The notes under the pieces are model-generated. The model ran no database searches and had not been told where the DNA came from. It saw only the letters and a list, made by a program, of their open reading frames with translations. This document shows, piece by piece, positions 1 to 59,588 of a stretch of DNA of 59,588 nucleotides (positions are counted from its first letter, which is position 1; each line of letters starts with the position of its first letter). Source of the DNA: Pseudomonadota bacterium (GTDB lineage Bacteria; UBA10199; 2-02-FULL-44-16; JBDRGF01); NCBI GenBank assembly GCA_043818055.1, contig JBDRGF010000071.1:1-59588 (forward strand), read 5' to 3'. The translations under genes were made by a program, and so were the position numbers.

Positions 1-29
1 CTACTTTGTTTTGTTCTTTTTGTTCTTCG

Positions 30-107
30 TGTCATCCCCGCGAAGGCGGGGATCCAGTATTGATAGGTATTAGCCAAATCTGGATCCCCGCCTTCGCGGG
101 GATGACA
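30..107. repeat. REP-like inverted doublet (GTCATCCCCGCG family)
   Basis: Perfect 28-bp inverted repeat TGTCATCCCCGCGAAGGCGGGGATCCAG (30-57) / CTGGATCCCCGCCTTCGCGGGGATGACA (80-107); each arm is itself a small hairpin. Confidence 0.9.
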
Positions 108-196
108 AGCGGGAATCATAGGTTTTTAGAGGTGCCCTTAATATAACTTCGGCGAAAACTCTCTCTTAGTGAGTTGCATTAAGATTTCTTCATTTT

Positions 197-297
197 TTGT
201 TATTCCTCTCCCCGCAACGAGCGCGGGGTAAACTTCAGAGGGAATCCAACGTAAATTCAACCCAATCTGGATCCCGCATCGGGGTGCGGGATGACAA
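197..297. repeat. Second, degenerate REP-like doublet of the same family with a small internal hairpin insert
   Basis: TTGTTATTCC...GGAATCCA and CTGGATCCCGCATCGGGGTGCGGGATGACAA arms; CCCCGC..GCGGGG hairpin inside the left arm. Confidence 0.7.
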
Positions 298-438
298 CAT
301 GGATGAGACTGGAGGACGACAATGAGATGTTAACCGGACAATAGTGAATCGAGTACGAAATAATAACGGAGAAAAATTCTCACACGGCGTTAAAATTTGC
401 GCCTTGTTATTTATTCGTTTTTTGCTATTCAGGTTAAA

Positions 439-1104
439 ATGGATAGTGAAATTTCAAGAAATATCAAAGCCATATTTGAAAGAATAGATAGATCCGCGCG
501 TAAAGCTCAGTTTGAGCCTAATAAAATTAAGCTCGTAGCAGTATCAAAAACCAAATCACCATCTATGATAAAAGAGGCGTATGATGCAGGTTTAAGGGAT
601 TTCGGTGAAAATTATGCGCAGGAGTTGAGGGATAAATCAAACGAGCTGAGTGATCTGGATATCAACTGGCACTTCATCGGCCACCTTCAAAAGAACAAAG
701 CAAAATATATAGCCAAATCCGCTAACTTCTGGCAGAGCCTCGATTCTTTTGATGTGGCATCAGAGGTCAACAAGCGCCTGGCAAATCCCATCGATGTACT
801 TATAGAGGTGAACCTTGGGGGAGAGGCGAGTAAAACCGGCGTTTCTGAATCGGAGCTCCCACAGCTCATTGAAAATCTACAAACTCTCGACAAGCTTAAC
901 GTCAAAGGCTTGATGGTAGTTCCCCCATATGATGATGATCCTGAAAAAAGCCGTCCATACTTCAAAAAGCTAAACAAACTGGCTCAAGAATTTCAACTCA
1001 AGGAGCTCTCGATGGGAATGACTCATGACTTCGAGGTCGCGATCGAAGAGGGGGCGACGATTGTGAGAGTGGGAACGCGGGTGTTTGGGGAGAGGACAAA
1101 ATAG
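439..1104 (+). CDS. yggS: YggS-family pyridoxal phosphate homeostasis protein
   Basis: Motifs LVAVSKT, FGENYAQE, WHFIGHLQKNK, LSMGMTHDFEVAIEEGATIVRVGT; ATG at 439 preferred over TTG 397. Confidence 0.95.
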   Translation: MDSEISRNIKAIFERIDRSARKAQFEPNKIKLVAVSKTKSPSMIKEAYDAGLRDFGENYAQELRDKSNELSDLDINWHFIGHLQKNKAKYIAKSANFWQSLDSFDVASEVNKRLANPIDVLIEVNLGGEASKTGVSESELPQLIENLQTLDKLNVKGLMVVPPYDDDPEKSRPYFKKLNKLAQEFQLKELSMGMTHDFEVAIEEGATIVRVGTRVFGERTK

Positions 1105-1128
1105 CATATAGCATATAGCATATAGCAT
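1101..1128. repeat. 7-bp tandem repeat (ATAGCAT)x4
   Basis: Read directly between yggS and yggU. Confidence 0.85.
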
Positions 1129-1150
1129 ATGGGAAAAAACATATCAAAAT

Positions 1151-1423
1151 ATGAATAACAATCTAAATTTGAAAATATACCTCACCCCTAGATCTTCGAA
1201 GAACAAGATCAAGGGATGGAGGGGGGATGAGCTCGCAATTGCAATTGCCGCCCCACCTGTCGATGGGGCAGCCAACGAAAACCTGATAAAATTCCTCTCA
1301 AAGGAGCTAAAAATCCCAAAATCCTCAATCTCGATTATAAAAGGCGTCTCCTCAAGACATAAGACACTTTTGATTCAAGGTGTCAGCGAAAACGATATTA
1401 AAAAAATCACCGCTTTGGTTTAA
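1151..1423 (+). CDS. yggU: DUF167/YggU family protein
   Basis: TPRSSKN...AAPPVDGAANENLIKFLSKELKIPKS...KGVSSRHK; usual neighbour of yggS. Confidence 0.9.
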   Translation: MNNNLNLKIYLTPRSSKNKIKGWRGDELAIAIAAPPVDGAANENLIKFLSKELKIPKSSISIIKGVSSRHKTLLIQGVSENDIKKITALV

Positions 1424-2033
1424 CATCGATGCTTTTAATAGCATCAGCAGCACAATACCTGAAATCCTCATATTTATCTTTGAGAGCGCGCCTGATTTCG
1501 GGAAGGGCTGACCTTGCGGCCGGGCCGATGAAGCCGAGAGTCGTTAATGTGATCAGACGAACATTAAAAGGTCCCGGATCTTGTGTACCTTCTTTTATAA
1601 TATGTTCGGTCTGGGTTAGCTTTGATCTCTTAAGTTCCTTTTCTGTCTCCTTCAGGGTCAGAACAAGTGCCTTAACAGTTGATATGGGGGCTTTTTTAAG
1701 GCCATTTGGCACACCAATCCCATTGAGCACAAGTATTGGGGCATAAACGTGCTTCCAAACCCTCTTTTTAAGAGCATCCTCGAGATGCCTGGTCAGTTGA
1801 GGCACAGCACAAGCTGCATGATCTCTCATCACCAACAACGAGTACATTGATTTTCTCCATCTCGCACCATTCAAACCGGATAGATGAGTCCGTATTACAT
1901 TTCCAACCGGTGATTTGGCGCAAACAAGCGAAGTTGAAGGCTTCGATGCAGGCGGCTTTTTTACAACCTTTCCTTTTTTTCCGGTGGCCGCACACAACAG
2001 ATTGGACATGCCGTACATCTGACTGACAAACAT
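1407..2033 (-). CDS. HEAT/PBS-lyase-like repeat protein
   Basis: C-terminal LGFIGPAARSALPEIRRALKDKYEDFRYCAADAIKSI is a HEAT-PBS unit; GGGA RBS upstream. Confidence 0.7.
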   Translation of the reverse strand: MFVSQMYGMSNLLCAATGKKGKVVKKPPASKPSTSLVCAKSPVGNVIRTHLSGLNGARWRKSMYSLLVMRDHAACAVPQLTRHLEDALKKRVWKHVYAPILVLNGIGVPNGLKKAPISTVKALVLTLKETEKELKRSKLTQTEHIIKEGTQDPGPFNVRLITLTTLGFIGPAARSALPEIRRALKDKYEDFRYCAADAIKSIDVKPKR

Positions 2034-2129
2034 AATTCCCTCCTTTTTTAATCATCATTATGATAGGTTTGTGACAATTTGCAAAGATAAGTTGCCCGAA
2101 TCAAAAAGCGTATGTAGCATGTAGTTAAA

Positions 2130-2253
2130 ACCTCACCCCCATCCGGCCAAAAACACTCACCCCCTTCTGCCCTACGGGCATCTTCCCCCCTCAAGAGGGC
2201 AGAGCATAGCGGAAAGGGCATTGAGGGCACCTTCCCCCATTCAGGGGTAAGGG
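2130..2253. repeat. REP-like GC-rich palindromic cluster (CCCCTT..CCCC..GGGG type)
   Basis: Short hairpins TGCCCTACGGGCA, CCCTCAAGAGGG and CCTTCCCCCATTCAGGGGTAAGG in an intergenic gap. Confidence 0.5.
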
Positions 2254-2375
2254 CAAAATTATTGCGCTTCACGCTTCACGGGCGGACGCTTCACGTAATC
2301 ATGCCACATGCGCCTTTTCTTCCCTTACCGCTGATTATCATTTACTTTTTTTCAAAATTAACTATAAATGGGGAC

Positions 2376-2404
2376 TTGAATTCCCACCCCCTTTGGGGGA
2401 TAAT
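2376..2404 (+). promoter_or_regulatory. Putative sigma70 promoter for the FmdB-kinase-EBP operon
   Basis: TTGAAT-N17-GATAAT, 21 nt upstream of the ATG at 2426. Confidence 0.35.
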
Positions 2405-2425
2405 GTGAACACTTAGGTTCAATTT

Positions 2426-2698
2426 ATGCCGATATACGAATACGAATGCAAAAGCTGCAAAAAGTATTTTGAGACGATGCAAAAGGCATCGGACGAGCCT
2501 CTTGCTCAGTGCCCCACCTGTGGAAAGAAAGTGTCGAGGGTCATGTCAAGGACATCTTTCGCTCTAAAGGGAGGCGGCTGGTATAAAGATGGATATGCAT
2601 CAGGCGGTAAAAAAACAAGTGACACCTCGAGCCCAAAATCATCACCCAAGGAGAAAGGATCAAAAGAAAAGAGCTCTAATCCACCGGGGAGCAAATAA
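2426..2698 (+). CDS. FmdB-family zinc ribbon protein
   Basis: MPIYEYECKSC...CPTCG...FALKGGGWYKDGY signature. Confidence 0.9.
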   Translation: MPIYEYECKSCKKYFETMQKASDEPLAQCPTCGKKVSRVMSRTSFALKGGGWYKDGYASGGKKTSDTSSPKSSPKEKGSKEKSSNPPGSK

Positions 2699-3321
2699 TG
2701 ATAGACCGAATCAACAGGCCGGACGCGCCTGAACCGTGGAAAATTAAGAGGGCTAAGGAAACAAAAGAGAATCAGCATCACAAAGGGGATCGGGAGCAAA
2801 AGGGTAAGAAGAAAGAGCAGCCTGAGCAAGCCGAAGAGTGGAAAAAATATGATTCCGGGGAAACATACATCAAGCCGATCAGAGTTAAGAGAGCCAGCAT
2901 AGAAAGGTGTCTTTTCAAAGGAGCTGATTTACATAGCGGAATTGCACTCTTAGAAGTAGATATCACGTGGGTAGACGGTAAAACGATTAATGACGCTATA
3001 CTTTTACTGTACAACCTTGAAGATTATTTTAAAGTAAAAAATTTTAAAACCGGGGAAAATGTTCCCGATCAATATTGGGGAAGAGAGGAATACGTCGAAG
3101 TTGGAATCCCTCAAAAGGTTCATAAGTCAGGCCTATATCGTCCGGAAACAGACAAGGTTCAGAAGGTTGAAAAACAGGAAGAATCACTGTTCAAAAAGAT
3201 TCTGAGAACCATAGGCTTGATAGACCGTCATACGGGGGAGTTTCAGACTACGATTGCATTTATATATTTATTTTTCTTTGTAGTTTTATTACTCTTATTG
3301 ATCCTCGAGATCAGCAAATAA
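2698..3321 (+). CDS. Hypothetical protein with a C-terminal transmembrane helix
   Basis: TAATG overlap with the upstream gene; hydrophobic IAFIYLFFFVVLLLLLIL tail. Confidence 0.7.
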   Translation: MIDRINRPDAPEPWKIKRAKETKENQHHKGDREQKGKKKEQPEQAEEWKKYDSGETYIKPIRVKRASIERCLFKGADLHSGIALLEVDITWVDGKTINDAILLLYNLEDYFKVKNFKTGENVPDQYWGREEYVEVGIPQKVHKSGLYRPETDKVQKVEKQEESLFKKILRTIGLIDRHTGEFQTTIAFIYLFFFVVLLLLLILEISK

Positions 3322-3325
3322 AATT

Positions 3326-5887
3326 ATGGCAGAACTAGAGACAAAACAATTTGGAAAGTATTTTCTCCTCGAAAAATTGGCAACAGGAGGGATGGCGGAA
3401 ATATATAAGGCCAAAACCTTCGGTGTAGATGGCTTTGAGAAGATGCTGGTGATCAAAAGAATCCTCCCCCACTGTTCAGCAGACAAGGAATTTATCACCA
3501 TGCTGACCGATGAGGCTAAGCTGTCGGTGCTCCTATCTCACGCCAATATCGTGCAGGTCTACGACCTCGGTCGGGTCGGCTCAGACTACTTCATCTCGAT
3601 GGAGTACATAAACGGAGTGAATCTTAGAGAACTGACTTATCGCTGCAGGGAATCGGGAAGCCCCCTTTCCCCGGAAATATGCGTCTTCATAGCAAGCGAA
3701 ATCTGCAAAGGTCTTGATTACGCGCACAGAAAGTCAGATGACAAAAATAACCCGCTAAATATCGTCCACAGGGATATCAGCCCACAGAACATTCTGATCT
3801 CGTACGAAGGAGAGGTCAAGATCGTGGACTTCGGCATCGCCAAAGCTGCTATGAACATATCTCATACGATGGCGGGAATCCTAAAGGGCAAAATCGCTTA
3901 CATGTCCCCGGAACAGGCATCAGGCCAACAGATCGACAAACGAACTGATATCTTCTCGGCAGGAATTCTCCTCTACGAGATGCTCACTAACGAAAAACTT
4001 TTCACGGGGGAATCACAGTTTGAAGTCCTACAGAAGATCCGATCGGCCAATGTCACAAAGGAGTCCCTGCCTGATTCAATCCCTGAACCGCTGAAGGATA
4101 TTCTGGTCAAGGCGCTGGCTGCAAACCCGGACGAACGCTATCAGATAGCCGGGGATATGCAGATCGATCTGACAAAACTCCTCTACTCCACCTACTCGGA
4201 TTTCACGCCCAGAAAAGTTGCAATGATCATAAAAAAGACCTTCTCAGAAGATATAGAGAAGGACCAGATGGAGAGGGCCAAGATCGAGTCGCTCGAACAG
4301 CAGACGGCCTCGATGAATATATCCGAAGGCGAAAAGCAGGAATCGATCGTCCACAGCAAAACCCCTCCTCCGGAAAGTCAGAGCATAACAACACGAGAAG
4401 AGACGCTTCCCAAAAAAGGTTTCTTCAAACGTTTTGCGGTTACAACCCTTCTCCTCGCAGTGATAGGATTTGGAGGCTGGTTCGGCTATCAATACTACCA
4501 AAACTTCAAACCTGCGGGTGACGAGACACGCGAATTTAGTTCATTGATACTATCATCCGATCCTACAGGGGCATCCGTCACTCTGAACGGCACGGATACC
4601 GGAAGGACGACTCCAACAACTATAGAGAGGCTTAAAATAGGCGAACAGTACACCGTCAAACTCGAAAAAAAGGGATATACGACGATTGAAAAAACCTTCG
4701 CCATCACATCTGCTGAGCCGCTTAACTTAAATCTCCCCCTCGTTCCTCCAAAAGGAATTTTGAACATCATATCATCTCCACCCGGAGCTTCTATCCTCCT
4801 CGATAATATCGCAACAGGACGCGTAACACCCACAACGCTTGACAGGCTGCCGATGAATACCACTCTCAAAATCACTCTAAAAAAACCAAATTTCAAAGAT
4901 TACGATCAGACGATTAAACTCAAATCGGAGGAACCTGAATCAATCTCTGTTAATTTATTTTCCGAAACTGGCAGCTTGAGCCTTTCATCAGAACCAACCG
5001 GCGCCTCCATCGAACTCAATGGCAAGGACTTAGGACAGAAGACACCTTACACGATCACCAACTTAGAGGTCGGAAATAAATATGATGTTACACTAAAATT
5101 AGAAGGGTATACGGATGTTACAAAGAGCTATTCGATAGAGAACACATCACTTTTAAGCACTACGGAAAAGCTGAACAAAAGACCCCCTACTGCCGAGCAA
5201 AAAACAGCATCTATCAAACTTACCTCTAAACCAAGCGGTGCGACTGTCTATAGCGGAAAGCAAAAGCTTGGAACGACACCTTTCACAACTAAAAAGTTTA
5301 CTGTGGGGGGAAGCTACAATCTTCGATTCACAAAGAGCGGCTACTCAGCGACGAGCAAGCAGGGAAAAGTTTCTGATGAATCTTTAGATATTCACGCAAC
5401 TCTCTCGAAGGAAGAAAAGCCTGTTGAACCGACACCCACACTAACTCCATCAGGAACAGGAAAACTTACTGTAAGCAGCTCTCCCTCTGGCGCCAATGTC
5501 TTCGTTAATGGAGATCATAAAGGGACAACCCCTTTGACTGTTTCTATTTCCTCTGGTGCCGCCAAAGTCTTGATCAACAAAGAGGGCTACGCTACTGAAA
5601 AGAGAAATGTCACGATACAGGCTGGAAAAACCACATCGATCTCCTCAGTTGATCTGATCAAAGAGAGCGAGTTGAGGCTCAGCATAAAAACAACCCCCCC
5701 CGCCGCTTCGGTGACTCTCGATGGAGTGAAAATTCCACCGACACCTGTGATCATCAAAGGAGCGGGACTTAGGATGAACAACACTTACACCATAGTGATC
5801 TCAAAATCAGGATATGAAACCATCACAAAACAGGTCACGATGGATAAACCTCAAAAAGAGATAAATGTATTCCTTGAAAAGAAGTAA
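3326..5887 (+). CDS. Membrane Hanks-type Ser/Thr kinase with extracellular PEGA repeats
   Basis: GGMAEIY, HRDISPQN, DFG, YMSPEQ; one TM helix; about six SxPxGAxVxLDG...G.TP PEGA units. Confidence 0.95.
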   Translation: MAELETKQFGKYFLLEKLATGGMAEIYKAKTFGVDGFEKMLVIKRILPHCSADKEFITMLTDEAKLSVLLSHANIVQVYDLGRVGSDYFISMEYINGVNLRELTYRCRESGSPLSPEICVFIASEICKGLDYAHRKSDDKNNPLNIVHRDISPQNILISYEGEVKIVDFGIAKAAMNISHTMAGILKGKIAYMSPEQASGQQIDKRTDIFSAGILLYEMLTNEKLFTGESQFEVLQKIRSANVTKESLPDSIPEPLKDILVKALAANPDERYQIAGDMQIDLTKLLYSTYSDFTPRKVAMIIKKTFSEDIEKDQMERAKIESLEQQTASMNISEGEKQESIVHSKTPPPESQSITTREETLPKKGFFKRFAVTTLLLAVIGFGGWFGYQYYQNFKPAGDETREFSSLILSSDPTGASVTLNGTDTGRTTPTTIERLKIGEQYTVKLEKKGYTTIEKTFAITSAEPLNLNLPLVPPKGILNIISSPPGASILLDNIATGRVTPTTLDRLPMNTTLKITLKKPNFKDYDQTIKLKSEEPESISVNLFSETGSLSLSSEPTGASIELNGKDLGQKTPYTITNLEVGNKYDVTLKLEGYTDVTKSYSIENTSLLSTTEKLNKRPPTAEQKTASIKLTSKPSGATVYSGKQKLGTTPFTTKKFTVGGSYNLRFTKSGYSATSKQGKVSDESLDIHATLSKEEKPVEPTPTLTPSGTGKLTVSSSPSGANVFVNGDHKGTTPLTVSISSGAAKVLINKEGYATEKRNVTIQAGKTTSISSVDLIKESELRLSIKTTPPAASVTLDGVKIPPTPVIIKGAGLRMNNTYTIVISKSGYETITKQVTMDKPQKEINVFLEKK

Positions 5888-5893
5888 GGAGCT

Positions 5894-7288
5894 TTGCACA
5901 TGAACCCAGACATCGATTCAAAAACAGAACTTCTTAAACTCTCCGAGATCTCATCTCCTATCTCGCTCAGAAAGTGCCAGCTGGTAGTCGTAAAGGGTCC
6001 GGACTCGGGAAAGAAGCTAACACTCAGCAAAAACGAAATTAAAGTCGGAAAAAAGGAAGACAATGATCTGGTAGTAACAGATAAAACCGTCTCCAGAAAT
6101 CATCTCGAGATACAATATAAGTCCGACATTTTCATGCTCATAGATCGTGATTCTACAAACGGCACATACTTGAACGGCAACAAGGTCAAGGAGGCATACC
6201 TATTCCCGGGAGACCAGATAAAACTTGGAAATACAGTCCTCGAATTCATTGCGTTTGACGAAGGTGTGAAGATAGAACCGAGCTCCAGAGAAGAGTTCGG
6301 CGAAATGGTGGGAAAGAGCAAAAGGATGCGTCAGATATTTGCGATACTCGAAAAGATAGCGCCATCCAACGCCACAGTGATAATCGAGGGAGATACCGGC
6401 ACAGGCAAAGACCTTGTCGCTAAGGCTATTCATGAATACAGCCACAGAAAAAACAAACCATTCATAGTCTTCGACTGTTCGGCCGTCGCCCCAAATCTCA
6501 TCGAAAGCGAACTCTTCGGGCATGAGCGCGGCTCCTTCACCGGAGCGGTAAAAGCGAGACGCGGAGCCTTTGAGGCGGCTAACGGCGGTACGATATTTCT
6601 CGACGAAATTGGAGAATTGACTCTCGACCTTCAACCCAAGCTCTTGCGCGCTCTTGAACAGAGAGAGGTGAAGAGAGTCGGAGCCAACGTGCCTATCAAG
6701 ATAGATGTAAGGGTGGTCTGCGCGACAAACAGAAATCTTAGAACCGAGATCAAGGAGGGAAGATTCAGGGAGGATCTCTACTACAGATTGTCCGTTGTCA
6801 AAATTCACCTCCCATCGCTGCGCGATCGTCCTGATGATATTTCACTCTTGCTCGAGCACTTTCTCTCCACAAGCCACTTGAACAAGGACCCGAACGGCAA
6901 TCTCAAGGTGACGCACGTCGATGATGAAACCCTAAAAATTCTCTCCCGCCATCCGTGGCCAGGCAACGTAAGGGAACTATATAATGTAATGGAGAGAGCA
7001 ATATCTTTCGTGGAAGGCGATATCCTCACGAGATCTCATCTCGAATTCATATTCTCCGAATCGCAGGTTGAACATTCAGATGAGAGAACTGAGTGGATGC
7101 CATTATCTACAGACATTCCTTTCAAAGATGCAAAGGCGAAGATCGTGGAGGTATTCGAAAAAGAGTATCTGACCGAACTCCTTAAAAGAAATGACAACAA
7201 TATCTCCAAGGCCTCCAGGGAAGCCAAGATCGACCGCAAACACCTGCGAAATCTGCTTAAGAAATATGGGATTTCTTCGAAAGATTAA
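5894..7288 (+). CDS. FHA-domain sigma54-dependent enhancer-binding activator (Fis-type HTH)
   Basis: FHA (VSRNH, STNGT), Walker [41 protein letters not shown]-terminal HTH. Start may be ATG 5900. Confidence 0.95.
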
Positions 7289-7332
7289 AAAAAAATAAAG
7301 TAGATTTTTAGAGGTCGACATATCTTTCAGAG

Positions 7333-8964
7333 TCACTTCGAACGCATCAGCAACCCATAGGTGTTATTTGAAGTGGTCGCTGAGAGGTTGATGCTATCAG
7401 GGATTGTGTCGATTAGATAATACTTCGCAGCACTTCCACTCACAGTTGCCCTCGATCCCGCAGAATATGAATTAAGATAGGGGCCTGTAAGCACTGTATC
7501 GCGTCCATCTTCCGGCTCACAGATGAGACATACACCTGTGGTATTCCCAGTGTTCGAATCAACTGTTCGCGGTTGATAGACAAATCTGGAATCAGAGGTC
7601 AGTCCACGATCAGTCATAGCAAGCGCTATAGTCCATCGCAGCATAAACTCGGAAAAGTTGTTAAAGCTATCAGAACCGTTGAATGCGCTTTCAAGATTAT
7701 CAACGCCACTTTCGTTCGTTTGTAAAAGTCGGGAGAGAAATTGATCCGGATCGGCGCTCTGCTCATACATGAATCGCAGGAAAAGATAAGCTGCGCCTCG
7801 CTCCTGAAGCGAGGGTGATTCACCTGAGACGAGCATTGTGTTTGCAGGGTCAGCCAGGAAGAGCTCATAGCGCGACGGGTTCTCCTGATTATGACCGATC
7901 ATGTCTTCGGTGAGGTGAGACATACCCTCGTTGAGCCATCCCTCCTCTGGTGAGCCGTCACGCACAAATACATGCTGGTTATAGCTGATGGCGTGCTGCA
8001 GCTCATGTGGGAAGACCGCCGGCAGGAGATTCGACATCGCAAACTCATTGGAGATCGGATATCCAAAGTCACCATCTGGATCTGGAGACATCAGATAGAC
8101 GATCTCACCATAATCCGAGGTCGGATTCGCATCCGATTGTTCATAAAGATCTGCCGCGTAGAAAAACCCGGTGATGATACCGCCGGCCATATTACCCAAG
8201 CGATTGACCTGCGTTGTTATCAACGCGATGACCTTGCCATTTCCATCGATATCAGAAGGCCCATCATAAATCTGATTCTCCCACTCAGCTGCGCGTTGAT
8301 ATTCGCTGCAAAGTAAAGCGATGTCATCACTCGAAAGCATATTTGAATTTACCTCTTCATCAATGTAGATCAAAATATCGCTTTCAATACAGCGCAAATA
8401 TGCATTCACGTCAGAGTATGCTGTTAAAGAGGTAAGACTGCTAAGCACACGAAATCCCCTGTAGCTGCCTAATTCCACAGCCTTGGTCATGGTTTTTCCA
8501 ATGCCGTGCGTAGGTGTCGTTATTTGAGTCGGGGGTTGAGTTGCCAATTCAAATTCTGCGGCTCGAAGCCATGAGGAGAGGATTGAGCTGGCGTCATAAC
8601 CATCACCTTCAGAGAGCATGTTCTTAATGAGCGGATCTGCATCTTCAACTGGAACGCTCTCGTTGCTCATAACTATTGAGCTTCCTGCGCTAGTTGAACT
8701 GGCTGAACCTAAGATGAGGAGAAATTCGGTCGACTTATCAACTCCATCGAAATTGATTTGCGCAGAATCCCCATCGAAACTGACAAGCATAATATCACCG
8801 ACGCTCATATCGGAGGGTGAGGATACGAAATTAGTGTACTCAGTTCCCGCAACCTCACTCTCGCTAGGACTGCCCGATGACCCCCCGCACCCTGAAAGAA
8901 ATAGAGAGAGGCTGACCACATAAAAAAACCATCGGTACCACGACTTTTTATTTTTTAATTTCAT
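7333..8964 (-). CDS. Lipoprotein zinc metallopeptidase (HEXXH+E, M30/M6-like)
   Basis: Signal peptide with lipobox LSGC; HELQH followed by WLNEGMSH. Confidence 0.75.
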   Translation of the reverse strand: MKLKNKKSWYRWFFYVVSLSLFLSGCGGSSGSPSESEVAGTEYTNFVSSPSDMSVGDIMLVSFDGDSAQINFDGVDKSTEFLLILGSASSTSAGSSIVMSNESVPVEDADPLIKNMLSEGDGYDASSILSSWLRAAEFELATQPPTQITTPTHGIGKTMTKAVELGSYRGFRVLSSLTSLTAYSDVNAYLRCIESDILIYIDEEVNSNMLSSDDIALLCSEYQRAAEWENQIYDGPSDIDGNGKVIALITTQVNRLGNMAGGIITGFFYAADLYEQSDANPTSDYGEIVYLMSPDPDGDFGYPISNEFAMSNLLPAVFPHELQHAISYNQHVFVRDGSPEEGWLNEGMSHLTEDMIGHNQENPSRYELFLADPANTMLVSGESPSLQERGAAYLFLRFMYEQSADPDQFLSRLLQTNESGVDNLESAFNGSDSFNNFSEFMLRWTIALAMTDRGLTSDSRFVYQPRTVDSNTGNTTGVCLICEPEDGRDTVLTGPYLNSYSAGSRATVSGSAAKYYLIDTIPDSINLSATTSNNTYGLLMRSK

Positions 8965-8989
8965 ATTCCCCCTGCTAAGCTCTATTTAA

Positions 8990-9006
8990 AGCAAGGGGTG
9001 TGCCAA
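8990..9006 (-). promoter_or_regulatory. sigma54 -24/-12 promoter of the lipoprotein peptidase gene
   Basis: Minus strand reads TTGGCAC-ACCCC-TTGCT, matching TGGCAC-N5-TTGCW, 25 nt upstream of the ATG. Confidence 0.8.
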
Positions 9007-9162
9007 AACCTATAAATCAAACACTGTAAATATGCGTTTAGAATTCAAGCAGTTATATTATGGCTAGATGAGTAGATTTGTACTAGATGGGTGTTTTTAT
9101 ACAAAGACAGAACAAGAATAGTCAATAATATGACGTATACTTTTTGGATTAAAATCTGAGGG

Positions 9163-10092
9163 CTAGAATAGCAAATCTTTGAGGATATACTTTCTGGATA
9201 TGCTTCGAAGATGGAATGGAACAACACAGCCGCAGCGATCGCAGTCGGCCTTGCCTCCTAACATGCATTTGGATTTGAGCTCCCCTGAGGCGTTTATCGC
9301 AAAGCCCTTTTTCATAAAAATACAATTTGAACCCACCGCTTTATGCCGGTTCCCGCTCTTCATAAGGGAGTAAAGGGTTTCGCTGCCGGAGATGAATTGC
9401 CCATACTTTTCCCTTTTAAGAGTCAGGATTTTATCGATAATTTTGTCGCGTTCTTCAAACGGAATCCAGAGATCATCCTCGGCGTCCACAAAGGGTGTAT
9501 AAAAATCAAAGATCATCTCCTTAACGTTCGAACAATCATACCACTCCTCTAGCATAGGCTCTATGCATTCTTTATTGAGGTTGTTCAGACAACAAGCCAG
9601 ACGAATGGTCTTCCCATAATTTTTTGGGTCGGTGACATTTTTGTGAAGGCGGGCATAGACCCCTTTACCTCTGATTTTATCGTGGGTCTCCTGAGTCCCG
9701 TCGAGCGATATATAATATGAGACATCCTTCCAGTCGGGAAGAGGCAACGTTCCATTTGTGACTATCAGATTGAATTTAAATTTTGATTTGAGTTTATATG
9801 GAACATCCTGCCTGAGAAGAGGCTCACCCCCTACCCACGTACAGCTCCAGCAATTTTTGAAGTTTGAAAGATGAGTGGAAATTTTATCGATAAGGTGAGA
9901 TGGTTCAATCTCCTCATCCTGCTTGCCAGCGTAGTAGTAGCAATGCTTACAGCGCAAATTGCATTTATTGGTCACATCCACTGAGCCGAACGATTTTTTT
10001 GGGACGCCATAGAAAAGAAGCACAAGTCTGGGTAAAATCTGGCTTTTAAAAATGGGGTATCTTCTGGTAATAAATTCTTTTTTATCCATCAT
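9163..10092 (-). CDS. Radical SAM protein
   Basis: CNLRCKHC (CxxxCxxC), GGEPLL, TNG, SLDG; Cys-rich C-terminus (CDRCGC). Confidence 0.9.
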   Translation of the reverse strand: MMDKKEFITRRYPIFKSQILPRLVLLFYGVPKKSFGSVDVTNKCNLRCKHCYYYAGKQDEEIEPSHLIDKISTHLSNFKNCWSCTWVGGEPLLRQDVPYKLKSKFKFNLIVTNGTLPLPDWKDVSYYISLDGTQETHDKIRGKGVYARLHKNVTDPKNYGKTIRLACCLNNLNKECIEPMLEEWYDCSNVKEMIFDFYTPFVDAEDDLWIPFEERDKIIDKILTLKREKYGQFISGSETLYSLMKSGNRHKAVGSNCIFMKKGFAINASGELKSKCMLGGKADCDRCGCVVPFHLRSISRKYILKDLLF

Positions 10093-10119
10093 TAAACTGC
10101 GCTAAGTGCGGGAGATTTT

Positions 10120-10182
10120 GTAGGGGCAGGTTTTAAACCTGCCCATGAATCTGTTCCGGGTGGGTTTAAAACCCACCCCTAC
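10120..10182. repeat. GTAG-type REP doublet
   Basis: GTAGGGGCAGGTTTTAAACCTGCCC ... GGGTGGGTTTAAAACCCACCCCTAC: inverted pair of hairpins with GTAG/CTAC feet. Confidence 0.85.
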
Positions 10183-10219
10183 AAAAAATATATTGTCATA
10201 GGAAAAACTCCCCGCTCCC

Positions 10220-10585
10220 TCACTTCAGGTGTTCCTGAACCTTGGATATCAAAAATGCGGGATCGAATGGCTTTGTTATGTATTCATCCGCTCCAACCGC
10301 CTTCCCTATGATCTTGTCCTCCTCCTGATCCTTCACTGTCAGAATAATGATTGGAATATGACGATACTCATCATCCGACTTCAAAAATCTGCAGACATCG
10401 TAACCGTAAAGTTTCGGCATCATGATATCCAGAATGATAAGATCCGGTTTTTCGGTTCTAGCCATCTCCAGCCCCTGCTTGCCGTCATACGCAACGATAG
10501 TCTCGTAACCGAGACTATTCAGACGCACTTCCAGAAGTTCAACCAGATCCTTCTCATCTTCGATTATCAATATTCTTGCTGACAT
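10220..10585 (-). CDS. Single-domain response regulator
   Basis: ILIIEDE, PDLIILDIMMP, LT, YITKPF receiver motifs. Confidence 0.95.
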   Translation of the reverse strand: MSARILIIEDEKDLVELLEVRLNSLGYETIVAYDGKQGLEMARTEKPDLIILDIMMPKLYGYDVCRFLKSDDEYRHIPIIILTVKDQEEDKIIGKAVGADEYITKPFDPAFLISKVQEHLK

Positions 10586-10679
10586 AGCACCCTCTCCTTT
10601 TTATTGTTATCTGGTGATTATATATAATTCAAAGCATTTATCTACAACAAACTTATTTTTTTGAATGGATTTTGGGTTA

Positions 10680-11810
10680 TTACCTCACTGGAGAGGTCCT
10701 TAGGTCTCTCGGCAAAATAAAGATAAAATTGCTCCCCAGTCCATGTTCGCTCTCAACCCAGATCCTCCCCTTATGGAGCTCAACAATATCCTTTGTGATC
10801 GACAAACCTAAACCTGTCCCATCCTTGGAGACATCGATAATCCGTCGAAACTTATCAAATATTGTCTCCAGATGATCCTTCGGAATTCCATCACCTGTAT
10901 CTGAGATTTCAAAACGGACACTTTCACCCTCTTCCTTGCACTTAACAGCTATTTTACCCTTTGAGGGTGTGTATTTTATAGCATTGTTCAAAAGGTTGAT
11001 GATTACCTCGGTCAACTTATCTCTATCCCCCCATATTGAACCGATATCATCCGGAACATCTTTCTCCAGGCTTAAACCATTTTTTGAAATTTCATGTTCA
11101 TATGAGAAGAGAATTTCATCGACAAGTTCACCAAGATCGAAGCACTCCCTTTTTATATCAAGCTTTCCCATCTCAATGCGGGAAAGTTGCAGGACATCAG
11201 AGACAAGGCGTATCAACCTCTTTACAGTCTTATTCGCCAATTCCAATGTCTTTTTTTGTTGGGGGCCAATCTTTCCAACCGTGCCATCCAGCATCATCTC
11301 AAGAGAGGCCGCTATCACGCTCAATGGATTTCGAAATTCGTGAGATACATTAGCTACAAACTGTGATTTCACTTCATCAACTGCTTTGAGCCTTTTGTTC
11401 TTATCCGCAAGTTTTGCTTCGACCATGATCCTGTCGTGAATATCGACTGAAAAGCCGACTATTCCTGTGATGTTGCCATCTTTATCTTTGAACGGAATTT
11501 TATTCGTTTCAAAAAATCTGGTTCCATGGCAAGTTTCAACCTCTTCAACAATCCCCTTTTTGGGAAGGTCTGTTTCTACAACCTCCTTATCATCATTCCA
11601 ATACCCTTTGGCCTGATTCGGAAAGATGTCAAAACAGGATTTTCCCTCCACATCCTCTCTTTTGAGACCAGTCATATCCAAAAATGCCTTATTAACCCGC
11701 ACCATGCGATTATTGACATCTTTATAAAAGATCAAAGCTGGTATGGAATCGAATATGTTCTGATGTTCGTGTAATATGGCCTTGAGGTCGGAAAATTCCT
11801 TTTGATTCAT
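10680..11810 (-). CDS. Cytoplasmic PAS-domain sensor histidine kinase
   Basis: PAS/PAC, H-box SHEFRNPL, N-box NLLNNAIKY, DTGDGI, GTGLGL; ATG 11810 preferred over 11927. Confidence 0.9.
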   Translation of the reverse strand: MNQKEFSDLKAILHEHQNIFDSIPALIFYKDVNNRMVRVNKAFLDMTGLKREDVEGKSCFDIFPNQAKGYWNDDKEVVETDLPKKGIVEEVETCHGTRFFETNKIPFKDKDGNITGIVGFSVDIHDRIMVEAKLADKNKRLKAVDEVKSQFVANVSHEFRNPLSVIAASLEMMLDGTVGKIGPQQKKTLELANKTVKRLIRLVSDVLQLSRIEMGKLDIKRECFDLGELVDEILFSYEHEISKNGLSLEKDVPDDIGSIWGDRDKLTEVIINLLNNAIKYTPSKGKIAVKCKEEGESVRFEISDTGDGIPKDHLETIFDKFRRIIDVSKDGTGLGLSITKDIVELHKGRIWVESEHGLGSNFIFILPRDLRTSPVR

Positions 11811-11937
11811 ATGGATATCCCTTTTAAGTTGAAAAAACCCGAATATTTTGCTTTTGAATAAAACCAACGATTCGCCGGGATGAATTTCAGATTTTGTTAT
11901 TTTATAGAAAAAAGAGTTACTCCACAAGAAAAAATTA

Positions 11938-13092
11938 TTATTTTATTAAGCGATGGGTATGTCTGGCTATTATTAGATCTTCGTTCGTCGGTATGACACG
12001 AACAGGGAAACTGCTCTTATTAGTGCTTATAACTTCCGCATGTTTTTTGTTCTTCTTCTCATCCAATTCGATACCGAGATATTTCAAACCTTTGCATACT
12101 ATCGAACGAACTAAAGCTGCACGTTCCCCGATGCCGCCTGTAAAGACCAAAAGATCGACTCCGCCTAAAGCTGCGGAAAATCCCCCTATCTCTTTCTTAA
12201 GTTGATAACAGAACATATCGATTGCAAGAGCTGCTTTAGCGTTTTTTCCGCTCTTTTCTAAAAGTGTTTTCATATCAGAACTTAAGCCTGAGACTCCCAG
12301 TAAACCCGATTGATCGTTGATCAGTCTTTCAATACCTTTTCCGCTCATCCCCTTCTGATTGATCAGATAAATAAGAATACCCGGATCGAGATCTCCGGGG
12401 CGGGTCCCCATCATAAAACCACCGGCGGGTGTAAAACCCATAGTAGTATCAATCGATTTTCCACTCTTAACAGCAGCCAGGCTCGCACCGTTTCCAAGGT
12501 GAGCGATTATAACTCTGGAATATTTTCTAACATCGATACAGCTTACGATATATTCATATGAAAGGCCATGAAAACCGTAGCGCTCAACGCCCTCTTTATG
12601 AAGATATTCGGGCAAAGGAAAGCGCTTTGCGACCTCCGGCATATTTCTGTGAAATGCAGTGTCGAAACAAGCCACCTGTTTTAATTTAGGAAATCTTTTT
12701 TCGACAGATTCGACACAGACAATTTCAGATGGGAGATGAAGCGGCGCAAATGGGATCAACCCATTCAAAGTTTTGACAAGTTTATTATCAACGACAGCTG
12801 GCTTACAATAACTCTTCCCGCCATGCACAATACGATGACCGACGGCATCAGGAACTGGCAGCCGCAAAGCCTTTAGCTCTACAAACATTCTATCGATAGC
12901 AATATTATGATTTTTAAAATCGGCCTTTTGAATGCGTTTTTTTCCTGAACAATCGATCCAGCAGATACCACCCTTCAAACCGATTCGCTCGATCGCCCCC
13001 TTTGCCAAAAGTTCCTCACCTCTACCCATATTATAGAGGGCAAATTTCAGAGAGGATGAACCGCTGTTGATGCATAATATATGCCTTTTCAT
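11938..13092 (-). CDS. ackA: Acetate kinase
   Basis: INSGSSSLKF, GHRIVHGG, FDTAFH, RYGFHGLS, HLGNGAS, FTGGIGE, PTNED; ATG overlaps the xfp stop. Confidence 0.95.
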   Translation of the reverse strand: MKRHILCINSGSSSLKFALYNMGRGEELLAKGAIERIGLKGGICWIDCSGKKRIQKADFKNHNIAIDRMFVELKALRLPVPDAVGHRIVHGGKSYCKPAVVDNKLVKTLNGLIPFAPLHLPSEIVCVESVEKRFPKLKQVACFDTAFHRNMPEVAKRFPLPEYLHKEGVERYGFHGLSYEYIVSCIDVRKYSRVIIAHLGNGASLAAVKSGKSIDTTMGFTPAGGFMMGTRPGDLDPGILIYLINQKGMSGKGIERLINDQSGLLGVSGLSSDMKTLLEKSGKNAKAALAIDMFCYQLKKEIGGFSAALGGVDLLVFTGGIGERAALVRSIVCKGLKYLGIELDEKKNKKHAEVISTNKSSFPVRVIPTNEDLIIARHTHRLIK

Positions 13093-15455
13093 CAATAGCT
13101 CCACTTCCATTCCCTGATCTCTGGCATATCCTGACCGACCTTTCGAATATAATTTTTGTGATCGATGAGCTTGTTCCTGATCAGCTGTCTCATGTGCGCA
13201 GCGACTCCGCTGAGCGACGGTGCGCGATCAACGACATCCTGAGCCAGATGAAAGCGATCGATCAGATTAAGAACGGTCATATCGAATGGAGTTGTTGTCG
13301 TCCCCTCCTCTATGTAACCGCGGACGTGGAGATTTTTATGATTCGTTCTTCGATATGTAAGACGATGAATCAGCCAGGGGTATCCATGATAGGCAAAGAT
13401 GATCGGTTTATCTTTAGTAAAGAGATCATCAAACTCCTTGTCGGATAGACCATGCGGATGCTCCCTTTCCGGCTGAAGCGTCATGAGATCAACGACATTG
13501 ACCACCCTTATTTTAAGGGAGGGAACATTCTGTCTCAACAAATCTACAGCTGCCAAAGTCTCAAGGGTTGGGACATCGCCACAGCAGGCCATCACAACAT
13601 CGGGTTCCATTCCATCGTCAGTGCTGGCCCACTCCCACATTCCGATTCCGACTGTGCAATGTTTTATAGCCGCATCCATGTCGAGCCACTGCAGTTGAGG
13701 CTGCTTCCCTGCAACTATCACATTCACATAATCACGGCTCCTGAGGCAGTGATCGGTAACGGACAGCAGAGTATTAGCGTCCGGCGGAAAATAGACGCGA
13801 ACTATTTCGGCCTTCTTGTTGACGACATGATCGATAAAGCCGGGATCCTGATGGCTGAAACCGTTGTGATCCTGACGCCAGACATGCGATGTGAGAAGAT
13901 AATTGAGAGAGGCGATGGGACGACGCCACTCTATCCCCTTCGTCACCTTGAGCCACTTCGCGTGCTGATTGAACATCGAATCGATTATGTGAATGAATGC
14001 CTCATAACATGAGAACAAGCCGTGCCTGCCCGTCAGGAGATAACCCTCAAGCCAGCCCTGACAAGTATGTTCACTCAATATCTCCATCACACGACCATCT
14101 GAAGCAAGATGATCATCTTCCGGCAGGGTCTTTGCGAGCCACGCACGATTGGTAACATCGAAAAGATCGCCCAGCCTGTTCGATTTGGTTTCGTCGGGGC
14201 CTACCACACGAAAATTTTTGCTCTTCATGTTCAGCTTCATCACATCGCGCAAAAACTTTCCCATCTGGCGAATCGACTCGGCCTCTTCCTTTCCGGGCTT
14301 TTGCACTTCGACAGCATATTCTCTAAAGTCGGGAATCTTAAGATCGTGAAGCTTTAGTCCTCCGTTGGCATGGGGGTTATCACCCATGCGACGTTTGCCA
14401 GAGGGGGCCAAAGAGGCGAGTTCGTGTTTCAACTTGCCGTTCTTGTCGAATAGCTCCTGAGGTTTATAGCTCTTCATCCAATCTTCCAGAATTTTTATGT
14501 GAGCCGGCTTCTCGGCGAGCTCAGAGAGCGGCACCTGATGCGAACGCCAATACCCCTCTGTCTTTAAACCATCTACCTCTTTGGGACCCGTCCACCCTTT
14601 AGGTGTTCTGAAGATAATCATCGGCCAAAATGGACGCTTCGATTTTTTTGTCGCTCTGGCAGTCTTTTGTATCTTTTTGATCTCGCCAAAAACCTTCTCC
14701 AAAGTGGAGGCCATAAGCGCATGCATCTTTTTGGGATCCGAGCCCTCAACAAAATATGGCTTGTAGCCATAACCGATAAAGAGATTTTTTAGTTCATCAT
14801 TGCTTATGCGAGCCAGCACCGTCGGATTTGCGATCTTGTAGCCATTCAAATGCAAAATGGGGAGCACAGCTCCATCTGTGATGGGATCGAGAAATTTATT
14901 TGAATGCCACGCTGTAGCCAGCGGCCCTGTTTCCGCCTCACCATCACCGACGACACAGGCGACGATAAGATCAGGATTATCGAGCACCGCTCCATAGGCA
15001 TGTGAGACAGAGTAGCCGAGCTCACCACCCTCGTGAATGGAGCCGGGCGTCTCGGGAGCGACATGACTTGGAATGCCTCCCGGAAATGAGAACTGTTTGA
15101 AGAGCCTTTTCATCCCCGACTCATCCTGTGAGATATTTGGATAATATTCGCTATAAGTACCTTCAAGATAAGTGTTGGCAACGAGCGCCGGCCCCCCGTG
15201 CCCAGGCCCCGCAATGAATATCATATTAAGATCATGCTTCTTTATAACCCGATTAAGATGTGCATAGATGAAATTAAGTCCTGGTGTCGTTCCCCAATGC
15301 CCCAAAAGACGGGGTTTTATGTGATTGAGTTTGAGCGGCTCTTTCAACAGTGGATTGTCGAGCAGATAGATCTGACCGACAGAGAGATAGTTGGCCGCGC
15401 GCCAATATGCGTCGATAAGTTTTAGCTCGTTATTTGAAAGAATCTTTTTCATCAT
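13092..15455 (-). CDS. xfp: Xylulose-5-P/fructose-6-P phosphoketolase
   Basis: [24 protein letters not shown] motif GDGEAETGP...[20 protein letters not shown]. Confidence 0.97.
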
Positions 15456-15573
15456 TCCCCCTTTTTTGCGATTTGGAGCAATCTAACATCAGAGGCTGTT
15501 CATTGCAATCTAACATCGGATTTTTTTCAAAAACAAAATCTATTTTCTTGAAGAATTCAAACTTCCTATTGAG

Positions 15574-17637
15574 CTATAAAATTAAACCAAGTTTCCTCTT
15601 AATATGCCGCAAATATTTAAGTGCGCTATTAATATGTTTTTCCTCACTATCGGGAATATTCTTTTCGAGCCTATAGGCCAAGTATTCTTCATATTTTTCA
15701 AGATCAAAGTTTGAAAGCATTTCAGGATGAAAACGAGAAACATGATATGCGAGAAAAACCAACCCATAAACAGAGCGGGAAAAAGGAAGTTTTTTGTAAT
15801 CGTCAACATCTATGCTTTGTTGAAAATAATTCAGCGCTGATAAAATCAAATCACAGTTTTTAGATTTAGCATATAAATCTGTACATACAAATCCAAGCTC
15901 CTGTCTAATCTGTCTCAGAGATTTATTATCCTTAACATAACGTTCCATTGCTATAAGAAGTCGTTTTGCAGCTTCATATTTCTTCATATGTCTAAGCGCA
16001 GAGACTGCAATGATAAGATCCTTATAACTACGTGAAGCGGATTTAATAAGAGTTACCAATAGCTCTGAATATTTTTTCTGATTATACAATTCTACCAATT
16101 CAGAATTCCTTCGAGTTTTTTTCCCCCGATTGACAAATAGAGCTTCAAAAATAAAAACATCAGAATCACATATAAGCATAAACAGAGATAAAAGAGTATC
16201 GTCATCCAAAGATTGAATTTTACTCTGATTATCACCCCATATACAGGCACAAAAAGCAGCTTTTCCTATATGTACACCACGTCGCAACAATTCACTTCCC
16301 AATACAGTATTCGGCATTATGGTGGCGGCATCAATAACATCTACAATTCTATCTAAAAGAGTTGAGATTTTTGGAAAATTCAAAAGAGAGCGTTCTCGAA
16401 CATATCCTGCCTGAAAAGCCTCTTCTAAAATAACTGATGCACTTGATATATTAGGATGCTCGGACAAGATTTGGTGTTCAAGTAATATCTGTAAGAGAAC
16501 GAAATAGATTTCCTTATTTGGCACAATATTTAGTCTTTTCATATCCTTATATATCTTCAATGCCTGAGTCGAATTATTACTATTCCTGCACTTGTTCAAC
16601 ATTTGCAGACAATCATCGACGGTTGACTCACATAATATTTTTTGTTTGTTTTTTCCAGAATCGCTAGAATGTTTAGTTTTCTTTACTTTTTTTATCTCAC
16701 CAGCTTTTTGTAAGAGTTTTTGAGACTCGTCATTTAATCCAGCATTTCCCATCATTTCAGCAAGAAAGATATAAGTCGATTTGTTGATAGGAAGAGCAAG
16801 AGCTTCGGTTCTTTCAAGCGTATCGAGTGCACAACCGTACGCCCCTCTTCTCGCATAGTAATGCACAAAAGAAGCACCAACACAGAGAGCGTCAGGAAGA
16901 AATGACAACAAAGTTTCACAGCGATTATCACGTCTTGTTGGATCAGAACAGCCCTTCAATCTTTTATAAAAATAGTGACGAAACTGTTCATAGTGAGAAG
17001 GAGCTATACCAATACCCATCTTAAACAATAGATGAAGCGTCTCAAAAGCTTCATATAATTTCTTTTGATATGAATTTAAGAGACCAAGAGTTTCAAGTCC
17101 AAGCTCCAGATTTTCGTGGTCGATGAAAGGCTCTTCAACAACAGCGACAGTTGAATCAGTCATTATATCTGATAATATTTTTTCCATTTGAAATGGTGAT
17201 GCATTTGTAATTTTTAATGATATCTTCCTCTCAAACATTTCCTCAACAACAGAACCTCTCAACTGCATCCTGTAACATTCAAGGTCCTCATCTGATGAGG
17301 CTCCAGAAGTGTGCCAGATAAATGCTAAATGATCGAGATCTCTGGATTTGCTCAATGTGGGTTTCAATAACACCTCATGGTAATAACTGGCGCCCGATAG
17401 AAAAAAAGACAAGTGAGTCATCCACCCTCTTTTAAAATTGATGTCCCCCATCAAATGTGAATGTGTACTAAAATCAAATATTTTTTTGGGAGGCTTAAGA
17501 CTCACAAAGACTTCACCAGCAGCTTGTGAAGGCGTGACATTCGGAGAAAAATTACTACAGGGCAGAAATGAAGAGTTATTCAATATTTTCAACCAGTTGT
17601 TTGGAATTCGGTTCATAGATGTTTGTTCTAATTTCAC
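15574..17637 (-). CDS. Large helical-repeat protein with PPR-like motifs
   Basis: 687-aa AT-rich ORF. LNKCRNSNNSTQALKIYKDMKRLNIVPNKEIYFVLL and FVHYYARRGAYGCALDTLERTEALALPINKSTYIFLAEMMGNAG resemble 35-aa PPR units; TPR-like C-terminus. Confidence 0.6.
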   Translation of the reverse strand: MKLEQTSMNRIPNNWLKILNNSSFLPCSNFSPNVTPSQAAGEVFVSLKPPKKIFDFSTHSHLMGDINFKRGWMTHLSFFLSGASYYHEVLLKPTLSKSRDLDHLAFIWHTSGASSDEDLECYRMQLRGSVVEEMFERKISLKITNASPFQMEKILSDIMTDSTVAVVEEPFIDHENLELGLETLGLLNSYQKKLYEAFETLHLLFKMGIGIAPSHYEQFRHYFYKRLKGCSDPTRRDNRCETLLSFLPDALCVGASFVHYYARRGAYGCALDTLERTEALALPINKSTYIFLAEMMGNAGLNDESQKLLQKAGEIKKVKKTKHSSDSGKNKQKILCESTVDDCLQMLNKCRNSNNSTQALKIYKDMKRLNIVPNKEIYFVLLQILLEHQILSEHPNISSASVILEEAFQAGYVRERSLLNFPKISTLLDRIVDVIDAATIMPNTVLGSELLRRGVHIGKAAFCACIWGDNQSKIQSLDDDTLLSLFMLICDSDVFIFEALFVNRGKKTRRNSELVELYNQKKYSELLVTLIKSASRSYKDLIIAVSALRHMKKYEAAKRLLIAMERYVKDNKSLRQIRQELGFVCTDLYAKSKNCDLILSALNYFQQSIDVDDYKKLPFSRSVYGLVFLAYHVSRFHPEMLSNFDLEKYEEYLAYRLEKNIPDSEEKHINSALKYLRHIKRKLGLIL

Positions 17638-17869
17638 TATTTTTTTTATATATGCTTATATCCCGCAAATCACTATGTAAAGGCGATATTTTCTAGACCA
17701 GCTACATCAAAACATTATTTTTCTTCTTTCATCTTCCGCGATTTATGCTATCAACACCCGCATGTTGCTGATAAAAAAACACTCAAGATGGAACCAGAGA
17801 TTGAACAACTAACCAACTGGAAAACATACATTTAAAACCCTTCTCTTTTGAAAACCCATTCATCGATTG

Positions 17870-17918
17870 TTGTTGCATGAAATTTGTTGCATGAAATTTG
17901 TTGCAATTTCGTGCAACA
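17870..17918. promoter_or_regulatory. Direct/inverted repeat operator-like site upstream of the AAA ATPase
   Basis: TTGTTGCATGAAAT x2, a partial third copy, and the inverted copy ATTTCGTGCAACA. Confidence 0.55.
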
Positions 17919-17955
17919 TGTGAGATTTTCGCCATGGAAATCATGGAGGCTAAAG

Positions 17956-19101
17956 ATGAAAAATCCTTTTATATTTGGCAAGGTTGTACAAAAACCCCAG
18001 TTTATAAACAGAAAAGACGAATTAAAACGACTCACGACTTTGCTCGAGGGACATAACAATGTTCTTTTGTTGGGAGATCGCCGGATAGGAAAAACATCTC
18101 TAATATTGCAAGTGCTTGAAAAACTTAAAGCAAAAAAATATCCCTGTTTTTATTTAAATCTGGACCCGATCGAAGATATAACAATCTTCATAGAAAAATT
18201 CAGCAACCTCTTCACAACACACAGATCCTTCGGCTCAAAAGCAGTTAAATATATCGGTAAAACTATCAAAGGTATTCAGCTGAAGGCAACTGTTGGAGAT
18301 GATGGCAAACCGGTGATCAACACCAGTTGGGTATCGCCAAAAAACGAACAATCATATGATATCGCGCAGGTGCTGGCCATTCCCCAAATGCTGGCAGAAA
18401 AAAATGAATCTCCATTTATAATTGCCATAGATGAGTTTCAAATGATCAGCGAAATTCAGGTAAAGGGGATTAACCTTATCGGAGAGCTGAGAAATCAGGT
18501 TATGAGATCTCAAAATGTCAATTATCTCTTCCTTGGCAGTGAAATCTCAACTCTGGAGCGTCTCTTTTCAGGAAGCAATGAAAAATTTTTCAGCTCCGTT
18601 CAAAAAGAGTTCATCGGCTACATTGATCGCTCGCATTTCATCGAATACATACAATCTCAATTTGAAAAAAGAGATGTCAAAACCCCGGAAGAAATCATCA
18701 ACTTTATGTGTGATTGGTCAAAGGATATCCCAGCTACTATCCAGCAATTGGCCGCGGCAATTTGGGATTTTTTACCGGACAATGTAAAAAAGCTTTCAAT
18801 CGATCTGGTCGAGCAAGCCTTACATGAAGAGGTTGCGAGAAAAGGCGTATATTTTATGCAATTGTGGAAAGGGCTTGATTCTCTCGATCAAAGAATCTTA
18901 CAGAGAATGGCCAGTACTGAATTATCAAACCCCAATGCTTTAGAATTTTACATGCCGTTGGCTGTGGACAGATCTACAGTCTTCCGCCACGTCAACCAGC
19001 TCAGCGAAGGAAAAAAAGGCTATATTCTCCATAAGAGATCAGATGGTATACATTTCTGCGATCCGTTCTTCAGAGAGTGGATTAAGATTACACTTGGATA
19101 A
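17956..19101 (+). CDS. AAA+/archaeal-type ATPase with C-terminal winged helix
   Basis: NPFIFG..FINRKDEL, Walker A GDRRIGKTS, Walker B IAIDEFQ, C-terminal FCDPFFREWI; GGAGG RBS before ATG 17956. Confidence 0.85.
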   Translation: MKNPFIFGKVVQKPQFINRKDELKRLTTLLEGHNNVLLLGDRRIGKTSLILQVLEKLKAKKYPCFYLNLDPIEDITIFIEKFSNLFTTHRSFGSKAVKYIGKTIKGIQLKATVGDDGKPVINTSWVSPKNEQSYDIAQVLAIPQMLAEKNESPFIIAIDEFQMISEIQVKGINLIGELRNQVMRSQNVNYLFLGSEISTLERLFSGSNEKFFSSVQKEFIGYIDRSHFIEYIQSQFEKRDVKTPEEIINFMCDWSKDIPATIQQLAAAIWDFLPDNVKKLSIDLVEQALHEEVARKGVYFMQLWKGLDSLDQRILQRMASTELSNPNALEFYMPLAVDRSTVFRHVNQLSEGKKGYILHKRSDGIHFCDPFFREWIKITLG

Positions 19102-19109
19102 TAGATGAT

Positions 19110-20936
19110 ATGTTGCTGATAGATAAGATTTCAAAATCATATGGTGGTAGCACGCTCTTTGAAGGGGCGAGCATGCAGCTGCAGGCGCGGGATCGGCTGG
19201 GGCTCATCGGCAGAAACGGATCGGGAAAAACAACCCTCTTCAGGATGATACTCGGTGAAGTTGAGCCGGATGCCGGAAAGATCATCCTTCCTTCAGGGTA
19301 CCGGATCGGGCACGTTGCCCAACATTTGAGGTTCACTAAGCCCACCCTCTTAGAAGAGGGATGCCTTGGGTTGCCTCACGATGAAGCCGACGACCTCTAC
19401 AAAGTCGAGCGAATCCTGTTCGGCCTTGGATTTACAAAAGCAGATCTGAACGCAAAGCCTGATAGCTTTTCAGGCGGTTTTCAGGTGAGGCTCAACCTTG
19501 CCAAGATTCTTGTGTCGCGCCCCAACCTTCTATTGCTCGATGAACCAACCAACTATCTCGACATCCTCTCGATTCGCTGGATCGTAAAATTTCTCAAGGG
19601 CTGGAAACACGAGCTGATAATCATCTCACATGACCACGAGTTCATGGACAGCATCATAACACATACCGCACTCATTCACCGGCAGCGAATCAAAAAGCTA
19701 TCCGGAAATATATCAAAAATCTACGCACAGATTAAACAGGACGAAACTGTTTATGAGAAGACACGACTCAGCGAAGAGAAACAGCGAAAACACATGGAGA
19801 AATTTGTAGAGAGATTCAAGGCCAAGGCCAGCAAGGCCTCTCAGGCACAATCGCGCATCAAGATGTTAGAGAAACTACCAAAGAGCGAGGCGCTCTCCCG
19901 CATAGCCGATCTTGAATTTTCGTTTCGCTACGACAGAATCGAAGCAAAGAGGCTCATGTCGGTCGAATCGCTCAATTTCGGCTACGTACCTGAAAAACTT
20001 TTGATCCGCGATCTCGACATGACGATACATTCTGATGACCGCGTGGCCATAGTCGGAAAAAACGGCAGCGGAAAATCAACTCTGATAAGACTCCTGGCAA
20101 ATGAACTCACTCCACTGCACGGCGCTGTCAAAGCACATCCGAAGATTACGGTCGGTTATTTCGGACAGACAAATATCGACAGATTAGATCCGAAGCTCAC
20201 GATAGAGGAAGAGATCTCCTCCGCCAATACAGCCCTGACAAAGACAGAGGTCTTATCGATATGCGGCGTCATGATGTTCGGCGGTGAACTTGCCCAGAAA
20301 AAGATTCAGGTGCTCTCCGGAGGAGAAAAAAGCCGCGTGATGCTGGGTAAGATCATCGCAACTAAAGCCAACATCCTCTTGCTAGACGAACCTTCAAATC
20401 ATCTGGACATGCAATCGACAGAAGCGCTCGTAGATGCGCTAAAAGACTATCCCGGAGCAGTCGTATTCGTAACACATAGCGAGATGCTTTTGCGTTCGAT
20501 CGCAAAAAGGCTGCTTGTATTCCAGGGGGACAAGGTTTCCTGGTTTGAAGGTGAATATGAAGATTTCCTGAATAAGGTCGGCTGGCTCGATGAAAAAGAG
20601 GAGACGAGCGTCAAAAAGAGTCCGAATTCAAAAAAGATCGCGCGTCAACAGAGGGCGGCTATAATTACTGAACGATCAAAAACACTGAAGCCACTGCAGG
20701 TAGAGATAAAAATGCTGGAATCGCGCATTGTAAAACTGGAAGCAGAAGAAGCAGATATAAATGAGAGGCTGGGTCGCGCCTCGCGCGAACAGAATATTGA
20801 AGAGATCGCATCTCTCTCGAAGACATTAAAACAACTCACAGCTGACATTGAAGATAGCTTCAAAAGACTTGAAATCGCGGATGCAAAGCATGAATTGCTC
20901 TCTAATAAATTTTCCAAGCAGATGGGAGAATTATAA
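19110..20936 (+). CDS. ABC-F family ATPase (YheS/Uup-like)
   Basis: Two NBDs (GRNGSGKT/FSGG/LDEPTN; GKNGSGKS/LSGGE/LDEPSN), no TM, coiled-coil tail. Confidence 0.93.
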   Translation: MLLIDKISKSYGGSTLFEGASMQLQARDRLGLIGRNGSGKTTLFRMILGEVEPDAGKIILPSGYRIGHVAQHLRFTKPTLLEEGCLGLPHDEADDLYKVERILFGLGFTKADLNAKPDSFSGGFQVRLNLAKILVSRPNLLLLDEPTNYLDILSIRWIVKFLKGWKHELIIISHDHEFMDSIITHTALIHRQRIKKLSGNISKIYAQIKQDETVYEKTRLSEEKQRKHMEKFVERFKAKASKASQAQSRIKMLEKLPKSEALSRIADLEFSFRYDRIEAKRLMSVESLNFGYVPEKLLIRDLDMTIHSDDRVAIVGKNGSGKSTLIRLLANELTPLHGAVKAHPKITVGYFGQTNIDRLDPKLTIEEEISSANTALTKTEVLSICGVMMFGGELAQKKIQVLSGGEKSRVMLGKIIATKANILLLDEPSNHLDMQSTEALVDALKDYPGAVVFVTHSEMLLRSIAKRLLVFQGDKVSWFEGEYEDFLNKVGWLDEKEETSVKKSPNSKKIARQQRAAIITERSKTLKPLQVEIKMLESRIVKLEAEEADINERLGRASREQNIEEIASLSKTLKQLTADIEDSFKRLEIADAKHELLSNKFSKQMGEL

Positions 20937-21044
20937 TAAATAATCACCGTAAAATAGACCCTTATTTCAAGAGGTTAGATATAATATCACTTGCAACACG
21001 ATAATTTTAGAGCTATTCATCTTATCCCTTAAATGGAGGCACAT

Positions 21045-22334
21045 ATGAAAGCACCTAAAACAACTCATTGTCCCAATCCCAACATGAGCGCCTTTGAAAA
21101 TGCATTGACTCAATTTGAAGAGGCGGCCAACATTCTAAATCTCACACAAAACCAAATAGTTATGATCAAAGAGCCGAGGCGTGTGGTGGAAGTGAAACTA
21201 CCCGTCCGGATGGATGATGGCAGGATTGAAGCATTCAAAGGTTACAGAGTTCAGCACAATATATCACGCGGACCTGCAAAGGGAGGCGTTCGCTTTCACC
21301 CTGACGTTAACCTCGATGAGATAAAGGCTCTCGCATTATGGATGACTTACAAGTGCGCAGTTGTAGGCGTTCCTTTCGGCGGAGGAAAGGGAGGGGTTAT
21401 CTGCGACCCTTCAAGCATTTCAAAGGGTGAACTGGAAAGACTTGCAAGACGTTACTTTGCAGAAATGATAGATATCTTCGGCCCTGATAAAGACATACCC
21501 GCACCCGATGTCGGAACAAATTCACAGATCATGGCATGGTTCATCGACACTTATTCAATGCATAAGCGGGAATTCTCCCCTGCTGTCGTCACTGGCAAAC
21601 CCATCGAACTTGGGGGCTCAGAGGGACGGGTTGAAGCTACAGCCCAGGGAGTGGTCCTCTGCATAAAAAAAGCGGTAGAACATCTTAAGATAAACCTTCA
21701 AAACTGCACTGTAGCTATTCAGGGTTTTGGAAATGTAGGTTCGAACACTGCAAAGATTCTCAACAAAGAGGGATGCAAAATATTGGCTGTCTCAGATGTC
21801 AGCGGAGCATATTACAATAAAAAGGGACTCGATGTCCCTGCTGTGCTTGCATTTCTGGAAAAACATCACGTGCTCAAAGGCCTTGATAAAGAGGTCAAGG
21901 CTACACAGATGAAAGATCCCAAGGAGATCTTAGAACTCGAAGTCGACATCTTAGTCCCCGCCGCGTTGGAAAATCAGATCACAAGCCAAAATGCCGACAG
22001 GATAAAAGCACGAATTATCGCTGAAGGCGCGAATGGGCCAGTCACACCAAAGGCTGACAAAATATTGAACAAAAATAATATATTCGTCATACCCGATATC
22101 CTGTGTAACTCGGGAGGCGTGACGGTATCATATCTCGAATGGGTGCAGAACCGGATGGGATATTACTGGTCAAACGATTACATACAAAAAGATCTGGTAC
22201 GCATAATGGGAATGGCATTTGATACTGTACTGCACGTATCCCTGAATCATAAAGTAGATATGAGAATTGCAGCCTTCATCGTTGCGATTCAATCCGTCAC
22301 GAGGGCATCAGAATTACGGGGACTTTACGCTTAA
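21045..22334 (+). CDS. gdhA: Glu/Leu/Phe/Val dehydrogenase (glutamate dehydrogenase, catalytic)
   Basis: GPAKGGVRF, MTYKCA, GGGKGG, PAPDV, GFGNVG, EGANGP all intact; GGAGG RBS before ATG 21045. Confidence 0.93.
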   Translation: MKAPKTTHCPNPNMSAFENALTQFEEAANILNLTQNQIVMIKEPRRVVEVKLPVRMDDGRIEAFKGYRVQHNISRGPAKGGVRFHPDVNLDEIKALALWMTYKCAVVGVPFGGGKGGVICDPSSISKGELERLARRYFAEMIDIFGPDKDIPAPDVGTNSQIMAWFIDTYSMHKREFSPAVVTGKPIELGGSEGRVEATAQGVVLCIKKAVEHLKINLQNCTVAIQGFGNVGSNTAKILNKEGCKILAVSDVSGAYYNKKGLDVPAVLAFLEKHHVLKGLDKEVKATQMKDPKEILELEVDILVPAALENQITSQNADRIKARIIAEGANGPVTPKADKILNKNNIFVIPDILCNSGGVTVSYLEWVQNRMGYYWSNDYIQKDLVRIMGMAFDTVLHVSLNHKVDMRIAAFIVAIQSVTRASELRGLYA

Positions 22335-22355
22335 TTTTGAATTTTGGAGAAAATC

Positions 22356-23624
22356 ATGAATGACGCGAAAAAGTTCGGTTCGTTGGCTAATGTCACTGCG
22401 GAATTCAAAGCAGCCGCAGATTTTCTATCCCTCACAAAAGATCAGAGGGTGTCCATAGAAGAACCGCGATATTCTGTAAGACTAAAGCTTCCAATCCGCA
22501 TGGACAACGGCTCAATAAAAGTATTCATGGCTTATCACACTGTTCACTCGATAATCCTCGGACCCTCGATCGGCGGCGTTCAGTTCCGACCGGACGTTAA
22601 CTGGGATACGATAGAGGCATTGGCCTTCTGGTCGACTCACAGGTCAGCCCTGCTCAACATTCCCTTCGGAGGGAGCTGTGGCGCGATCGAATGCGATCCT
22701 GCCATGTACAGTGTTGGAGAGTTGGAGAGATTAAGCCGTCGTTATGTTACAGAGCTATATCAATTGATCAACCCAAACAACGACATATTGACCTCCGATA
22801 TCGGAACAAATCAACAGATCATGTGTTGGGCGATGGATTCGTATTCGGCATACAAGAAAAATTACACACCCGCGATGGCACTCGGAAAACCTGTCGATCT
22901 GGGAGGGACAAAATATTCAACTTATCCCACAACGATAGGAGTAGAGCTTTGCATAAAAAAGGCCTGCGAACAGAAGGGGATAAATATCAACGGGGCGAAA
23001 GTCGCTATACAAGGATTTGGAAAGGTAGGCTTGAGCTTAGCCCAGGCATTGCACAAGGATGGAGCCAAGATCATTGCGATCGCCGACGTCAGCGGTGCAT
23101 ATTACCGGAAGGATGGAATAGATGTCGAAAAAGCGGTTTGGCACCAGCAATCAAACGGGATGCTCGACGGTCTGGAAGTTGAAATGGATATAGAAAAGAT
23201 GAAAGATCCGATGGAAATATTCGCATTGCCTGTTGACGTCCTGGTTCCTGCAGCAGTCGAGCTGCAGATCACGGAAGCTAATATGTTCGACGTCAAGGCA
23301 AAGGTCATCGCAGAAGTTGCGCAAGACCCAGTCTCCCCTATCGCCGACAAATATCTGCATGAAAAAGGGAGACTGATAATTCCCGATATACTCTGCAACT
23401 CAGGCGGCACTATCGGCCATTATCTCGAATGGGTGCAAAACCGCAGCGGCTATTACTGGCCGGAGGATAGAGTCCATGCAGAGATCCAAAATGTCATCGG
23501 GAAGGCTTTTGATCGCACAATCGAGCAGACAAAAAAACATTCCATCTCCATGCGATTGGCTGCTGCGATATTAGCAGTAGAACGTGTAGCAAAGACAGCA
23601 GCTCTCAGGGGAGCCTATGCCTGA
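22356..23624 (+). CDS. Glutamate dehydrogenase paralogue lacking catalytic lysines (probable regulatory subunit)
   Basis: Colinear with the upstream GDH but reads GPSIGG, STHRSA, GGSCGA; Rossmann GFGKVG kept. Confidence 0.85.
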   Translation: MNDAKKFGSLANVTAEFKAAADFLSLTKDQRVSIEEPRYSVRLKLPIRMDNGSIKVFMAYHTVHSIILGPSIGGVQFRPDVNWDTIEALAFWSTHRSALLNIPFGGSCGAIECDPAMYSVGELERLSRRYVTELYQLINPNNDILTSDIGTNQQIMCWAMDSYSAYKKNYTPAMALGKPVDLGGTKYSTYPTTIGVELCIKKACEQKGININGAKVAIQGFGKVGLSLAQALHKDGAKIIAIADVSGAYYRKDGIDVEKAVWHQQSNGMLDGLEVEMDIEKMKDPMEIFALPVDVLVPAAVELQITEANMFDVKAKVIAEVAQDPVSPIADKYLHEKGRLIIPDILCNSGGTIGHYLEWVQNRSGYYWPEDRVHAEIQNVIGKAFDRTIEQTKKHSISMRLAAAILAVERVAKTAALRGAYA

Positions 23625-25386
23625 AAAGATCATCATAGTTGGAGATGGTCAACCCGGCGGAAAGGGATCTGGGCTACTTAAGCTTCAACAGAGACTTGAT
23701 GACATTCTGAATGATATATCCTCACCACACTCAAAAGACAAAATTGAGATTCCACAGACGATAATAATTACGACCAGCGCATTTAGAGAATTTGTTGAAC
23801 ACAACAAATTAGAAACTTTAATCGAAAGAATTGAAAACACCGCTCATCATGATATCGAATCTGAAAAACTGGCAAACTCATTTTTAACCGGTGAATTTAC
23901 AGAGAATTTAAAAAACATTCTTCTCAAAACGCTGGATGAGTTTGAGACACCCGTTATAGTACGATCCTCCTCCCTTCTTGAAGATCAGAAAGGAGCAGCA
24001 TTCGCCGGCAAATATCAATCGATATTTTTGGCCAATCAGGGTGAGAAAAAAACACGCCAAGAAGAATTTTTAAGTGCGATAAAAAAAGTTTATTCTTCTA
24101 CCTATAACCCCGATGCGATTGCATATCGACATAAACATGGTTTTGCTGATTCAAAAGAGGAGATGGCGCTCGTAATACAAGCTGTCGTCGGCAACCGATA
24201 TGGAGATTATTACCTTCCAGCCATGGCTGGGGTAGGTTTTTCACAGAATGGCTACTGCTGGAATAAAGAGATCAAAAAGAGTGATGGATTGGTAAGACTG
24301 GTATTTGGCCTGGGCACGAGCGCAGTCGGACGTGGTTATGTAAGGCTTTTTTCTCCTGCAAAACCTCTCATGCGTCCAGAGGGAACTGACGTCGATAGCA
24401 TACAAAAGTGTTCACAAAAAAAAGTTGATGTTATAGACCTGAAAAACAATAGCCTCAAAACCGTACACTTCAGAGAGCTCATTCCGGATGGCTTGAACTG
24501 TTACAAGGGTTCGCAGCCGATGATTTCATTACGCGACGGCGCGCATATCTATCGTCCTGTTTCGAATATTTGGGACAAATCCTTCATTCCTGTATTAAAC
24601 ATGGATGGAGTTCTCACATCACAATGGATGAAAATAAACATCCCAAAAACATTAGGCTATCTGCTTTTAGAATTAGAGAAGAGGCTCGGATTTGCAATAG
24701 ATATGGAATTTGCGATCAACTTCGACAATGAAAAAGAGATGGCCGTTTTATACATACTGCAGGTACGACCTCTATCTGAGCGCGAAGGCTTCAAGGTTAA
24801 AAAGATCCCTGACATAAAGGATGAAGATATAATATTTTCCGTACAGCGCAATCTGCCAACATATCATATTCCCGATATTGAATTCCTGATTTACGTCGAT
24901 GATGTTATATATCATCAGTGGCCTCATAACGAAAAACAGAGTGTCGCAAGAGCCGTTGGAAAATTAAACAATATCTTAAGAGAAAAACGCTTTGCACTGA
25001 TCGGCCCTGGACGCTGGGGATCCTGGAATCCCGAACTGGGAGTTCCAGTAAGCTACGCGGAAATTTCCCACACTCTTCTGCTTGTTGAAGTAGCACGCCG
25101 AAAAGCAACATATATACCTGAGGTCTCATTTGGTTCCCATTTTTTTCAGGATCTGATCGAAGACAACATCGCATATCTTCCAGTATATCCGGATGAACCT
25201 GGAGTGCTTTTTCATGAAGATATCCTTAAGAAAAAATCCAAATTCAGGGAACTTTTGCCGGATGAATATTTCAGACAGTTTGATGAACTGATTAAAGTCC
25301 TTCATATTCCAAGCATCAGAAGTAAAAAATCTGCAACAGCAATTTCTAACGGCGAGCTGGAAAGGGCAATCGTTTATCTGGAGTAA
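23617..25386 (+). CDS. PEP/pyruvate-binding (PPDK_N, ATP-grasp) domain protein
   Basis: GGKGSGL, VRSSSLLED..FAGKY, DMEFA, LQVRP, GPGRWGS, SFGSHFFQDL; no phospho-His swivel motif seen. Confidence 0.85.
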   Translation: MPEKIIIVGDGQPGGKGSGLLKLQQRLDDILNDISSPHSKDKIEIPQTIIITTSAFREFVEHNKLETLIERIENTAHHDIESEKLANSFLTGEFTENLKNILLKTLDEFETPVIVRSSSLLEDQKGAAFAGKYQSIFLANQGEKKTRQEEFLSAIKKVYSSTYNPDAIAYRHKHGFADSKEEMALVIQAVVGNRYGDYYLPAMAGVGFSQNGYCWNKEIKKSDGLVRLVFGLGTSAVGRGYVRLFSPAKPLMRPEGTDVDSIQKCSQKKVDVIDLKNNSLKTVHFRELIPDGLNCYKGSQPMISLRDGAHIYRPVSNIWDKSFIPVLNMDGVLTSQWMKINIPKTLGYLLLELEKRLGFAIDMEFAINFDNEKEMAVLYILQVRPLSEREGFKVKKIPDIKDEDIIFSVQRNLPTYHIPDIEFLIYVDDVIYHQWPHNEKQSVARAVGKLNNILREKRFALIGPGRWGSWNPELGVPVSYAEISHTLLLVEVARRKATYIPEVSFGSHFFQDLIEDNIAYLPVYPDEPGVLFHEDILKKKSKFRELLPDEYFRQFDELIKVLHIPSIRSKKSATAISNGELERAIVYLE

Positions 25387-25401
25387 CTTTTTTAAATAGT
25401 C

Positions 25402-26181
25402 ATGACCAATCTTAGAAAATATGGAAATGCTCCATTTGAAGTGGCTGTAATTCACGGCGGGCCGGGAGCGCCCGGAGAGGTCGCGCCTATAGCAAAAGTT
25501 CTTTCTTCTAAAAAAGGAGTTTTAGAACCGATTCAGACTGCAAAATCGGTAGATGGACAGGTCGATGAGCTCAAAGAACTTCTTGAAAAGGAGGGAGATA
25601 CACCCATCACATTGATCGGTTACTCATGGGGTGCATGGCTCGCATTTATTTTGGCGGCCCGACATCAGAATCTGGTCAAAAAGCTTATCCTGATAAGCAG
25701 CGGCCCCTTTGAAAAAAAGTATGCCGCGAATATCATGAAAACCCGAATTAGACATCTTAACACCGAGGAAAAAAACGAGTTTCATTCACTTATCGAAAAA
25801 CTTAATACGCCTGATACTAAAGATGACCAAAATATCGTAAAGCTGTTTGGAAAACTTATTTCCAAAGCTGATTCATATGATCCCGTGCCGTATGATGACG
25901 AAGCAATCGAGCTTCAACTTGATGTGTTCAGAAGCGTCTGGCCTCAGGCTGAGCGATTGAGAGAGAGTGGAGAACTCTTGGAAATGGGAAAAGAGATCCG
26001 GTGCCCCGTTGTCGCTATCCATGGAGATTACGACCCTCATCCATATGAGGGGGTGAAAGAACCCCTTTCGCATACGTTAACGGACTTTAGATTGATCCTG
26101 CTGAAGAACTGCGGACATCATCCATGGCTTGAAAAGAGAGCTAAGGATAAATTTTACGATGTCCTTAGAGATGAATTGTGA
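25402..26181 (+). CDS. Alpha/beta hydrolase
   Basis: HGGPG, nucleophile GYSWG, HGDYD, CGHHPW. Confidence 0.9.
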   Translation: MTNLRKYGNAPFEVAVIHGGPGAPGEVAPIAKVLSSKKGVLEPIQTAKSVDGQVDELKELLEKEGDTPITLIGYSWGAWLAFILAARHQNLVKKLILISSGPFEKKYAANIMKTRIRHLNTEEKNEFHSLIEKLNTPDTKDDQNIVKLFGKLISKADSYDPVPYDDEAIELQLDVFRSVWPQAERLRESGELLEMGKEIRCPVVAIHGDYDPHPYEGVKEPLSHTLTDFRLILLKNCGHHPWLEKRAKDKFYDVLRDEL

Positions 26182-26194
26182 TATAAGGAAATCC

Positions 26195-27610
26195 ATGACA
26201 GAACAGCCTCCTGCCATCTCAAAAGCTAAAATCGGCGTCTTTGCGTTAGCGATGCTCAATCTGGCTATCATCTGCACATTGAGAGGACTGCCTATCATGG
26301 CCGAGGAGGGGCTCTCCCTCGTATTCTATTTTCTCATCACAGCCATCATATTCGTCATTCCAGTTTCATTCGTCTGCGCTGAACTTGCTACCGGCTGGCC
26401 ACCACAGGGACCGGGAGGCGTTTACATTTGGGTATACGAGGCCTTCGGACCGAAACTCGGCTTCATTGCGATCTGGCTGCAGTGGGTTCAGAACGTCGTA
26501 TGGTTTCCGACGATGCTCTCCTTTTTGGGCGCAACGATTGCATACGTTTATGATCCCTCACTCGCCAACAACAAGTATTACATGATATCCGTCATTTTAG
26601 TCTCCTATTGGGGAGGTACGATCTTAAACTTCAAAGGTCTTAAAGTATCCAGCCTAGTCAGCATGATATGCGTCATTGTAGGAACGGTGCTGCCGGGAAT
26701 ATTGATCATCGCCTTCGGCATCAACTGGTACTCCTCAGGCGAGCCTCTTTCTATAACATTTTCCTTTAATAATTTGATGCCGGACCTGAGCAATATTCGC
26801 AACATCGTATTCCTGGCCGGAGCAGTTGTGATCATGGCGGGCATTGAAGTCTCCGCTGCCCACTCAAGCGATGTCAAAAATCCCAAGAGCACATATCCAA
26901 AGGCTATTTTTCTTGCGACTCTCATCTCAATAATTCTTCTGACTTTGGGTTCACTTTCGATCGCAATCATAGTCCCGAAAAACGATTTGAGTCTTGTAGG
27001 AGGTGTGATGGAGGTGTTTAGATTATTTCTCGAAGCGCACAGTCTTACGTATCTGATTCCCACTCTCTCAGTCCTCATATTCATTGGAGCAGTCGGCGAA
27101 CTTTTGGCCTGGATCATCGGACCTGCCAAAGGTCTGATGACCACTGCAAGGGATGGCAACCTTCCACCCTTCCTGCAAAAAGTTAATAACAAAAATGTGC
27201 CAACAAATATCCTCATAGTACAGGCCGTCGTAGTGACAATGCTCTCTGCAGTATTTCTTTTCATGCCGACGGTGAGCAGCTCATACTGGATACTCACTGC
27301 CTTAAGCGTTATACTCTATCTTATCATGTATTTTTTGATATTCGCATCCTCCATCAAACTCAGATATTCTAGGCCAGATGTGATACGATCTTACACCATC
27401 CCCGGGGGAAATCCCGGAATCTGGTTTGTCGCTGGGATCGGAATGCTAGGATGTCTGTTCACATTTGTAGTGAGTTTTTTTCCCCCCTCGCAGATCTCGA
27501 CAGGAAGTCCTTTGTTCTATGAAACGTTCCTCATCGTCGGAACGATAACCATGTGTCTCATCCCACTGATCGTCATGCATTTTCGGAAGGATCACTGGAA
27601 AAAGATCTGA
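26195..27610 (+). CDS. APC-family amino acid permease (GadC/AguD-like)
   Basis: About 12 TM helices; AELATGWP..GGVYIWV, GIEVS, YPKAI motifs. Confidence 0.9.
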   Translation: MTEQPPAISKAKIGVFALAMLNLAIICTLRGLPIMAEEGLSLVFYFLITAIIFVIPVSFVCAELATGWPPQGPGGVYIWVYEAFGPKLGFIAIWLQWVQNVVWFPTMLSFLGATIAYVYDPSLANNKYYMISVILVSYWGGTILNFKGLKVSSLVSMICVIVGTVLPGILIIAFGINWYSSGEPLSITFSFNNLMPDLSNIRNIVFLAGAVVIMAGIEVSAAHSSDVKNPKSTYPKAIFLATLISIILLTLGSLSIAIIVPKNDLSLVGGVMEVFRLFLEAHSLTYLIPTLSVLIFIGAVGELLAWIIGPAKGLMTTARDGNLPPFLQKVNNKNVPTNILIVQAVVVTMLSAVFLFMPTVSSSYWILTALSVILYLIMYFLIFASSIKLRYSRPDVIRSYTIPGGNPGIWFVAGIGMLGCLFTFVVSFFPPSQISTGSPLFYETFLIVGTITMCLIPLIVMHFRKDHWKKI

Positions 27611-27661
27611 TGCTTGACCTTTAAGATTATTCTTGGCAGAAGAGCAAAAAAGGAGGCCAAT

Positions 27662-28153
27662 ATGCCGTCATTTGATATAGTGAGCAAAGTTGATATGAAT
27701 GAACTCGACAACGCCGTGAACAACATTGTACGCGAAGTAGCTACGAGGTACGACTTTCGAAATTCCAAGACCACTGTCACGTTTGACAAGAAGGAGAAGT
27801 CTATCCATGTCACTACCTCTGACACCATGAAGATGGACGCGATTGAAGAGATGATCAAAGTCAACTGTGTGAGAAGAAAAGTCGATCCAAAATGCCTTGA
27901 GTTCAAAGACCCCCAGCCCACATCTCAGGGACAATTAAAACGCGAGGTAAAGATCAAGGAAGGGATATCAAAAGATTTAGCAAAGAAAATCGTGGCGACT
28001 ATTAAAGATCTGAATCTGAAGGTCCAGGCATCCATACAGGATGAGCAGGTGCGCGTGACCGGAAAGAAAATAGACGATCTCCAGACTGTCATACAAACAC
28101 TGAACATAAAGAATTTCGAAGTCCCACTACAACATGTGAACATGAAGTCTTAA
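27662..28153 (+). CDS. yajQ: YajQ-family nucleotide/c-di-GMP-binding protein
   Basis: MPSFDIVS...RYDF...KVQASIQDEQVRVTGKKIDDLQ; AGGAGG RBS. Confidence 0.95.
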   Translation: MPSFDIVSKVDMNELDNAVNNIVREVATRYDFRNSKTTVTFDKKEKSIHVTTSDTMKMDAIEEMIKVNCVRRKVDPKCLEFKDPQPTSQGQLKREVKIKEGISKDLAKKIVATIKDLNLKVQASIQDEQVRVTGKKIDDLQTVIQTLNIKNFEVPLQHVNMKS

Positions 28154-28195
28154 AATACTCAGCTCAGTCTGTTTTATTTGCAGAAAAACAATCTC

Positions 28196-29368
28196 TCATG
28201 CTGGCTCAAACCAATGCCTCGTCTTTAGGCAGATCTTCACAAGCATCAACATCACCGGAACTTCTATCAGCACTCCAACAACGGTGGCAAGCGATGCTCC
28301 TGATGAAAGACCAAAAAGCATCGTAGATGTCGCAATCGCGACTTCGAAATGATTGCTCGCCCCTATCATGGCGGCCGGCGCTGCATCCCGATAGTTTAAT
28401 TTAAGAAGCTTCGCCAGCCCATACCCGAGCCAGAATATGAGATTTGTCTGAATGAACAGAGGAATAGCGATCCATAGAATCGTCAACGGATTGGAAAGAA
28501 TGATCTCACCCTTGAATGAAAACAAGAGCACAAGCGTGATCAAGAGAGCGATGATCGTAACCGGCGTCAAGACATGAAGAAATTTTTCCTTGAACCACTC
28601 TTCACCTTTGATTTTAATCAGCCAACGCCTCGACAGATACCCTGTGACCAGAGGCAACGCAACATATATTGAAATCGACAGGACAAGCGCCTGCCACGGA
28701 ACAGGTAATCGCCCAACTCCCAACAAAAATCCTCCAAGCAGACCGTAAAGGATGAGCATCGTAAGCGAATTGATCGCTACCATAACAAGTGTAAGACCAT
28801 CGTTGCCCTTTGCCAGATATCCCCAGACAAGTACCATTGCAGTACACGGAGCGATGCCGAGAAGAATACAGCCGGCCAGATAGCTTCTCCATAATGGAAC
28901 CTGCAACATTTTTATCCCATCGACTAAAACAACCGTACCCGAACCGTGAGTTGCACCGACTGAGAGATCCAGACCAAACGGCATCTTCACAAGATCAACA
29001 GCATCCGGACCTATGAAATGATAAAATAGTGTACCAAGAAAGAAGGTGGCGATTGCATACATTGTGAATGGCTTGACTGCCCAGTTTATAAACAAAGTAA
29101 GAAGCACAGGTTTCTCGTTCTTCCCTGCTTTAACCACTTCCATAAAATCGATTTTCACCATGATCGGATACATCATGAAGAAAAGACAGATCGCTATTGG
29201 GATAGAAACTACCGGCGCATCACCGACATAGATCGCCATACGGTCAAGTGAAGTTGCCACGTTCGGTGCAAGCTTTCCTAGAGCAATTCCCACACCGATA
29301 CAGAGAAAAACCCACAGCGTCAGGTATCTCTCAAATATCCCCATCCCCCTTTTTATCTTTTCAGACAT
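28196..29368 (-). CDS. acr3: ACR3-family arsenite efflux transporter
   Basis: [50 protein letters not shown]. Confidence 0.95.
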
Positions 29369-29377
29369 TTTGTCCTC

Positions 29378-30070
29378 CTAAATCCTGATTTCAAAAATAT
29401 AAACCAGTGAAAGATAGATTCCGACGAGAATAAAAATTACGCCAGTTATCCTTCGCATCAATATTTCAATCTTTGTGATCTTATTAAATATCTTGCCAAC
29501 AAGGTGGGCTGCAAAGGCCATGATAAAGGAAAATACAATAACAGGTATGGCTGTACCTATCCCATACAGCGATGGGATGATAATTCTTGAGTCGTGATTT
29601 AATGCCAAAGGAATGAGGCTGCCGAAAAATATCGCCGCTGACACCGGACAAAATGAAATGGCGAAAATTGCGCCGATCGGCAATGCACTAAAAATGCCGA
29701 ATTTATCTACCCCGTTTTGCAGGTTGTTGCTAAAGCTTAGGCCTTTGAAGTTCAGATTCAACCAGCCAAGAAGAAACATTCCAGTAACAATCAATATTGG
29801 CCCCAAGATCTTACCCATATGTGTTTGAAGGAAATTTGAAATTGAAGGGATATGGTAAAGGCCCGATACAATAATGAACGCGAGTAAAATGTAAGTTAAT
29901 ACTCTTCCAAGGGTATATAATAAACCTGATAAAAGCACATATCTTCTGTGTTCTGATTTTCTTCCGATATATGAAATGGCAGCGATATTTGTTGCAAGGG
30001 GACATGGGCTTATTGATGTTAGAACTCCAAGCCAAATGGAAGTTGTAAATACAAAGATATACTCGCTCAT
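29378..30070 (-). CDS. ArsG-family (DsbD/CcdA-like) membrane protein
   Basis: LTSISPCPLATNIAAISY and FCPVSAAIFFGSLIP; arsenic gene context. Confidence 0.8.
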   Translation of the reverse strand: MSEYIFVFTTSIWLGVLTSISPCPLATNIAAISYIGRKSEHRRYVLLSGLLYTLGRVLTYILLAFIIVSGLYHIPSISNFLQTHMGKILGPILIVTGMFLLGWLNLNFKGLSFSNNLQNGVDKFGIFSALPIGAIFAISFCPVSAAIFFGSLIPLALNHDSRIIIPSLYGIGTAIPVIVFSFIMAFAAHLVGKIFNKITKIEILMRRITGVIFILVGIYLSLVYIFEIRI

Positions 30071-30549
30071 TTAATAAACCTTTCAACTTCGTCTTTTACA
30101 TATTTCTCAAATGTGCCTTGATCCCTGACCAGTTGCCACACCCTATCAAGAGATTGCCAGCGTTTCACTTTGCCGCTATCATATTCCACAATAACAGGTC
30201 CGCTACTTGTCAAATTAAAGTCATATATAAAATGTTCATTGTTTTTCGTTTCGATATTCACAACTTTCCACGTCAGTTGATTATCGCTAATATACGGCAT
30301 TATCGCTTCATGCGCATATTTCTCGATCGCCATGCATGTTGGACAGCGTCGACTGCCGTGAAAATAGTAAAACACCATGCCCTTAGAAATTTCGGATGTT
30401 TCTGTTTTTAGATCTTGCTCTGATTTAAGAACAGGTCTTTCACCATATTCTTTTGCCACGAGATAACCTATACTGGTCAGAACAAAAAGAAGTAAAATTA
30501 TTTTTATGATTTTTGTCATCGAATTTGTATTTTCATTCCATCTCCTCAC
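30067..30549 (-). CDS. ArsF-family periplasmic thioredoxin-like protein
   Basis: N-terminal TM then YYFHGSRRCPTCMAIE; true start may be ATG 30519. Confidence 0.8.
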   Translation of the reverse strand: MRRWNENTNSMTKIIKIILLLFVLTSIGYLVAKEYGERPVLKSEQDLKTETSEISKGMVFYYFHGSRRCPTCMAIEKYAHEAIMPYISDNQLTWKVVNIETKNNEHFIYDFNLTSSGPVIVEYDSGKVKRWQSLDRVWQLVRDQGTFEKYVKDEVERFIK

Positions 30550-31340
30550 TTTCTTGCATAGATTTTCAAGCTGATTACATAATTAAGCGCATCGTTTAAA
30601 AGTTTGCCCGAATTGGTTGGATTGTTGCTGACCGACTCAATCGCGTAAGGTGATTCGTCCATTATTCTAATTTCCTTAAAACCAGCCTTACTTATTTGTT
30701 CAATGTAAGCCTCTTTTAAAATAGCGCCTGCTACACAACCTACATAAGCCTCAACCGACTCCCTAATATTTTTTGGTAGTTCTTTTTTTAAGACTAGATC
30801 CGAGACCATAAGCTTTCCGCCATCTTTGAGAACTCTATATGCTTCCCTAAAAACAGACTCTTTATCAGTTGATAGATTTATTACGCAGTTCGAAATTATT
30901 ACATCGATTGAATTATCATCTACAGGAAGTTTTTCGATCTCTCCAAGGCGGAATTCCACATTTGAATAGTTACCTTTTTTTGCATTCGACCTGGCTTTCT
31001 CGATCATCTCAGTCGTCATATCAACCCCTAGCACTTTGCCGGAGTTACCAACTTTTTTTGCAGCAAGAAAAGCATCAAAGCCCGCACCGCTGCCAAGATC
31101 GAGAACAATGTCGCCTTCTTTTAAAGAGGCGATTGCCACAGGGTTGCCACAACCAAGTCCTAAGTTTGCACCCTCCGGCACAGACTCGATGTCACTTTCT
31201 GTATAGCCGATTTTTTTGCTAATCTTTGCGACATCAACTGATCCGCAACAGGATGAACCGGAGCAACAGGAACTCCCCTTAGAAGCAATTTTAGCGTAAC
31301 CCGATTTGACCTGCTTTTTTATATCATCATGATCCTTCAT
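30546..31340 (-). CDS. arsM: Arsenite S-adenosylmethionine methyltransferase
   Basis: Cys-rich N-terminus SSCCSGSSCC, LGLGCGNP, VLDLGSGAGFD, ISNCVINLS, GCVAGA. Confidence 0.93.
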   Translation of the reverse strand: MKDHDDIKKQVKSGYAKIASKGSSCCSGSSCCGSVDVAKISKKIGYTESDIESVPEGANLGLGCGNPVAIASLKEGDIVLDLGSGAGFDAFLAAKKVGNSGKVLGVDMTTEMIEKARSNAKKGNYSNVEFRLGEIEKLPVDDNSIDVIISNCVINLSTDKESVFREAYRVLKDGGKLMVSDLVLKKELPKNIRESVEAYVGCVAGAILKEAYIEQISKAGFKEIRIMDESPYAIESVSNNPTNSGKLLNDALNYVISLKIYARK

Positions 31341-31663
31341 AAACCTCCTTTTTTATCTGTTCTTTTTCCTTGAGCTATAACCTTACAGCAGCCGCCCTCT
31401 ATCTTAATAGCCTTGAGGTTGACAAAGGCGTCTGTCACCTTTTGATGAGCAGCAGCTAAGATTCTCGAGATAGTAGAGCGATGAATTTTCATCTTCTTTG
31501 CAACTTCATCCTGCTTTAAGCCTTCAAGATAAGAAAGCCTCATCGCTTCAAATTCATCGAGAGACAAAACAATATCTTCCAGCTCGCTTGTTTTTTTGCA
31601 CTTTGGCCTAAAACAACGTTCACCAGTGTCGCATCTAATCCATCTCTCTTTTTTGGGCCTCAT
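31337..31663 (-). CDS. DUF134-family HTH protein (putative regulator)
   Basis: MRPKK.R, LSLDEFEAMRL, QDEVAKKMKIHRSTISRIL, KAIKIEGG. Confidence 0.88.
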   Translation of the reverse strand: MRPKKERWIRCDTGERCFRPKCKKTSELEDIVLSLDEFEAMRLSYLEGLKQDEVAKKMKIHRSTISRILAAAHQKVTDAFVNLKAIKIEGGCCKVIAQGKRTDKKGGL

Positions 31664-31686
31664 ATTTGTCGCAGCCTAACAAGATA

Positions 31687-31700
31687 TGCACATATGTGCA
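31687..31700. promoter_or_regulatory. Perfect 14-bp palindrome, probable operator of the arsenic operon
   Basis: TGCACATATGTGCA, 23 nt upstream of the DUF134 start. Confidence 0.65.
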
Positions 31701-31744
31701 ATATAAAAATCATTTTTCACTTAATGAATTTGGGGGGTCAATTT

Positions 31745-31907
31745 TTTGTTTGAATTTTGGAATTTGTGATTCATTTGAGATTTGACCTGCCCCGCCGAAT
31801 GGCTGGGGTGCTTGAGATTTGGAATTTTCTGCATTTCTCATAGCTCTTGTGAAAAATGCGGGCTAGACGTTCCGCCCCCTCCTACTCCCCCTTAGTAAGG
31901 GGGAGAG
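31745..31907. repeat. Composite intergenic repeat cluster (heptamer-like T-rich repeats, short IRs, CCCCCTT..AAGGGGG hairpin)
   Basis: TTGGAATTTG/TTGAGATTTG units, GCATTTCTCA..TGAAAAATGC IR, CTCCCCCTTAGTAAGGGGGAG hairpin. Confidence 0.5.
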
Positions 31908-31919
31908 ACTTCAGAGTAG

Positions 31920-33878
31920 CTACTCATATCTCAGAGCTTCTACAGGATCTAGCATCGAAGCCCTCTTTGCTGGCCACATTCCGAAGAAGAGTCCAACGAT
32001 GACAGAAAAGGTTGTCGCCAGAAAGACAGAAAAGAAAGTTATCTGAATCGACCATCCTGCAAAGAGCGCCAGGGCAAGCGCGGACAGAGACCCGACGACG
32101 ACACCAAATAAACCGCCGCTCAATGTCATGACGATGGATTCTATAAGAAATTGAGCCATGATATCTATTCTTCTTGCGCCAATCGCCTTTCTCAAACCTA
32201 TTTCGCGAGTCCGCTCCGTAACAGAGACTAGCATGATGTTCATGATGCCAATACCTCCGACGAGCAGTGATATCGCAGCAATCGATCCCAGAAGCAGACT
32301 CATCGTCTCCATGGTGCTGCTGAGCATCTCCTGTATTTCACTCATGTTTCGAATATAAAAGGTATCATCATCCTGATATAACTTATGTCCCTTCTTGATA
32401 ACTCTCTCAATCGCACCTTGAGCAATATCGATCAATGCAGGATCAGAAGCCTCAACATACATTCCATCAAGATAATTTTTCCCCAACAAACGATACATAG
32501 CAGTGGTCACTGGAACATATATAACATCGTCATTATCATGCGATCCCATAGCACCCTTTTCAGGAGCGATCCCAATAACTTTAAAATTGATTCGGTTTAT
32601 CTTTATAATTTTTCCTATAGGATTTGTATTGCCAAAGAGCTTTGCGAGTGGAGTTGTGCCTATTATCACAACTTTTGCCCGTTGCTTAATATCCTCCTCT
32701 GTGAACCATCTACCGATCTTAGGTATAGTCGATCTCATTTCACCATAATCAAAACCGACTCCCTCGACCGATGTATTCCAATTTTCATTTTGATAGACTA
32801 TCTGAGCAGATCCCCTGACCATTCCTGAGACTTTTTTCACTAACGGCGACAAAGATAATATATCATCCACATCCTTAAAATTAAACCTTGTAACAGATCC
32901 CACACCTCCCGAAACACCTCGATGCTGAGCAGAGCCTCCTCTTACCATGAGAAGGTTAGACCCCAGAGCTTTAAGCCTCTCCCCGATAGATGCCTTGGCC
33001 CCCGCTCCCAAAGCCATCATCGCGATTACGGCTGCTACTCCGACAAGTATTCCAAGCATAGAGAGAAACGATCGAACCCTGTTGGAGATAATGGTGTTGA
33101 TCGCCTGCCGAAAATGTCCGGACAATTCATCCCGGTTTATCGAAGACCTTTTCGTTGAAAGTATCTCCTTAATTTTTTTATGGCTGACTTCGGATGATTC
33201 GATCTTTCCAGATTTCTCATCCGAGACTATTTTCCCATCTCGCATTCTTATAATTCGCTTCGCGTATTTGGCAATCTCCGCCTCATGCGTAACCATTATG
33301 ACGGTTTTGCCCTGTTCGTTGAGCGACTTTAAAATCTCCATTATCTCTTGACCGCTCTTTGTATCAAGATTTCCCGTAGGTTCATCCGCAAACAAAAACA
33401 TCGGATCATTTATCAAAGCTCTCGCAACAGCGACCCTCTGCTGCTGACCGCCTGACAACTCATTTGGACGATGCTCTGCCCTGTCCTGCAAACCAACAGA
33501 GATGAGCTTCTCCATGGCATCTTTCTGATCAACTTTTTTTTCACTATTATATATGGATGGAAGAAAAACATTGTTAAGAGCGTTCATCCTACGAAGCAGA
33601 TGGAATTGCTGAAAGACAAATCCGGCCAATTGATTTCTCAGGTTTGCGAGTTCATGATCAGCCAACCCGCTTGTGTTCTTGCCGTATAGCAGGTAATTGC
33701 CGCTATCCGGGCGATCCAGGAATCCGAGAATATGCAAGAGTGTGGATTTACCCGAACCGGACGCCCCCATTATCGCAACAAATTCGCCCTGCTCTATCGA
33801 AAGTGAAACATCCTGAAGTGCCCCGACTTCAAACGCTCCATTGCGATAAATCTTTGAAATATTTTTTAGCTCTATCAT
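31920..33878 (-). CDS. macB: MacB-type ABC exporter (ATPase-permease fusion)
   Basis: GASGSGKS, LSGGQQQRV, ADEPTGNLD, FtsX-type permease VSVTERTREIGLRKAIGA. Confidence 0.93.
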   Translation of the reverse strand: MIELKNISKIYRNGAFEVGALQDVSLSIEQGEFVAIMGASGSGKSTLLHILGFLDRPDSGNYLLYGKNTSGLADHELANLRNQLAGFVFQQFHLLRRMNALNNVFLPSIYNSEKKVDQKDAMEKLISVGLQDRAEHRPNELSGGQQQRVAVARALINDPMFLFADEPTGNLDTKSGQEIMEILKSLNEQGKTVIMVTHEAEIAKYAKRIIRMRDGKIVSDEKSGKIESSEVSHKKIKEILSTKRSSINRDELSGHFRQAINTIISNRVRSFLSMLGILVGVAAVIAMMALGAGAKASIGERLKALGSNLLMVRGGSAQHRGVSGGVGSVTRFNFKDVDDILSLSPLVKKVSGMVRGSAQIVYQNENWNTSVEGVGFDYGEMRSTIPKIGRWFTEEDIKQRAKVVIIGTTPLAKLFGNTNPIGKIIKINRINFKVIGIAPEKGAMGSHDNDDVIYVPVTTAMYRLLGKNYLDGMYVEASDPALIDIAQGAIERVIKKGHKLYQDDDTFYIRNMSEIQEMLSSTMETMSLLLGSIAAISLLVGGIGIMNIMLVSVTERTREIGLRKAIGARRIDIMAQFLIESIVMTLSGGLFGVVVGSLSALALALFAGWSIQITFFSVFLATTFSVIVGLFFGMWPAKRASMLDPVEALRYE

Positions 33879-34849
33879 TTTTTATCTTTATCCCCGCGAC
33901 CGCGAAACGCCGGCAGGAAGGGATTGGTTCCATTATTCTTTTTTGGGACAGCATATGAATCTTTCCTAACGAATATGATATCACTTTCAGAAATACCCGA
34001 TTTAATTTCTATATAACCATCATTCTCGAGACCCGTTATGACCGACACCCTCTTCATCTTCCCATTCGACGGATCTTTAACAAAAACGGTGGTTTCAGCC
34101 TTTTCAATGATAAGAGCGCTCGATGGAATAAGAAGGGCATCCTTCACCTCTTTGGCAACGATTTCCACATTTGCACTCATCCCGGAACGAAAGACTTCAG
34201 GAACTTCTGTCGGAAGAATATCAACTTTATAAATCGTCACGTTGTTCACCACCTCTGACTCGTAAGAAATATGATCGACAACGGCACCGACCTTAATATC
34301 GGGATAGGCATCCAGTCCGACTATTGCACCCTGCCCTGCCTTAACCTCCCCGATATCGGTTTCATCAACATCAGCTTCAACCATCAGACGATTTGAAAGG
34401 ACTAAAATGGCATCACCGGTGCTAACCGTTTGGCCGGGCTCGACATCACGAACGATGACAATGCCATCGATGGGCGAAACAAGAGGGGTCTCTTTGTAGA
34501 CCTTCTGCCAATATTTAAATTCCTCATCACCTTTAAGCCTCGCAGCATCCATGAGTGTTGCTCTTTCAGTTGAGCTCATAAACGCCAACACATCTCCAAC
34601 TTTGACTTCATCTCCCTCTTTCACAAGAATCTTTTCAACCCGACCGCTGATCGGAGGTTTTATTTCGAGCCGGTTTTGTGGTTTGATCGTACCGACTGTT
34701 GCGATAGTTAACCTTACATCTCCGCGAACAGGTTTTTCCGCCACGAGTTTTTGTTCGCTATTATTTCCGCCTATAAAATAGAATATCAGCACCAACAGGA
34801 TTACAAAAGCACCTGTCAAACCGACTCCCAATTTGGTTTTCTTATTCAT
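33875..34849 (-). CDS. Periplasmic adaptor (MacA/HlyD family)
   Basis: N-terminal TM, lipoyl half-motifs ISGRVEKILVKEGDEVKVGD and SPIDGIV, FRSGMSANV. Confidence 0.9.
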   Translation of the reverse strand: MNKKTKLGVGLTGAFVILLVLIFYFIGGNNSEQKLVAEKPVRGDVRLTIATVGTIKPQNRLEIKPPISGRVEKILVKEGDEVKVGDVLAFMSSTERATLMDAARLKGDEEFKYWQKVYKETPLVSPIDGIVIVRDVEPGQTVSTGDAILVLSNRLMVEADVDETDIGEVKAGQGAIVGLDAYPDIKVGAVVDHISYESEVVNNVTIYKVDILPTEVPEVFRSGMSANVEIVAKEVKDALLIPSSALIIEKAETTVFVKDPSNGKMKRVSVITGLENDGYIEIKSGISESDIIFVRKDSYAVPKKNNGTNPFLPAFRGRGDKDKK

Positions 34850-36122
34850 AATCTAACGCTCCCCCTTTAGCCTTCACCCACAATGCTTCCGCGCGCAACA
34901 TGTTAGCTTCCGAATTCAAATAATTCTTTTCCGCATTCACATAGTTGTCCTCGATGATGATCCAGTTATCAAAAATAAGAAGTCCATTTGCATATTGAGC
35001 CCTCGAAATTTTAGCGCGCACCTTAGCCGCCTCAAGATAACTCTGCTGGACTGACACCTCTTCTATCGCGTCCTGAAAAGTTTGCCACGATTCCTCAAGG
35101 GTGGACAACACAGCATCATAATCACTTTTTTCATTATACACAGCCTCATTGAGCCTGGCATGAGCCTTCTGTGTATTGGCTATGCGCCTTCCCCCTTCAA
35201 AAATAGGCAGCGACGCGCCTAAACCTACAGTCCATCCCTTATCATCTGAACTGATCCCGACACCGACTTTTCCTGCTCTAGCGTTAAGATTGATTTCAGG
35301 AAAGAATTCGGCCTTTGCAGATCCAACTCCATATTTGGCAGAGTTCTTCTCGGCCTCGCTCATTTTCACCTGGGGGTGTTTATTGGCTAATGCTTCAAGA
35401 TTCGGTTCATCCTTGCTCGAAAGGCTCAATCTAAATTCACCCTTAACCGTCACCGGAGTATTTTTTTCCCACCCCATCACCTTTCGCAGCGCATACCTGG
35501 CAACGGAAACATCCCTCTCGGCCTTTTTCAAATCAAACTGGGCCTTTTGAAGATCGGCTTTTGCTAGTAGTAAAGAACCCTCATGCTCTCTGCCAGATTC
35601 ATAGCTGAGACCTATCATCTCATAATTTTGTTTTCTCCTCTGTATGATATCCTGAGCAATTGACACCATGGATTGAGCTCTTAAAAGATCGACAAATGCT
35701 GTTTTTAAATTATAGCGAACTTCGGATGAAATAAGTGCGTTATTGAATTTAGCTGCCGTTATATCCTCCTTCGCGGATTTAACATCGTTGTAGGTCTTAA
35801 AACCGTCAAAGATGAGTTGCTCTCCCTGAACAGAATAATCGTATTTATTTTTTTCGCTATTGCCAGAAAAGGAATTAGATTTATTTACACCTGATTCCGC
35901 GCTGATCTGTGGAAGCATAGGACTTGTGGCTATCCACTTCTGCGCCTTCGACTGCTCGATGCTTTGTAGCGAAGCTGCGAGGCTTGGATTATTCTTGGCC
36001 GCCTCTTTAACGCATTCTTTCCAATTCAGCACCTCGGCACCTTTTGCAAAGGAGACCAGACTGATCAACGATAATAGTATAACAAAAACTTTTTTCATTA
36101 TTCCCTGTCTTTGAAATTTCAT
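34842..36122 (-). CDS. TolC-family outer membrane efflux protein
   Basis: Signal peptide (from MKKVFV), two OEP repeats, LPIFEGG; operon with MacA/MacB. Confidence 0.9.
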   Translation of the reverse strand: MKFQRQGIMKKVFVILLSLISLVSFAKGAEVLNWKECVKEAAKNNPSLAASLQSIEQSKAQKWIATSPMLPQISAESGVNKSNSFSGNSEKNKYDYSVQGEQLIFDGFKTYNDVKSAKEDITAAKFNNALISSEVRYNLKTAFVDLLRAQSMVSIAQDIIQRRKQNYEMIGLSYESGREHEGSLLLAKADLQKAQFDLKKAERDVSVARYALRKVMGWEKNTPVTVKGEFRLSLSSKDEPNLEALANKHPQVKMSEAEKNSAKYGVGSAKAEFFPEINLNARAGKVGVGISSDDKGWTVGLGASLPIFEGGRRIANTQKAHARLNEAVYNEKSDYDAVLSTLEESWQTFQDAIEEVSVQQSYLEAAKVRAKISRAQYANGLLIFDNWIIIEDNYVNAEKNYLNSEANMLRAEALWVKAKGGALDYE

Positions 36123-36494
36123 TTTTTAAAACAGGAGGATAGGCTCTCCATGACATGACTGTCAATTTAAAATATGGGGAGATCAAAAAACATCGGGGTT
36201 CATTGAATTAGCGGATATGTTTTGTGCACTCAAATCGGTTGCCGGCTGTGGTTCCGGGGCATTTGCCGTTCCCTCTATCCAGTCATTGGGATCTGTCCAG
36301 TCGGCATCCTGAGTCCTGGCGAAATAAACATTGACCGCCCCTGCATTTTCTAATGTCTCCAATTCCGGCAACTCGGTTGTTTAGCTTATAGGCTTTAGGC
36401 AAGAACTGATCAAGAATGCCATATTTTTTAAGTTTCCATGAGAACCTATCTACCTAAACGCCTACAGCCTATCCACCTGAATAGTTACCAAAAG

Positions 36495-36522
36495 TTGACC
36501 TTTCTTTTTTTTGTTGTATAAT
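36495..36522 (+). promoter_or_regulatory. Putative sigma70 promoter
   Basis: TTGACC-N16-TATAAT upstream of ATG 36549. Confidence 0.5.
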
Positions 36523-36548
36523 TGAGGTTCAAAAAAAAGGGGGGATAT

Positions 36549-36965
36549 ATGTATAAGATCAGATTTTTTGTTGTAATCTTGATGGTGTTTGCCTTCACCT
36601 CTGTGCTGTTGATTGATGTTGCCAGCGCCGAGACCTGTAAGGTGGATACGAAGACACAGGTGAACTGGAAGAAGTCATGGTACAAAGCCAAGGTCTTAAA
36701 GTTAAAACCACAAAGCGCTTTTATCACCTACGAAGGTTATGGTAGCAGTTGGAATGAATGGGTGGGTCCCGATCGCATCAAGTGCACCTTTGTTGAAGCT
36801 GCAGCTAACTCCTATCCGGAGGGCACTTCAGTCCAGGTAAAATGGAAGAACAAGTGGTGGCCGGCCAAAGTAATAGGCGTAAAAAAGGATTCGTGGAAGA
36901 TCCATTATGACGGATACGATAATTCCTGGGACGAATGGGTTGGCCCAGATCGGATTAAGAAGTAG
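36549..36965 (+). CDS. Secreted protein with two Tudor/Agenet-like domains
   Basis: Signal peptide ending ASA; duplicated V.WK..W..AKV...I.Y.GY..SW.EWVGPDRIK. Confidence 0.8.
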   Translation: MYKIRFFVVILMVFAFTSVLLIDVASAETCKVDTKTQVNWKKSWYKAKVLKLKPQSAFITYEGYGSSWNEWVGPDRIKCTFVEAAANSYPEGTSVQVKWKNKWWPAKVIGVKKDSWKIHYDGYDNSWDEWVGPDRIKK

Positions 36966-36992
36966 CTCCGTATAATTTTAAGAGGTTTTTAC

Positions 36993-37025
36993 AAAGGGAT
37001 GTTCCATCTGGAGCGTCCCTTTTTT
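36993..37025 (+). terminator. Rho-independent terminator
   Basis: AAAGGGATGTTCCA-TC-TGGAGCGTCCCTTT stem followed by a T-tract. Confidence 0.7.
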
Positions 37026-37069
37026 GTCCATGAAATATTAACCCATAAGAGCCAGACAAGAGTATTAAT

Positions 37070-37519
37070 ATGAACGATACATCGATACGCAAATTTGAAT
37101 CAGATATGCTAGACGAATGTGCAGACCTGTATTTAAGAGTTTTTACAGTTGCTCCATGGAATGAGAAATGGGGAAAGCTTGAAGATGTCAAAAAATATTT
37201 GAATGAATATTGTAATTTTAAAACTTTTAAGGGATTCGTGGCTGTTAAAAATAAAAAAATAGTGGGTGTTGCTCTTGGGTTTTTAAAGCCGTGGCAAAAA
37301 GGCTTTGAATATTACATAAATGAGTTCTACGTTGACATAGATCTTCAAAGATCAGGGATTGGAACAAACATGATAGAAACGATTAAAAAATCGTTTAAAG
37401 GTCAAAATGTAAATGCGATTATTCTATTAACTGAAAAGGACTATCCAGCACGAAAATTCTACGAAAAATGCGGCTTTAAAATCTTACCAGGCCTGGTATC
37501 TATGGCAGCTCCTATATGA
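37070..37519 (+). CDS. GNAT-family N-acetyltransferase
   Basis: FTVAPWNEKW, EFYVDIDLQRSGIGT (QxxGxG), ARKFYEKCGF. Confidence 0.9.
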   Translation: MNDTSIRKFESDMLDECADLYLRVFTVAPWNEKWGKLEDVKKYLNEYCNFKTFKGFVAVKNKKIVGVALGFLKPWQKGFEYYINEFYVDIDLQRSGIGTNMIETIKKSFKGQNVNAIILLTEKDYPARKFYEKCGFKILPGLVSMAAPI

Positions 37520-37655
37520 ACTGGAAACTTGGGTTTCGCAAAGCAGCCACGTACATCAATGTAGTTTCTTTGTTCACTTCGTGAATAAATTCTAATGATG
37601 GATATTATGAAAAATGGGTTTGAGACAATAATCGGCTTAATCAACACCTAAAACA

Positions 37656-37758
37656 AATATAAAGCATGTTTTATATGCTTGCCTTATTTCTTTATTTATA
37701 TATAATATATTTTATAATTTAGCTTATTTACAAGCTAATATAAAGCATAGTTTATATG
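37656..37758. promoter_or_regulatory. Paired palindromic operators upstream of hipA
   Basis: AATATAAAGCATGTTTTATATG (37656-37677) and AATATAAAGCATAGTTTATATG (37737-37758, overlapping the ATG). Confidence 0.65.
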
Positions 37759-38991
37759 GCAAAAACACTTTGGGGAAAAATTTACTTTAAAGATATATAC
37801 GCCGGAAGGCTACGGGAAGAGCCCGGTGGTAGAGTTGTATTCACATACGACCCCTCTTATCTCGAAACCAAGCAATCGGCAATCGCCCATACTTTACCTC
37901 TACAATCTAAGTCATTTATTTCCGAGCGTGGATTACACTCATTTTTCGATAATCTTGTTGCCGAGGGGTGGTTTAGAAATGCTCAGGCGAAAGCGCTGGG
38001 TGTAGACCCTGACAACCGCTTTGCGCTACTGCTTGGTTTTGGCTTTGATCTTGCCGGGGCAGTTTCCGTCATTGACCCAGAGGAACAAGAACACAAACAT
38101 TTGGATCATACCGATGATGCTACCTTAGCAGCTTTGCTGGGAAGAGCTTCTTTGTCCGGCGTGCAACGTAAGTTACTTGTAGTCAAGGATGGCAATCAGT
38201 ATCGTCCAGTTGGTCCCAGCGAACTGAGTACACATATTGCCAAACTCTCTTCCGGCAACCTGACGAACCTAATTGCATTGGAATATCTTACAACTCAAGC
38301 TGTACGCAAACTCTTGCCGAGTGATGATGTAGTAGATATGAAGATTACTACCATTTCGTCTATCAAGGAAGAGGCACTAGTCATTCCTCGTTTTGACCGG
38401 ACTTCAACCGGTAAGCGAATTCATTTTGAGGAATTTAATCAACTCTCAGGCCGATACTCAGGCGATGATAAATATGAAGGCACATATGAAGAGATGGGAC
38501 AGTTCATCCTTAATACTCCGGGATGCATTCCTGCTGAGGCAGATCGTCTGTTGCACCGCATCCTGGCCTCTTTGCTTGTAGGTAATACGGATGCGCACTT
38601 CAAGAATTTTGCTATGTTCCACACCCGTGATGGGCTTCGCCTGACACCATCTTACGACCTTGTTGCATCGTCAATATACCCGGAATACCAGTCCATAGCT
38701 CTTTCGGTGAGTGGAATCAGAAATCTTGCAATTAGCAAACTGCTACCAAAACATTTGTTACGAATGGGCAATGGATTTGGCTTAGGAGATGAAACTCTCG
38801 TTACCGCAGTTGAGACGATTGGAAAACAGTTACCTTTAGCACTTGAAACGCTATCAAAGTCGAATATTGGGTCTAAAACACTGCGAAATCAATTAATTGA
38901 TAGAATGGAGAAACGATGGAATGGCAGTTTCAAATTAACTGGTCAGCTATTGTCGAAGAAGCGAAGCAAAGACGTAAAAGCCAAAGGCTGA
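37756..38991 (+). CDS. hipA: HipA-family Ser/Thr kinase toxin
   Basis: N-terminal FFDNLVAEG, GFDLAGAV, P-loop SLSGVQRK, catalytic GNTDAHFKNF, LTPSYD. Confidence 0.92.
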   Translation: MAKTLWGKIYFKDIYAGRLREEPGGRVVFTYDPSYLETKQSAIAHTLPLQSKSFISERGLHSFFDNLVAEGWFRNAQAKALGVDPDNRFALLLGFGFDLAGAVSVIDPEEQEHKHLDHTDDATLAALLGRASLSGVQRKLLVVKDGNQYRPVGPSELSTHIAKLSSGNLTNLIALEYLTTQAVRKLLPSDDVVDMKITTISSIKEEALVIPRFDRTSTGKRIHFEEFNQLSGRYSGDDKYEGTYEEMGQFILNTPGCIPAEADRLLHRILASLLVGNTDAHFKNFAMFHTRDGLRLTPSYDLVASSIYPEYQSIALSVSGIRNLAISKLLPKHLLRMGNGFGLGDETLVTAVETIGKQLPLALETLSKSNIGSKTLRNQLIDRMEKRWNGSFKLTGQLLSKKRSKDVKAKG

Positions 38992-39383
38992 CACAGCAAA
39001 AATTGGCAACTCTGGCTGACGTCAGCACCCCCACCATCTCCCGCTTTGAGAACGACAAGAAGGATATCCAGTTATCATCCATTATTAGTATCCTGACTGT
39101 ACTGGGCATGGTCGACGAACGTCATCTCATATTTCCAGAACCAAAGGAGCGATATGATTTCGATCAATCGGCTATACTATTTAGCGGCAAGGATGGCGAA
39201 AAAATTGTGCAATGTGCCATCAGCAAGGAGGCACTTGAAGATTATTTTGGAGACAACGATAAAGACCTACTCAAATTATTCGTCACAAACCGTGAACGTA
39301 TTGAACATGAAGCACGGCGCAAATATTTCACCAACCACCTGGAAAAGGATGGCACTATCCTGATACGTACAATTGATCTGTGA
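38916..39383 (+). CDS. XRE HTH antitoxin-like protein fused to a DUF1488-like domain
   Basis: RRKSQRLTQQKLATLADVSTPTISRFEN HTH; C-terminal ILFSGKDGEKIVQCAISKEALEDYFG...NRERIEHEA resembles DUF1488. Confidence 0.8.
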   Translation: MEWQFQINWSAIVEEAKQRRKSQRLTQQKLATLADVSTPTISRFENDKKDIQLSSIISILTVLGMVDERHLIFPEPKERYDFDQSAILFSGKDGEKIVQCAISKEALEDYFGDNDKDLLKLFVTNRERIEHEARRKYFTNHLEKDGTILIRTIDL

Positions 39384-39696
39384 AAAATTTCTTCGATTAC
39401 ATTACCCGCTCTCTATCTGTGGATGGGTCTTTGTGTTTGGGCTGATGCTTTATGTATCGATACTAGATATTTCCAAATATATTGTTTAACCCATATCATT
39501 GTTAGCACGACAATTTCATCCATTCTGGTCCTGAACGTGATGTAAAGGGCATTGTAACCATCTCCACCAATATCAATCAGCTTGAGATTAATGACAGCGT
39601 TTACCCCTTATGCTCAGTAATATTATTTACTATACTACAACGTCGAATTGGTATAGTAAGTTACTCCATCATCACTTATAAAAAAGGAGACTTAAT

Positions 39697-40524
39697 ATGA
39701 CCAATGGATATAATCCGGATCTCACGCTTTACCTTAAGAAAAATAAAAAATATCTTCCGCTAGTTTTAGCCGGACTGATCGCTTTGCTTCTCATCGCTGA
39801 CGGGTTCTTTACGATCCAACCTGGAGAGGTGGGTATCAAGGTTCGATTTGGAAAAATAGTCGATTCATACTCAGAAGGTCTCTATTTTAAAATCCCTTTC
39901 GTTGAAAAGATTGATCGATTCAGCATCCGAATTCAACGTGCTGACATCAAAACGTCGGCATTCAGCAATGATATGCAAACTATCGTTGTTGATATGGCGG
40001 TCAATCATAGAATCGAAAAAAGCACTGTGGTATCAATTTATAGAAACTTAGGCCCTGACTATGTAAAAACCGTTATTGACCCGATTACTCAGGAGTCTGT
40101 CAAATCCATTACCTCCAAATATTCAGCAGAAAAGATCATTTCAAACCGAGCTGATGTCACTCGTGAAATGGATCAGGTCGTCAAATCTCGTTTGGCTGAA
40201 AAACAGATTATCGTAACAGATCTCTCCATTACAAATTTCGAGTTTACACCCGATTTTTTGAAATCAGTTGAGGATAAACAAATTGCAGAACAGATGGCTA
40301 AAAAAGCTGAAAAAGATGTTGAGCGTGTCAAAAAAGAGGCTATTCAAGTTGTAGAAAGAGCAAGAGCTGAAGCGGAGTCATTGAGCCTTCAACGTGCGGC
40401 GGTTTCAGATCAGCTGATTGAACTTAGAAAAGTTGAGGCTCAAATCAAAGCTATAGAGAAGTGGAATGGTGTTCTACCCCAATACACAGGTGGTGGCGCT
40501 GTGCCATTTATCAATGTAAAATAA
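39697..40524 (+). CDS. SPFH/prohibitin-family membrane protein
   Basis: TM then GEVGIKVRFGK..EGLYFKIPF, coiled coil, IEKWNGVLP; AGGAG RBS. Confidence 0.92.
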   Translation: MTNGYNPDLTLYLKKNKKYLPLVLAGLIALLLIADGFFTIQPGEVGIKVRFGKIVDSYSEGLYFKIPFVEKIDRFSIRIQRADIKTSAFSNDMQTIVVDMAVNHRIEKSTVVSIYRNLGPDYVKTVIDPITQESVKSITSKYSAEKIISNRADVTREMDQVVKSRLAEKQIIVTDLSITNFEFTPDFLKSVEDKQIAEQMAKKAEKDVERVKKEAIQVVERARAEAESLSLQRAAVSDQLIELRKVEAQIKAIEKWNGVLPQYTGGGAVPFINVK

Positions 40525-40558
40525 ATCATCCGTACATTTTTAGCTCCAAACATTTATA

Positions 40559-40588
40559 GAAATACCCCCATCTGGGGGTATTTTTTTT
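40559..40588 (+). terminator. Rho-independent terminator
   Basis: AAATACCCCCA-TC-TGGGGGTATTT stem followed by a T-tract. Confidence 0.8.
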
Positions 40589-40610
40589 ACGCTCAGGGAC
40601 TGTGAGGCAT

Positions 40611-40654
40611 GGAACTAAGTGGACATAAAAATAAATCCATGTCAACTTAGTTCC
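40611..40654. repeat. Short inverted-repeat element
   Basis: GGAACTAAGTGGACAT / ATGTCAACTTAGTTCC, 15 of 16 paired. Confidence 0.6.
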
Positions 40655-40776
40655 GGTCGCTCAGGAAAAGAGAGATTGAAAAGTTCATGAAATGAGATTA
40701 AGTGTAGCTGAGAACAAAAATCACTTAAAAAATTGAGGGGGGTGGGTAGTTTTTTTATAGCATTTTCAACCTTTAA

Positions 40777-40979
40777 GCCCCTCTCCCTTGATGGGAGAGG
40801 GTTCGGGAGAGGGTGTTGGTTTTGTCACGGAAATCACCCTCCCCTCGAAAGGCTGTTGCCGAACTGAAATGTAGGGGCAACCCCCCGTGGTTGCCCTCTT
40901 ATAAGGGCAGACACATGGGTCAGCCCCTACAAAAATATTAAAAAACGACTTCGGCAACAGCCTCCTCGAGGGAGGGGAG
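40777..40979. repeat. Nested REP/MITE composite
   Basis: Outer CCCTCTCCC/CCCTCCCC REP arms; middle IR AGGCTGTTGCCGAA (40850-40863)/TTCGGCAACAGCCT (40950-40963); inner GTAG REP doublet 40871-40930. Confidence 0.8.
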
Positions 40980-41037
40980 CATAACGAAGTAACACTATTT
41001 TTCAAAAAAACTCCCCGACCCCTCAAACAAAAACTTT

Positions 41038-41868
41038 ATGAAAATAATATTTGTCACGGATTTACATGGGATGCAGTGGAAATATGACCGACTGCTAGGT
41101 GCTGCTAAAGAATTTGATGCAGAGATGCTCATCAATGGTGGCGATATGTTGCCTAAGGATATCGACTTGTTTGAACAGGACAAATTTATCTCTGGTTATC
41201 TTGACCACCATTTCATGCAATTTGATTCCGCTGGAATTCAATATCTGTGCTATCCTGGAAATGATGATCTAAAAATCTTCGATCAGATATTCGAAAAGAC
41301 ATGCAATAAATATCCTTCTGTCACCAACCTGGCCCAGCGAAAAGTGGAGATCGGCGAATACGAATTTATCGGCATGAACTGGGTCGTCGATTATCCGTTT
41401 CGTTTGAAGGACAGATGCAGGATGGATACAGATGATTATGTATTCCAAAAACAACTCGGCAGCGGTTTATTATCCGCTCCCAACGGATGGAAAGAAATAG
41501 ACGACTGGTTCGCCTACGCCAAAAATCTTCCTACGATAGAAGAGGAGCTTGAACGATTGCCGCGCCCAAAAGACATGAGCAAGAGCATCTATGTAATTCA
41601 TATGCCCCCTGCCGGATTGGGATTGGACATGATCCATCAGGGAATATCCGTTGGCTCAAAAGCGATCTACGATTTCATAAAAAATCATCAACCTAAACTG
41701 ACACTCCACGGCCACATACATGAATCTCCAGGGGTCTCTGACCGATGGTTCGCCGAACTTGGCAAAACTATCTGCATCCAACCCGGCCAGCTTAACGACC
41801 TGACCTATGTCACAATCGACCTCTCCACTATGAAATACGAGAGGATAAAAGAACAACGTCGTGTTTAA
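41038..41868 (+). CDS. Calcineurin-like metallophosphoesterase
   Basis: DLHG, GGD, GNDD, IHMPP, HGHIHE. Confidence 0.9.
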   Translation: MKIIFVTDLHGMQWKYDRLLGAAKEFDAEMLINGGDMLPKDIDLFEQDKFISGYLDHHFMQFDSAGIQYLCYPGNDDLKIFDQIFEKTCNKYPSVTNLAQRKVEIGEYEFIGMNWVVDYPFRLKDRCRMDTDDYVFQKQLGSGLLSAPNGWKEIDDWFAYAKNLPTIEEELERLPRPKDMSKSIYVIHMPPAGLGLDMIHQGISVGSKAIYDFIKNHQPKLTLHGHIHESPGVSDRWFAELGKTICIQPGQLNDLTYVTIDLSTMKYERIKEQRRV

Positions 41869-41920
41869 ATGTGTTATGAGACTTTCCTTCTCTCCCATTG
41901 TCAGTTGTACTATGCCTTTG

Positions 41921-41948
41921 TTGTCATCCTGAGCGAAGAGAAGGATCT
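41921..41948. repeat. Single GTCATCC-type REP arm
   Basis: TTGTCATCCTGAGCGAAGAGAAGGATCT. Confidence 0.5.
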
Positions 41949-42202
41949 TAAGTGTTCAAAATTGACAGGCATTTGCCAAATTTTTTTCCCTCCTCACATG
42001 GAAAATGGAATTTTTCAGAGGTACCTATAATAATGTTCACAAATACATATTATGTTCATGCATCGTGAACATAGTGTGATTTTATGAACATAGACATTAA
42101 AAGCGTTTTATTGATGATATGGAGATTACCATTTATTTTCTGGACGTGAAAAGGAGATTTATAGAGTTTTCAACAATTTAACTTTCCCTGTTATCAAATT
42201 TA

Positions 42203-43093
42203 TTAATCATTTAGGCTCATACTTTCAATTGCAATACGCGCTAATAATTTAACAATGTAACAATCTTCACCTATATCAGACATTGTCGTATCAAAATCAA
42301 AAACCTTACTTCCTCTCTTACTATGAGCAATACCACATCGGATATCACTATATAGGTACTCTGCAATATTTTTACATTTTATCTTGTTTATCCTCTTCAC
42401 AGCCCTTCGTTTATAGATAGAAAAAAGATTTTTTCTCCTGCCTTGCGTTAAAGGCACACTAATCTCCAAAAATCCAAAATCATAATCATGAATTTTATTT
42501 ATATTTGCTTCTATCCATTTTTTGCCATTATCATCACTTATGCATTCGAGTATGCGATAATAATTCAAATATTCAGACAAAGGGTCAACCTGCCGAAGAG
42601 CGCTTGCATATAAAGCTATCACTTCCTTAATTTTTCCATATCGATTAGTGTAAGGAATATCAATTAACTTATTAATGTTGTCGTATTTATATTTAATCAT
42701 ACCAACTGAATGTTTAACATCAACAAGAGAATCATAAACACTTTTCAATGCTTTTTGATAATCATCACTGCCGTATTTAAACGTTGAACCATCCGTCTTC
42801 CAATGCATAATAGATGGATGAATAAAGAATTTGGATTTATTCACATATGATATGTGAGTTGGAATTTCATGCTCATAAGCAAGACAGTTAGCGTAAAATA
42901 ACACATCGCTAAACAAAAGTTGTTTCTCTTTAACAGGACTCAAAACGGCAACCGAACATCCAGGGTCAATATGATATAGTAAATACTTACTATCAACTAA
43001 AGTAGTTAAACGATTCCATCCATGTATTCCTATCAAATCAATGAAGTAATCTGCTTTATCTGTGTAACTATATTTACCAATCTTAATTTTCAT
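42203..43093 (-). CDS. MauJ-like / HEPN-type protein
   Basis: ALYASALR...YLNYYRILE and C-terminal LYSDIRCGIAHSK (RxxxxH); AT-rich. Confidence 0.65.
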   Translation of the reverse strand: MKIKIGKYSYTDKADYFIDLIGIHGWNRLTTLVDSKYLLYHIDPGCSVAVLSPVKEKQLLFSDVLFYANCLAYEHEIPTHISYVNKSKFFIHPSIMHWKTDGSTFKYGSDDYQKALKSVYDSLVDVKHSVGMIKYKYDNINKLIDIPYTNRYGKIKEVIALYASALRQVDPLSEYLNYYRILECISDDNGKKWIEANINKIHDYDFGFLEISVPLTQGRRKNLFSIYKRRAVKRINKIKCKNIAEYLYSDIRCGIAHSKRGSKVFDFDTTMSDIGEDCYIVKLLARIAIESMSLND

Positions 43094-43294
43094 ATTGTAT
43101 GTTTCTCACTATCTAGCATAAGAGTGAGTTATCATTAACATTTTTGGCATCAAATATTTTAACCAATTCATCACCGGCAATTTGAAGCTTGATAGCCAAT
43201 ATTAAGTTTAATTTAAACTCCATTTGCATTTCTCAATTTCGCGCAAGATCACTCCACCCCCTGTCTTACTATTTTCCACAATTTACCAGGTCTG

Positions 43295-44230
43295 TCACAA
43301 TTTATCAAGATAGCTATAAAGCCTTTTAAATATCTCTTCAAAAGAAGGTTTTTCACCATAGTATAATGTACTCGTCTGATATGATCTCTTTACTGCCTTA
43401 TACTGATCTGTATCCATCAAGAATGCTGGACTTGATGTAAAAATAAGGCCTTCGGGGATATGCTCATTAGAGAATTTTTCTCTATCATATCGAGCAACAT
43501 CAGCCTTGATATCCATATGTTCTTTGGAACCAAGTCGGGAACTCACGTTATCATGGCCTAATAAGCAATATAGATCGTAAAAGTGTCTCTCTTTATCGAT
43601 CAGACGTTTTTGAAAATATGCCCTATGTATTGAAAAGACCTTTTCTACAAATGTCCTAAGTGGATCTAATATTTTAAGATTAAAATATTTTATATTTTCA
43701 ATTTCGTTCAGAATACTTGGTTTCTGTCTCAAAATTTCTTTCCCAATAATTGACTGTATATCAACAAAATCATAAGGTTCTGGTCCACCTCTAAAACCCA
43801 TCTCCATTTTAATATAAGGAAGAATTCCACTATACTTCTCACATGGATATTTAAAGCACGACGTCCTGTTTTCATCTGCAACAAAGTTGTCATTATTTCC
43901 TGCATCAAACTCTAAATCGGAGATCTGAGATATAAGATTTTGAACATCCTTTAGAGTCCCTCTCTTTTTCTTTTTGCTGCTTATTTCAGGAGTTACAATA
44001 AACAGAAGATCTACATCCTCTGAAAATCTGTTAATCAAATTATATCCCTTAGATAATGAAGTACCTCCCTTGAATATAAAATCACCTGCATACTTGGACA
44101 GCTGTAGTATCCTCAAAATCTCGGTTACCCAATAATCCTTGAGGATAATAGCTGAAGGAATATTTGATTTTGCAAAAACGGCATTAATCAAATCCTTAAA
44201 ATCTGATCTCTCATGTAATAAATCAGTCAA
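43295..44230 (-). CDS. AbiEii/AbiGii nucleotidyltransferase toxin (type IV TA)
   Basis: KDYWV, FKGGTSLSKGY, RFSEDVDL, RTFVEK, RHFYDL. Confidence 0.93.
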   Translation of the reverse strand: MTDLLHERSDFKDLINAVFAKSNIPSAIILKDYWVTEILRILQLSKYAGDFIFKGGTSLSKGYNLINRFSEDVDLLFIVTPEISSKKKKRGTLKDVQNLISQISDLEFDAGNNDNFVADENRTSCFKYPCEKYSGILPYIKMEMGFRGGPEPYDFVDIQSIIGKEILRQKPSILNEIENIKYFNLKILDPLRTFVEKVFSIHRAYFQKRLIDKERHFYDLYCLLGHDNVSSRLGSKEHMDIKADVARYDREKFSNEHIPEGLIFTSSPAFLMDTDQYKAVKRSYQTSTLYYGEKPSFEEIFKRLYSYLDKL

Positions 44231-44945
44231 TGTTCCACTCCTTCGAATGTTTTAAAACCTCATTAACCTTTAATTTGAAAATTGTAAGAGGATTTAAACT
44301 CTTTTTAAGTTGGTCTTTCATTTTACTCGAAAGATTAATTTCATCTCCAATTGCACCAACAAGTGCTCTGACTCTTGGCGATTCCTTCAATGCAAATTTA
44401 GCCAATCTATCACATGATACCTTGTGTTTTTTTATATAAGAAATAATTTTTTTAATTGCTACATCAGGAGAGCATCCTGAAATTTTATTTATTTTCATCA
44501 AAGCATTTAATATCCATATCTCTTGCTCAAAAGCACCCTTTAGATGTGTAACATTTCTCCTCGTAGTTTTAATATTATCTATGGAAGTTCTTTTCTCAGA
44601 AATCAGTGAATATTTTGATGGTACCTGATTAATCAACCCCAGATTATAGAAGGCGATATAATCCGAGCTGTAGCCCTTAGGTAACAATTTTTTACCTATC
44701 TGCTCTGGTGGAGGATAGGTGCAGCCTAAAACTGTTTCCTTGGGATAATAATATAATCCCTTGTTAATACGTATTAATAGCCCCTGTTTATAAAGGCGAT
44801 ACAGGTTTTTAGTAACAACCTGCGGAGATAAATCCGGAAAGTCGCCTAGATTCCACAGACAATCTGGTCCTTTAGCAAGGATTCTCTGTTTAATAACCTG
44901 TGCTACTGAATTCACTGACTTTCTCATCTTTTTGGAATTCTTCAT
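44223..44945 (-). CDS. AbiEi-type antitoxin (DUF6088-like wHTH)
   Basis: LYRLYKQGLLIRINKGLYYYPK, YNLGLINQVP, PRVRALVGAI; overlaps the AbiEii start. Confidence 0.85.
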   Translation of the reverse strand: MKNSKKMRKSVNSVAQVIKQRILAKGPDCLWNLGDFPDLSPQVVTKNLYRLYKQGLLIRINKGLYYYPKETVLGCTYPPPEQIGKKLLPKGYSSDYIAFYNLGLINQVPSKYSLISEKRTSIDNIKTTRRNVTHLKGAFEQEIWILNALMKINKISGCSPDVAIKKIISYIKKHKVSCDRLAKFALKESPRVRALVGAIGDEINLSSKMKDQLKKSLNPLTIFKLKVNEVLKHSKEWNID

Positions 44946-44970
44946 AAATCGCAGGTTATGATAATTTGTT

Positions 44971-45010
44971 TTATCTGTCCAGTAAATGTTGCCATTAACT
45001 GGACATATAA
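44971..45010. promoter_or_regulatory. Inverted-repeat operator of the AbiE operon
   Basis: TTATCTGTCCAGTAAATG / CATTAACTGGACATATAA (16 of 18 paired) just upstream of the antitoxin; AbiEi proteins are known to autoregulate via IRs. Confidence 0.65.
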
Positions 45011-45078
45011 CGCTATAACCACATGGATATATTAGATAATTACAGTCCCAGAAGAAAACTGCGATGCTCAGACGATGT

Positions 45079-46656
45079 TTATATTTTTTTCACCAAACTA
45101 CACTCCACAGCCTTAATCGCATCGACGGCTGAGCTGGTGATACCGCCGGCGTAGCCGGAGCCCTCGCCTATCGGGTAGAGGTTTTTGATGTTTATAGATT
45201 CATACTCTTCGTTTCGCCTCATCCTCACGGGGCAGGATGTCCTCGTTTCGGCGCCTAACAATATTGCGTGTTTGGAAACAAAGAGCGGAGAATCATTTTT
45301 CCATTTTTTGAAGGCTATCGACAATGCGTCTGATACGAACTTTGGAAAGATCTCCTTCATGTCTGCAGCAGTTGTACCCATTTTATAGGAATTTTTATTT
45401 AGTTCGCTTGATACTCTGCCGGCTAAAAAGTCTGTCAGATTCTGCGCGGGAACTTTCCAGTCTCCTCCGCCTGCCCTGAATGCCTTTCGCTCAACATCTC
45501 TTTGAAACTCAATGCCAGCCAGGGGATGAGATGAGCCATAATCAGCTGTATTACATGTAACAACGATAGCTGAGTTTGAAAATGCCGATGATCTGCCAGA
45601 GTAACTCATACCGTTTACGACCAGCATCTCATCTTCGGATGAAGCGTTTAACACCTCGCCACCCGGGCACATACAAAAGGTATATATCCCTCTTCCAATT
45701 TTCCGGTCGGTATGTGTGAATGAGTAGCTGGCGGCACCGATGCCCGGAAAATCTTTATATTTTTTACCATACCTGATGAGATTTATAATTTCAGCGGGAT
45801 GTTCTAATCTCATACCGATTGAGATCGGCTTCGGCTCAACGAAGATATTATTTTTAAAAGCGATCTCAAATGTATCGCGCGCAGAATGACCCACTGCAAG
45901 ATAAATAGTTGATGAACGATATTCCTTTTCCCCGTTTATCACAACGCCAACAAGCGCGCCGTCATCTATCAGCATATCTGTCATCTTTGAGCCAAAATGT
46001 ATATCGCCGCCCCTTTCAAGTATATAGTTCCTCATCCTGATGACGATTTTGCACAACACGTCTGTGCCCAAATGAGGTTTGCTCAAGTATCCTATCTCCT
46101 CAGGCGCGCCGAACTTGATAAAAGTGTCTAGCACCTTGTCTGCATATTTGGAATTCTTTATTCTGGAAAATAACTTTCCGTCTGAGTATGAACCTGCCCC
46201 ACCCTCTCCAAACTGAATGTTTGATTCAGTGTTAAGCACCCTATCCCCTATCAATTTCTGAATATCAATTTCACGTTCTTCTATCTTCTTGCCTCGCTCA
46301 AATATGAGCGGCTTTATACCGCGGTCGATTAATTCCAGTGCAGCAAATATACCGGCGGGACCAAAGCCTATTATTATGGGGCGGTCTTTGAGCTTTACCT
46401 GTTTGATATCCTCTTCAATTTTATCGGTATAAACTGGAAGGTTGTCCTTGTTCACAAAGCTGTCAGGAACATTCACGACGATCGACATTTCATAAAAAAA
46501 CTGTTTTTTCCCGCGCGCGTCGAGCGACTTGCTCAATATTTTAACGAATTCAATTTTATCTTTGTCGATATTTAGATGATCAGAAGCAGCTAATTTGTAA
46601 TTATCTACCCCGTCTTTCTCCACAGGTATCCGCAAATTGTTTAATATCAGCTTCAA
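45079..46656 (-). CDS. FAD-dependent oxidoreductase (uncharacterised dehydrogenase family)
   Basis: IIGFGPAG, FGEGGAGSYSDGKL, AVGHSARD, TFCMCPGG, GEGSGYAGGITSSAVD. Confidence 0.9.
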   Translation of the reverse strand: MKLILNNLRIPVEKDGVDNYKLAASDHLNIDKDKIEFVKILSKSLDARGKKQFFYEMSIVVNVPDSFVNKDNLPVYTDKIEEDIKQVKLKDRPIIIGFGPAGIFAALELIDRGIKPLIFERGKKIEEREIDIQKLIGDRVLNTESNIQFGEGGAGSYSDGKLFSRIKNSKYADKVLDTFIKFGAPEEIGYLSKPHLGTDVLCKIVIRMRNYILERGGDIHFGSKMTDMLIDDGALVGVVINGEKEYRSSTIYLAVGHSARDTFEIAFKNNIFVEPKPISIGMRLEHPAEIINLIRYGKKYKDFPGIGAASYSFTHTDRKIGRGIYTFCMCPGGEVLNASSEDEMLVVNGMSYSGRSSAFSNSAIVVTCNTADYGSSHPLAGIEFQRDVERKAFRAGGGDWKVPAQNLTDFLAGRVSSELNKNSYKMGTTAADMKEIFPKFVSDALSIAFKKWKNDSPLFVSKHAILLGAETRTSCPVRMRRNEEYESINIKNLYPIGEGSGYAGGITSSAVDAIKAVECSLVKKI

Positions 46657-46689
46657 AATAAGTCCTTTTTTTAAGTACTATATAGCAGG

Positions 46690-46811
46690 TTGTTATCCCT
46701 GCGAACCAACTATGTCATAATTCGAATGTTGTAGCGCATTATAACGCGGGCTAAAGCCCGCGGCTACATTAAAAAACCAATTATGACACAGTCTGTCCGC
46801 GAGAATGACAA
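46690..46811. repeat. Nested REP/MITE composite
   Basis: Outer TTGTTATCCCTGCG...CGCGAGAATGACAA; middle IR ACTATGTCATAATT (46709)/AATTATGACACAGT (to 46792); inner GTAG..CGCGGGCTAAAGCCCGCGGCTAC. Confidence 0.75.
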
Positions 46812-46840
46812 TACAGAAAAAGGCGACTCAGAGCTATAAG

Positions 46841-46870
46841 AAAAAGCCCCCACACAAGTGGAGGCTTTTT
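46841..46870 (-). terminator. Rho-independent (bidirectional-type) terminator after the cold-shock gene
   Basis: AAAAAGCCCCCAC-ACAA-GTGGAGGCTTTTT. Confidence 0.7.
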
Positions 46871-46984
46871 ATTTATTACTCAGCGTAGCACAAAATGTTA
46901 GAACCAAGACCGGACACTCGCCCAACTTAGTTTTTCCACACTCATCCTACACAATATTTCGAAGCTAAACCGTTTATTGTCTGA

Positions 46985-47179
46985 TTACTTTTTGCTTACT
47001 TTTTCTGCGCAAGGACCTTTTTCGCCTTGACCAGCTTCGTATTCGACATTGTCACCTTCGGTAATTGGACCATTTAATATTGCCGAGGAGTGGACAAAGA
47101 GATCTTTTCCACCATTGTCCGGCTTAATAAATCCAAAACCCTTTGCTTCATTGAAAAACTTTACTGTACCCGTTTCCAT
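46985..47179 (-). CDS. Cold-shock protein (CspA family)
   Basis: [15 protein letters not shown] (RNP1), DLFVHSS (RNP2), KGPCA. Confidence 0.95.
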
Positions 47180-47513
47180 AACTTTCTTCCTTTCTCTTTG
47201 TCATATAAGAATTTACATAACAATTTCAATAACCATGAATATATACACGATCAATATTATTAGCAATCAGTTTTAGTTAGAAAAAGCATTAGAAAAATGG
47301 GCCCAAATAAATCTGTTTTCTTTTGCTGTTCGTGGAAGTGGATAGTATCGAACTTTTATATAGTCGGCACAGAGCAAACTACTAATATGTTCAATGGAAA
47401 CATTACGAACATCTACATAAGTTGCTTTTTAAATCACCAAGCTTGCAATAACACTTGATAACTATATGATTTTGCTGTACAAAACAAACAACTTTCAAAG
47501 GAGGGGGAAGTAA

Positions 47514-49880
47514 TTGGCCTTTTTCAAGAATATCAGTCTAACCGTTAAGCTCCTCATTGCAGTCCTCGCAAGTTCCCTCCTTACATTTTTGGTGGTCTTC
47601 GGAATAGGCTACTCCCTCACGAACAGGGTGATCTATAAGGATGTCGAAAAGATAGGAAGCAATCTGGCAAGTTCGGCTGTAGATAAGATCGAGGATATAT
47701 CCCATGAGATCTCAAGGGTCACCATGGGCATGCAGCTGCTAGCCCAGCATGGGAAAAAAGATGAACATGATCTCTTCAACGTACTCAAGAGCACATTAGA
47801 GAGAAATCGTGATATCTTCGGAATCGCGATATCATATGAACCGTATCTTGGTGATCCGAAGAAAAAATATTTCTCTCCATATTGTCACAGAAAAGAGCGT
47901 GATTTTAAATGCATGATGCTCGGCTCAAGTAAGTACGACTACTTTGAAAAGGCATGGTACAAATCCTCCAAGGAGACCGGCGAGGCACAATGGACAGATC
48001 CATATGTCGAACAGCTCATTATCAACGAGCCCCTTCTCACCTATTCCGAACCCTTTTATAAAACCATCGAAGGAAAGCAGGTCCTACAGGGAATAGTATC
48101 CGCAGACGTATCACTAGAGTGGTTACAGAACGTCATCTCAAAATCTCCTGAAAAATATAATGGCTACCCATTTTTGCTCTCGCAAGAGGGCTCTTTTATT
48201 ACCTTTCCCGAAGAGGGATTTGCCAATACGAAAAATATTAAAGACTTCCCCGAAGCGCAAAATGTGTCAGAGGGCATGATGGGAAAGCTGAGGGGCGTAG
48301 AGGAATTTAACGATTTTGTCACAGGTGAAAAATCCTGGATATTCTTTGAACCTGTCCCGCTAAGCGATTGGTCTATCGGCGTGGTCTTTAAAGAAAGTGA
48401 GCTACTCTCAGATATATTTTATATCGCAAACAGGATGTTGATCCTCTGCATTCTTGGAAGCACAGTGCTTTGCCTGGTAGTCTTTTTTATTTCAAGGAGA
48501 ATCACAAGGCCGCTTAACTCCCTTGCAATGGTAGCCCGTACAATTTCACATGGAAAACTTGATACTCAAATTCCAGCTATGGGTAGAATGGATGAAGTGG
48601 GAAATCTTGCGCGATCCTTCGCAAAGATGCAGAAAGATTTGAAAGAACATATCAATGAACTCTCCAGGAGTATCAGTGCTCGCGCGAAGATATCAAATGA
48701 ACTCTCGATCGCTCACAGTATTCAGCAGAGCATCGTTCCCAAAAACATTCCCCCGATGGGAAAGATGGGAAATGTTGAAGCTTTCGGACTCTTACTTCCA
48801 GCGCAGGAAATTGGCGGTGATCTTTATGACTGTTTTGCCATAGATGAAAAACACACATGTTTTGTAGTGGGTGATGTCTCTGACAAGGGAGTCCACGCAG
48901 CCTTTACAATGGCCTTTGTTGTGACACTATTGAGAGGACTTTCAAACAATCTAAAACATCCCGATCATCTACTCAGGATCATCAATGATGAAATAATCAA
49001 GCGGATCAATGAATCGATGTTCGTCACCCTCTTCTGTGGAATTCTCAACAATGAAACCGGAAAACTCAGATTCGCAAACGCAGGTCACAACCCTCCGGTC
49101 CTCCTGCGCTCAGGGAAGGCGCCATCCTTCCTGAAAGGCGATTTCGGAAAGGCCCTCGGCATCGACTTCGATGCGAAATTTCCCTGGAACAGTATCACGC
49201 TCTCAAAAGGCGATAAGATCTTTTCATACACCGATGGCGTGACCGATGCCATCGATGAAAATGAATCCTTTTTCGGAGAAGAAAACCTTATCGAAATATT
49301 GAAACAGTCGCGAGAAACCAGCCCTGAACAAATCGTCAATGCGGTGATCGATGAGGTGAGACGCCACGCGGGCAAGTGCCCATTGCCAGACGATATAGCC
49401 ATGCTTTGCCTATCCCTCACCTCCTGCGAATCTAAAAGTCTTAATATCGCCGTCGAAAACGACATGAAATCGATAAAAGAAATCGCTGACGCGCTCAATG
49501 AATTTTGCAAGAGTTTCGGATGTGACATAGATTTCATAAATGAACTCAACCTGGCTATCGAAGAAACCGTTGTGAACATAATCAACTTTGCATACGAAGA
49601 TGATGAACGACATGAGATTGAGATAACGATCATCAAATCCGGCGCTGTGATAGAGGTAACGATCATGGATGATGGGAGACCCTTTGATCCCCTTAAACAT
49701 ACAATATCTGATAAGGGCCACTCCATAAAAGATATGCCTTTAGGTGGATTAGGTATTATACTCACCAAAAATATGGTAGATAAGGCAGAGTATGTGAGAG
49801 TTGGAAAATATAATAAGCTCAAACTGATCAAAATAATTGGAGAAGGCGATGACAGAAAAAACCGAAAAAATAGCAAATGA
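47514..49880 (+). CDS. Cache-HAMP-SpoIIE (PP2C) phosphatase fused to an RsbW-like anti-sigma kinase domain
   Basis: TM-dCache(WY..WTDPY)-TM-HAMP; GGDLYD, GDVSDKG, NAGHNPP, YTDGVTD, DDIAM; LAIEETVVN, DDGRPFDP, GGLGI. Confidence 0.92.
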   Translation: MAFFKNISLTVKLLIAVLASSLLTFLVVFGIGYSLTNRVIYKDVEKIGSNLASSAVDKIEDISHEISRVTMGMQLLAQHGKKDEHDLFNVLKSTLERNRDIFGIAISYEPYLGDPKKKYFSPYCHRKERDFKCMMLGSSKYDYFEKAWYKSSKETGEAQWTDPYVEQLIINEPLLTYSEPFYKTIEGKQVLQGIVSADVSLEWLQNVISKSPEKYNGYPFLLSQEGSFITFPEEGFANTKNIKDFPEAQNVSEGMMGKLRGVEEFNDFVTGEKSWIFFEPVPLSDWSIGVVFKESELLSDIFYIANRMLILCILGSTVLCLVVFFISRRITRPLNSLAMVARTISHGKLDTQIPAMGRMDEVGNLARSFAKMQKDLKEHINELSRSISARAKISNELSIAHSIQQSIVPKNIPPMGKMGNVEAFGLLLPAQEIGGDLYDCFAIDEKHTCFVVGDVSDKGVHAAFTMAFVVTLLRGLSNNLKHPDHLLRIINDEIIKRINESMFVTLFCGILNNETGKLRFANAGHNPPVLLRSGKAPSFLKGDFGKALGIDFDAKFPWNSITLSKGDKIFSYTDGVTDAIDENESFFGEENLIEILKQSRETSPEQIVNAVIDEVRRHAGKCPLPDDIAMLCLSLTSCESKSLNIAVENDMKSIKEIADALNEFCKSFGCDIDFINELNLAIEETVVNIINFAYEDDERHEIEITIIKSGAVIEVTIMDDGRPFDPLKHTISDKGHSIKDMPLGGLGIILTKNMVDKAEYVRVGKYNKLKLIKIIGEGDDRKNRKNSK

Positions 49881-51282
49881 ATTATTAGAAAAGGCCTCGA
49901 TAGCTGCCGCTATTTACAGTGAGCTAGATCAGACCACCACCGACAGGATTGTAGAGGCGATCTACGAGGCCGCGATCAAAAACAGGGTCAAGCTTGCCAG
50001 GATGGCAAACGAGGAGACAGGTATAGGTATATGGGAGCATAAGGCCATTAAAAATACACTGGCCGCAAAACTCGTCTACGAAGATATCAAGAACGAAAAG
50101 ACCGTTGGAATTATCTCAGACGATGAATCAGGCGGAATCATGGAGATCGCCCAGGCGTTGGGACCGATCGTAGCAGTGAGTCCCGTTACAAACCCAACAT
50201 CGACCATAATCTTCAAATCTCTGATCACAGCGAAGACCCAAAACCCGGTCATCTTCAGCCCACATCCATCGGCCCACAAATGCACCACCGAAGCAGCGCG
50301 GATCTGCTATGAAGCCGCGCTTAAGGCAGGCGCTCCGGATGACTGCATCCAGTGGGTCCCGGAAAGCTCAAGGGAGCTCACCAGCGCCCTTATGTCTCAT
50401 CCCAAAACCTCACTCGTTCTGGCTACAGGAGGCCCAACACTGGTAAAGGCCGCATACAGTTCAGGAACACCAGCATTCGGCGTCGGTTCGGGAAATGTTC
50501 CGGTTTATGTAGAAAAAACTGCCGATCCGAAATTTACAGCGGAAAGTATATTGGCATCAAAAACATTTGATAACGGAACTGTCTGCGCAAGCGAACAGGC
50601 GATCGTTGTTGAAAAGGTGATCGCTAAAGAGTTACAAAAAGAATTCGAAGACCAGGGGGCATATTTCTTAAGCGATGAGGAGATCGATAAGATTTCCCCC
50701 ATATGTATAAATCCAGAGACCGGACTTATGAACCCCAGGATCGTAGGGCGCAGTGCAAATGTCCTAGCCGAGCTTGCTGGCATCTCCGCTCCCAAAGGCA
50801 CCACCTGTCTTATAGCAAAGCAGACACACATTGGGCACGAATATCCACTCTCGGGTGAAATACTTGCACCTATACTTGCATGGTACATAGCCGACGGCTT
50901 CGATTCAGCTCTTAAAATGTGTATAGAACTCAACTACCGAGGAGGAATCGGTCACACAGCTAGCATATATTCAAATGACGAAGAGAGTATCATGCATTTT
51001 TCAAGATTGATGAACGCAGGCAGGATCGTGATAAACACACCCTCCTCACAAGGGGGAGTGGGAGGAATCTTCAATGGACTTCATACATCCTTTACACTTG
51101 GATGTGGTGCGGGAGGAAAAAATATCACGACTGAAAATATTACAGCGAGGAATCTTTTCAATATCAAGCGGGTTTGTCGTAGAAGACCGAATGTGAAATG
51201 GTTCCAGATTCCTGTAGAAAAGATACTCGATGATAATTGTGATGAAAAAGATATTAACGAAAGTTATTCTCATAACCAATAG
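49849..51282 (+). CDS. CoA-acylating aldehyde dehydrogenase (AdhE N-terminal type, stand-alone)
   Basis: [20 protein letters not shown], catalytic [26 protein letters not shown]; no ADH domain. Confidence 0.92.
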
Positions 51283-51291
51283 GGGGTAGAG

Positions 51292-51612
51292 ATGGTAGAA
51301 TTTAATTTTGAGCCCCAAGGCTCCACAGTAACATGTATGTTCAAGGGGAGAATGGATAGCACGGCCTCAATGGAGGCCAACAAGCAGATCTCTGCAAAGC
51401 TCGATGAGATCTCAAAGGAAGTGGATTTAAAAAATATTAAGGTCGTCTTTAATCTAAAGGAGGTGGACTACATCTCATCCGCATTTATGCGCATTTGTCT
51501 TCAGACTGTACAAACGATCACACAAGAAAACTTTTCGATCAAAGAGACCAGCCCCTTCGTTATGAAGGTCTTCAAGATGACAGGATTGGATAAGGATCTG
51601 AACGTTTCGTAA
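51292..51612 (+). CDS. STAS-domain anti-anti-sigma factor (RsbV/SpoIIAA-like)
   Basis: GRMDS, VDYISSAFMR phospho-Ser motif, VFKMTGLD. Confidence 0.9.
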   Translation: MVEFNFEPQGSTVTCMFKGRMDSTASMEANKQISAKLDEISKEVDLKNIKVVFNLKEVDYISSAFMRICLQTVQTITQENFSIKETSPFVMKVFKMTGLDKDLNVS

Positions 51613-51715
51613 TATAAACACATTTCCAGATTTGTTGAATTTTCACCGATTTAATGATAATCGCACTACACTATGTCAACATTCGGATTGAGCACTGATG
51701 CTTACAAACAAATAG

Positions 51716-52165
51716 CTACGAATAAAAAGATTGCAGCGGAAGGTTTGAAAGTTCTCCATTGAGAGCTGTTAAAAGAAATTCGGTTCTCTCTTTCACGAGG
51801 TAATAAAATTTTCTATAGTCACCGACATAGTTCTGTGTGAGTTCTTTAATGAATCTTGTTTCGCCAAAGTAAATATAATATTCTTTTAAAGTTTGAGTGA
51901 GATCACTGGAGAGTTCAGAATCATTTAGTATAGGTGCTAAACTTGGATTTTCCGCGATTGCTCATAGGATCAAATCAACATGCAACTGAGAATTATCAAA
52001 TCTAAAAACTGAGCAGCATTGCGAGCTTAATCCTACGGCCTTTCCTGGATTTTGATCTATCCTTCTGGTATGGCTGAAATCCTTACTCTTATGATCAAGT
52101 AGAGTCCATTGCCCAGTGAAAGCTCTAGTAGCTTGAAATATGCTCCAATTTTCAATTTTCCTCAT
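51716..52165 (-). pseudogene. 150-codon frame interrupted by one in-frame TGA
   Basis: ATG 52165, TGA at 51962-51964, then 81 further open codons to TAG at 51716-51718. Confidence 0.4.
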
Positions 52166-52314
52166 TAGAATCTTATTATCGCACTTTTTAGCTAAAAGTT
52201 GCGCTACTTTTTTACAAATTTTTTCTATCTAATGTCCGTCTGGTTTGATCTGTTGCTCTGTCTGAATTGACATTTATGCCAGCAACATCCAGTGTCTTGT
52301 GAGAGCTCAAAAAC

Positions 52315-52790
52315 ATGATGACCTTGACATGGCCGGTCAAGCCCAAATGGGAAACGTTAATAGCTAAGATCTTCAGTTCTATCCCAGTGATCTTTCCTCA
52401 CTGCAAAACAATCATGGATCTCAAGGAGTTTATGTTTGATGAAAGAGTCATTCGAAGAACTTTCCCGTATATCGCTCGATCTCCACCCAAACTTCAGCTT
52501 GAGAAGATTGAACTGAAGGAAAACGAATCGACTTATTCATTGTTCTCATACGAACAAAGTGAAGGTATCAATCAGGATCAACCTTGGAATGACGACGATT
52601 TCAATCAGGATTTAAGCTGGTGATGAGGATGTGTGTTAAAACAGTAAATCTTCATCTTTTGCTCTACTCAATATCAAACCATCCGGATCTCATATGATGA
52701 AAACCTGCTCTTTTGAACCTCTTTGAGATACTATCTATAACGTCTTAAGCAAAACTCTTGGCTATTATTGTTATATTTGAATTTGTATCC
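52315..52790 (+). mobile_element. Remnant of an IS91/ISCR-like rolling-circle element (transposase C-terminus plus oriIS-like end)
   Basis: WETLIAKIFSSIPVIFPHCKTIM...VIRRTF..ARSPP...DDFNQD resembles IS91/ISCR transposase C-termini; TTTGAATTTGTATCC at 52776-52790 resembles ISCR oriIS. Confidence 0.5.
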
Positions 52791-53247
52791 GGTCCGCTTT
52801 TTCAGAATGTTCCTATATATTATCTTAGCAGGGCATGGTTCAAAAACATCAATTCAATTTGGGCCAAGAAATCAATTAACAATCGGAAAGGTGGCTTTTG
52901 CTGTTAATACCGGACCAAAAGATCATCTGGACCTTTCATATGAAAAACATCTTAAACAGATTAACTTCGGAAAAGCTATTGTTAGAGGTGGTTATTTATT
53001 GCTGAATTCATGTAAAAATGGAAAGGGGCGTCGCGCTGGAAAAAACATGGCTAATATGATGCATCGAGTGGTGCCGCACGTTCATGTTTTATCAGTTGAT
53101 GAGAGTTTTGTAGGCTACTTAGGCATGTGCACAGGAATTAAAACATGTATCAAATTTAAATCGATCATCTGGGTTCGCAAATACGCAAAACATCACCCAC
53201 GTCTATACCACATTAGACCCAAGAGGGTAATCCCACGGAAAAAATAA
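52768..53247 (+). CDS. Hypothetical protein (possibly a fragment)
   Basis: 159-aa open frame with no clear RBS or family. Confidence 0.3.
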   Translation: MLYLNLYPVRFFRMFLYIILAGHGSKTSIQFGPRNQLTIGKVAFAVNTGPKDHLDLSYEKHLKQINFGKAIVRGGYLLLNSCKNGKGRRAGKNMANMMHRVVPHVHVLSVDESFVGYLGMCTGIKTCIKFKSIIWVRKYAKHHPRLYHIRPKRVIPRKK

Positions 53248-53289
53248 AAAAACATTGGCACAATCAAACGGATCGGTTATACAAAAACC

Positions 53290-54594
53290 ATGTTAAATAT
53301 TACAAATAAAAAAAGTACAACAGAAGACGCCAATGGATTAGAGCAAAACAAAATATTTTTTAGAAAGAGGCCTATTCAAAAGAATAAATCGTTAAGCTCA
53401 ACCCTCTCTTATAGTAGGCAAACAAAGAGACTTGCATTTCTCCCCAAACTGCAATTTCACCCCTTCCCACTTTTATCTGGGGCGAGTAAAAGAGATACTC
53501 AGAAGAGGGTAGAAGGGTTAATTAAAAGATTGAGGAATAAAAATTGGAGAGTGCGTAAGTCTGCTGCATGGGCATTAGGCGATCTAGGTCCCAAAGCAGC
53601 AAGCGCTGTTCCAGCTTTGATCAGAGCTTTGAAAGATAGAAAAAGTAGAGTACGCAAGAAAGCTGAAAGGGCATTAAGCAGTATCGGCCTTCTTGCTGTT
53701 CCTGCTTTGATCAGTGCTTTGAAGGATAAAAATCAATTTGTAAGCAAAAAAGCTGCGAGAGCATTAAGCAAAATGCCTCCCAACGCCTCCGCTGTCGTCG
53801 TTTTGAGCTTGATCAAAGCATTGAAAGACAAAAAAAGTTATGTTCGTAAAAATGCTGCATGGGCCTTAGGTAAGATCGGTCCTAATTCAGCTACTGCTGT
53901 TCCCGCCTTGATCAAAGCATTGGAAGATAAAGAAAGCTACGTTCGTAAAAGTACTGCATGGGCATTAGGCAAAATAGGTCCCAATGCAGCTAGTGCCGTT
54001 CCTGCTTTGATCAAAGCATTGAAAGATAAAGAAAGCGATGTTCGTAAAAGTGCTGCTAGAGCATTAGGCATGTTAGGTCCTAATGCGGCTAGTGCTGTTC
54101 CTGCTTTGATTAAAGCATTGAAAGATAAAGAAGGCTGGGTTCGTAGAAGTGCTGCTAGAGCATTAGTCATGTTAGGTCCTAATGCGGCAAGTGCTGCTGT
54201 TCCTGCTTTGATCAATTCATTGAAAAGTAAGTATTATGGTGTCCGTGTAAAGGCTGTTAAAGCATTAGGCAAGATAGGTCCCAAGGCTTCCTCTGCTGTT
54301 CCTGGTTTGGTAAGGGTAATGTTGAGAGATAAAAAAACATGGGGGCGCATGTATGCTGCATGGGCATTAGGCAAGATAGGTCCCAATGCAGCTAGTGCCG
54401 TTCCTGCTTTGATCAGAGCATTAAAGGATAGAAGTTGGTATGTACGCGCTGAAGCTGCCACTGCATTAGGCAGAATAGGCCACAAGGCCGCCGCCGCCAT
54501 TCCTGCATTGAAAACAATTTTAAAACAAGATAAAGACTCTACAGTTAGAAGCTCGGCAATCAAGGCAATCATTGAGATAAAACAAAGAAAATAA
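53290..54594 (+). CDS. HEAT/PBS-lyase repeat protein
   Basis: About 11 tandem ~31-aa units VRxxAAxALGxIGPxAxxAVPALIxALKD, with repeats also visible at DNA level. Confidence 0.9.
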   Translation: MLNITNKKSTTEDANGLEQNKIFFRKRPIQKNKSLSSTLSYSRQTKRLAFLPKLQFHPFPLLSGASKRDTQKRVEGLIKRLRNKNWRVRKSAAWALGDLGPKAASAVPALIRALKDRKSRVRKKAERALSSIGLLAVPALISALKDKNQFVSKKAARALSKMPPNASAVVVLSLIKALKDKKSYVRKNAAWALGKIGPNSATAVPALIKALEDKESYVRKSTAWALGKIGPNAASAVPALIKALKDKESDVRKSAARALGMLGPNAASAVPALIKALKDKEGWVRRSAARALVMLGPNAASAAVPALINSLKSKYYGVRVKAVKALGKIGPKASSAVPGLVRVMLRDKKTWGRMYAAWALGKIGPNAASAVPALIRALKDRSWYVRAEAATALGRIGHKAAAAIPALKTILKQDKDSTVRSSAIKAIIEIKQRK

Positions 54595-54786
54595 AACCGT
54601 ACCTCCAAAACAAGTGCGAAGAATAAGGAACTGCTCGGCAACAACCTCTAAGCTGGAAAAAATTGCAAAAATGATCATAATGCTTCATTTCGTACCTACA
54701 CAGTGTAAAATGGGGAATATTTAGCTCAATTAAACGAAATTAATATCTTCCAAAAAACTTTTTAACAGCATTCCATCTAATTCGGG

Positions 54787-55536
54787 GTAGAGTAGAGGGC
54801 AGGTAGAGAAAACTTTAGATATACGCGCCTCTTTCGTTTGGCGGTGCCTCACTAGCTACATCATAGCTTTCAACCAGCCCTCCCTCATCAAACCGTGCTT
54901 GCGGTTTTCCCGCACACGGCTTTCCGATGTTCTTCATCACAAAGCATGCGCCTTCGTCCAACCCGCCGTTGTCGGCACTTGCCTTGCGGTAAAGCTTCCT
55001 CTGTAGCGTTCTGATGTTTTCAGGAGTTGTTAGCATTTCTGCAATCCCCTCATCCTCCGCCCTTCGGTTGCATGAACAAAGTAGAGCTCCTTCCCTTGGG
55101 TAGAGTTATGTTGTCTCTTATCCTCGTGCGGTACTATGAGCCCCTCCGACTCCCGATTTGACCCTGTGCGATTTCGTTTCCTTATACGCATTGGTTGCTG
55201 CTCCTCATGCTTAATCAAATCGGGTCTCCAGCACTGAACTATTTATCTTCTGCAACATGCCGACCCTGCTACCCCGGAAGATCACACTGGCTTTTTTCCC
55301 CCCGTTATCAATGCCTATGTGCTTCGGCCTTCCCCATGTGTCCACTGGGTCGGCATCTCCAAATGAGTTTAACGAGGCTACATATAGGTTCACTTTCGTT
55401 ACGGCCTGCTGCTTTGCCAATTGGGAACTTACGACCGCTGATTGCTCAAACGCCGCTCCCTTGAACTACCGGGGCGCACGGATAATTCCCCGGACGGGAC
55501 TTTAACCCGCTAGATTAAACAGTTGTTACTGCGTAC
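54787..55536 (-). mobile_element. Group II intron with internally deleted RT/maturase ORF
   Basis: 5' GTACG; domain V AAGCCGTGTGCGGGAAAACCGCAAGCACGGTTTGA (AGC triad); 3' end CTACTCTAC; EBS1 loop GGACACA (55337-55343) complementary to 5' exon TGTGTCC. Confidence 0.92.
54937..55036 (-). pseudogene. Fused N- and C-terminal stubs of the intron-encoded protein
   Basis: MLTTPENIRTLQRKLYRKA joined out of frame to VPTTAGWTKAHAL*; no RT or YADD region remains. Confidence 0.8.
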
Positions 55537-55576
55537 GGACACAATACTTAATTCAAATGAATTAAGTATTGTGTCC
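55537..55576. repeat. Perfect 19-bp-stem palindrome (intron target)
   Basis: GGACACAATACTTAATTCA-AA-TGAATTAAGTATTGTGTCC; its left flank TAATTCGGG lies beyond the intron at 54778-54786. Confidence 0.9.
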
Positions 55577-55608
55577 TCAGATCTAGAAAAAGCTTTCAGT
55601 CACGGAGC

Positions 55609-56544
55609 TTAAAGGTCGGAGTTTTTAGACAGACAACTTGGCAACATTATAAGTCTATTGAATGTCTGTGCAATTGCATCGGTGTCGTTTGAACCAATTA
55701 TAAAGGCTGCGGACTTACATGCGCCATCAGTACAATTTCCCATTGCAAAGCTAACAGGAAAATAGCTAAGCATCCCAACATCATTTCCACTATCACCAAA
55801 AACAATAACATCATCCTTGTCGAGGTTCTTATCTTTAATTATTTCTTTCAAGGCGTTTCCCTTATCAACTCCTTTTGGAACGAGCTGAATCACTGTCGAA
55901 CCACTAACAAGAATTGATGCGTCGTTTCCAATCATCTCTTCAAGTGATTTCTTTATTTCATCAGCATGGCCATCTTCTACTAACAGGGTGATATTAATTG
56001 CCGATCTATTATTTTTTTCCGCTTCATATTTATTAACGCATTCAATTAAATTGCTACACACGTCATTTGATGTTACCCCCCATTTTTTTACGCGCTCGGC
56101 AAGTTTGACGGGAATGTTATCAAGCAGCATTTTTTTAGGATACATAACAATATTGACAACTACATTTTTGTTCTGAGTAAGGACTGCTAAGGCCTTTTGT
56201 GTGACGGATTTTGGAAGGGTGATTTTTCTTAAAATATCCTTTCCACTTGAAGAAAAAACTACGCCGCCATTTGATAAGACAATTGGAAGACTGGGCTTTA
56301 TGTCATTCAGATATGGAGTTACCTGTGACAATGTTCTCCCAGTAACAATTCCAATTTTTCCACCACAACCCTCAAAATTAGAAATTGCTTTGATTGTTTC
56401 AGGCCTAATCTCGTGGTTTGAACCAAGAGATGTTCCATCTAAATCTAAGTAAACAGCAGAAAATCGAACCTGTTTATTTTCAGAAAGTGAACAAGCTGAG
56501 ATAATCACGCAAAGGAAACAAACAACTATTATACTTTTTTTCAT
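55609..56544 (-). CDS. Cof-type HAD-IIB hydrolase with lipoprotein signal
   Basis: MKKSIIVVCFLCVIISAC lipobox-like; DLDGT, TGR, SNGG, VDKG, FGDSGNDVGM, AMGN. Confidence 0.88.
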   Translation of the reverse strand: MKKSIIVVCFLCVIISACSLSENKQVRFSAVYLDLDGTSLGSNHEIRPETIKAISNFEGCGGKIGIVTGRTLSQVTPYLNDIKPSLPIVLSNGGVVFSSSGKDILRKITLPKSVTQKALAVLTQNKNVVVNIVMYPKKMLLDNIPVKLAERVKKWGVTSNDVCSNLIECVNKYEAEKNNRSAINITLLVEDGHADEIKKSLEEMIGNDASILVSGSTVIQLVPKGVDKGNALKEIIKDKNLDKDDVIVFGDSGNDVGMLSYFPVSFAMGNCTDGACKSAAFIIGSNDTDAIAQTFNRLIMLPSCLSKNSDL

Positions 56545-56821
56545 TGTATTCCCTCCCCCTGGTTCCAAAGAATTTACCGATGAACAGCGTCCTCAGGTGT
56601 ATAGTACCAATCTCCTTTTGTATACTCTTTCGTTTTGCCATTTATCGCGGAAGGTTGGTGACGGAGGAAGATTAACTGATTGATAAATAAGGAACAATTT
56701 CAGACGGAGTCAATAAGTAAAAATAACTTTATCAATGTTCATTTTCAGACAACGCGTCCAGAAATCAAACATTCACAAACATCCCAGCACACAAATCACA
56801 ACAATATCAACAACAGCATCC

Positions 56822-56837
56822 TGGCATAATTATTGCT
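56822..56837 (+). promoter_or_regulatory. sigma54 -24/-12 promoter upstream of the ORF6N gene
   Basis: TGGCAT-AATTA-TTGCT (GG-N10-GC). Confidence 0.6.
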
Positions 56838-56919
56838 TCTAAGTAGAAAAGGACTGAACAACGGATAAGCTAAAATTTTGATATTCTAATTTTCTATTTT
56901 AAAAGAGAAAGATAGCTTC

Positions 56920-57447
56920 ATGAAGCAAACAGATTTGATTATCCCTGGATTTATCGAAAAGAAAATTTACTTTATTCGAGAGCACAGAGTCATATTGGAT
57001 TCAGACTTGGCTGAGCTCTATGAGGTTTCGGTGAAGATTCTAAATCAGGCCATTAAACGTAATAAGTCGCGTTTTCCAGCTGATTTCATGTTTCAGTTAA
57101 CAAAGGAAGAAGATCAATCTTTAAGGTCACAATTTGTGACCTTAAACACGGGGCGAGGGCAGCATCGAAAATATCTTCCGTATGCCTTCACAGAACAGGG
57201 CGTTGCTATGCTATCAAGCGTCTTAAAGAGCAAGCGTGCTATTCAAGTCAACATCGAAATCATGAGAACCTTTGTTAAATTACGAGAATTAATATCATCA
57301 CATCGAGGTCTTGCACAAAAATTGAATGCGCTTGAAAAACATTACAACTATAAATTTAAAATTGTATTTGATGCAATTCATGAACTCATGACTCCGCCAA
57401 CTCCGAAGAGGAGAAGAATAGGATTTAAAGTTGACGATAAGAAATAA
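56920..57447 (+). CDS. ORF6N-domain DNA-binding protein
   Basis: VILDSDLAELYEV, NQAIKRN..RFPADFMFQLT, PYAFTEQGVAMLSSVL, RRRIGF. Confidence 0.92.
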   Translation: MKQTDLIIPGFIEKKIYFIREHRVILDSDLAELYEVSVKILNQAIKRNKSRFPADFMFQLTKEEDQSLRSQFVTLNTGRGQHRKYLPYAFTEQGVAMLSSVLKSKRAIQVNIEIMRTFVKLRELISSHRGLAQKLNALEKHYNYKFKIVFDAIHELMTPPTPKRRRIGFKVDDKK

Positions 57448-57509
57448 TCGGTTCGTGTGCTTGATCGCAAAATAGACCCGACCGTCTAATTCCACTCCAC
57501 ACCAAATAT

Positions 57510-57545
57510 AAACAAGAAAACCCTCGAATGAGGGTTATCTTGTTT
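57510..57545. terminator. Bidirectional-type terminator hairpin
   Basis: AAACAAGAAAACCCTC-GAAT-GAGGGTTATCTTGTTT. Confidence 0.65.
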
Positions 57546-57600
57546 CTGTTCGAGGACTAGGATTGACTGCGCTTGCCTTCGGCGATGCTCGTCCAATGTT

Positions 57601-57663
57601 TAATTCGGGGGACACAATACTTTATTCAGTGCTAAAACTAGAATTAAGTATTGTGTCCCCCGA
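57601..57663. repeat. Intron-free copy of the palindromic element
   Basis: TAATTCGGGGGACACAATACTTTATTC...GAATTAAGTATTGTGTCCCCCGA. Confidence 0.9.
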
Positions 57664-57760
57664 TCAAATCTTTAGTCTCCGAAAAATCCACACTCACGGG
57701 CAGTTTCGAAAAGCAAAATAGAATATAACCCATATATTCAGGGAGCTTGACAACAAAAAC

Positions 57761-59497
57761 ATGTGTGATAAGTCTACCTTAGTAGGGGGAGCAAGGGCGA
57801 TAAAGGAGCGAAAAAAGATGCTTCCCACAAAAGAGACCAACCACAATAAAAACCGCTTTCCCATTCACCAGAGTTCTAAGATTCGTCTGTCTGCAGGAAA
57901 ATTAAAGCTAAGTCCTATGGGGAAAGAGCGTCACACCAACTTGAATCCCAAAGGGCTCCCCTGGGTGAGCCAACCAGTAAAACTAGCAGCTAATCGCAAA
58001 ACTGGAAAAACCACTGTAAGAAAAAAAAGTGCAAAACAAGGATTCAAAAGTCCAATACTATGGGATGGTTTCTCTGTTGCCTTCTCAATGAAGGTTCTCA
58101 TAACGGAAGAACATTCAAACGATCTGAAGAAGTTGCTAAGCGCAGAGAAGTACAGTCGTGACATGAAACTAGATCGTTTTTCAAAGCCAGAAAAAGGGAA
58201 AATTTCAGAAAACCCACTGCTGGTAGGTATTAGGTTTAGCACGGGAGTAAAAACGAGCGACAATCACCATGCCTTTTCCCTAAGTTATAGCTATTTCCCA
58301 TCTAAAAGATCTTTGCATTTTGGCAATTTTTCTTTTGAAGGTTTGGAGATGAAGAGAACCGGACACCAATGGGGAATCGGCTATTCATATCGCTTTTTTC
58401 ACAATATTCCCATAACAGTAGAGAAACCTGATGATAAGCTTTACCTCTCCTTTGGTGCAACCTCAGCCTTATCATTCGGAATGTCCTCCTATGATTTTAC
58501 CACTGCTTTTCCTTCTAATAAAGAGTACATAGATCAGGACAATATTTGGTACATGGGGGGATTTATAGGCGCTGAGTTGTCAATAGGTCACCCCTCGTTT
58601 AAATTTTTCGTCAGACCAGGTTTTTCCTTGGGATTTACTTTAAACAACAGCCCGAATTTTTATATCAAAAGTGGCACTCCAAGCGTTGCTTTTGTCCTAT
58701 TAATGGGCATGCGTTTTTTAGAATATAATCGCGCTTTTTTTCCCTGGAATCTTTTCAATAAAAAAACACAAATTAAAACTACTCCTACAATCACCTCTTC
58801 CAAAAAGAAAAAAAGCAAACGCAGTTGGAAGAGGAGGAAAAAGAGGTATTATAACTACTTTGAGAAAATACCATCCACATTTTACACTGGCATCGTTTAT
58901 GGTCCTGATCGTCAGCAAACAACAGTAACTATAAAACGTGACATAAGAATTACCAGACAACGAATAATCTTTAAAGCCGGAACAAAACTTACCTTCAGAA
59001 AAGGCGTTCTCGTTACTGCAATATTATCCAAGGATCACATCATCAATGGAATACCTTGTAAAAAAGGGGGAGAGGTTCAGTTCCATACAAACGGTAATAT
59101 TAAATCCACCACGCTTTCAAAAAACCATATTTTTTTCATTCGCGATAAAGAAATGTCCGGCAAGGCGGGGACCAAAGCTGAATTTAACAGTGATGGCAGC
59201 GTTAAATCCTTCACACTCTCAAAAAAACACACCGTCCATGGGATATCCTTCGAAGCGAGGACAAAAATACGTTTTGACCAACAGAAAACCTTAGATTTCG
59301 AAACCTTAGAAGTATATACAATAAACTCTTACAAACTCTCTTCTGCTATCCTCTCCAAGGAACACACTATTCAGAAAATTCTGTGCAAAGCTGGAAGAGA
59401 GGTGCGATTTGACAAAGAAGGGAAACTTTGTAGTTACGAAATTGTTCCTAAGGAGCTGTCACAAAATAACTTGAGGTTCTTTGATAATCTGATATAA
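57761..59497 (+). CDS. Hypothetical protein: basic N-terminus, beta-strand-rich (barrel-like) middle, C-terminal beta-repeats
   Basis: Alternating aromatic/polar strands; repeats such as AILSKDHIINGIPCKKGGEVQF..NG.IKS.TLSK.H. Start may be ATG 57818. Confidence 0.65.
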   Translation: MCDKSTLVGGARAIKERKKMLPTKETNHNKNRFPIHQSSKIRLSAGKLKLSPMGKERHTNLNPKGLPWVSQPVKLAANRKTGKTTVRKKSAKQGFKSPILWDGFSVAFSMKVLITEEHSNDLKKLLSAEKYSRDMKLDRFSKPEKGKISENPLLVGIRFSTGVKTSDNHHAFSLSYSYFPSKRSLHFGNFSFEGLEMKRTGHQWGIGYSYRFFHNIPITVEKPDDKLYLSFGATSALSFGMSSYDFTTAFPSNKEYIDQDNIWYMGGFIGAELSIGHPSFKFFVRPGFSLGFTLNNSPNFYIKSGTPSVAFVLLMGMRFLEYNRAFFPWNLFNKKTQIKTTPTITSSKKKKSKRSWKRRKKRYYNYFEKIPSTFYTGIVYGPDRQQTTVTIKRDIRITRQRIIFKAGTKLTFRKGVLVTAILSKDHIINGIPCKKGGEVQFHTNGNIKSTTLSKNHIFFIRDKEMSGKAGTKAEFNSDGSVKSFTLSKKHTVHGISFEARTKIRFDQQKTLDFETLEVYTINSYKLSSAILSKEHTIQKILCKAGREVRFDKEGKLCSYEIVPKELSQNNLRFFDNLI

Positions 59498-59588
59498 TCA
59501 GGGGAATGATTCTATGGGATGGAAAATTAAAAGAAAAACTGTCAATTTTGCTGCCCTCTCTTAACGAGAAGCAAAAAAGACTGCTCGT

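Follow-up and report, generated by a model that had tools for sequence, protein, structure and literature searches.

The locus described here raises the question of what leads a group II intron into one of two palindromes of the same family, the hairpin that such a palindrome can form or the sequence of the arm that is interrupted. In the window, by which we mean the whole stretch of 59,588 nucleotides that was analysed, a group II intron interrupts a repeat that has an empty twin at position 57601. The first-pass annotation, made from the letters of the window, had proposed homing in the manner of class C introns, by IBS1 and a DNA stem. Our analysis makes another account probable: a class-F-like IIB intron retrohomed into an arm of a TIRYT-type repeat by base pairing, the hairpin was not needed, and the copy is now stranded.

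Boundaries, palindromes and class of the intron

Two Rfam models recognized the intron on the minus strand, Intron_gpII (domains 5 and 6, 49.4 bits) at 54787-54924 and group-II-D1D4-6 (domains 1 to 4, 75.9 bits) at 55262-55503. The 5' end reads GTACG and is located at 55536, the 3' end reads CTCTAC and is located at 54787. As the first-pass annotation had stated, excision of 54787-55536 rebuilds the element at 57601 in 22 of 22 letters (26 of the first 27), whereas an exact 22-mer would be expected by chance about 3e-7 times per genome of this size. The right ends of the occupied and the empty element agree in 24 of 28 letters. For comparison, relatives were gathered from metagenomes using an intron-internal 19-mer only, which resulted in 65 loci. 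The consensus fold of the intron and its relatives shows compensatory changes at 27 of 90 pairs, and a catalytic domain 5 together with a bulged A in domain 6 identifies a six-domain ribozyme. Contigs from two DNA runs span both intron junctions; the runs belong to different studies, and one of them may be the source sample. A metagenome contig (L054) represents the same locus with 99.9% identity. Within the assembly the intron is present as a single copy. The coordinates of all features are listed in Table 1.

Table 1. Features of the intron, its target repeats and the neighbouring genes in the window.
Feature	Position	Strand	Evidence
Start of 3' exon with IBS3 (C at 54786), outer end of interrupted repeat arm	54778..54786	-	+1 C in 17/17 two-exon sites
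Group II intron (IIB, class-F-like) of 750 nt with internal deletion in RT gene	54787..55536	-	Rfam matches, rebuilt empty site, relatives
Domain 6, long, branched, ~97 nt; bulged branch-point A at 54793	54790..54886	-	Fold
Fused RT gene remnant; ~1.23 kb missing at the junction 54981/54980, with 3-4 nt of microhomology	54815..55036	-	Start and end of RT gene still joined
Domain 5, AGC triad, 5-nt terminal loop	54890..54922	-	Rfam match and fold
EBS1 (GGACAC), terminal loop of covarying stem	55338..55343	-	Consensus fold; covariation with exon -1..-6
EBS2 loop; window copy pairs 55366-55368 with exon -10..-12	55361..55372	-	Unpaired loop in consensus fold; register-specific covariation
5' exon end: IBS1 55537-55542, IBS2 core 55546-55548, both within hairpin arm	55537..55548	-	
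Occupied palindrome, two TIRYT-type terminal repeats head to head; stem of 18 bp	55537..55585	.	Fold; same arm on Y1 genes in L125, L115
HAD-family hydrolase gene, ends 73 nt upstream of intron, same strand	55609..56568	-	Pfam Hydrolase_3, E 4.5e-51
ORF6N-domain gene between palindromes	56920..57447	+	Pfam ORF6N, E 2.8e-34
Empty palindrome, same family and orientation, two unoccupied candidate target arms	57601..57668	.	

The occupied palindrome consists of perfect arms of 19 nt separated by a 2-nt spacer. It folds as 18 bp with a 4-nt loop, one pair less than the 19-bp stem assumed before. The insertion is indeed located at the 3' foot of this stem, owing to the drifted outer end of the far arm; the stem of the empty palindrome is longer and passes the equivalent position by 5 bp. 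Sites of the attC type have R and L boxes with extrahelical bases and an integrase in the vicinity; the occupied stem is perfect and contains no extrahelical bases. The predicted fold places both IBS1 and IBS2 in base pairs with the far arm (probability >0.99), and the predicted energies amount to -25.3 kcal/mol for the hairpin versus -9.7 kcal/mol for the EBS1-IBS1 pairing. With both binding sites paired in the hairpin, the stem competes with the guides of the intron. Intrinsic terminators consist of a GC-rich stem and a subsequent T-run; three terminator-like sites were found between 54500 and 57800, and neither palindrome is among them.

The element had been described as dispersed, a description not borne out by the genome, since all four exact matches to a 13-mer of the arm are located within the two palindromes of the window. 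Two more matches with one mismatch lie on another contig and are not part of a palindrome, and the extended target pattern occurs twice in the genome. Two palindromes and one intron are too few for a genome-wide scoring of occupancy.

By its sequence features the intron appears to be class-F-like (IIB) and endonuclease-minus. Traits given for IIE and IIF introns are a 5-nt loop in domain 5, an alpha-prime placed terminally in a stem-loop of domain Id3 and a long, structured domain 6 (PMC3753933, in part). In the window intron the terminal loop of domain 5 has 5 nt, domain 6 has the corresponding length and structure, and a conserved alpha-prime-like AACGG is located in the loop of a covarying stem, as in Id3, with the alpha pairing assigned by eye. 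Proteins of the relatives share 48-51% identity with the protein encoded at the Ni.ha.I1 coordinates versus 35-38% with a class-C-like RT, and the 120 homologues listed contain RVT_1 and PF08388 only. Ni.ha.I1 belongs to class F g3, Pe.ca.I3 and the Geobacter sp. M18 intron to g4 (PMC3552965, PMC3753933, both in part). An intron length of 1985-1991 nt and deltaproteobacterial hosts agree with g4, a comparison confined to length and taxa in Table S2 of PMC3552965 (in part). These class F introns resemble the window lineage in an open reading frame with RT and maturase only, in the presence of EBS1 and EBS2, in the 5-nt loop of domain 5, in an alpha-prime located in a terminal loop and in the long domain 6. 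The window lineage differs in its 5' end GUACG and in its target, a TIRYT repeat arm, whereas Ni.ha.I1 is listed in an IS4 transposase; the window copy differs in addition by the loss of its RT. One of the named class F introns may already reside in a TIRYT-type repeat.

Group IIC introns possess a short domain 5 with a CGC triad. The triad of the window intron is AGC. The intron resembles the terminator-targeting and attC-targeting members of group IIC in its intergenic position beside a hairpin and in the missing endonuclease. In contrast, group IIC introns are without EBS2 and insert 3' of a stem, whereas the window lineage has a covarying EBS2 and mostly stemless sites, and the window copy has IBS1 within the stem; neither the absence of EBS2 nor a position 3' of a stem-loop with unpaired IBS1 was found. 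At the class-C-like intron of the same genome (contig C30) the hairpin is followed by a T-run and then by the intron, and the exon end is unpaired.

Loss of the RT gene and fate of the copy

Full-length relatives comprise 1910-1991 nt and mostly encode an RT-maturase of 442-445 aa. The first 556 nt of the window intron are 80-85% identical to these relatives and the alignment resumes at nt 557, which indicates that a single event at a short microhomology took about 1.23 kb out of the RT gene. The term ORF-less, used in the first-pass annotation, is correct in the sense that no intact RT gene is present; the gene is internally deleted, and its fused start and end are still there. A Pfam search with the 73-aa remnant gave no match. 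Neither a cognate RT nor other ends of this intron were detected in the assembly. Two helper candidates were rejected: the protein of the class-C-like intron is the best RT of the assembly, yet only 36% identical, and the second RT is a non-intron RT. At a completeness of 93.6%, the assembly may lack a helper that the genome has.

In 60 genomes of the order or class of the host only matches of 40-49 nt were obtained, in four of them. A junction search in GTDB identified one true relative, L022; a second candidate, L021, was discarded as a chance match in coding DNA. A scan of viral sequences gave ten loci, one of them with a palindrome.

One alternative to a stranded copy is that the 750-nt form represents a mobile mini-intron that is moved in trans by a full-length relative. 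Domain 1, domain 5 and the base of domain 6 with the branch A are intact, which is in line with this idea, and two ORF-less relatives of 796 nt (L043) and 785 nt (L075) have one common deletion of domain 4 at different sites. This common deletion suggests trans-mobility in the lineage, where it seems plausible. For the 750-nt form itself we consider it unlikely, because its deletion junction was observed at one locus only (window and L054) and in a single copy, the assembly contains no cognate RT, and the empty twin is unoccupied.

The loss of most of the RT, the lack of a cognate helper in the assembly and the burial of the exon-binding sites in the 18-bp hairpin together suggest that the copy is stranded and splices poorly; it is probably inert. 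The order of insertion and RT deletion is one that we can only infer. The hydrolase gene located upstream on the same strand means that the intron may be transcribed, and this gene is the likely source of a read-through transcript. No joint skipping the intron, from a spliced form or an empty allele, was seen in one RNA and three DNA runs, for which contigs were searched, a type of data that cannot demonstrate absence. Intron pieces listed for the RNA run have other letters and originate from relatives. One contig showed a joint skipping 55582-57640 between the repeats, but just 22 letters were available on one of its sides, and it was treated as unreliable.

Identity of the target and basis of its recognition

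Terminal inverted repeats named TIRYT or TIRtron have the consensus GGGGWSAS, belong to elements with a Y1 (HUH) transposase and are also found alone, as dimers and in clusters (PMC3733652; 10.1101/279083; both in part). In the rebuilt and in the empty copy the arm starts with GGGGACAC, in agreement with this outer-end motif. In L125, which belongs to the class of the host, the arm of the window flanks a Y1_Tnp gene in inverted orientation, 777 nt apart, and in L115 a Y1 gene is located between two dimers of the same arm. On this sequence evidence we assign the target to the terminal inverted repeats of TIRYT/Y1-transposase type. Relatives of the intron reside in such end repeats as well: in L033 and L158 the intron interrupts one end repeat of an intact Y1 gene, and the partner lies at a distance of 755 and 717 nt, respectively; in L043, L044 and L145 it lies at most 80 nt from a Y1 gene or a DnaA-type HTH tail. 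Altogether a Y1 gene or HTH tail is present beside 5 of 75 non-window sites, many of which are on short contigs, and the repeat status of most sites is defined by the motif alone.

The arm on the Y1 genes of L125 and L115, together with the relatives in Y1 end repeats, indicates that the palindromes of the window are repeat dimers without their transposase. Their arm shares with TIRYT/TIRtron repeats the motif, the occurrence as single copies, dimers or clusters and the flanking of Y1 genes; in contrast to TIRYT elements, the window genome contains two dimers and no adjacent Y1 gene. Neither of the two Y1 matches in this genome of 2.9 Mb is flanked by the repeat of the window. Of 401 genomes in the phylum to which the L022 genome belongs, 18 contain the arm (0 in the backwards control), and among 92 further genomes from the host's phylum 6 contain a 17-mer of it. 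Five arm-bearing genomes from the first of these searches gave no match to domain 1 of the intron, so arm-rich genomes seem often to be intron-free.

The 65 metagenome loci, L022 and the window provided 67 intron 5' ends, corresponding to 50 distinct sites. The exon ends with TG[AT]CC at 40 and with STSWCC at 33 of the 50 sites, and A or T is present in 43-48 of 50 at each of the positions -17 to -14. At the 17 sites with both exons, position +1 is always C, +2 is C in 14, and the full reverse complement of GGGGWSAS is rebuilt in 10. From a second, independent GTDB set of 30 loci the alignment placed 27 5' ends, 26 of them new. In this set TG[AT]CC was found at 15 and STSWCC at 9 of 26 sites, with the 5' ends of several distant copies possibly misplaced, and several sites misfit the motif.

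For 42 of the 67 5' ends the EBS region was readable, which gave 33 distinct intron-exon pairs; 25 were cut or rearranged and omitted. The exon end GTGTCC can pair in full with the EBS1 loop GGACAC. These six pairs of the earlier proposal were confirmed, and the seventh (GGACACA with TGTGTCC) had to be given up, since the intron position is A in 32 of 33 relatives and exon position -7 varies. EBS1 and EBS2 covary with the exons: the variable positions of EBS1 reached a score of 3.48 versus 2.58 for permuted pairs, and the EBS2 core 2.42 versus 1.40, values attained by 0 of 20000 permutations in both cases (n=33, inflated by relatedness). The EBS2 signal is confined to one register (0.73-1.52 at 12 other offsets) and persists in 17 clusters (core 0/20000, longest run 38/20000). 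The GTDB set replicated the result for EBS1 (45/20000); covariation of EBS2 was not significant there (1592/20000, n=10). Introns with an altered EBS1 are located at matching altered exons (L056, L024, L028), and both EBS1 variants have their counterpart in the published consensus of the repeat, in its W and S alternatives. In the first-pass annotation no EBS2 match had been found; the window copy forms three consecutive EBS2 pairs only, which explains why the loop was missed. EBS2 is dispensable for in vitro splicing of IIE and IIF introns and a role in homing was proposed (PMC3753933, in part), a proposal with which the covariation in the window lineage seems to fit.

A conserved EBS1 alone would lead to TG[AT]CC exon ends whatever the target, and an argument from the exon ends is partly circular. 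The lineage might have no true specialisation at all and use any intergenic site matching EBS1, EBS2 and EBS3, with TIRYT repeats matching by chance and the insertions being harmless. Many sites without partner arm or Y1 gene in the available flanking DNA, the off-motif exons of L024, L056, L071, L161 and L163, and the 130 occurrences of the 7-mer target in the genome (the 8-mer GGGGWSAS occurs 516 times) can be cited in its favor. The case for specialisation is based on the conservation of positions not paired with the intron (+2 and -17 to -14), on partner arms at 12 of the 50 sites and on the adjacency to Y1 genes, of which the 2.9 Mb genome contains just the two matches; the correspondence of the EBS1 variants to the W and S alternatives also argues against random use of sites. 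We regard an unspecialised lineage as distinctly improbable, and the preference for a repeat family that is neither attC nor terminator, suggested by the first-pass annotation, is supported at the level of the lineage. A further reading appears very unlikely: an obligate hitch-hiker on TIRYT elements that retunes EBS1 and EBS2 to the repeat subfamilies, always enters a few bases inside the outer GGGG end, reverse-splices and primes its cDNA synthesis at single-stranded DNA or a nick made by Y1 in place of the missing endonuclease, and spreads mini-copies in trans.

A partner arm within 100 nt was present at 5 of the 50 sites, compared to a shuffle mean of 0.19, and 45 sites had none. At seven further sites a partner arm is located 148-841 nt away, a distance outside the range of at most 100 nt covered by the shuffle mean. 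In the GTDB set 23 of 26 sites were without and three with a nearby partner arm. Insertion is thus independent of a nearby stem, and the hairpin is probably a by-product of two head-to-head arms that is not needed for targeting. Class-C-like homing by IBS1 and a DNA stem without EBS2 is largely refuted and very hard to credit: although perfect or near-perfect palindromes surround the window site and 7 of the remaining 75, more than expected by chance, the in vitro dispensability of EBS2 would permit it and a hairpin could expose or stall single-stranded DNA, the great majority of sites in both sets have no nearby stem, EBS2 covaries, and IBS1 is part of the stem, unlike the exon end of the C30 intron. 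The two findings that the first-pass annotation had named as refuting its model, homologous introns at sites without the palindrome and an EBS2-IBS2 pairing, were both made.

According to the reading that we favor, retrohoming of a class-F-like intron into a TIRYT arm by base pairing, the endonuclease-minus RNP would reverse-splice into one arm of a TIRYT/TIRtron terminal-repeat dimer. To judge from what is known of the class, the DNA that it enters is probably single-stranded and located at the fork, and a bias of class F introns to the lagging strand has been described (PMC8919778, in part). EBS1 would pair with exon positions -1 to -6, EBS2 with about -10 to -13 and EBS3, by IIB convention, with the C at +1, and the RT probably reads the AT-rich stretch from -17 to -13 and the C at +2. 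The lineage would retune EBS1 and EBS2 to different subfamilies of the arm, and the arms would serve as harmless intergenic landing sites common to different taxa.

Relation to known systems and meaning for the lineage

RmInt1, a class D intron inserted into ISRm2011-2 (PMC1802570, PMC7306698, both in part), is like the window lineage a IIB intron without endonuclease, for which another mobile element provides a safe target in multiple copies. In contrast to RmInt1, which targets a transposase gene, the window lineage targets a non-coding end repeat with a guide retuned across subfamilies. The ORF-less IIB introns of Thermosynechococcus elongatus, which are mobilised in trans (PMC8643678, in part), have like the window copy kept the ribozyme and lost the RT, but for the window copy no cognate helper intron is present in the assembly. 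Introns hiding in mobile elements (PMC7306698), IIB introns beside attC-like stems (PMC7923331), specialised introns (PMC12584367) and ORF-less introns moved in trans (PMC8643678) have already been published (all in part). Among the papers searched, none was found to deal with homing of group II introns to TIRYT or REP-like repeats, and the main texts of PMC3733652 and 10.1101/279083 make no link to group II introns (the word intron appears 0 and 1 unrelated times, respectively). The pairing of intron and target may still be undescribed, a possibility raised by the first-pass annotation; the repeat family itself had already been named TIRYT/TIRtron (PMC3733652, in part).

If the favored reading holds, these repeats would join terminators and attC sites as a third type of non-coding DNA in which bacterial group II introns can reside safely. 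EBS2, dispensable for splicing of IIE and IIF introns in vitro, would still be kept matched to the DNA target, as guessed in PMC3753933 (in part). The lineage offers a natural series of matched intron and target pairs, so that the homing rules of class F become directly testable, and it marks the TIRYT repeats as a widespread, little-studied element.

Genes and repeats around the intron and the empty palindrome

The segment enclosed by the two repeats of the window, which are in direct orientation, carries genes for a HAD hydrolase and an ORF6N protein; it may represent a cassette bounded by these repeats. A joint that skips this segment is present in one contig, where one of its sides spans just 22 letters. 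The gene of the HEAT-repeat protein, which has tandem near-identical repeats, converges on the 3' end of the window intron. Directly after the empty palindrome lies a 578-aa ORF with a repetitive C-terminal part, for which no Pfam match was found. Elsewhere, the repeat arm forms tandem clusters with short repeated tails (loci L095, L099 and L111).

Coordinates of the features in the window and in other contigs of the same assembly (G000)
Feature	Location	Coordinates	Strand
HEAT-repeat protein	window	53290-54594	+
Segment between the two repeats	window	55586-57600	
578-aa ORF	window	57761-59497	+
Locus with the class-C-like intron	C30 (L002)	1-1890	
Locus with the 511-aa RT	L003	186-2571	

Other introns and reverse transcriptases of the assembly

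The class-C-like intron encodes a 467-aa RT and is inserted immediately 3' of a hairpin and T-run. Two more 3' ends, one of them degenerate, were located at the ends of contigs C23 and C126. A further group II intron is present as an identical 3' terminus at six contig ends (C51, C75, C101, C140, C151 and C162; L006-L011); its D6 is short, and its D5 comprises a CGC triad and a 5-nt loop. Each copy is directly followed by ACAA and then by differing flanks. The assembly lacks the body and RT of this intron, which is therefore probably a collapsed repeat that expanded recently. The 511-aa RT has a YRDD motif, is not intron-like and overlaps the end of a 288-aa ORF; both are possibly a defence-type RT pair.

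Forms and insertion sites of related introns

In four introns (L027, L057, L076 and L083) other DNA interrupts or rearranges the sequence at a point within the first 200 nt. Many insertion sites adjoin toxin-antitoxin-type or similar small mobile genes, namely PIN, PemK, HicA, nucleotidyltransferase, DUF5615 and Gp49/HTH (L025, L034, L057, L071, L073 and L078). The ORF-less relatives L043 (796 nt) and L075 (785 nt) have in common a deleted domain 4, which is diverged and nearly gap-free, but are inserted at different sites. They represent a candidate trans-mobile mini-intron lineage.
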